Below, one piece after another: positions 1 through 29,642 of a stretch of 29,642 nt of DNA; within the stretch, counting starts at the first letter, position 1, and each line of letters starts with the position of its first letter. Location: positions 1-29,642 of the IMG/VR virus record IMGVR_UViG_3300045580_000182. One strand, given 5' to 3'. The translations under genes were made by a program, and so were the position numbers. The notes below the pieces were generated by a model. The model had not been told where the DNA came from. It did no database searches and saw only the letters and a program-made list of their open reading frames with translations. This stretch comes from a virus (Duplodnaviria; Caudoviricetes).

Positions 1-1
1 C

Positions 2-160
2 AGTCTTGATTCGCTTCGACGTGCTGCGGGCTTCGAGCACGTCGCCGTCGCGTTTCTGCGTCACCTGCTCGGCGTCGGGCGTTGCGGTGGCGGCAGCCTT
101 GGCGAGTTGGTCGCGGGCGACGCTCTCAGCCACTTCTGCTCTTATGCTTTTTCGAGCCAT
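2..160 (-). CDS. Hypothetical protein, 5' part only (runs off window)
   Basis: Manual translation MARKSIRAEVAESVARDQLAKAAATATPDAEQVTQKRDGDVLEARSTSKRIKT; ATG at 160 overlaps the end of the upstream ORF. Confidence 0.6.
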   Translation of the reverse strand, partial: MARKSIRAEVAESVARDQLAKAAATATPDAEQVTQKRDGDVLEARSTSKRIKT

Positions 161-390
161 CGCAGCACTCCCTGGTGGCCGATGTCCACGCCCCGAGCTT
201 TCAGCACAACCGACAAGCGACGGGCCAGCGTTGTCTTCGTGGCCGTGAGCGAGCCGCCGGCCCACTCGGCCTTGATGCCGTCGAGTTCGGCCCGCATCTC
301 TTCGCTGAGAGATTCGTACCACGATGCGAAGCCGCGACGGGTTGAGAGTCCCGCCTTTACCTCTTCGAGCAGGCTAGGTTTTCTTGGCAC
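142..390 (-). CDS. Small hypothetical protein, possibly helical DNA-binding
   Basis: Within ORF 142..579; GTG at 390 preceded by AGGAG. Confidence 0.6.
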   Translation of the reverse strand: MPRKPSLLEEVKAGLSTRRGFASWYESLSEEMRAELDGIKAEWAGGSLTATKTTLARRLSVVLKARGVDIGHQGVLRWLEKA

Positions 391-556
391 GCTTTTTCTC
401 CTGTGGCGGCGATGATCGCTTGAGAAACTCCACAAGCGAGTCACCCTCGCACTCGTCATCGGCCGCGTCGTCATCAAGCCCCGTGTAGACCTGCCTGGGC
501 GGCGGTGCGGACTTGCGAGACAGCGGCTTGCGTCGCGGCTTGCGTGGGGCTGGCAC
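374..556 (-). CDS. Small basic/acidic low-complexity hypothetical protein
   Basis: 60-aa ORF, GTG start preceded by AAGGA, co-oriented with neighbours. Confidence 0.5.
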   Translation of the reverse strand: MPAPRKPRRKPLSRKSAPPPRQVYTGLDDDAADDECEGDSLVEFLKRSSPPQEKKRAKKT

Positions 557-577
557 GGGCGATTCCTTTCGCCCGTC

Positions 578-596
578 ACTGTGGCACGGGCGTCAA
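578..596 (-). promoter_or_regulatory. TTGAC-N8-CACAGT promoter-like motif
   Basis: Minus strand TTGAC GCCCGTGC CACAGT at a gene junction; the same architecture recurs at 11255, 20369, 21576 and 25079. Confidence 0.45.
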
Positions 597-1045
597 GCGG
601 ACGCCGGCCCCCACTTGCCCACTGGGCACGACTGATCGGCCCACGCTAATTTGCTCACGAACTTCCTGTCCCTCGCCACGGGACACCCGCACTTCGAGCA
701 GGCGTCGTTCTTCAGGAACTCGCACCCCTGGCAGATCGTCCATCTCCGCAGAATCTCCTCGTCGCTCGCCATCGGCATCCCGGCGGCGACGTGCTTGGCT
801 GAGGCGACGGCAAAGTTCTTCACCTTCGTCAGGAAGGAGGGGGCGTCGGTGCGGGTGAGGTCTGGCTTCGGTGCGTGAGGCTTTGCTTTGAACCCCGGCT
901 TTGGCACACGCGGGTACGCCGGGTGCGACTCGTCAACCGTGATCTGGTCGCCGTCCTGGCTGACGATGCACGGCCGCACTTCGTCAAGCGTGTAGCCACG
1001 CTGGCGAAGGCGGGAGTCAAAGAGTTTGCGATGGCCGGAAATCAC
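593..1045 (-). CDS. Cys-rich putative Zn-binding phage protein
   Basis: C-terminal ICQGCEFLKNDACSKCGC...CPVGKW motif; ATGA overlap with upstream gene. Confidence 0.75.
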   Translation of the reverse strand: MISGHRKLFDSRLRQRGYTLDEVRPCIVSQDGDQITVDESHPAYPRVPKPGFKAKPHAPKPDLTRTDAPSFLTKVKNFAVASAKHVAAGMPMASDEEILRRWTICQGCEFLKNDACSKCGCPVARDRKFVSKLAWADQSCPVGKWGPASA

Positions 1046-1638
1046 GGGAATGGGTTGTCATGCGTGATGGTAATAGTAGGAAATGTTGACGGGAAATCGC
1101 ACTGCCCAGTGCTGTCGCGGCACGCAAATGTACTACCAAAAATAACGTCTCTTACATCAATGTCGTCGGACCCAACTGCTTCTCCTCCAGCAAATGTGTA
1201 ACTCCCCGCGGCAGGCAATCCGTTGGCGTCAGTCGGAACAGTGATGTATACACCGCTAAAACACACAAAGTTCTGGAAAGTGACTAGTCGGATGACGTAT
1301 CCACAGTTGTAAAAATACAGCGCGCCACCGATGGCTGTTGGCGAACTTCCGCATCCAGCGTCAAACCATGCCGGATAGCTGGCACTAACTATGACGTTAG
1401 GGGCTCTTGCGTCAGTCCCTTCTTGCATGGCTGCGTCCGGGTCGCCGTCAAGCGAAATAGACACGCCGTCTAGGCCAACTCCGCACTCCACGCACTGCCC
1501 ATCCACGCACACGCAGCCAGGCGGGCACGGGTTCTCGCCGTCGCACGGGCCAGAGCACTTGTTGCAGCAACACGCCTGCCCGGTGCCGAGCTTGCCGTCT
1601 CGCAACAGCAACTTTCCGCCCTGGTTGATGAGTGCCAT
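1042..1638 (-). CDS. Cys-rich putative tail-tip or receptor-binding protein with lower-GC C-terminal half
   Basis: N-terminal CCCNKCSGPC...CPPGCVCVDGQCVEC; three genes downstream of tape measure; TGATG overlap. Confidence 0.7.
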   Translation of the reverse strand: MALINQGGKLLLRDGKLGTGQACCCNKCSGPCDGENPCPPGCVCVDGQCVECGVGLDGVSISLDGDPDAAMQEGTDARAPNVIVSASYPAWFDAGCGSSPTAIGGALYFYNCGYVIRLVTFQNFVCFSGVYITVPTDANGLPAAGSYTFAGGEAVGSDDIDVRDVIFGSTFACRDSTGQCDFPSTFPTITITHDNPFP

Positions 1639-2216
1639 CAGACGGCCGCCGTTGAGCAGGTGGTGACAGAGATCGCCACCGTCTCGGCAGTCGACTCAAA
1701 GAAGACGCCAACGCTGTTGCGCGTGAACGACAAGCTATCACTGCCCAGCGTCACGCCAGTGATCGGCGTGATTGTCTTCGGGATTACGGAGAACGTATTC
1801 GTACTGGCCGTGGCGAGCGCGACCACCGGCAGCGTGTTGAACTCCAGCGCCGCAGTCGTGAGCGTCGCAGCCGTGGCTGCCTCGGCGGCGAATAGTTGCG
1901 GCACAAGCAGGTACCACGCCGTGCCTTCCCTGGCGATTGAGCAGTCACGCTGCGAGCCGTCGGGGATCGGCCAGAAGAGATTCGTGGCACTCACCGTGTT
2001 CGGTGTTGTTGTCTGGTTCTTGAATGTCACCGTCTTCGAGGAGCCGATGGGCCATGAGCCGTTGAAGGTGCAGACTCGAAAGGTTTTTTGCTTTTTGGCA
2101 TCAAACACCGGCCCAAACCCCAGCGGCTTCGCCCGCCTTGGCTCCTGCTCCACCGCCCGCACCACGCTGGCAATGCGGCGAGCCGATCCAACGTCGAACT
2201 GCGTCAGGTCTGCCAT
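1638..2216 (-). CDS. Putative minor tail protein
   Basis: Likely start MADLTQFDVG at 2216, 2 nt after the upstream stop; Thr-rich composition; position after tape measure. Confidence 0.7.
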   Translation of the reverse strand: MADLTQFDVGSARRIASVVRAVEQEPRRAKPLGFGPVFDAKKQKTFRVCTFNGSWPIGSSKTVTFKNQTTTPNTVSATNLFWPIPDGSQRDCSIAREGTAWYLLVPQLFAAEAATAATLTTAALEFNTLPVVALATASTNTFSVIPKTITPITGVTLGSDSLSFTRNSVGVFFESTAETVAISVTTCSTAAV

Positions 2217-2218
2217 GA

Positions 2219-3106
2219 CTACACCGGCAGCGGGGTCGAGGGCGGCGTGCCGAAGATCGACGCGAAGTTCGCCTCGGGATTCACTCGCCGATTGAGTATC
2301 GCAGGCACGCCAAGCGTTAGACCGCCCGAGCCGTCCAGGCCAACCGGATTCGGCGATGCGATCCACTCCGAGTTCTCGAAGTCGTACACCATCGCACGCC
2401 GCTTCTGCCCGCCTCCGAGGAAATTCCAGCCCACGTCAGGTAGCTGCAAGTTGTGGCCGCTCTGGCGGTAGTGCAGTTCAGCCGTGGCCTTCCAGAACGC
2501 GACCACGTTGCCGCCGAACTCCTCTTGATCCTGAACGACCGTGACCTTTTGCACCTTGACGCTGTGGGCAGGGCACCCAAGGTACAAGCCGTTGTTCACG
2601 CAGTTCTGCGCCGTGAACCACGATGACGGGAACGTGGCGAAGTTCTGCGTCACCTTCGCCGCGACCGTCGATTCCTGAGTCACCAAGCCTGGGAAATAAT
2701 CGTAGGCACTGTTCGTCAGCGGTCGCGGCGTCGTGCCGTCGTAGTACGACAACGCCGGCACCTCGCCCGGAGACGAGTCGAACTCCCAGACAGCCACCCG
2801 GCTCGTCGGGTGCAGCAGTTCGTTCGCCAGAATGATCCCGTACTCAGCCACGAAATGGACGTGATACGGCGATCCCTCGAATCCTTCCGTGAGCGTGATC
2901 TTGCGGACGCGATAGCTGCTGTAGGTCGGGTGCGTCGATCCCAGGTCAACGCCCAACGCCGTCGCAATCTGCGGCTCCGTGATCGGCGTGCCAGTCAGGG
3001 CGTCATCGCTGAGGACACACACAAACTCACGCGTAAGCTGCCGAGTCGCGCCGACTTCGTAGACGGCCTTGCGGAACAGTTCCTTGTGCGAAACGACGCT
3101 GGCCAT
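2219..3106 (-). CDS. Putative distal tail / tail-tip protein
   Basis: 295 aa; first gene after tape measure; AGGAG upstream of ATG. Confidence 0.7.
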   Translation of the reverse strand: MASVVSHKELFRKAVYEVGATRQLTREFVCVLSDDALTGTPITEPQIATALGVDLGSTHPTYSSYRVRKITLTEGFEGSPYHVHFVAEYGIILANELLHPTSRVAVWEFDSSPGEVPALSYYDGTTPRPLTNSAYDYFPGLVTQESTVAAKVTQNFATFPSSWFTAQNCVNNGLYLGCPAHSVKVQKVTVVQDQEEFGGNVVAFWKATAELHYRQSGHNLQLPDVGWNFLGGGQKRRAMVYDFENSEWIASPNPVGLDGSGGLTLGVPAILNRRVNPEANFASIFGTPPSTPLPV

Positions 3107-3115
3107 CGACTACTC

Positions 3116-6100
3116 CTACGGGATTCCGACCGGCAAGCCGATCCGATTGAGGTTGGCAGCCAGAGCATTCAGGATTTGCCGGCTCACCTTGTTGGCCTGC
3201 TTCAGTTCGATCAACTGCGGGTCTTGCTGCTGATTGAACAGATCGAGAACCAACTGCTGCCCTTCGGCGGTCCGCACGTCGGCCGTCTGCACGGTGCGAG
3301 GGCCGAGTGTGTTGAGTTCGGCAATCCGCTTAGTCTGTCGCTCGAACTCGGCCTGCTGAATGCGGGCCTGCTCTTCGGCAAACTGCTGCTGCTGCTTTTG
3401 GATTTCTTCCTGCTGCTTGGCTTGGTCTTCGACAATCTGCCGCTGACGTGCCTGGAATAGTTCCCGCTGGGCCGCAGCCCCGTTGACAATATCTCGCTCC
3501 TTGGCACCAATCTGGTCGAGTTGTGCCAGCCGCCTGTTTGCCGCAGCAAGTGCCTCCTTGTCGTCAGCCTTCCTTGCCGCAATGGCTTGCTCCTGCACGT
3601 TCCGAATCTCTTGCTCTACTAGCTTGAGATTCTCAGCAGCCTTGATGCGTGCCTGCTCCTGCGGCGAAAGGTTCTGCACGATAAGCTGATTGACTTGCTG
3701 CTCAACACGAAGCCTCTCATCGGCAGCCTTCTTGATGTTGGCAACCTCTTTCTCAAACGCCTTTTGCTGGAACGCTACCTGCTGCTCGAGCTGCTCCTTC
3801 GTTATGGTGCCGTCTTGGGCAAGCTGTTGAGCGCCTTCAATAACCTGCGTGAAGCGACGGGCGGCATCTTCGCCGGCTGTGCCAAGCTCTCCTGCCTTCT
3901 CAATGACGCCCTCGACGGATCGGTTGATGTCATCAAAGACACGCTTGAATCCATCTTCAAACCCTTGGGCCGCAGCCTGACGCTGATCGACCAACTTCGC
4001 CTGGAGTGAATCTAGCTGCGTTAGTTGATCGCCAATCGCTGCCGCAGCGGCAGCGTTATCCTTCTCCCGGGCCTGGGCCAGTTGTTCAAGCAGCCTCTGC
4101 TGCTGACGAGATACAGCGTCTATGTTTGCCTGGACTTCATCGGCAGCACTGGAACTGCGGAGCAGGCTTTCAATTACCTTGCTGTCCTCATCGACAAGGT
4201 TCCGCTTCTCTTCGACAACCTTGCGAATCTTGTCGATCTGGCCGTCATATTCCTCATTTGCGGCCCTGACACCTTGAGCGAGAGCCTCTTCGTTAATGAT
4301 CCCTCGCTCGAACTGCGTCCGCAGTTCCTCGACCTTCGTCTGGAACTGCAAGGCTGCATCAAATCCCTCTTGCCCAAACTGAGCCGCACCGGCAATCGCA
4401 CGGCTAATTTCTTCGTTCAGGCCAGCAAGGGCAGCGGCAGCATCTTCATTAACTTGAATGTCGAGCTTGTTGTCTTCCTCGATCTTGGCAAGCTCGCTCT
4501 TGAACGCCTCGCCAGCTTTTGCGGCTTCGTTCCTGAATGTTGTCTCGTTGAACAGGCCGCGATCTAGCCCGTCCTGCAAATTTGCGATTTCTGCCTCAAA
4601 CCGAACTGCTGCATTGAACCCTTCCTCGCCAAACCTGAGAGCCTCTACCTTTGCCTTCTCAACACTAGCGGCTGCATCGGCAAGCGACTTGGCAAGCTCG
4701 GGAGAGATTGGCTCCTCAATCGCATCACGCAATTCCACAACCTCGCCGCGAGCCGCAGCGAGAACTTGCTCTGCCGTCTGCCCCGCTTCGATGGCTGCAA
4801 TCTGTGCATCCGTGATCGGGCCTGCCTGGACGCTGGCAATCTCCTGCCGAAGCCTTTGCAGTTCGCCAGACACGCGATTGAGCTTGTTCTGCTCATCAAG
4901 AAACTTTGCAACTGCCCCCGTTGCTTCAGCCAGCGCGTTGGCAATCCGCTCTCCCGCCCCCGCAAAGGCCGCATTCAACTGCTGCCCGGCACCTTGAGCA
5001 GCAACCGAAAGCCGATCAAGCGCGGCACCGAAATCGTCAGCATCACGACGCTGCTGGTCACTCAGCGCCGCCCCCACACCACGAAGGTCATCAGCCGCAC
5101 CACCAAGGTTGCGAAAGAACGGGAGCAGATCAGCGCCAGCACGACCCAACAGGCTGATCGCCGTTGCACTGCGGCGTGCAGGGTCTTCAATCGAGTTCAG
5201 GCGTTCGCCTATGAGCAGGTACTGCTCCTCTGGCTTCAACCCCTGAATCTGCTCGGCCGTGACACCGAGGTTGGCAAGTGCTTGCTGTGCCGCCTTGCTT
5301 TCCTCGTCTACGCCGGTCACGCTCCGCTGGAGCCTGCCAAACGCCGCGCTGACAGATTCGATGCTTGTGCCAGAGCGGCGGGCCGACTCCTCCAGCGTTT
5401 GCACAAAGCCAAATGAGATGCCGAGCTTGTCGGCCGTGTTGCCGAGGTTCTCGACTCGATCTTCAAGAGCAGTAAGCCCGCGAGTGATCGCCGTGGCTGC
5501 GGCTCCAAAGCCAGCGACAGCAGCGGCACCAGCCGTAAACGGGTTGATAAGCCCAGCCACCGCCGCCCCGATCCCAGACAATCCTTGCGACAGCCCGCCG
5601 CCAAACACCCTCGCCAGCCCCTCGCCGGCACTCGATAGACCCGACAGCCGCCCAGCCACATTGCCAATCGGGCCGGGGAGAGCCGACAGCACGCCGCTCA
5701 ATTCGTTGAACTTGAGGGCACCGCCGTCGCCAGCGTTATCGACCGCCGCTCCGTACTTGTTCGCCTCGACAGTCGCCTTCGCAAACGCATCCGCAGATCG
5801 CTGTACCGCCAGCCCGTACTGCGTCTCGTCCAGCAGGCCCGCCTCGCGGAGACGGTTCAACTCGGCAATCGACCGCTCGTAGTTCCGCTGGGCAACTTCC
5901 TGCCGCGTGAGATTCGCTTCGATGATCTGCGATGCACGCTGGAGATCGTCGGCAGTCTCGTTCGCCGCCGCCTGGAGTTGCTCGAGCGACCGGGCGTAGT
6001 CCTGCGGGCTGGTCAGCCCAGCACGCAGGCTTTCAGTCAACGCCCGCACGCGAACGTCGAACTTCTCCTGAGCAGCAACAGCGGCGGCACTCTCACTGCC

Positions 6101-6238
6101 AAACTTCTTGAAGGCTGCCGTGACGCCAGCGGCTTCCTTGTCGAGTTGCTGTAGCGCACGTTCAACAGGAGAAAGACTCTGCCGCACGCCCGTGGCGTCG
6201 GCCGAAATCTTCATCGCCAGTGAAAGAACAGTCGCCAT
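3116..6238 (-). CDS. Tail tape measure protein
   Basis: ~1040 aa, Ala/Gln/Glu-rich helical, glycine-rich hydrophobic segment; follows frameshifted chaperone; TGATG overlap. Confidence 0.92.
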   Translation of the reverse strand: MATVLSLAMKISADATGVRQSLSPVERALQQLDKEAAGVTAAFKKFGSESAAAVAAQEKFDVRVRALTESLRAGLTSPQDYARSLEQLQAAANETADDLQRASQIIEANLTRQEVAQRNYERSIAELNRLREAGLLDETQYGLAVQRSADAFAKATVEANKYGAAVDNAGDGGALKFNELSGVLSALPGPIGNVAGRLSGLSSAGEGLARVFGGGLSQGLSGIGAAVAGLINPFTAGAAAVAGFGAAATAITRGLTALEDRVENLGNTADKLGISFGFVQTLEESARRSGTSIESVSAAFGRLQRSVTGVDEESKAAQQALANLGVTAEQIQGLKPEEQYLLIGERLNSIEDPARRSATAISLLGRAGADLLPFFRNLGGAADDLRGVGAALSDQQRRDADDFGAALDRLSVAAQGAGQQLNAAFAGAGERIANALAEATGAVAKFLDEQNKLNRVSGELQRLRQEIASVQAGPITDAQIAAIEAGQTAEQVLAAARGEVVELRDAIEEPISPELAKSLADAAASVEKAKVEALRFGEEGFNAAVRFEAEIANLQDGLDRGLFNETTFRNEAAKAGEAFKSELAKIEEDNKLDIQVNEDAAAALAGLNEEISRAIAGAAQFGQEGFDAALQFQTKVEELRTQFERGIINEEALAQGVRAANEEYDGQIDKIRKVVEEKRNLVDEDSKVIESLLRSSSAADEVQANIDAVSRQQQRLLEQLAQAREKDNAAAAAAIGDQLTQLDSLQAKLVDQRQAAAQGFEDGFKRVFDDINRSVEGVIEKAGELGTAGEDAARRFTQVIEGAQQLAQDGTITKEQLEQQVAFQQKAFEKEVANIKKAADERLRVEQQVNQLIVQNLSPQEQARIKAAENLKLVEQEIRNVQEQAIAARKADDKEALAAANRRLAQLDQIGAKERDIVNGAAAQRELFQARQRQIVEDQAKQQEEIQKQQQQFAEEQARIQQAEFERQTKRIAELNTLGPRTVQTADVRTAEGQQLVLDLFNQQQDPQLIELKQANKVSRQILNALAANLNRIGLPVGIP

Positions 6239-6555
6239 CACTCAAACCCAAGTTGTCGCCGCAAATCCAGAATCGCCTCTCGCGCCTGCACTTGGTGTTG
6301 CGGGGCTTCCTCAATCGGATTGAAGTCGCTGGCCTTCGGAGCCTTGCCCTTCTCGCTGTACGGAGCCAGGATCGCCGAAGTCAGCAGGCCCGTCTCGGCC
6401 CAGCTATCCGGCAATGCTTGGTAGTACCGCGTGAAAGCCATCCACTCTCCGAGTTCCCGCGAAGTCATCCTCCGCTCGATCTCGCCAACCGTCATTCCCA
6501 AGTGCCCCGCCAGACGAAACAGGAACCGTCTCGTCGGGCGGACGTTCAGTTTTTT
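6238..6555 (-). CDS. C-terminal part of the -1 frameshifted tail assembly chaperone (gpGT-like)
   Basis: The -1 frame from A AAA AAC reads KKLNVRPTRRFLFRLAGHLGMTVGEIERRMTSRELGEW, continuous with ORF 6238..6501. Confidence 0.85.
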   Translation of the reverse strand, partial: KKLNVRPTRRFLFRLAGHLGMTVGEIERRMTSRELGEWMAFTRYYQALPDSWAETGLLTSAILAPYSEKGKAPKASDFNPIEEAPQHQVQAREAILDLRRQLGFE

Positions 6556-6923
6556 GCCAGTTCCTCCACCTCGTCTGCCGTCATCGCGTTGTGCTTCATC
6601 GCCTTGTCAAACAGCTTCGATACGACCTTCGCCGACTTGCCGGCGAGCTTCTCGATCTGCTCGTCGGTGAACAGGCGGTCGCCAGTCTCGGGGTGACAGA
6701 GGCAGCGGGCGAGAAACTTCGCTCGGAAGTTCTCAATGCCCGTCTCCTTCTTGCCGATCCACTCCCGCTCATAGGCATCACGTTCGCCGACCGTCATCAC
6801 GCGGATGCCGAGCGTCACAGGCTTGCCTTCCTTGTCGGCCCACTCCTTCACCGTGACCTTGAGGATGCCAAGGTCTTCGGCCGCCATGATCTGTGCCGCC
6901 AACTCTTCAACCGTCAGTGCCAT
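6546..6923 (-). CDS. Tail assembly chaperone (gpG-like)
   Basis: 125 aa between tube-like genes and tape measure; ends GCA AAA AAC TGA. Confidence 0.88.
   Translation of the reverse strand: MALTVEELAAQIMAAEDLGILKVTVKEWADKEGKPVTLGIRVMTVGERDAYEREWIGKKETGIENFRAKFLARCLCHPETGDRLFTDEQIEKLAGKSAKVVSKLFDKAMKHNAMTADEVEELAKN
6549..6555 (-). other. Programmed -1 frameshift slippery heptamer A AAA AAC
   Basis: X XXY YYZ heptamer directly before the chaperone stop, with an open -1 frame. Confidence 0.85.
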
Positions 6924-6934
6924 GTGTCAGGCTC

Positions 6935-7255
6935 CTATTCGAGGCAGATTTTGAACGACCCGGCATACCGTGCCACGTCGTTGACCTTGCCTGACAAGCG
7001 AAGCGTCTGACAGATCGCCTTGGTCGTGTACGTCAGCCCGCCCCCGGTGAGGGCGAGCGTCTTTTTCAGACCGTATTCGGCAAACGAAAGATTTGCGCTA
7101 CTCAGGCACTTGATCTCTATAGTGCCTGCGTCAACCGCAAACGGCGCGGCCCTGCCGATGGGAAGAGAGCCGCCGCGAGTGGCGTCGATCTCGGTGACTT
7201 CACCGAGCGTGAGGCCGCCCCACGTTGCCGACACACCTGTGCAGGGAATCGCCAT
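6935..7255 (-). CDS. Short tail-tube-like structural protein
   Basis: 106 aa beta-rich pattern resembling the upstream gene; GGAGGA RBS. Confidence 0.6.
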   Translation of the reverse strand: MAIPCTGVSATWGGLTLGEVTEIDATRGGSLPIGRAAPFAVDAGTIEIKCLSSANLSFAEYGLKKTLALTGGGLTYTTKAICQTLRLSGKVNDVARYAGSFKICLE

Positions 7256-7276
7256 GACGGTCCTCCGTCAGGCAAC

Positions 7277-7666
7277 TTACACGCGGGCGATACGGATCGT
7301 CGCCTGACCCCGGATCGCGTCGTTCGTCGCCAGCGTCAGCGTGCTGGAGTTGACCGTGTAGGCTACGCCCGCAAGCAGCGAAGTGCCTCCGGTCGAGATC
7401 GTGCACGTCCCGGTCGCACCGTCCGCAATGATCGACTTGCCGAGATAGTTGAACTGCACCGACCGGCCCGTGTCGGTCGTGCTGCCCTTGAGCGGGCGGT
7501 CAATGGTCGCAAGCTGGGCACCCGTGGTCAGGCCAAGGTGCGAAACGTCGATCTTCTCTTGGTCGGCGTTCGGGTCGTTGTACGTGATGACGATGTTGCT
7601 GACCGTGTAATTCACATTGCCCAGGGCAAGCGACGTGCCGACACCATCATGGGGAGTTGCGGACAT
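7277..7666 (-). CDS. Putative major tail tube protein
   Basis: 129 aa with IDVSHLG motif; between tail completion gene and chaperone; AGGAG RBS. Confidence 0.7.
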   Translation of the reverse strand: MSATPHDGVGTSLALGNVNYTVSNIVITYNDPNADQEKIDVSHLGLTTGAQLATIDRPLKGSTTDTGRSVQFNYLGKSIIADGATGTCTISTGGTSLLAGVAYTVNSSTLTLATNDAIRGQATIRIARV

Positions 7667-7679
7667 TACTGCGGTTCTC

Positions 7680-8099
7680 CTAGTTCTCGACCCACATCAC
7701 GGAATACGTTTGCGTCACGCTGTAGACCGGCGGCATCTCGCCACCCGCCAACTGCACGAACCCGTCCGCCTCGTTATCGAGGCTGACGTTCTTCACTACG
7801 ATGGATTCTGCCTCTGCCGTGCCGTACCCATCCAGAGTGAGCCTTACTCTGTCGGCTAGCTCCCGCACGCCTTCGTAGGTGGTGGCGTACATATCCACGG
7901 TCATCTGCACGACCGGCATCCCCATCGGCCCGGAGAGTGTGTGTTCCCGCTGGATGCCCGACCGCCGGAACGTGACGAACGGCAGGTCGGCCGTGGCGGG
8001 GGCAATGACCGGGTAGACGCGGGTGCCTACCAGGGCCGCCACGGCAGGGTCGGCAACCAGGGCCGAGCGGCATACGGCTTCGGGGCTTTTGAATGCCAT
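7680..8099 (-). CDS. Tail completion / terminator protein (DUF3168, SPP1 gp17-like)
   Basis: LVADPAVAALVGTRVYPVIAP...LPFVTF pattern; AGGAG RBS before ATG 8099. Confidence 0.85.
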   Translation of the reverse strand: MAFKSPEAVCRSALVADPAVAALVGTRVYPVIAPATADLPFVTFRRSGIQREHTLSGPMGMPVVQMTVDMYATTYEGVRELADRVRLTLDGYGTAEAESIVVKNVSLDNEADGFVQLAGGEMPPVYSVTQTYSVMWVEN

Positions 8100-8107
8100 G
8101 CTGGCTC

Positions 8108-8926
8108 CTAGGCTGGGCCGAGGGTGTCTTGGCCGGTGATCGAACCAGACTCGCGGAACCGCAGGGCAGCCCACGCCTCGCCCAGCGACAGCGATAGCTC
8201 CCGCTGGAGGTACTCGGCCACCTGCCCTTGCGTCTGGTTCCACGCCGTCTGCACTGGCGGCACCCCGGCATCGCCGCCAACCGGCATCGCCGGGATGACG
8301 ATGGGCGTTTTCGACTTCTTGAAGAAAGCGTTCGGGTAGGCCGGATCGGTCTGCACACGGCCCTTCTCTTGCTTGTCGAACTTGAACGGGCCAAGCCGGT
8401 TGAAGCTGGACGCGATATAGGCGTTCTGGCCGCTCACCCAGTGCACCACGCCCTTGCCTCGCACTGTCTCGGTAACGACTCCAGACGGCGTCCGGCGTCT
8501 CCGGGTGAATGGCTTCGTCGGCGACTTCCGCTGGTACGGCGTGTTCGAGAACTTGCCAACCCGCCGCTGCCGCGTGCCAAATTCAAGCCACCACTGATGA
8601 AACGCTCGGTCGGGGCCAGCCAGCACCGTGCCGCCAGCCGCGCTTCTCGCATCGCCTTTGCCAGCCCGCTGGTAGCCGATGAGCCCGACAGCCACGCCGC
8701 TCTGCTTGTACTTCACGATCTTGTATGACACGGCCCGCTTCAAGTTGCCGGTCGGGCCGACAGGCGTCACCTCGCGCAGCCGCAGGTAGGCAGGCCAGAT
8801 CGCCTTCTCAATGGCGTCCCCGAGCACGTTGGCAGCATCGGCCTTCGGGAAGAACGCCCGCAGGTTCGCGGCCAGCCCGCGAAGCTCCTCCGTGTTGATG
8901 TTCAGCGTGATGCCAGCGACGGCCAT
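8108..8926 (-). CDS. HK97 gp10-like neck/tail component with basic insertions
   Basis: TPVGPTGNLKRA and WWLEFGT motifs; position after head-closure gene. Confidence 0.8.
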   Translation of the reverse strand: MAVAGITLNINTEELRGLAANLRAFFPKADAANVLGDAIEKAIWPAYLRLREVTPVGPTGNLKRAVSYKIVKYKQSGVAVGLIGYQRAGKGDARSAAGGTVLAGPDRAFHQWWLEFGTRQRRVGKFSNTPYQRKSPTKPFTRRRRTPSGVVTETVRGKGVVHWVSGQNAYIASSFNRLGPFKFDKQEKGRVQTDPAYPNAFFKKSKTPIVIPAMPVGGDAGVPPVQTAWNQTQGQVAEYLQRELSLSLGEAWAALRFRESGSITGQDTLGPA

Positions 8927-8927
8927 G

Positions 8928-9245
8928 CTAGATCGTCTCCTGGCAGAGCAGCTCGTGCTCGCTCCGGTTGGCGTGCTCGAGGATCGACACAATCTCCATC
9001 GTGCGGCCACGCCACACGATCCGCATCCGCTGCGTCAGGCCCGTCAGATACCGCATCCGAATCCGGTGCGAAATCTCCGTTTGCTGCTGGCCGGCAAGCA
9101 GGAACTCACGGGCCGTCACGCCCTGGACGCTGGCCCAAACTTCCGCGAACGTCTGGTCATAGACCGGCACCATTTCGCCCAGCGAGTTCTTCGTCTCGCG
9201 GTAGGCTTGCACGGTGATCCGCTCGCGGAGGTCGCCCGCCTTCAT
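8928..9245 (-). CDS. Head-tail adaptor / head closure protein (SPP1 gp16-like)
   Basis: MKAGDLRERITVQ...VWASV...HRIRMRY...MRIVWRGR...LLCQE signature. Confidence 0.9.
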   Translation of the reverse strand: MKAGDLRERITVQAYRETKNSLGEMVPVYDQTFAEVWASVQGVTAREFLLAGQQQTEISHRIRMRYLTGLTQRMRIVWRGRTMEIVSILEHANRSEHELLCQETI

Positions 9246-9691
9246 CAGATCAAGCTCCCCTCGCCGACAATGACGATCTCGTAGGTCGTGCCCGCCGTCG
9301 ATGCCAGATAGAGCGTTGCCGCAGTCGTTCCGGCCGCAGTCGGATTCACGGCCAAGAGCATCCCGCCAGCGGGCACGCTGCCCGTGTAGGCACCAGTGAC
9401 CGTGATCGCATTGGAGGCGTGCGTATTGCGAATGTAGAGCACCTTCGCAGCCGTGAATGCAATCGTGACAGCAGCCCCATCGCGGGTGTCAGGCAGCGAC
9501 GAAAGCTGATACGTGTCTGTCCCGGCAGACGTGACAGAGTCGCTGTAGATCACCTGGGCCTGACCGGCGGCCGTGCCATCGGCAAACGCCGTGAAATACT
9601 CGGCCTTCGTTACGCGGGTGTTCTTCGCAATGTCGGCAGCGTCGGTTTCAATGCCGACGATCCGGCAGAGGATTTCAGCGGACAGGCTCAT
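9245..9691 (-). CDS. Hypothetical virion structural protein
   Basis: Ala/Thr-rich, 148 aa; start/stop overlaps with both neighbours. Confidence 0.65.
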   Translation of the reverse strand: MSLSAEILCRIVGIETDAADIAKNTRVTKAEYFTAFADGTAAGQAQVIYSDSVTSAGTDTYQLSSLPDTRDGAAVTIAFTAAKVLYIRNTHASNAITVTGAYTGSVPAGGMLLAVNPTAAGTTAATLYLASTAGTTYEIVIVGEGSLI

Positions 9692-10269
9692 GTGTATGAC
9701 CCCCATGACACGGTATCGAGCAGCCGCTTCGCAGCGTCAGGCATCTGCCCGTCGCCACGCTTCTCGTAGAGTTCGTGTACGCACATGAGCATGGCCGACT
9801 TCACACGCTGGGGCACGTCGGCAGCCGAGCCGTAGCCCGCCCACCACGACACCGTGACGGCATTGGCATCTAGCAGGTGGCTGGGCCATGAGCCGCCGTA
9901 CAGCGTGCGGATCGCCCCCGGCGTCGAATCACGGTCAACCCGGTACTCGCTGGTCGAGAGAGTCGCCGTGCCGCCAGCCTCGCCCGTGACATACGTGATC
10001 GTGACGGCCGTGGCCGTGCCGCTGGCAATCATCGGCGGGCGAGGCAGTTCAATCTCTCCTGGGAACGCATCCAGCTTCATCACAAGCTGCTGCGTCACAA
10101 GAGCCCGGTCGATGTAGTCCTCGACCCACTCGCGGGCCGTGGTGATGTAGCCCTGGATCAGAACATCGTCGGTGGACGAATCGACGCGGCAGTGAGCCTT
10201 TGCTTCGGCCAGCGTGATCGGCTCCACCGTTGGGGCGACGGTTCGCTTGAGGCTGCGGTAGCGTTTCAC
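9688..10269 (-). CDS. Head-tail connector protein (HK97 gp6 / phiE125 gp8-like)
   Basis: EPITLAEAKAHCRVD...AREWVE...RALVTQ...AGYG...VP...ELYEKR. Confidence 0.92.
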   Translation of the reverse strand: MKRYRSLKRTVAPTVEPITLAEAKAHCRVDSSTDDVLIQGYITTAREWVEDYIDRALVTQQLVMKLDAFPGEIELPRPPMIASGTATAVTITYVTGEAGGTATLSTSEYRVDRDSTPGAIRTLYGGSWPSHLLDANAVTVSWWAGYGSAADVPQRVKSAMLMCVHELYEKRGDGQMPDAAKRLLDTVSWGSYT

Positions 10270-10466
10270 TTGCGGCGTCTCCGTGGCGTCATGTCTGCCG
10301 ACTCAGCGACCGGCTCCACGCTCGCCGTCTCGATCAAGTCCTGCTGGGCGTTCCGCACCTCGGTGGCGTACTCCCAGGCGATCAGGCTCAAAGCCTGCCG
10401 CTCGGGGAGGTCGATCACCTCGCCGGCCTTGTAGGCACCATGTGCCCGCTTCATTCGTATTTTCAT
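10266..10466 (-). CDS. Small head-region protein
   Basis: MKIRMKRAHGAYKAGEVIDLP; stop/start overlaps on both sides. Confidence 0.7.
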   Translation of the reverse strand: MKIRMKRAHGAYKAGEVIDLPERQALSLIAWEYATEVRNAQQDLIETASVEPVAESADMTPRRRRK

Positions 10467-11200
10467 TCTTCGCCTACCTTCCATGCAGACTTAGGAGGCT
10501 TCCGCGTCTCCTGCCACTCGTTGCAATACTGAAACACCGGCTGGCCGAGTTCCTGGCTGGGCCACGTAATCACGTACTCGCCGTGCCCGATGCAGACACG
10601 GGGCGTGATGTAGAGGCGGTTGCCAGACGCCTTGAACTGCTTCCAGAACCAGATGTCGGAGTCGATTCTGCCGTCCCCCCAGGAGCCGCTGGGGTCAGGC
10701 TGTTCGTGGAACCACGGCTTCTTCATCCGCCGCAGGGCAGCAGTCGAGATGATGGTGCACCCAAAATGTGCCGTATCCACCTGCTGAACCGGAGCGCCGA
10801 ACCACTCACGCGGCACCGATGTCACGCCACCCGGCGGCGGGTTGTCCAGCGTGTCGAGGAGCGTGAGCATCGGCCGCCCGTCTTCCCGCTTAGTCTGGAT
10901 CGGGGCAAGGGCGTCGCACTGGAAGGTCATGGCCAGGGCGAAGAGATGCTCCACCGATTCCCTGCAAGTGAAGCTATCCATGTCGAGGCAGAGGATGTAT
11001 TCCGTTGTCGGCTCGAACTTCTCCATCATGCGGGTCAGCACTTGCGACCAGAACGCACCCTGCCCAAGCGTGGGCCGGATATGCAACGGCATGAGGGATT
11101 CGATGAAGCCGAACACATTGATGAGCGGCCCGAATCGTGGCCCCGACAGGATCGCCTCGCACCGCACTTCGACCGACGAATTGCCGACTTGAACGAGCAT
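10463..11200 (-). CDS. GT-A fold (GT2-like) glycosyltransferase
   Basis: YILCLDMDS (DxD), TAHFGCTII, KKPWF, DSDIWFWKQFKASG, CIGH; GGAG RBS before ATG 11200. Confidence 0.7.
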   Translation of the reverse strand: MLVQVGNSSVEVRCEAILSGPRFGPLINVFGFIESLMPLHIRPTLGQGAFWSQVLTRMMEKFEPTTEYILCLDMDSFTCRESVEHLFALAMTFQCDALAPIQTKREDGRPMLTLLDTLDNPPPGGVTSVPREWFGAPVQQVDTAHFGCTIISTAALRRMKKPWFHEQPDPSGSWGDGRIDSDIWFWKQFKASGNRLYITPRVCIGHGEYVITWPSQELGQPVFQYCNEWQETRKPPKSAWKVGEE

Positions 11201-11212
11201 GGTCACTCCAGA

Positions 11213-11253
11213 AAACAGAAACGGCGGGGAAGGCAATCGCCATCCCCGCCGTC
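11213..11253 (-). terminator. Intrinsic terminator-like hairpin after the capsid genes
   Basis: Minus strand ACGGCGGGGA TGGC GATT GCCT TCCCCGCCGT followed by TTCTGTTTT. Confidence 0.65.
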
Positions 11254-11254
11254 T

Positions 11255-11273
11255 ACTGTGCTCGCGTTGTCAA
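11255..11273 (-). promoter_or_regulatory. TTGAC-N8-CACAGT promoter-like motif
   Basis: Minus strand TTGAC AACGCGAG CACAGT; intergenic. Confidence 0.45.
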
Positions 11274-11278
11274 GCCGA

Positions 11279-11728
11279 TCAGCCGACAGCCTGGGTGTTC
11301 ACGCCCTTGGCAGCAGCCGACACCGGGCCTTCATCGCCCTTGCTCAGACGGCACGACGTGATGACGCCGCAGGTCGAAGCCGGGGTCGCGTAGACCGTGA
11401 GGTAACGCTTCTTGCCCTTCAGGTCGATGTCGAACCGATGGGCGTACCCGACAGACGAGGTCGCGGTGACACCAGCCCCGACCGTGAAGTCAGTGCCAGC
11501 GACGAAGCCGCTGATGTTCGCCTGCCCGCTTCCGGCAACGTCACTCTGGGCAACCCGCAGCACGTTGGCAGCGGTCGAGGGACCGGAAGCCGAAGTGAAG
11601 GGGCTGAACAGCACGTCGATGGACGCGTGGTTGAAGCCAAGCGTGTCGATCTCAACCGAATGGGTCGCGGTCAGGGCAACCGAAGTCTCGGCCTTGCTGA
11701 CGCTCTTGCTAGCAGCTACGTGGTTCAT
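11279..11728 (-). CDS. Putative capsid decoration / cement protein
   Basis: 149 aa beta-rich gene directly after the major capsid gene and before the terminator. Confidence 0.65.
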   Translation of the reverse strand: MNHVAASKSVSKAETSVALTATHSVEIDTLGFNHASIDVLFSPFTSASGPSTAANVLRVAQSDVAGSGQANISGFVAGTDFTVGAGVTATSSVGYAHRFDIDLKGKKRYLTVYATPASTCGVITSCRLSKGDEGPVSAAAKGVNTQAVG

Positions 11729-11759
11729 GTGGTCAAGAGTCTCCTAGAAGGTGTCAGAA

Positions 11760-13121
11760 TCAGCCGAACTTGAGGGCCACGACAGGACCGGCCTTCGTGG
11801 TGCTGCCGAGATCATGCACGACCATCGCGTTGCGGGTGGTCGCGAAGGTGAGGGTCTGATCGAACTCGACGTACCGCTCGGAAGCGGTGCGGATCGAGAC
11901 GGCCCGACGCTCGCCGAACGTGGCAGCCTGCGAGAGGTCGCCGAAGAGGCAGGCCACCTTGCCGGTAGTGCCGGTCAGGCCCGACTCCAGGCTGTGCACC
12001 AGCCGCACCGGATAGCCCAGGAACTGCTCCCCGAAGCCAGCCGCCACGTTGTCGCCCGTGTTGCCGCCCGCGTTGGACGAGCCACCAGGGAGCATGGCGA
12101 GCCGCAGCATCGCGGCACCCCAGCCGACCGGCGACACGTACCATGCCGCGTTCCGGCGGGCGTAGAGCGGCAGCTTGGCGAGCACATCAGTGAAGTTCTT
12201 CAGCGTCAGGTCATCGAACGTGTCATTCGAGGTGGCCGTCACGACCGAAGCCGAGTAGGCCGACTGAAGAATCTTCGTCGCAATGCCGGTCGTGCCGTGA
12301 TAGGCATTCGTGCCGTCACCGATGAAGCCCGCATTGTCGAAGGCTTCGGCGAACGCCTGGGCCACTTCCACCGCCATCGCGTCAGCGAGGTCGATGATCG
12401 AGTCCTCAAGCAGCGAGTTCGGGATGCGGTTCGCCACGCCCCAAATCTTCGCATTCAGTTCAATGTTGTCGAACGTCACGTCGCTCTGCGTCACCTCGAC
12501 ATTCTCGCCAACCGGCCGAGCGGCAAGTCCACCCGTCCGACGAGCGATGACCAGCGTGTCGCTGTTCATCGACACCCGGCGAGCGTACTGAGGGAACGCA
12601 CCGTAGGACTCAACCAAACGCACGATCTCGGAAGCCATTTCGGGTGCCAAAAGCACACCGCCGAGCGAGTTGACGCCGCTGGCCTGGGCGCGGCTCTCAA
12701 CGCCGTGATCGAGGCACCACCGACGGGCTTCGGCATCACCGAACACGAAGCCCTTGATGTGCATGCCGGCACGGTAGGCATCCTCACTCGACCGGAACGC
12801 AACCAGCTTCCCGTGCGACTTCGGCACGGCGTACTCACGCTTTTCCACGGCAGGCTCCTTAGTCTCGGGGGCTTCAATCGCCTTGGCCGGGGCGGAACGC
12901 TCCAGCACGGCACGCAACTCGGCTTCCTTCGCCTGCACGCGTTGCAGGAACTCAACCCGCTCGCGGAGCTTGTCGGCCTTGGCTTCGAGCGACCGGAGCG
13001 ACGCTTCCTGCTCCTCGGTCATGGGGGCCGCCTCTTCGCCCTCGGGGGCGTCCTCGGTCATCGCCTCCATCTCGGCGACAACAGCGGCAAGCTCGTCCAG
13101 AAGTGCCTTGATCTTGTCCAC
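11760..13121 (-). CDS. Major capsid protein, HK97 fold, with N-terminal coiled-coil delta domain
   Basis: GGVLLAPEM, VGEN, IPNSLLEDS, FIGDGT, FLGYPV, LFGDLS motifs; AGGAG RBS before GTG. Confidence 0.95.
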   Translation of the reverse strand: MDKIKALLDELAAVVAEMEAMTEDAPEGEEAAPMTEEQEASLRSLEAKADKLRERVEFLQRVQAKEAELRAVLERSAPAKAIEAPETKEPAVEKREYAVPKSHGKLVAFRSSEDAYRAGMHIKGFVFGDAEARRWCLDHGVESRAQASGVNSLGGVLLAPEMASEIVRLVESYGAFPQYARRVSMNSDTLVIARRTGGLAARPVGENVEVTQSDVTFDNIELNAKIWGVANRIPNSLLEDSIIDLADAMAVEVAQAFAEAFDNAGFIGDGTNAYHGTTGIATKILQSAYSASVVTATSNDTFDDLTLKNFTDVLAKLPLYARRNAAWYVSPVGWGAAMLRLAMLPGGSSNAGGNTGDNVAAGFGEQFLGYPVRLVHSLESGLTGTTGKVACLFGDLSQAATFGERRAVSIRTASERYVEFDQTLTFATTRNAMVVHDLGSTTKAGPVVALKFG

Positions 13122-13233
13122 GGCGGAAATCTCCTAGTGCGATTCGTGGCGACGCGGACGCATCGCCTACGGTCGAAACTAGGGGTCGCACCCCAGACCC
13201 TTGCAGACATAGAGCCGGCGAGAGTAAAGAACC

Positions 13234-13407
13234 TCAGCCGGCCTTCATGCGACGAACTTCAGTCGCCGGCAGGATGTGCTTGTCGGTGTTGCCGCATTCG
13301 CGGCACCGCAAGTACCGAATTTGGTACTCGCCCTGCTGCTGACTGCTCGCCACGGACAGCCGCCCGACGCGGCACTTCGGGCAGGGGTCGTTGGTCTTAG
13401 CGGCCAT
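13234..13407 (-). CDS. Small zinc-ribbon protein (Ogr/Delta-like spacing), absent from the ORF track
   Basis: Manual translation MAAKTNDPCPKCRVGRLSVASSQQQGEYQIRYLRCRECGNTDKHILPATEVRRMKAG (57 aa, two CxxC). Confidence 0.75.
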   Translation of the reverse strand: MAAKTNDPCPKCRVGRLSVASSQQQGEYQIRYLRCRECGNTDKHILPATEVRRMKAG

Positions 13408-14407
13408 GCGTCTTGAGGAAGTTCCTGTAGAAGTCAGCCCGAGTTTCCATGTAGCGGCGGGCTTCGTCGTGCAGCCGCCGCTCTTCGCGGAAGTGCTGAT
13501 ACGACCGCTTCGCTACCGCCACGTCGGAATCCGGGTAGGCCGGGAACGTAGTTGGGCTTACATCGATTAAAGAATCGATGGCTGTGACGGTCCTAATTGA
13601 TCGACCATCCTCAACACTCCACGACTCGCCACCCTTGGCGATCTGGAACGCGAACGAACTGCCACGCACGATGCCCGCACGGATGTTGCTGGCGATGTCG
13701 CGGCCGTACGTGGTGTCGGGAACCGGGAACTCATACCGCAGCCCAACCTCATCCACGATTAGCCGCAGCGTGCCGGGGTAGCGGGCCAGCGGGTAGTTGG
13801 CGTCGTGGTTCCAGAGAGCCCGCGTCTCCAACGGCTTCTTCCGCCCACGCCGCTCCTGCACGATGCCAAACGCCTGCGGGTCAATCCGCTCCACGAAGTC
13901 GCCCAGGTCGAGCGAGTTGATGCCGAACTTCGCGGCATAGCCGACGATCCATTCGTTCGTCTTGCCGTCCTCGGCACTGCGAGTCTCCACTGCCAGCAGC
14001 GGCACGTCCGACTCGATCTCGTCAAGGTTCAGGCTGCGTCGTTCAATCGCCATGCTTCGGTTCTCCTCGTCTGCGGCGTTCATCTGTTCAACCAGTTTGC
14101 GACTCCATGCCCAGCCGGGATCGCTGCCCCATAGCGCCCAGGCTATACGCCCGTTGGATGGGAACCCGTCCTCGCCGGGACTCCATCCCGTCGTTCCCAC
14201 GTTGACTTGGTGCCGGTCGAAGAACGCCTTCATGCGGCGTGCCGTGTCCGGGCTGATGTTCACTCCGTTCGACAAGTCGCGGGCGCGAGCAACGCCGACT
14301 GCCGTGCCGCCTCGGCCGTACTCGCTTCGCCACGCCAGACCCTTCGCCGCTTCCTCGCGGACGCCAGCCGGGGGCGTGAAGTCGATGTGGTCATACTTCG
14401 CCGCCAT
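13397..14407 (-). CDS. HK97-family prohead protease with a ~118-aa N-terminal extra domain
   Basis: IVGYAAKF, FVERIDPQAF, ALWNHD, DEVGLRYE, GSSFAF, DVSPTTFPAYPDS motifs; GAGG RBS before ATG 14407. Confidence 0.92.
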   Translation of the reverse strand: MAAKYDHIDFTPPAGVREEAAKGLAWRSEYGRGGTAVGVARARDLSNGVNISPDTARRMKAFFDRHQVNVGTTGWSPGEDGFPSNGRIAWALWGSDPGWAWSRKLVEQMNAADEENRSMAIERRSLNLDEIESDVPLLAVETRSAEDGKTNEWIVGYAAKFGINSLDLGDFVERIDPQAFGIVQERRGRKKPLETRALWNHDANYPLARYPGTLRLIVDEVGLRYEFPVPDTTYGRDIASNIRAGIVRGSSFAFQIAKGGESWSVEDGRSIRTVTAIDSLIDVSPTTFPAYPDSDVAVAKRSYQHFREERRLHDEARRYMETRADFYRNFLKTHGR

Positions 14408-16280
14408 CGCTGCCCCTCTTCTTGCGGCTCCGCTTCTTCGGCTCCGGTGCTGGCTTGTCCGTGATCGTCTGCGGCGAATCGTCCACCCATACATCCACGC
14501 TCACGCCAGCCGCATCGGCAGCGTCAGCCTTGAGCGTGTCGCCACCGACGAGCAGTACCTGGCTAAACGCGTCGGCGTAGTCGCCAAGCGTCTCCATGAC
14601 CGTGGCCCGGTCCTGCTCGGGCCGCCGCGAGATCATCACGACCGTGTTCCCATCTGCTACCGCCTTGCGGGCGAACTCGCCCCACAGGGCGGGGTCGGCC
14701 GCAAACGTCCGGTCGAAGTCGATGCTGACGGTCATCGCCCGCAACTCTGGCAGCGAGCGTCCCGCCGGGGCGGCGATCACCGGCTCGGCTTGCGGCGGCT
14801 GCGCAGGCTCCGCTGCTGGCACGGGCTGGCTCTCGACCACCCCGGCGAGGATCGCCGTAACCTGTGCAGCGGAGATGCTCGGGAACGACGCCGCGATCAT
14901 CGCCGCCGCACCTTCCTTCGTGAGCAGGCCCGCCGGCACCTGGGCGATGATGGCAATCAGCCCCGTGATCTGCGCACCGTTCAGCGACACATCCGCAACC
15001 TGCGGAGCCTCGGGCTGCGTCGGCTCGGGCGTCGCCGCCACCGGCTCGCCAGCCGCAGCCGCAAGCCCGCCTTCGACCGCCTGCCCGTCGATGCCGCTCC
15101 CCGGCTCTTGCTGGGCCAGCACATCCTCCGCAGTCGGCGGGGCACCCAGCGTGCCCATGTTCAGTGGGTGGTAGCGAACCTCGCCGCCTTCGACCGGGTC
15201 CATGTTCTCCAGTTCGCGGATGTCGTTCGTGTTCAGCACGCCGATGTCCCACATCGCACGGTAGTACGCTGACCGGCTCGAGGAGTCGCCACGCATCAGC
15301 CCGCGAATGTCGAACTCAACCAGATAGCGATCATCGTCGGCGATGAGGTCACGCATGAACGCCGACTCAAACCGCCGCAGCCACGGCAGGATGGTGTGCG
15401 TGACGAACTTCTCTTCGTCGTTCGGGCCAGCACTGCCAATGCCAAGCACCCAACCCGGGCACCGGAACAGACGTGCGATCTCTTCCAACTGGTAGCGGCG
15501 AAGCTCCAGAAACTGGGCGTCGCTGTTGCTGCTCTGCGGAATCTCAAACGGACGCAGCCCGCCCGTCAGCACCGCCGTGTTGTGGGAATTGCCCACGCCG
15601 CCATGCCGCCGGTCCCACTGCGACCGGAGAGCCTCGCGGGCCTCCGCGTTTAGTTGCCCTTCGGTCGAGAGTACAAACCCGGGGCGGGCACCGGCCGCAA
15701 AGAAGCGTGCCCCGTGCAACTCGCAAGCCCGGGCTAGTGCGATAGCGTCCTTGCACTCCTCCACAATCGACATGCCGTTGACGCCGTCATCAGACGGGCC
15801 GCGAACCTGGAGGATGAGCGACTCGTTGATCGGCCGCTCGTTGCCCTTGTCCTCGCGGTACTTGTACCGCAGCCGGCCGTTTTCCAGCCGCTCGATCTTC
15901 ATCCGCGACGGGTGCAGCGGGTGAATCTCGCCCGCCTTCAGTTCACTGAACGCATCGCCCCACAAGCCGACGTGAAACACCGCCTGCTCGCGCCACTCGA
16001 AGCTGGTCTGCCATCCGTTCGGCTGGGCGTGCAGTTGGCGATACAGGGGAAGCTCCCGGGCGATCCGCTTGCCGCCCCCGGCCGTCCGCTCGAGAACATG
16101 CAGCGGAAGGCTCGCCACCGTTTCGGCAATCACCCGTAGGCAAGAGAACACCGCCGCAACCGTGTGGGCGTTGTTCGCGTCGATCCGCACGCCGGCATTC
16201 GACCGGCTGCTCGGCTCGTCATCCCACATCCGCTCTTCGCCGGGGAGCCAGAGGATGCGGTGGTCTGCTTTGGAGATCAT
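14391..16280 (-). CDS. HK97-family portal protein with long C-terminal extension including a HAD-like domain
   Basis: VAAVFSCLRVIAETVASLPL, PNGWQT, DAQFLELR, EIARLFRCP, NDIRELENMDP; tail contains DFDRT...ISRR...K...WVDD; ATGA overlap with terL. Confidence 0.93.
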   Translation of the reverse strand: MISKADHRILWLPGEERMWDDEPSSRSNAGVRIDANNAHTVAAVFSCLRVIAETVASLPLHVLERTAGGGKRIARELPLYRQLHAQPNGWQTSFEWREQAVFHVGLWGDAFSELKAGEIHPLHPSRMKIERLENGRLRYKYREDKGNERPINESLILQVRGPSDDGVNGMSIVEECKDAIALARACELHGARFFAAGARPGFVLSTEGQLNAEAREALRSQWDRRHGGVGNSHNTAVLTGGLRPFEIPQSSNSDAQFLELRRYQLEEIARLFRCPGWVLGIGSAGPNDEEKFVTHTILPWLRRFESAFMRDLIADDDRYLVEFDIRGLMRGDSSSRSAYYRAMWDIGVLNTNDIRELENMDPVEGGEVRYHPLNMGTLGAPPTAEDVLAQQEPGSGIDGQAVEGGLAAAAGEPVAATPEPTQPEAPQVADVSLNGAQITGLIAIIAQVPAGLLTKEGAAAMIAASFPSISAAQVTAILAGVVESQPVPAAEPAQPPQAEPVIAAPAGRSLPELRAMTVSIDFDRTFAADPALWGEFARKAVADGNTVVMISRRPEQDRATVMETLGDYADAFSQVLLVGGDTLKADAADAAGVSVDVWVDDSPQTITDKPAPEPKKRSRKKRGSDGGEV

Positions 16281-17843
16281 ATAAAGAAGATTTCTGGCGT
16301 GCCGCTCGGCTGTTGCTCGGCACCCATCCACGCTGCGATGCCTTCGCAGCAGGCCACGATGCCGTCAATTCGCTCCGTGCTCTTCGCCTTGCTGGGGTAG
16401 ATGTTGCCGTGCCGATCCTCAGCCACCGCACAATTCGACGCATTCCACGAAAACACCGGCTGCCCGCCATGCCGCACGCGGCCCGACAGAATCAGGTTTT
16501 CGAGAGTACGGAGCGGTGCACTCATGGCGCGACCGCCCTGCGGATATCCAACCACGTCCACCCCATCCCCTTGCAGCATGTTGGCGATCATCTGGCCGTT
16601 GAACTTCAAGTCCACCGCCAGCCGCCGCACGCCGTAGCGATTGCAGATTTCAAGAATGTCACGGTGCAAAACCGTGTAGTCGGTCACGTTGCCATCAGTC
16701 ACCCGAATGTGCCCGTCCCGAATCCAGCCCAGGTAATCGACCTTGTCCCGCTGGCTCCGCTCCACGGCATTCGCCTCGGGAATCCAGAAGAACGGCAGGA
16801 TGTCGAGGGAGTTGTCCTCAGGGTCTGGGCAGACGAGCACCAGGGCCGTGAGGTCGTACGTGCTTGCCAAGTCCAAGCCGGCGTACACCGGCCGGTCGCC
16901 GAACTCGCGGAGCGGCCCGCTACACGCGGCCCACGAATCCGGCTTGAAGAACCGCGTGTCCTGCGTAGTCCAGACATTGAGCCGGTATCGCAAAAATGAA
17001 TTGAGCTTCGTCGGGCTCTGCTCGGCCTCGCGGGCATCCGCCGCAAATGACTCCTCCGTGATCGTCTGGCCGAGCGACGGGTTGGCAATCCGCCAGACGC
17101 GAGGCTCCTTCCAGGTGCCATCCGCTCCGCTCTCGGGCGGGGCTGCGTAGATGCACCCGTAGAACGTCGGGTCGAACGTCGGGTCGGCAATGCACTTCTC
17201 CGCGTAGGCGTGCTGCTCCCAGCAGATGCTTTTGCGGTCGTAGCCCGCCGTCGTGATCGACAGGATCAGCGGCTGCCGGCGAGCCGCACCGCCGTACCGC
17301 AACGCATCCCACAATCGGCGATCTCGCTGGGCATGAAGCTCATCGAAGAGCAGCATGTGAATGTTCAAGCCTTCGGCCCGGAACGCATCGGCCGAGAGCA
17401 CCCGATAGAACGAGTTGCTCGCCTTGTGGATGATCGTCTTGCGCGAGTCCACCACCTCGAGCACCCGCGACAGGGCAGGCGACGAGCGGACCATCGACGC
17501 AGCCTCGCGGTAGATGATGCCCGCCTGCTCACGGTCGCACGCGGCACCGTAGATTTCCGCCCCCGGTTCCTTGTCGGCAACTAGGCCGTAGAGGGCCACG
17601 CCAGCGAGCGTCGTGCTCTTACCTTGTTTCTTTGGCAGCCGTCTGGGTTGTGCCCCCGAGCCGCTGTGGCCCAGGGGCACAACCCAGTTCTATGTAGCCC
17701 ACGCGGTATTGCCGCGTGTCTCCGTTGACTCGGCCGAACAGATTGCCGAGCACGTTCTTCTGCCACGGCATCAGCGTGAACGGCTGGCCGGCAGTCTGCC
17801 CCTTGCTGTGCCGCAGGATGCTCTCGAAGAAGTCGAAGCACAT
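16277..17843 (-). CDS. terL: Terminase large subunit; frame interrupted by a 49-nt insert at 17639-17687; start uncertain
   Basis: N-terminal frame has LMPWQ and RQYRVGYIEL; second frame has PKKQGKST (Walker A), LLFDELH (Walker B), ITTAG, GLDLAST, RIDGIVA. Removing 49 nt joins them as YIELPKKQGKS. Confidence 0.9.
17643..17687 (-). repeat. 45-nt hairpin (14-bp perfect inverted repeat plus 6-bp inner stem) inside terL
   Basis: Minus strand CTGGGTTGTGCCCC TGGGCC acagc GGCTCG GGGGCACAACCCAG. Confidence 0.95.
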
Positions 17844-17886
17844 CCCGGCCCGGTTGGGATCGACCTTTGCCAGAACGCCGGAATCT

Positions 17887-18360
17887 TCAGCCGCCTTGAT
17901 GGCGGGCGAAGAAATCAGCCAGTTCGTCTGCGGGCTGCTCTTGCTTCGTGCCAAGTCTCACCCTGGAGGAAGGCGTCAATCCGAACTCGGTCATCAGCGA
18001 AGATTGCAGGCTGACCAATCCCTTGTAGAGCGATCCGGCAGGGTTCGGCTTCACGCCACCGAGGTCCGTTCGCATCACCGGCCCGCTCGCCCGAAGCTCG
18101 AGCAGGCAAGCCTGGGCCGCAGCGTACACCTCGCACAAAGTCGCGAGGGCTTCGCCGTCGCCGGTCGTGAGCACGTTCATGCCGAGCAGGATCGGAACCA
18201 GTTCATTCCACTTCGCAACGGCTAGCGGTTCGACGTTCAGACGATCCGGCATCGGCGGTGCGCCGGCAGGCGCACTTGGCTCACGCTTTGGCGCGCCACG
18301 CTGTGTGCCCTGAAGGATTTTGAGCGGCGTCGGCTTCGGCTTTCGACCACGCGTTGCCAT
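17887..18360 (-). CDS. terS: Terminase small subunit, P27 family
   Basis: MATRGRKPKPTPLKILQG...KPNPA...EFGLTPSSRVRL signature. Confidence 0.93.
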   Translation of the reverse strand: MATRGRKPKPTPLKILQGTQRGAPKREPSAPAGAPPMPDRLNVEPLAVAKWNELVPILLGMNVLTTGDGEALATLCEVYAAAQACLLELRASGPVMRTDLGGVKPNPAGSLYKGLVSLQSSLMTEFGLTPSSRVRLGTKQEQPADELADFFARHQGG

Positions 18361-18490
18361 GCTTATTCCCCAGGCAAAAACAGACGGCCAATTCCGCAAA
18401 ACACGCGCGGGCCAGGGCAGTTGGTATACGTCGTTGGCAATATAGCCCAAATTGGGGGTATGGGGTCTTTGGCTTTTTTCACGCTCGCGA
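18361..18490. other. Putative cos / packaging-initiation region
   Basis: 130-nt gap between the HNH genes and terS, where cos lies in HK97-like phages; the cohesive end itself was not identified. Confidence 0.4.
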
Positions 18491-19411
18491 CTAGCTAAAA
18501 AGCAGCTTTTGCCCCGACCATGCTGCGCCTTTACGCACGTTGCACCTCAAGCACGCACACCTGACGTTGTCCCACTCATGGCCTTTGACGCCTGCACTCA
18601 AAGGATAAGGGTGGTGGTCAACTGTCGGCGATCTCGGGTGTGCACGACCACCTGAGACAACATACTTGCTGAGCGTCTTCTTCTTGCAGATATGGCAGCG
18701 ATAGCCATCACGCTCGAAGACAGCGCGAGGCTTCACGCTGGAGTCGTATCGAACTCCATGCTTTCGGCACCTTGTTCTGTGCTCTTTCTTCTTGCGAAAC
18801 TCTTTTCCAGCAGGGCTGTTTCGCCAGCGAGACCTAACGCACGATTTGCACTCTGGTCGCAGCCTCTTTTTCTTAGCGTCACGCCCGACGCATCGGAGCG
18901 AAAACTCTATGCCGCATGTAATACACCTTGGCCTTTCCTCGAAAACATGACAGCAACTTAGCGAACAAAACCGCTGGTCCCTCCTTGGGTCAGGCGTGAA
19001 AGGCTTTGAGCATGTACAGCACAAGCCAGGCTGCCTTTTCGTTTCGACGTTGAAACTCTTGCATGCACCGAGATGCGATGACATTGAGGATCGTATGTCT
19101 CGCAAGACTCCAGCAAGTGACCTGCACATTCTTGCGCGGCGACTACGCTCTGGAGTAAGCCGCTGCCTCATAGCACGCAAATACTCTTTTCTTGCAATCC
19201 CACGGCAGTTTTCGCAATAACGCAAACGACTGGCGTCTGCAGCCAACGCACGAAACTCATTGCCGCAACGGCGGCACTCGTTTGCCTGAGACGCCGGAAG
19301 CCTTCCCTGCTTCCTAGCCTTACATCTCTGCTGCTTACAGCAACCAGGGCAGGAAGCCATATCCTTTCCGCCCAGCGTCGTCCATGACGATCCGCATTTC
19401 CTACACGCCAT
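18491..19411 (-). CDS. Freestanding HNH endonuclease with multiple CxxC zinc motifs (putative homing endonuclease)
   Basis: VFERDGYRCHIC...TVDHHPYPLSAG...HEWDNVRCACLRCNVRKG; AGGAGG RBS; visibly lower GC than flanks. Confidence 0.85.
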   Translation of the reverse strand: MACRKCGSSWTTLGGKDMASCPGCCKQQRCKARKQGRLPASQANECRRCGNEFRALAADASRLRYCENCRGIARKEYLRAMRQRLTPERSRRARMCRSLAGVLRDIRSSMSSHLGACKSFNVETKRQPGLCCTCSKPFTPDPRRDQRFCSLSCCHVFEERPRCITCGIEFSLRCVGRDAKKKRLRPECKSCVRSRWRNSPAGKEFRKKKEHRTRCRKHGVRYDSSVKPRAVFERDGYRCHICKKKTLSKYVVSGGRAHPRSPTVDHHPYPLSAGVKGHEWDNVRCACLRCNVRKGAAWSGQKLLFS

Positions 19412-19459
19412 AGCCACCTCCTTGTGGTGGCCGTAGTGTACATGCCTGCACGGCGTTTT

Positions 19460-19768
19460 CTACCGCGACTCGCGGTTCGTCTTCCGCTGATGGCACGACG
19501 CACACAGGCATTGCCCGTTGTCCACGTCGTACCGCAAGTCTGGCCGCACCTTCACTGGCACAACGTGGTCAGCATGAGCCTCACGCTTGCTGCCGCACGC
19601 TCGGCCACAGTCGCGGCACAGGTAGCCGTCGCGTGCCAGAACAGCCAGCCGCCACGCCCGATGCTGCTTGCTGCAATAGCCTCGGGCCGTGGCGTTCGGA
19701 CGCAGTTCCAGCCGGCGAATCTTGGCCGTGCCTCTCGGCTGGCGGAACATCTCAATCCGCTGCGGCAT
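19460..19768 (-). CDS. Terminase-associated HNH endonuclease (HK97 gp74-like)
   Basis: ARGY...WRLAVLARDGYLCRDCG...ADHVVP...DNGQCLCASCHQRKT; upstream of terS. Confidence 0.9.
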   Translation of the reverse strand: MPQRIEMFRQPRGTAKIRRLELRPNATARGYCSKQHRAWRLAVLARDGYLCRDCGRACGSKREAHADHVVPVKVRPDLRYDVDNGQCLCASCHQRKTNRESR

Positions 19769-19771
19769 CTG

Positions 19772-20128
19772 CTAGCTCTTCAGGCTGACAATCCCGGCCG
19801 TGCCCGTGCTGTTCGTGGTGGCCGAGATGATCTCGAGGAACGGCACGGCGAACACTTCATCGGGCAGGGCGTACATCCGCCCGACAGCCGTGGACGGTGC
19901 AAGGGTGATGGTGGCAGCCGAGCCGTCAGTCTTGTAAAGCTGACGCCACGGGCCGGATTCGCTCGAGGCTCCCCACATCTGGAGCGTGGTGGCCGCCGTG
20001 CTCATGGTGCCGAACTCGACCACGCCGCCCGCGAAGTCTTCCATGCGGATCGTGGTAGCGAGGGCGGTCGTGGTGTGCAGCGTGATCGGGAGGTCACGGC
20101 TGCGGCGACGAATCTTGATCTCTGACAT
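19772..20128 (-). CDS. Hypothetical protein, Thr-rich, possibly virion-associated
   Basis: 118 aa; AGGAG RBS. Confidence 0.7.
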   Translation of the reverse strand: MSEIKIRRRSRDLPITLHTTTALATTIRMEDFAGGVVEFGTMSTAATTLQMWGASSESGPWRQLYKTDGSAATITLAPSTAVGRMYALPDEVFAVPFLEIISATTNSTGTAGIVSLKS

Positions 20129-20170
20129 GGGTCTGCTCCTGTGGCACGGGTCAAGCCCGCAACGCGGCCT

Positions 20171-20362
20171 TCACTCGTCCAGAGTAGGGGCTTGCGCCCG
20201 TAGCCTTGCAGCCTCGGCCTCTAGCTGCTCCAGGCGGTCAGCAGCTTCGATCAGGGCGGCACGCTGAATCCGCACCACCTCGTCAACGTGCTGGGCGTGC
20301 ACGGAGAGGTTCACGCTGCCGTGATAGGCGGCGACGGTGCGGCACTTGTCGGCGAGGTTCAT
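20171..20362 (-). CDS. Small hypothetical protein, probably leaderless
   Basis: 63 aa with EAADRLEQLEAE helix; TACTCT 6 nt before ATG; no SD. Confidence 0.65.
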   Translation of the reverse strand: MNLADKCRTVAAYHGSVNLSVHAQHVDEVVRIQRAALIEAADRLEQLEAEAARLRAQAPTLDE

Positions 20363-20368
20363 GCCGGC

Positions 20369-20387
20369 AGAGTAGGGCGGGCGTCAA
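20369..20387 (-). promoter_or_regulatory. TTGAC-N8-TACTCT promoter-like motif
   Basis: TTGAC GCCCGCCC TACTCT GCCGGC ATG. Confidence 0.55.
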
Positions 20388-20417
20388 GCCGTCCGCACAC
20401 TCAATGTGTAGCGCACT

Positions 20418-21569
20418 TCAGGCGAACAGCGCCACCTTCTCCCGGCTCTTGGCTATCCGCTGGTTTGCCAGTTCGATGTATTCGGGATTCAGTTCGCAGC
20501 CGATGCCGCTGCGCCCAAGCTCGGCAGCCACGGCCAGCGTCGTGCCGCTCCCTGCAAACGGGTCGAGCACGGTGCCGGAAATGGTGCCAGAGGCGGCACA
20601 GTCGCAGGCGGGTTGCCAACCGAGAGTCTTCACTGACACGACCGGCCCCATGCGAATGTCTGGAGTGCTGTTCGTCTGTGCGGCCGACAGGTCTTGCTTG
20701 CCTTCAATGGCATTTCCGCTGCGGCCCGATCCAGACTCAAACCGCTTTTCCTTGGCCGTGATCCGCTCGTATCCAGCCCCGCACACCGGGCAGCACTGCT
20801 CCGGGCATCCAGCCAAGATGCAAGGCTCAACTAGATCGGGCGGCATCGTGGCGAAGTGGGCACCGCTGTATGGCTTCGTCGTGACCGTCCAGACGGAGCG
20901 ACGGTTGCGCCGGCCGCTTGCTCCCCATACCCGCTGCATAGCGTCTGTGCCGAAGTCGTTCCGTAAGTGCCCGCCACCAGTGCTGCACTTGTTGCCGGGT
21001 GCGTGCGGCTTGCCGCTCAATTCCTCGCTCACCGCCTCCGCATCGTAGAAATACCGCTCGCTCTTGGTGAGCAGGAAAACGTATTCGTGTGCCTTGGTGC
21101 ATCGGTCCCGCACGCTCTCGGGCATCGGGTTGGGCTTGTGCCAGATGATGTCCTGCCGCAGCCACCAGCCGTCGGCCTGCAACGCGAAGGCGACACGCCA
21201 CGGGATGCCGACGAGGTCTTTTGGTTTGAGGCCGCTGATTCTCCGCCCCTTCGTCCCTTCGATGGCGATTGCTGCCGTTTTGCCAATCGGCCCGCCGTTC
21301 TGCTTCCCTGGGCCGCCGATGCCGTTGTAACTGTCGCCCAGATTCACCCAGCACGTCCCATCATCCCGCAGCACGCGCCGCACCTCGCGGAACACCTCGA
21401 CCATGCGGGCGACGTAGGCTTCCGGCGTGGACTCTAGGCCGATCTGCCCGTCGTGGCCGTAGTCACGCAAGCCCCAATAGGGCGGGCTGGTGACGCAGCA
21501 GTGAACGCTCGCGTCGGGGAGCGTCCGCAGCCCTTCGATGCAGTCGCCTTGAAGAATCCGGTGTTCCAT
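20418..21569 (-). CDS. Orphan beta-class DNA methyltransferase (N4-cytosine/N6-adenine family; SPPY suggests m4C)
   Basis: VTSPPYW (motif IV) precedes VLDPFAGSGTT (motif I); also IIWHKPNPMP, HFATMP, GCELNPEY. Confidence 0.93.
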   Translation of the reverse strand: MEHRILQGDCIEGLRTLPDASVHCCVTSPPYWGLRDYGHDGQIGLESTPEAYVARMVEVFREVRRVLRDDGTCWVNLGDSYNGIGGPGKQNGGPIGKTAAIAIEGTKGRRISGLKPKDLVGIPWRVAFALQADGWWLRQDIIWHKPNPMPESVRDRCTKAHEYVFLLTKSERYFYDAEAVSEELSGKPHAPGNKCSTGGGHLRNDFGTDAMQRVWGASGRRNRRSVWTVTTKPYSGAHFATMPPDLVEPCILAGCPEQCCPVCGAGYERITAKEKRFESGSGRSGNAIEGKQDLSAAQTNSTPDIRMGPVVSVKTLGWQPACDCAASGTISGTVLDPFAGSGTTLAVAAELGRSGIGCELNPEYIELANQRIAKSREKVALFA

Positions 21570-21575
21570 GCCCCG

Positions 21576-21594
21576 AACGTAGCGAGGCCGTCAA
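21576..21594 (-). promoter_or_regulatory. TTGAC-N8-TACGTT promoter-like motif upstream of the methyltransferase
   Basis: TTGAC GGCCTCGC TACGTT CGGGGC ATG. Confidence 0.55.
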
Positions 21595-21635
21595 ATGGAT
21601 CAACGGTTGTCCGACGCTACATTCGCTCAGTAGCG

Positions 21636-22007
21636 TCATTCGGTCGGCGGGGCTGGCAGCGACATCCAGTGGGTGGGGTAAATACGCCCGCAATCGGACT
21701 CACGCCACACAGGCTCTTGCTCTCCCTCACTGCCCCAAGATGCAATGTCGATGTTTGGCACGTTGCTATTTGGGCATGGCGACGCCACAAGCACATCCAC
21801 GCCTTTTTCCGGCATCCGCTCCTCAACCGGAATCCAGCGCGGTGCCGAAAATAATGGCACCGTATAGTGCGACACAAATCCGTGGGCCTCTGGCCAAATG
21901 GTTGCCGTCGCCTCGGTGAATGCAGTCGTCTCGCATTTCGTCCCGTCGGCCCGTCGGCCGACGCACAGGTATGCGATTGGCTTCATCGCTTCGTCTGAGC
22001 TGCCCAT
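21636..22007 (-). CDS. DUF551-like domain protein
   Basis: RWIPVEERMPE...VLV...PTHWMSLPAPP. Confidence 0.8.
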   Translation of the reverse strand: MGSSDEAMKPIAYLCVGRRADGTKCETTAFTEATATIWPEAHGFVSHYTVPLFSAPRWIPVEERMPEKGVDVLVASPCPNSNVPNIDIASWGSEGEQEPVWRESDCGRIYPTHWMSLPAPPTE

Positions 22008-22121
22008 GCCTCACCTTCCTTTCGGGGCGTCATTCTATCCGGTTCTGGAATTTGGAATGACTCTACCTTTTCGCTGTAGCGTCCCTGCGTTTTCCTGCCT
22101 GCCTGTCAGGATTCGACAGAC

Positions 22122-22334
22122 TCAGTCCAGCAGGCTTTCCGGCGTGTCGCGGATCATGGCCCGAATCTCTTGGGCCAACTCTCCGGTTTCGCCGGATGGT
22201 TCGCCATGCTTGAGCAGTGACCGCAGCCGCTGGTCGATGTCCCACAGCACGGCCCGAGCCGCCATGCCTGTGCGGGCGGCATCGAACTCGGCCTGCTCGT
22301 CAGGCAACCGGAATCGCAGCGTGGCTATTGGCAT
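22122..22334 (-). CDS. Small hypothetical protein
   Basis: 70 aa; GGGAG RBS. Confidence 0.7.
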   Translation of the reverse strand: MPIATLRFRLPDEQAEFDAARTGMAARAVLWDIDQRLRSLLKHGEPSGETGELAQEIRAMIRDTPESLLD

Positions 22335-22360
22335 GGCTCCCTCAGGTTGCGACCTGTGGA

Positions 22361-22657
22361 TCAGTTGCTACCTAATTCCCGCACACTACCCTCGTCAGGT
22401 GTAGCGTGCGGCGGCTGTGCATAGTCGAACGCCAACTCTTCCACGCCATCGACATCGACAAACAACCGCCCGTCACTGACCGACAGCGTCCCGTCCTGCA
22501 TTGCCACCGCGACCAGGGCGGCCCGAGTCCGCTCCAGTTCGCGTGCGAGGCGGTGGATCATGCACACCTCATGCCGCATGTGGCAGCGGTCGGAGTGAGT
22601 CCCGATACGCTCCTCGCGTGAGTCTCGCCACTCGCGGTAGTCGGCCAGTATGTCCAT
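22361..22657 (-). CDS. Hypothetical protein
   Basis: Likely start MDILADYREW; contains HSDRCHMRHEVC. Confidence 0.6.
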   Translation of the reverse strand: MDILADYREWRDSREERIGTHSDRCHMRHEVCMIHRLARELERTRAALVAVAMQDGTLSVSDGRLFVDVDGVEELAFDYAQPPHATPDEGSVRELGSN

Positions 22658-22985
22658 GTTCGTTGTTTGCGAATCGCAAACCTCCCACCGAGAGGGTGTG
22701 CCACTGCCCCCGTCCCATCGCCACCCCGCCGTTGTCGGGCCGTGCTGCGCCTGGGGGCTACCTCGCCAGCCCATCTATAGACGCCGTAGGGCGCGGCGTC
22801 GAAGCTGGCGAGGTTGTGATTCCGTCAGCAAAAGATAGCAGTTTTTCTCACTTAATGTGTGGTGGATCGTATGTGAACGTGTGCGTTTTTCGTCGCTTTT
22901 GGGATACGTTTCGGGGACGTGTCGCCGTAGGAAAAATGGACGATATTTCCTACAGACGCCATGTCATTACCTACCGGCTGTAGCG

Positions 22986-23306
22986 TCAAACATTCGATGC
23001 CGCGACGGCCAAGTCTTTCAGCAGCTTGCCGATGTCGCCATGCTCGTAGAGGCAGAATTTCCGCACGCCGCCGCCATTCATATGGACTTTCAAGCCTGGC
23101 GGAGCCTTACTGAGCCGCACGGTGACAGACGTTGTGCCGTCGTCTCCGACGGTTGCGCCGCCGCCGGTTAGCAGCCACCCTCCGCGCCGGGTTCTCCCGA
23201 TCTTGCGAGAATTCAGCCTTCCAGTCGCGTTTGCCCAGCGGCGGACGATCCGATTCGTCCACCGACTCGTTGGGATGATGTACTTCTTTTCGATCTCAAG
23301 CATCAT
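22986..23306 (-). CDS. Hypothetical basic protein
   Basis: AAGGAG RBS before ATGATG. Confidence 0.6.
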   Translation of the reverse strand: MMLEIEKKYIIPTSRWTNRIVRRWANATGRLNSRKIGRTRRGGWLLTGGGATVGDDGTTSVTVRLSKAPPGLKVHMNGGGVRKFCLYEHGDIGKLLKDLAVAASNV

Positions 23307-23332
23307 GCACTCCTTTTGCCCTTTGACTGTCT

Positions 23333-23512
23333 CTACTCGCTGCCAGTAACGCCGTTCATGTCTTTGGCGACCGCCTGCCAATCACCGGCAATGGCCTGCC
23401 AGTCCTGCCGCTGTGCTTCCTCGTCGGTGGCCGGTAGATCGACCGGATCAGGAATGACGCAGAATAGGTCTAGCACTCGCGCGGCACCGGCGATAAAGGA
23501 AGTCCAGTTCAT
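23333..23512 (-). CDS. Small hypothetical protein, absent from the ORF track
   Basis: Manual translation MNWTSFIAGAARVLDLF...DEEAQRQDWQAIAGDWQAVAKDMNGVTGSE (59 aa); ATGA overlap. Confidence 0.6.
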   Translation of the reverse strand: MNWTSFIAGAARVLDLFCVIPDPVDLPATDEEAQRQDWQAIAGDWQAVAKDMNGVTGSE

Positions 23513-23850
23513 TTCAGCCTTTCCATCATTGCTGATATGACCTTATGGTGCGGAATATAGTCGGCGCTGTCGGGAAACGGGTCATGATCTGCGGCCTGCG
23601 CGGCGTGACGAAACATAAAGTGAATCGCCTCCCGCTCCTCGTCGGTGAGCCGCAGGCGGGCGATCTCATCCCTCGCGTCCCTCAGCATGTCTCGGACGTA
23701 ACCGCCGCTGATCTCGCCCTCTGCGAACATGTTGGGCGAAGCACAGAAATCATTCAGTCGAAGCAAAATGTCTGGATGCCATACAACAAACGGCGATTTC
23801 GTCGGGTCGTCCACAATGGTCACTTTCTTTCCGAGAAATTGGTCAGCCAT
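23509..23850 (-). CDS. Hypothetical protein
   Basis: 113 aa containing ARDEIARLRLTDEEREAI. Confidence 0.65.
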   Translation of the reverse strand: MADQFLGKKVTIVDDPTKSPFVVWHPDILLRLNDFCASPNMFAEGEISGGYVRDMLRDARDEIARLRLTDEEREAIHFMFRHAAQAADHDPFPDSADYIPHHKVISAMMERLK

Positions 23851-24106
23851 CGCGTCCCTCTTGATGTCCAGTAGGGTCGCGTTCGTCGCTGACGTTTTCT
23901 ACCGCGTGGGCTTCAGTCAGTCCGGTGTCGTCCATCTTCACCGCGACGATCCAAGGAGGATAGGCAGACGCGGCTACTACCCAGCCAGTTCTGGACGATC
24001 CGACACGCACGCGGCACGGGACGGCAGGGCCGCGAAGGTCTGGCTCGCGCTCGCCATAACCACCGGATGCACCAGACGGCTCGGCTGTACCGTTTGGTTC
24101 AGTCAT
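23843..24106 (-). CDS. Hypothetical protein starting inside an attC-like site
   Basis: GAGGAGGAG RBS; N-terminal EPSGASGG is encoded by the attC-like left arm. Confidence 0.55.
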   Translation of the reverse strand: MTEPNGTAEPSGASGGYGEREPDLRGPAVPCRVRVGSSRTGWVVAASAYPPWIVAVKMDDTGLTEAHAVENVSDERDPTGHQEGRDG

Positions 24107-24144
24107 CGTCTCCTCCTCGCCGCTGGTGATCGCGGGTGTTCGCT
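24054..24144 (+). mobile_element. attC-like recombination site A
   Basis: CCATAAC-N5-GAT(G)CACCAG(A)CGGC ... GCCG CTGGTG ATC-N6-GTTCGCT; paired arms with two extrahelical bases. Confidence 0.7.
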
Positions 24145-24146
24145 GG

Positions 24147-24329
24147 CTACTTGCCGTCGGTTGGCGGGGCCGGGAGTGGCATCCAGTGGGTCGGTTCCGA
24201 TTTGTACCAGTGGGTTTTGTGCCACGCCGTCAGGAACTCGACCCACTCGCCCATGACGACACTCCCACCCAGCACCACCGTGTACGGTTCAGGAAGCCGC
24301 TCCGTCACCGGAATCCACTCCCAACTCAT
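24147..24329 (-). CDS. DUF551-like protein carried in an attC-bounded cassette
   Basis: MSWEWIPVTERLPE...PTHWMPLPAPP; GGAGG upstream. Confidence 0.8.
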   Translation of the reverse strand: MSWEWIPVTERLPEPYTVVLGGSVVMGEWVEFLTAWHKTHWYKSEPTHWMPLPAPPTDGK

Positions 24330-24374
24330 ATCCGCAATCCTCCGTTTCGAGTCGTCTTTCGCATACGATGCGCC

Positions 24375-24430
24375 AGCGAGCCAGCGGATGCAGCGGACGG
24401 CGGAGCCGCCGCTGATCCTGCGTGTTCTGT
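24375..24430 (+). mobile_element. attC-like recombination site B (56 bp; AAC changed to AGC)
   Basis: AGCGAGC-N5-GAT(G)CAGCGG(A)CGGC gga GCCG CCGCTG ATC-N6-GTTCTGT. Confidence 0.7.
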
Positions 24431-24432
24431 GG

Positions 24433-24672
24433 CTACTTGCTACCTAATTCGCTACCCATATTCTGCGTCCTCTTGCCTATTTCAGAGAGCCGCATGATTT
24501 CCTCCGTCCGGTGCGGCTCTGACAGCATTTCCGCCATGAGTCGCCGCTTGTCCAGCGACCATGAGTTGACCTCGCCCGACACTCGCCCTAGCGTTTCGGC
24601 CAGCCAACCATTCGCCAGCGAACCACGCGATGGAGCAGACGGCTCGCGTTGTCCTGCGGTGTGGTCAGTCAT
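24433..24672 (-). CDS. Hypothetical protein in a second attC-bounded unit
   Basis: 79 aa; N-terminal EPSAPSRGS encoded by the attC-like arm; ATGA-type proximity to upstream mini-ORF. Confidence 0.55.
   Translation of the reverse strand: MTDHTAGQREPSAPSRGSLANGWLAETLGRVSGEVNSWSLDKRRLMAEMLSEPHRTEEIMRLSEIGKRTQNMGSELGSK
24617..24643 (+). mobile_element. Truncated attC-like site C (left arm only)
   Basis: AGCGAAC-N5-GAT(G)GAGCAG(A)CGGC; the expected right arm is absent. Confidence 0.5.
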
Positions 24673-24756
24673 GGGTTCGCCGCAGGCGGTCGATCTCGGC
24701 CTTCAGTTCTTCCTCGTAGCCAAATGCCATGTCGTCACCTAGTCGATGTAGCGCAG

Positions 24757-24860
24757 TGGTGGGTGTCGAATCGAACGACCGGCAACTGACTGAACGCGCG
24801 AAGTCTTGTTGCCACTGGGTTACGGCCAGCGAGCGAGTACCGTACTCGCACACGCCCACC
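24757..24860 (-). tRNA. Atypical tRNA-Tyr(GTA)-like gene or tRNA-like element
   Basis: Acceptor GGTGGG/CCCACC; D arm GCGAGTA/TACTCGC; anticodon arm GCTGG-CCGTAAC-CCAGT; long variable arm GGCAAC/GTTGCC; T arm GTCG-TTCGATT-CGAC; no encoded CCA after the discriminator. Confidence 0.65.
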
Positions 24861-24864
24861 AAAT

Positions 24865-25075
24865 TGCCCCTCAGCCTGATTCCGCAGGCGTGTTTGACGG
24901 GCGGGCCGCCCGAGCCATTTGTCTCTCCAGAGTTACCTGTGGGTTATTGCCCGCAGGACATATCACGGTGGATTGGTCACCGCTCCCTTCGCACTCGCCG
25001 TCGGCCAACCAGCCGCACTCGCAGCGGCCCTGGCCAGATGCCGCACAAGCGACCGCTGGCGTGAACCGCGACGGC
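24865..25075 (-). ncRNA. Putative structured RNA upstream of the tRNA-like element
   Basis: Nested and tandem stems: GCCGTCG/CGACGGC, CAGCGGTC/GGCCGCTG, CCTGCGGG/CCCACAGG, CGGGCG/CGCCCG; promoter-like motif directly upstream. Confidence 0.35.
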
Positions 25076-25078
25076 CTC

Positions 25079-25096
25079 ATTGTACACGCTCGTCAA
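25079..25096 (-). promoter_or_regulatory. TTGAC-N7-TACAAT promoter-like motif
   Basis: Minus strand TTGAC GAGCGTG TACAAT. Confidence 0.5.
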
Positions 25097-25125
25097 CAGA
25101 GCGCAACGCTCGCCGTGACGCTACA

Positions 25126-25335
25126 TCACTTCGGCCGCGTGTCTTCCTTCCACAGCCGCCAGCCCTCCTCGCAAAGCCCCTGCTCCTGGCCGTTCTCGTC
25201 CAGCAATCCGCCGCCGCACTGTTTGCAGGATCGGCAGTGAGCGTCGAACGTCGGCGTAGACGATGGCTTCGGGGCTGGTTCAGGCTTGGCACACCCAGCA
25301 AGGAAGGCTGCGATGAGCAGGGCTGCAACTCTCAT
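25126..25335 (-). CDS. Small lipoprotein
   Basis: MRVAALLIAAFLAG-C lipobox, Pro-rich linker, HCRSCKQC motif. Confidence 0.7.
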   Translation of the reverse strand: MRVAALLIAAFLAGCAKPEPAPKPSSTPTFDAHCRSCKQCGGGLLDENGQEQGLCEEGWRLWKEDTRPK

Positions 25336-25376
25336 GTCGCTACATCCGATTACGTTTCACTGTGGGTGTAGTGCCG

Positions 25377-25799
25377 TCAGCGGCGAATCGCACCACCCAG
25401 CGACGGAGCCACGCCGGGAGCGAGCGTCCCGCCGCCCGACGGGGCTGCGGTGGGCGAGAGCGTGGGCGAGGACGCAGGGGCGGTAGGCTCTGGCGGATCG
25501 GGTGGCAGCAACGCGACGGCATCAGCCCAAGGCAGCACCTCCACCGCAGCGTTCAGCACCGCCTTATCCGCCGCTTCCCACATGGCATGGAGCATCCCGC
25601 CCGGTTCGATCTCAGTCAGCACATCAGCCGACAGCATGAGCCGCCCATCGGTGAGTTGACGCGGCACAGGGCGGCACTTGTTGGAGCCGTGCAGGGCATG
25701 TAACTCCGCGAGCCGACCAGCTAGCTGCGGCGTGAATACCAAGGCGTAACCCCTGGCATCTTCGTAGCTGATCGGGAGCGTGAGGTCACCCAGTGTCAT
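25377..25799 (-). CDS. Hypothetical protein with Pro/Ser/Ala-rich tail
   Basis: 140 aa; ATGA overlap with upstream gene. Confidence 0.7.
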   Translation of the reverse strand: MTLGDLTLPISYEDARGYALVFTPQLAGRLAELHALHGSNKCRPVPRQLTDGRLMLSADVLTEIEPGGMLHAMWEAADKAVLNAAVEVLPWADAVALLPPDPPEPTAPASSPTLSPTAAPSGGGTLAPGVAPSLGGAIRR

Positions 25800-26605
25800 A
25801 TCGCCGATCCGATGGCGTTGTAGAGCGTGGTCAGGCGGCTATCCAGCGAGGCGAGGTTAAGGGATTCGCCGGTCGAATAGAACGAGATTCGGGCATCGGA
25901 CAGAAACTGCGCAGCCGTTCCGTCCGTGCTGCTGCGCGCAAAAACGAAGAAATTGGCAGTAGCGGACGTTTCGCTCGCTTGCGTTATCGTCGTATTTGCT
26001 CCACCGAAACGAATTAGGAACGAAGACGACGACGAGCGCGAAAGTGCGAAGAAGCCAGATAGGGGGTGTCCGAGGTCGCCGGTAATAGTGGCATTGCGGG
26101 AGCGTACCCGATGCGTTCCACCGGAGTCGGCACTGCGGAGTAAAGTAGTCGCCCCAGTCCCCGCGCCGCCGTTTCCGGCATAAATAAGGCTCGCCGTTGC
26201 TTGTTCAGAAGCATAGATAGCCAAGTGGTAGTTGTCTTGCGGATCAGCGTTGCCAGCCCGGTTGCTGTTCAAATACTTAGTGTTTGCGTTTCCTTTGAGG
26301 CCCGTTTTCCGGTTGTAATCGCCGCTGACGAAATTGACGTTCGTTGGTGCCGTACCGACCAGCGGCGTCAACGCGCCGGAAAGCGTCCTGGCCCCCATGA
26401 GCAGGCAGGACGCCTTGATGGCCGACCAGATGCCGTCGGCCTTGCAGCCGACAATGAAGGTGTTGATCGCCAACTGGACGGCAGGCTCTAGCGGCTGGCC
26501 GTCTGCGGTGTTGACCGCGAGAACGTAGGCCCGAGCGTCGGCGTCGGATGCGACGATGGCACTGCCGCTGGCCCTGGGCCGAAGGAGGCGGGGACTCATG
26601 GGCAT
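25796..26605 (-). CDS. Putative virion-associated beta-sandwich (ConA/LamG-like) protein
   Basis: MSPRLLRP N-terminus, GCKADGIW segment, Ser/Thr/Gly-rich lower-GC C-terminal half; fold is a guess. Confidence 0.65.
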   Translation of the reverse strand: MPMSPRLLRPRASGSAIVASDADARAYVLAVNTADGQPLEPAVQLAINTFIVGCKADGIWSAIKASCLLMGARTLSGALTPLVGTAPTNVNFVSGDYNRKTGLKGNANTKYLNSNRAGNADPQDNYHLAIYASEQATASLIYAGNGGAGTGATTLLRSADSGGTHRVRSRNATITGDLGHPLSGFFALSRSSSSSFLIRFGGANTTITQASETSATANFFVFARSSTDGTAAQFLSDARISFYSTGESLNLASLDSRLTTLYNAIGSAI

Positions 26606-26648
26606 GTGCGCTACTCGCTATGGCTTTACAGTAAGGGATGTATGGCCG

Positions 26649-26912
26649 TCAGTTCGTGCCGCTCGTCGCCGGGGCACCGACTCGGGCTTCTCTTGTCGGT
26701 TGTAACGCATAGAGCAAGCGTGTCTGCTCGCTGATCGCTGCGGAAATCTCTTTCTGCGTCTCGGCCACTTCCTTCAAGAAATCACGGTGGGCTGCAACCA
26801 TCGGCACGATGATGTCCTGCCGGCCAACCCACAGCAGGGCACACGCCAGCACCGTGGCGAAGCCGTAGTCCTTGAGGATGCCGAGGAGCGTGTCTTTCGT
26901 CTCTGCCGTCAT
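26649..26912 (-). CDS. Small single-TM protein, holin-like
   Basis: YGFATVLACALLWV hydrophobic segment followed by a coiled-coil. Confidence 0.55.
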   Translation of the reverse strand: MTAETKDTLLGILKDYGFATVLACALLWVGRQDIIVPMVAAHRDFLKEVAETQKEISAAISEQTRLLYALQPTREARVGAPATSGTN

Positions 26913-27271
26913 TTCGTCAACTCATGTTGCCAGACTGCCATCAGTGCCCGGTTCGCTCGCCGGTCCAACCACCATTTGACTAGCCATTGAACCACGGCCA
27001 CCGCCACGGCTTGCAGCAGGAACGCCCAGATAAAGCCGTACTCGGCCGGCTCGCGGCCCGTCGATAGCTGGTGGCCCCGCTTGATGTGATTCAGCAGGGC
27101 GTGCACGTAGACGCCACGCTGCTCGTTGTCCTGGCAGGCCGCGAGGTACTCGCCGGCCCAATTCTCGACGGCCAATGCGACGAAGTCGTTGACAGTGTCG
27201 CGGCCCACCAGCCGCTTGCGGATCGGTGGCAGGGCGGCCCAGCACTGTTCTTGCAGGTCGGCAAGCGTCAT
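26909..27271 (-). CDS. Membrane protein with C-terminal TM segment
   Basis: YGFIWAFLLQAVAVAVVQWLVKWW; ATGA overlaps on both sides. Confidence 0.7.
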   Translation of the reverse strand: MTLADLQEQCWAALPPIRKRLVGRDTVNDFVALAVENWAGEYLAACQDNEQRGVYVHALLNHIKRGHQLSTGREPAEYGFIWAFLLQAVAVAVVQWLVKWWLDRRANRALMAVWQHELTK

Positions 27272-27585
27272 GGGCGGCACTTCCCGTCTGGGCAGATCAC
27301 GACGGGGGCGTGCGTGACAACCGACTTCGGGGTCTTGCCGGTGCCTTGGCACGACGGGCACGTAAACACAGCAATCCCGTCTCCGCTCCGCACCTTGCCG
27401 GTGCCCTTGCAATTTTCGCACTTGTCGCCCGCCGGCTGCGGGGCAGGGCTGGGCGGCATGTGCCGCAACTGCACCACAAGGCGGGCTGTCTCGGCGGCCA
27501 AGTCCGCAGTCACGCTAGGGTCGCCAGCGGGCAGGGTAGCCACGCATCCGACAAACACGACAGCAAAGGCGATCACCCACCGCAT
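27268..27585 (-). CDS. Putative lipoprotein with DnaJ-type zinc finger
   Basis: MRWVIAFAVVFVG-C signal; CENCKGTG and CPSCQGTG (two CxxCxGxG); TGATG overlap. Confidence 0.75.
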   Translation of the reverse strand: MRWVIAFAVVFVGCVATLPAGDPSVTADLAAETARLVVQLRHMPPSPAPQPAGDKCENCKGTGKVRSGDGIAVFTCPSCQGTGKTPKSVVTHAPVVICPDGKCRP

Positions 27586-28517
27586 CACAGCACCCCCTTG
27601 AGCCATCCGGCCTCGGGCATCAGTTCGGGCTGAAAGCCATTGAACCCAGCAACAGCGTAGCTATCGCCACCTCGGCACATCGCGTCGATGACTTCCGCAT
27701 CGACCCAGCCGGCAGACCGCTGCAAGGCTTTCGGTGCCTTCTCGTCAACAGGCCCGTCGTAGCAATCCCCCCAACTATTTGGCACCCTCAAGGCAGGGCG
27801 ATCCCAGCGCAGATCGCAGGCCATCATGCAATGTGCCCACGTCCCCATCGGCGCGAGCCAGCCGCCCCCGAGGCCGGGGTACTCGCGGAACTTCATGGAG
27901 AACCCACGCATCGAACACAGGAACACCGGGTAGCCGTTCGAGATCGCGCGGGCACAGTCATCGAACGACTTGACGAGCGTGACTTCCGCGACCTTGTGAT
28001 TCGCGGCGTACGGCTCAAGGTTGTCGGGTAGCCCTTCGCGCCCGAGCGTCGATTCCTGCACGCCCGAGAGCGGCTTGTCCCACCGCGTGCCGCCGTAGTC
28101 CTGCCCGAAGTGCAGCGTGCCCCAATCGCGGATCGCCTTCGCGGCGTGGTAGCCCGTGCTGCCGTCGCCGCCCATGTTCCGCTTCTGACCGCGAGCCTCG
28201 ACCCGGCTCAAGCCGTACACCACGCCGGGAATACACAGCCCGCCCCATACTTCCGGCTCACGCCGCAAGAGAATGTCGGCCGCCGCAAGGCAGTCCACCG
28301 TCATCGCCGTTCCCCAGCCAACGCAGGAACCGATGGGCTGCGAGCCGCGCTTCCACCCTTTCTCAAGCGTGAGCAATAGCTCCGACAGGCTCACGTCATG
28401 CTTTGCGACCTGAAGCTGCGGGCCGGCCTCGGCCAGCGTCGGGTGCGGCAGGGACGCCACGAACTCGCTCGCCCCGGACGGGTCGGGCGTGTAGCCGAAC
28501 ATCGGGATGAAGGCCAT
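27585..28517 (-). CDS. Papain-like (C1-type) cysteine peptidase
   Basis: QPIGSCVGWG (Gln, Cys), WAHCM (His), PNSWG (Asn) in papain order. Confidence 0.85.
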   Translation of the reverse strand: MAFIPMFGYTPDPSGASEFVASLPHPTLAEAGPQLQVAKHDVSLSELLLTLEKGWKRGSQPIGSCVGWGTAMTVDCLAAADILLRREPEVWGGLCIPGVVYGLSRVEARGQKRNMGGDGSTGYHAAKAIRDWGTLHFGQDYGGTRWDKPLSGVQESTLGREGLPDNLEPYAANHKVAEVTLVKSFDDCARAISNGYPVFLCSMRGFSMKFREYPGLGGGWLAPMGTWAHCMMACDLRWDRPALRVPNSWGDCYDGPVDEKAPKALQRSAGWVDAEVIDAMCRGGDSYAVAGFNGFQPELMPEAGWLKGVL

Positions 28518-28520
28518 CGC

Positions 28521-29135
28521 TCACCCCTTGTTGACGCCAGCCCACGCCATCGCACGGGCGAACTCGGCAAACTGTTTGCGAGTCTCCTTCGTCACCGCCA
28601 CGGTCGCCACGCCCATCGCCTTGACGTAGGCCGCTTCGACCGCCTCACGCAGCTTCTCGTCGCTGCCAGGAACCTTGCCTCCAATCCGCCGCCACGCAAT
28701 GTCGAGCGTCAGCGTCGTGAACAGCCGCAGCGAGCGGGTGTCGGTAAAAGCCACCTCGGTGGCAACGGCATCGCCCTCGACCACGAGCCCCGCCTTGTTC
28801 CACGTTTCAGCCCACATCGCACGATCTACAGCACTGTAGCCACGAAGAGCGGCACCGACGTCAGCGACAACAGCCTGCATCTCGTCACTCGGCGTCTCAA
28901 CCTTGACCGTCACTGAGGGACCAACCGTAACGATGGGCCACATCGGCATCGGCACCTTGCCCCATGCAGCAGCGATCAGCAGAGCCGCCGCCGCAAGCCG
29001 CATCAGCAGGCCGGCTTTTTCTTTTGCGGCTTCCAGACCACGCGACGCTGCGGCTTGGATTTGTGCCCGGTAGGGAGCAGCGAGTAGAGCCGCCGCAGCA
29101 AGGACGGCAGCGACACGAATGCCGTTGTCATTCAC
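28521..29135 (-). CDS. Membrane-anchored protein
   Basis: GTG 29135 in GTGA overlap; two N-terminal hydrophobic segments. Confidence 0.7.
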   Translation of the reverse strand: MNDNGIRVAAVLAAAALLAAPYRAQIQAAASRGLEAAKEKAGLLMRLAAAALLIAAAWGKVPMPMWPIVTVGPSVTVKVETPSDEMQAVVADVGAALRGYSAVDRAMWAETWNKAGLVVEGDAVATEVAFTDTRSLRLFTTLTLDIAWRRIGGKVPGSDEKLREAVEAAYVKAMGVATVAVTKETRKQFAEFARAMAWAGVNKG

Positions 29136-29437
29136 TTCCGCATCCCTTCGATCTTTGCTGCGAACCACCGTACGAGCTTTTCGCCTTCCTTGGTTTTCAG
29201 CACGTCGGCAATGTGCCGCACCAGTTCGTCGTCTAGGCCGCTGTCGGTCTTGCTTGCGAGCCATTCGGCACACTCCCCCACAATCACCGCACGGGCGAAC
29301 GGATCGGCAGAGCCGAGATACCGCTGGGCATAGGTCAGGATCGGCGACCACGCCTGCACCAGGGCGATCTTCTCCCAGATCGTGAGGTTCGCGCCGTACT
29401 GCCCGATCTCTTCGGGCGTCATCTCAAAAGCGGGCAT
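29132..29437 (-). CDS. Hypothetical protein
   Basis: 101 aa; AGGAGG RBS. Confidence 0.75.
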   Translation of the reverse strand: MPAFEMTPEEIGQYGANLTIWEKIALVQAWSPILTYAQRYLGSADPFARAVIVGECAEWLASKTDSGLDDELVRHIADVLKTKEGEKLVRWFAAKIEGMRK

Positions 29438-29454
29438 GGGGGCACCTCCTGCGT

Positions 29455-29640
29455 CTATTCCGTTGTCGCAGGCGGTTCCCCCTCCCTTGCAGCCTCGTCC
29501 GGGTAGCCGTTGATGGTGTCGTTCAGCCAGTCGTAGAGCATCGAATACAGATCGACCACCTCGGCCACGGCATCCTGCTTGTCGAGGCGGAAGTCAAAGG
29601 CGAAATGGTCGAAGTCCAGCACCGCCCCGTTCGCGTCGCA
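29455..29640 (-). CDS. 3' end of an acidic hypothetical protein (enters from outside the window)
   Basis: Open frame CDANGAVLDFDHFAFDFRLDKQDAVAEVVDLYSMLYDWLND...TTE*. Confidence 0.55.
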   Translation of the reverse strand, partial: CDANGAVLDFDHFAFDFRLDKQDAVAEVVDLYSMLYDWLNDTINGYPDEAAREGEPPATTE

Positions 29641-29642
29641 CC

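Follow-up and report, generated by a model that had tools for sequence, protein, structure and literature searches.

Programmed bypassing by bacterial ribosomes has been established for one cassette, that of T4 gene 60 and its homologues, and has been proposed for one terminase. As outlined in 10.1101/2022.08.31.505936 and 10.1101/2024.12.09.627546, the gene 60/MobA cassette interrupts an essential phage gene by about 50 nt, has its take-off region within a stem-loop and has spread laterally on repeated occasions, and the hairpin gaps that we describe here resemble it in each of these respects. They also have a landing codon related to the take-off codon, an A-rich 3' part and, in 20 of 37 elements, a mini-Shine-Dalgarno (mini-SD) triplet. 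However, gene 60 as described has a stop or hungry codon after take-off, which none of the 37 elements has, and its cassette sits at one site in a topoisomerase subunit (G46/D45), whereas the hairpin gaps lie in genes for TerL, the portal, the baseplate hub and a glycosyltransferase-2 (GT2)-like protein. Their stem (19–21 bp, GC-rich) begins at the take-off codon and fills most of the gap, they use three take-off amino acids, and they have neither a fixed nuclease partner nor a common nascent peptide. The codons for take-off and for landing in gene 60/MobA are identical or read by the same tRNA; the copy studied here is CTG/CTG, but matching is exact in only 8 of the 37 elements and can fall below wobble level.

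Other described systems share single features with these gaps. The byps of Magnusiomyces mitochondria are likewise many inserts in many genes, independent of context and with several imperfect take-off/landing matches, but by the account in PMC5009743 they depend on an unused A-site codon and relaxed mitochondrial ribosomes, whereas the hairpin gaps would be passed by bacterial ribosomes at common A-site codons. The terminase of Streptomyces phage Hau3 has frame-breaking inserts at conserved TerL junctions, with more than one per genome possible; these are 7–10 nt long, begin with the rare UUA and are proposed in PMC10732093 to be regulatory, in contrast to gaps of 47–55 nt with no rare codon. 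Cluster J mycobacteriophages have intervening sequences in virion genes that are missing from close relatives, but these are spliced introns of 265 and ~820 bp that obey the group I U/G rule (as reported in PMC3706429), which none of the 37 gaps of about 50 nt obeys. Finally, the stem-loops of dnaX and HIV gag-pol can block tRNA entry from a position ahead of the P-site codon (as described in PMC7282821 and PMC8861025) and could serve as a model for take-off without a stop, although their spacers are 11–12 nt and they cause −1 frameshifts, whereas the core of the hairpin gaps starts 6 nt past the P-site codon, with a hop that would span 50 nt. The hairpin gaps most likely represent a stop-independent form of translational bypassing that is new.

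The window (the whole 29,642-nt stretch of viral DNA that was analysed) contains one copy of terL, and it is this copy that is split by a hairpin. Read along the minus strand, GAA CTG precedes a 49-nt stretch whose last triplet is CTG, after which comes CCA AAG AAA CAA GGT AAG AGC. The two open reading frames (ORFs) around the insert are halves of one HK97-like TerL, joined at a junction (YIEL/PKK) that is unbroken in 68 of 80 relative loci; past the first CTG the zero frame runs into a stop, and no stop interrupts the downstream frame between GTG 17680 and 16277. We infer that terL starts at TTG 17954, overlapping terS. The stem has 20 bp, the loop 5 nt and the spacer 4 nt. Its folding energy is −44.3 kcal/mol on the mRNA strand (z −7.5; none of 200 shuffles equal) and −35.4 on the other, and it is the top fold among 4,554 sampled 52-mers of the window. 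The GCCC core common to the family begins at 17678, at an offset of 9 nt from the first base of the take-off codon, and the 4-nt spacer before the landing codon has no mini-SD triplet. An Rfam search of the insert returned no family at gathering score, and no intrinsic terminator (hairpin plus U tract) was reported at the insert on either strand. Letters, reading frames and fold thus bear out the structure given in the initial annotation, namely a 49-nt hairpin insert with matched CTG codons splitting terL at Walker A, its second CTG 4 nt past a 20-bp stem with a 5-nt loop, and a stop at 17619 on reading through.

Table 1. Features of the split terL locus and of other genes mentioned in the text (positions in the window)
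Feature	Position	Strand	Basis or remark
terL 5' reading frame, ending GYIEL just before the Walker A P-loop	17685..17954	-	ORF reading, relatives, dN/dS
Predicted take-off codon CTG (Leu), the lowest three stem pairs	17685..17687	-	sequence and fold
Coding gap of 49 nt, site A	17636..17684	-	sequence; unchanged in contigs from four studies
20-bp hairpin (5' arm 17687-17668, loop 17667-17663, 3' arm 17662-17643)	17643..17687	-	fold
Spacer of 4 nt, stem to landing codon	17639..17642	-	4–12 nt and A/C-rich in relatives
Predicted landing codon CTG	17636..17638	-	sequence; resume codon CCA at 17635-17633
Zero-frame TAA, 21 codons past take-off if the gap is read	17619..17621	-	ORF reading
terL 3' frame (HK97-like), with P-loop, Walker B and nuclease domain	16277..17635	-	domain and relative comparison
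terS (Terminase_4), intact	17887..18360	-	domain match
Free-standing HNH endonuclease gene, 308 aa, upstream of terS	18491..19417	-	domain match
Capsid-region gene, glycosyltransferase-2-like	10463..11236	-	Atlas lead; intact here; site E hairpin after GAFW in relatives

To assess whether the insert is authentic, we examined Logan contigs. Contigs spanned it without differences in runs X1, X3, X5 and X15, which represent four studies; the source sample may be X1. Among the contigs, which drop rare variants, no joint skipping exactly the 49 nt was listed. No RNA run was listed for the insert and RNA run X21 gave no match, a result that speaks neither for nor against expression. An assembly artefact is ruled out by these bridging contigs together with homologous inserts in other phages.

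Homologous inserts were sought among viral terL relatives, of which the best 80 of 397 were compared, picked irrespective of inserts. A related hairpin occurred at the same codon (site A) in 4 of these 80, a hairpin at a second site (site B, RRLW/DALR) in 8 and an intein at QGK/S in 3. Pattern scans, one of which covered 14 of the 64 parts of its collection, added terL sites C (AEGL/NI) and D (FDEL/HAQ), site E in the capsid-region gene that is intact in the window, and sites M1 and M2 in a phrog_110 minor tail gene. Of 64 candidate gaps, we kept 37 distinct hairpins at these seven sites and dropped 27 non-hairpin matches in unrelated proteins (fold weaker than −25). Two further scans used the core pattern only, with no take-off codon in the pattern (59 loci), and found terL site F (FLRYR/LNV) and site G in a P22-like portal gene (YFR/ESD), both with take-off CGG and landing CGA or CGG. 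Sites F and G are an out-of-sample confirmation of the take-off/landing rule set out below; their covariance-model scores were 46–49 bits, compared with up to 33 bits for unrelated hairpins. The lake-phage sites thus comprise five conserved terL junctions, one capsid-region gene and one portal gene, and with the hub sites there are nine in all. The terL 3' frame of the window is uninterrupted at sites B, C, D and F. Certain contigs hold two elements (C and B in one terL in L135, B and E in L327/L555, C and E in L513/L549). A metagenome scan (11 of 64 parts, 117 loci) gave no recognisable gene-splitting member among hairpins under −27 kcal/mol, and a literature search, largely without subscription journals, found no paper on these hairpin inserts.

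All elements share one layout: the take-off codon, six bases, the GCCC core, the loop, the complementary arm, an A/C-rich spacer of 4–12 nt and the last triplet. In the lake-phage elements the core is GCCC/GGGGC within GC-rich stems of 19–21 bp. The offset of the core from the take-off codon is 9 nt in 33 of 37 elements; the stem takes in the take-off codon, only the last base of which is paired at site F, and the 3' arm usually ends in its complement. Across the 37 elements the stem pairs are 600 Watson–Crick, 111 G-U, 1 A-C and 4 other, and in the window copy the mRNA strand folds better, in keeping with the proposal that G-U pairs rather than A-C mismatches signal selection at the RNA level. 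In the alignment, 94.7% of cells paired compared with 80.8% in shuffles (none of 500 as high), a covariation figure that is partly inflated because MAFFT offset the CTG-type against the TGG-type elements by one base relative to their codons; compensatory stem changes were also seen within single sites.

Landing triplets follow the take-off codon: CTG pairs with CTG, CTA, CTT or CCG; CGG with CGG or CGA; and TGG with TGA, TGC, TGG, AGA, CGA or CGC. CTG-type landings matched at two or three positions in 10 of 10 cases, compared with a match of at least two positions in 12 of 110 neighbouring triplets. TGG-type landings kept the middle G in 27 of 27, with a match at two or three positions in 10 and the middle G alone in 17. 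Over all 37 elements the match was exact in 8, at two positions in 12 and at one position in 17, counts that are not independent as elements at one site are related. Exactly matched codons, highlighted in the window copy, are therefore not a general trait: CTT and CCG serve as landing triplets in the two other site-A elements, and at site B 17 of 18 landing triplets agree with TGG in the middle G alone. Each of these 17 is an Arg codon, and the landing Arg codon may be translated. A mini-SD triplet is found 4–8 nt ahead of landing in 20 of 27 TGG-type elements and in none of the 10 of CTG type, and the 7 nt before landing comprise 140 A, 68 C, 28 G and 23 T. The gene 60 cassette has its mini-SD about 5–7 nt ahead of landing and an A/U-rich 3' gap. 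It counts against bypassing that an extra triplet identical to the take-off codon lies within the 3' arm of 10 of the 37. The codon after take-off is GGT, GGG, GCT, GTT or GTC in all 37, with no stop and no rare codon (per 1,000 codons in window genes, GGT is used 12 times, GCT 25 and GTC 17, as ordinary codons); the lack of a stop at this position, noted for the window as a difference from gene 60, thus extends to the whole family.

We consider it probable, on the strength of sequence and family comparison, that the insert is a mobile hairpin cassette that ribosomes bypass without a stop at take-off. The ribosome would detach from the mRNA at the CTG that forms the hairpin's foot, and resume after the CTG just beyond it. 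While the take-off codon is in the P site, the G/C core, 9 nt further on, would resist unwinding and fill or block the A site, standing in for the stop codon of gene 60. The stem could then re-zip through the take-off codon, stripping it from the peptidyl-tRNA; this would set the short A/C-rich spacer beside the P site, where the tRNA would re-pair with the best nearby triplet, likely assisted by a mini-SD 4–8 nt before the landing codon where the match is poor. Such a cassette would persist because it is nearly silent at the protein level and is spread by gene conversion, for which a homing nuclease acting in trans, or shielding from inteins or nucleases aimed at these motifs, are candidate drivers.

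The phase of the gaps bears on this reading. Gap lengths of 47–55 nt are spread over all three frames, yet every gap begins after a whole codon; at all seven tested sites a codon boundary is the only cut that keeps the conserved junction, and sites F and G obey the same phase. Nine sites would share one phase by chance about once in 3^8 if independent. RNA excision should ignore codon phase, which argues against the hairpin being a micro-intron that a nuclease and ligase of host or phage, or a ribozyme in trans, would cut out of the mRNA. Conservation of single-strand (G-U) structure would be expected of such an intron as well, 33 of 37 elements agree with a single 5' cut at one distance from the core, and excision would account for the poor landing matches at site B and the absent stop. 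However, the 3' end has no common sequence or fixed distance (spacer 4–12 nt) and tracks the take-off codon only, and the group I rule (exon end U, intron end G) is satisfied by none of the 37 at the junction-keeping register. To our knowledge, about 50 nt of plain hairpin is too small for any known self-splicing fold. Spliced introns do occur in mycobacteriophage capsid and tail genes, as reported in PMC3706429, where the BAKA intron measures 265 bp. On balance a micro-intron is unlikely, and bypassing is preferred because the codon boundary is the only junction-keeping cut, sites F and G share the phase and the 3' end tracks only the take-off codon. Against bypassing, a cut at fixed distance from the core fits as well, no stop or rare codon follows take-off, and landing matches at site B, the weak point of the bypass reading, are poor. 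A 3-nt target duplication could make the two ends alike, but explains neither the phase nor the TGA kept across divergent hub spacers.

Two other outcomes of translation were weighed: two pieces made by reinitiation, or one protein with about 16 extra residues made by frameshifting or stop readthrough in the hairpin. Formally, the window copy could be read by a +1 frameshift or by reinitiation at GTG 17680, as the downstream frame is open from that codon; one +1 shift would join the ORFs in 18 of 37 elements, and GenBank shows the hub carriers as two genes. Across the family, however, a different event would be needed for each frame at a single site (gaps at site B are 50, 51 and 52 nt), 13 of 37 gaps keep the frame but contain a stop, in 6 of 37 no one frameshift could bring the ORFs together, and a usable start codon is missing from 27 of 37. 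Reinitiation at GTG 17680, raised earlier as an alternative, is possible in the window copy alone. One site-A relative (L029) has TAG directly 5' of its landing codon, and the hub gaps end in an in-frame TGA. Either outcome would also split or pad the beta-strand/P-loop junction that most relatives keep unbroken, and the peptides encoded by the gap are not conserved. Reinitiation, frameshifting and readthrough therefore fit some copies, including that of the window, but not the family, and we regard them as very unlikely.

Both gene halves stay under purifying selection. For the terL 5' frame, dN/dS between the window and four close relatives was 0.08–0.11 over 44 codons; against two more distant site-A carriers this short N-terminal part gave 0.53–0.55. 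Values for the 3' frame were 0.05–0.16, those for both sides against close relatives 0.05–0.11, and carrier-to-carrier values were low on both sides of the gap, with pairwise dN/dS also including pre-insertion history. In the hub carriers, the 15 codons from the landing TGA to the annotated start of Larva gp22 showed 7 synonymous changes and 1 non-synonymous change. These results bear on the least probable reading, in which the insert inactivates the gene and carriers are defective or need helper phages or an occasional exact loss of the insert from the DNA. A palindrome flanked by direct repeats can be prone to deletion, and intact relatives were found in the same samples. Yet the elements have diversified with compensatory changes, dN/dS is low in and between carriers, the same allele recurs in four studies, certain contigs hold two elements and the hub gap is kept in cultured isolates.

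Carriers are patchy among near-identical intact genes (in a quick tree without bootstrap, where L135 is a long artefactual row), and inserts travel between genomes in mosaic tracts. L025 and L007 are 100% identical outside, and 74–88% identical inside, a tract of ~700 nt around the insert; L078 and L059 show a similar mosaic tract. SD-like codons upstream of the gap are common to carriers at sites B, C, E and the hub and absent at A and D, and were either co-converted or selected. Site B carriers whose terL backbones differ have rare-codon, SD-like flanks in common (CAA AGG upstream, AGG TAC downstream; for example, L009:2240-2340) that are missing from intact genes and reflect either co-conversion or a signal. 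The insert is real, selected and mobile.

Programmed hopping, put forward in the initial annotation, thus provides the best explanation and is favoured by the comparison of relatives, although exact codon matching does not hold for the family and nothing supports a role in limiting TerL: the insert is patchy, lies in mosaic tracts and also occurs in portal, hub and capsid-region genes. The search for inserts at the same terL codon with covarying stems returned L029 and L035 at site A and eight further sites, with stems both covarying and G-U-biased, so the insert is not unique, and neither half of terL shows relaxed selection. The check for an artefact likewise found the insert unchanged in contigs of all four studies.

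As for what moves the inserts, the HNH endonuclease gene of the window is possible but unsupported as a mobiliser. We rejected this 308-aa type as an obligatory mobiliser, as it occurs with and without inserts and many carriers lack any gene at that position. Only in L035 and L037, the carriers of one site-A element, does a further ORF immediately precede terL; it encodes 313 aa of no known family with a weak HNH lead (L037:1829-2770), lies between terS and terL, overlaps the terL start and recalls MobA before gene 60. Inteins of terL sit at QGK/S, 18 nt beyond the site-A gap (L038:445-1760, L065:1711-3030, L072), and an intein-bearing relative occurs in one sample with the window phage (a loose end at window 17614, run X3). 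The site-A gap could break the target of the terL intein nuclease.

Gaps of the same build occur in cultured phages of Mycobacterium smegmatis. A hub-gene gap was present in 10 of 223 records of one search (carriers including Rando14, Omnicron, AlleyCat, Psycho, Larva, Dadosky and Edugator) and in 20 of 377 of another, and we read it directly in eight records (Larva, Edugator, Spartacus, MadMen, Renaud18, Che9c, Mycofy1 and MOOREtheMARYer). All eight have GG[KR]SP.W followed by 53–55 nt ending in TGA, and this landing TGA is constant though the spacers differ. The hub genes of Llij and OkiRoe are intact, and the K5 protein is homologous to the single-chain Bxb1 baseplate hub gp25. The first start codon of the downstream ORF in Che9c does not come before codon 43. 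In Mycofy1 and Che9c (L494/L495:898-2559), annotated gp17 continues 167 codons beyond the gap in the zero frame, and a conserved 190-codon C-terminal part lies without annotation in the +1 frame. AlleyCat and Edugator are cultured isolates assembled at a coverage of at least 2,061-fold, in a genome announcement that is silent on the hub gap (PMC5679794). Layout and core offset are those of the lake family, but the covariance scores of 28–35 bits overlap those of unrelated GC hairpins, and the viability of the cultured phages therefore supports the window reading by analogy only. A search of the PDB for a chain from any carrier found none, and the cultured phages searched for the window's own junction gave no match. 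A second hub-gene site (RILCW/PDPF; L306:3001-3057) lies on a prophage-like contig, and a search for a cultured carrier of it found none.

If bypassing is confirmed, this second family, with no stop, no fixed peptide context and loose landing, would revise the requirements for hopping, and its natural variants would already chart the rules. The annotations would also be corrected, since gp17 of Che9c and Mycofy1 would have been annotated 167 codons too far, in an incorrect frame. Should splicing remove the gap, a new kind of micro-intron would have been found. Because the M. smegmatis phages carry the gap in a single-copy virion protein, bypassing and splicing can be told apart there. A broader proposition stands evenly balanced: that a hairpin of about 50 nt suffices for bacterial ribosomes to hop once they have read a Leu, Trp or Arg codon, whatever the gene, and that this portable, stop-independent cassette, mobile and silent in translation, has reached terminase, portal and baseplate-hub genes in phages from different phyla, among them long-studied mycobacteriophages such as Che9c and Larva, with hub genes that are at present misannotated.

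Several further observations came from the same searches. The core pattern matched 14 more candidate hairpins, and hairpins with these core arms lie outside genes familiar from the window (L503, L504, L510, L530, L537, L540 and L546). Several P22-like portal proteins (P0023, P0042 and P0080) begin at a Met right after site G and may mark more split portal genes. The glycosyltransferase-2-like gene (10463-11236, minus strand) lies among the head genes of this phage group, and an Atlas lead places its family on 14–35% of cluster members. Among relatives from the genome collection, 6 of 13 are in bins labelled Planctomycetota, and the host of the window phage is therefore likely a planctomycete.
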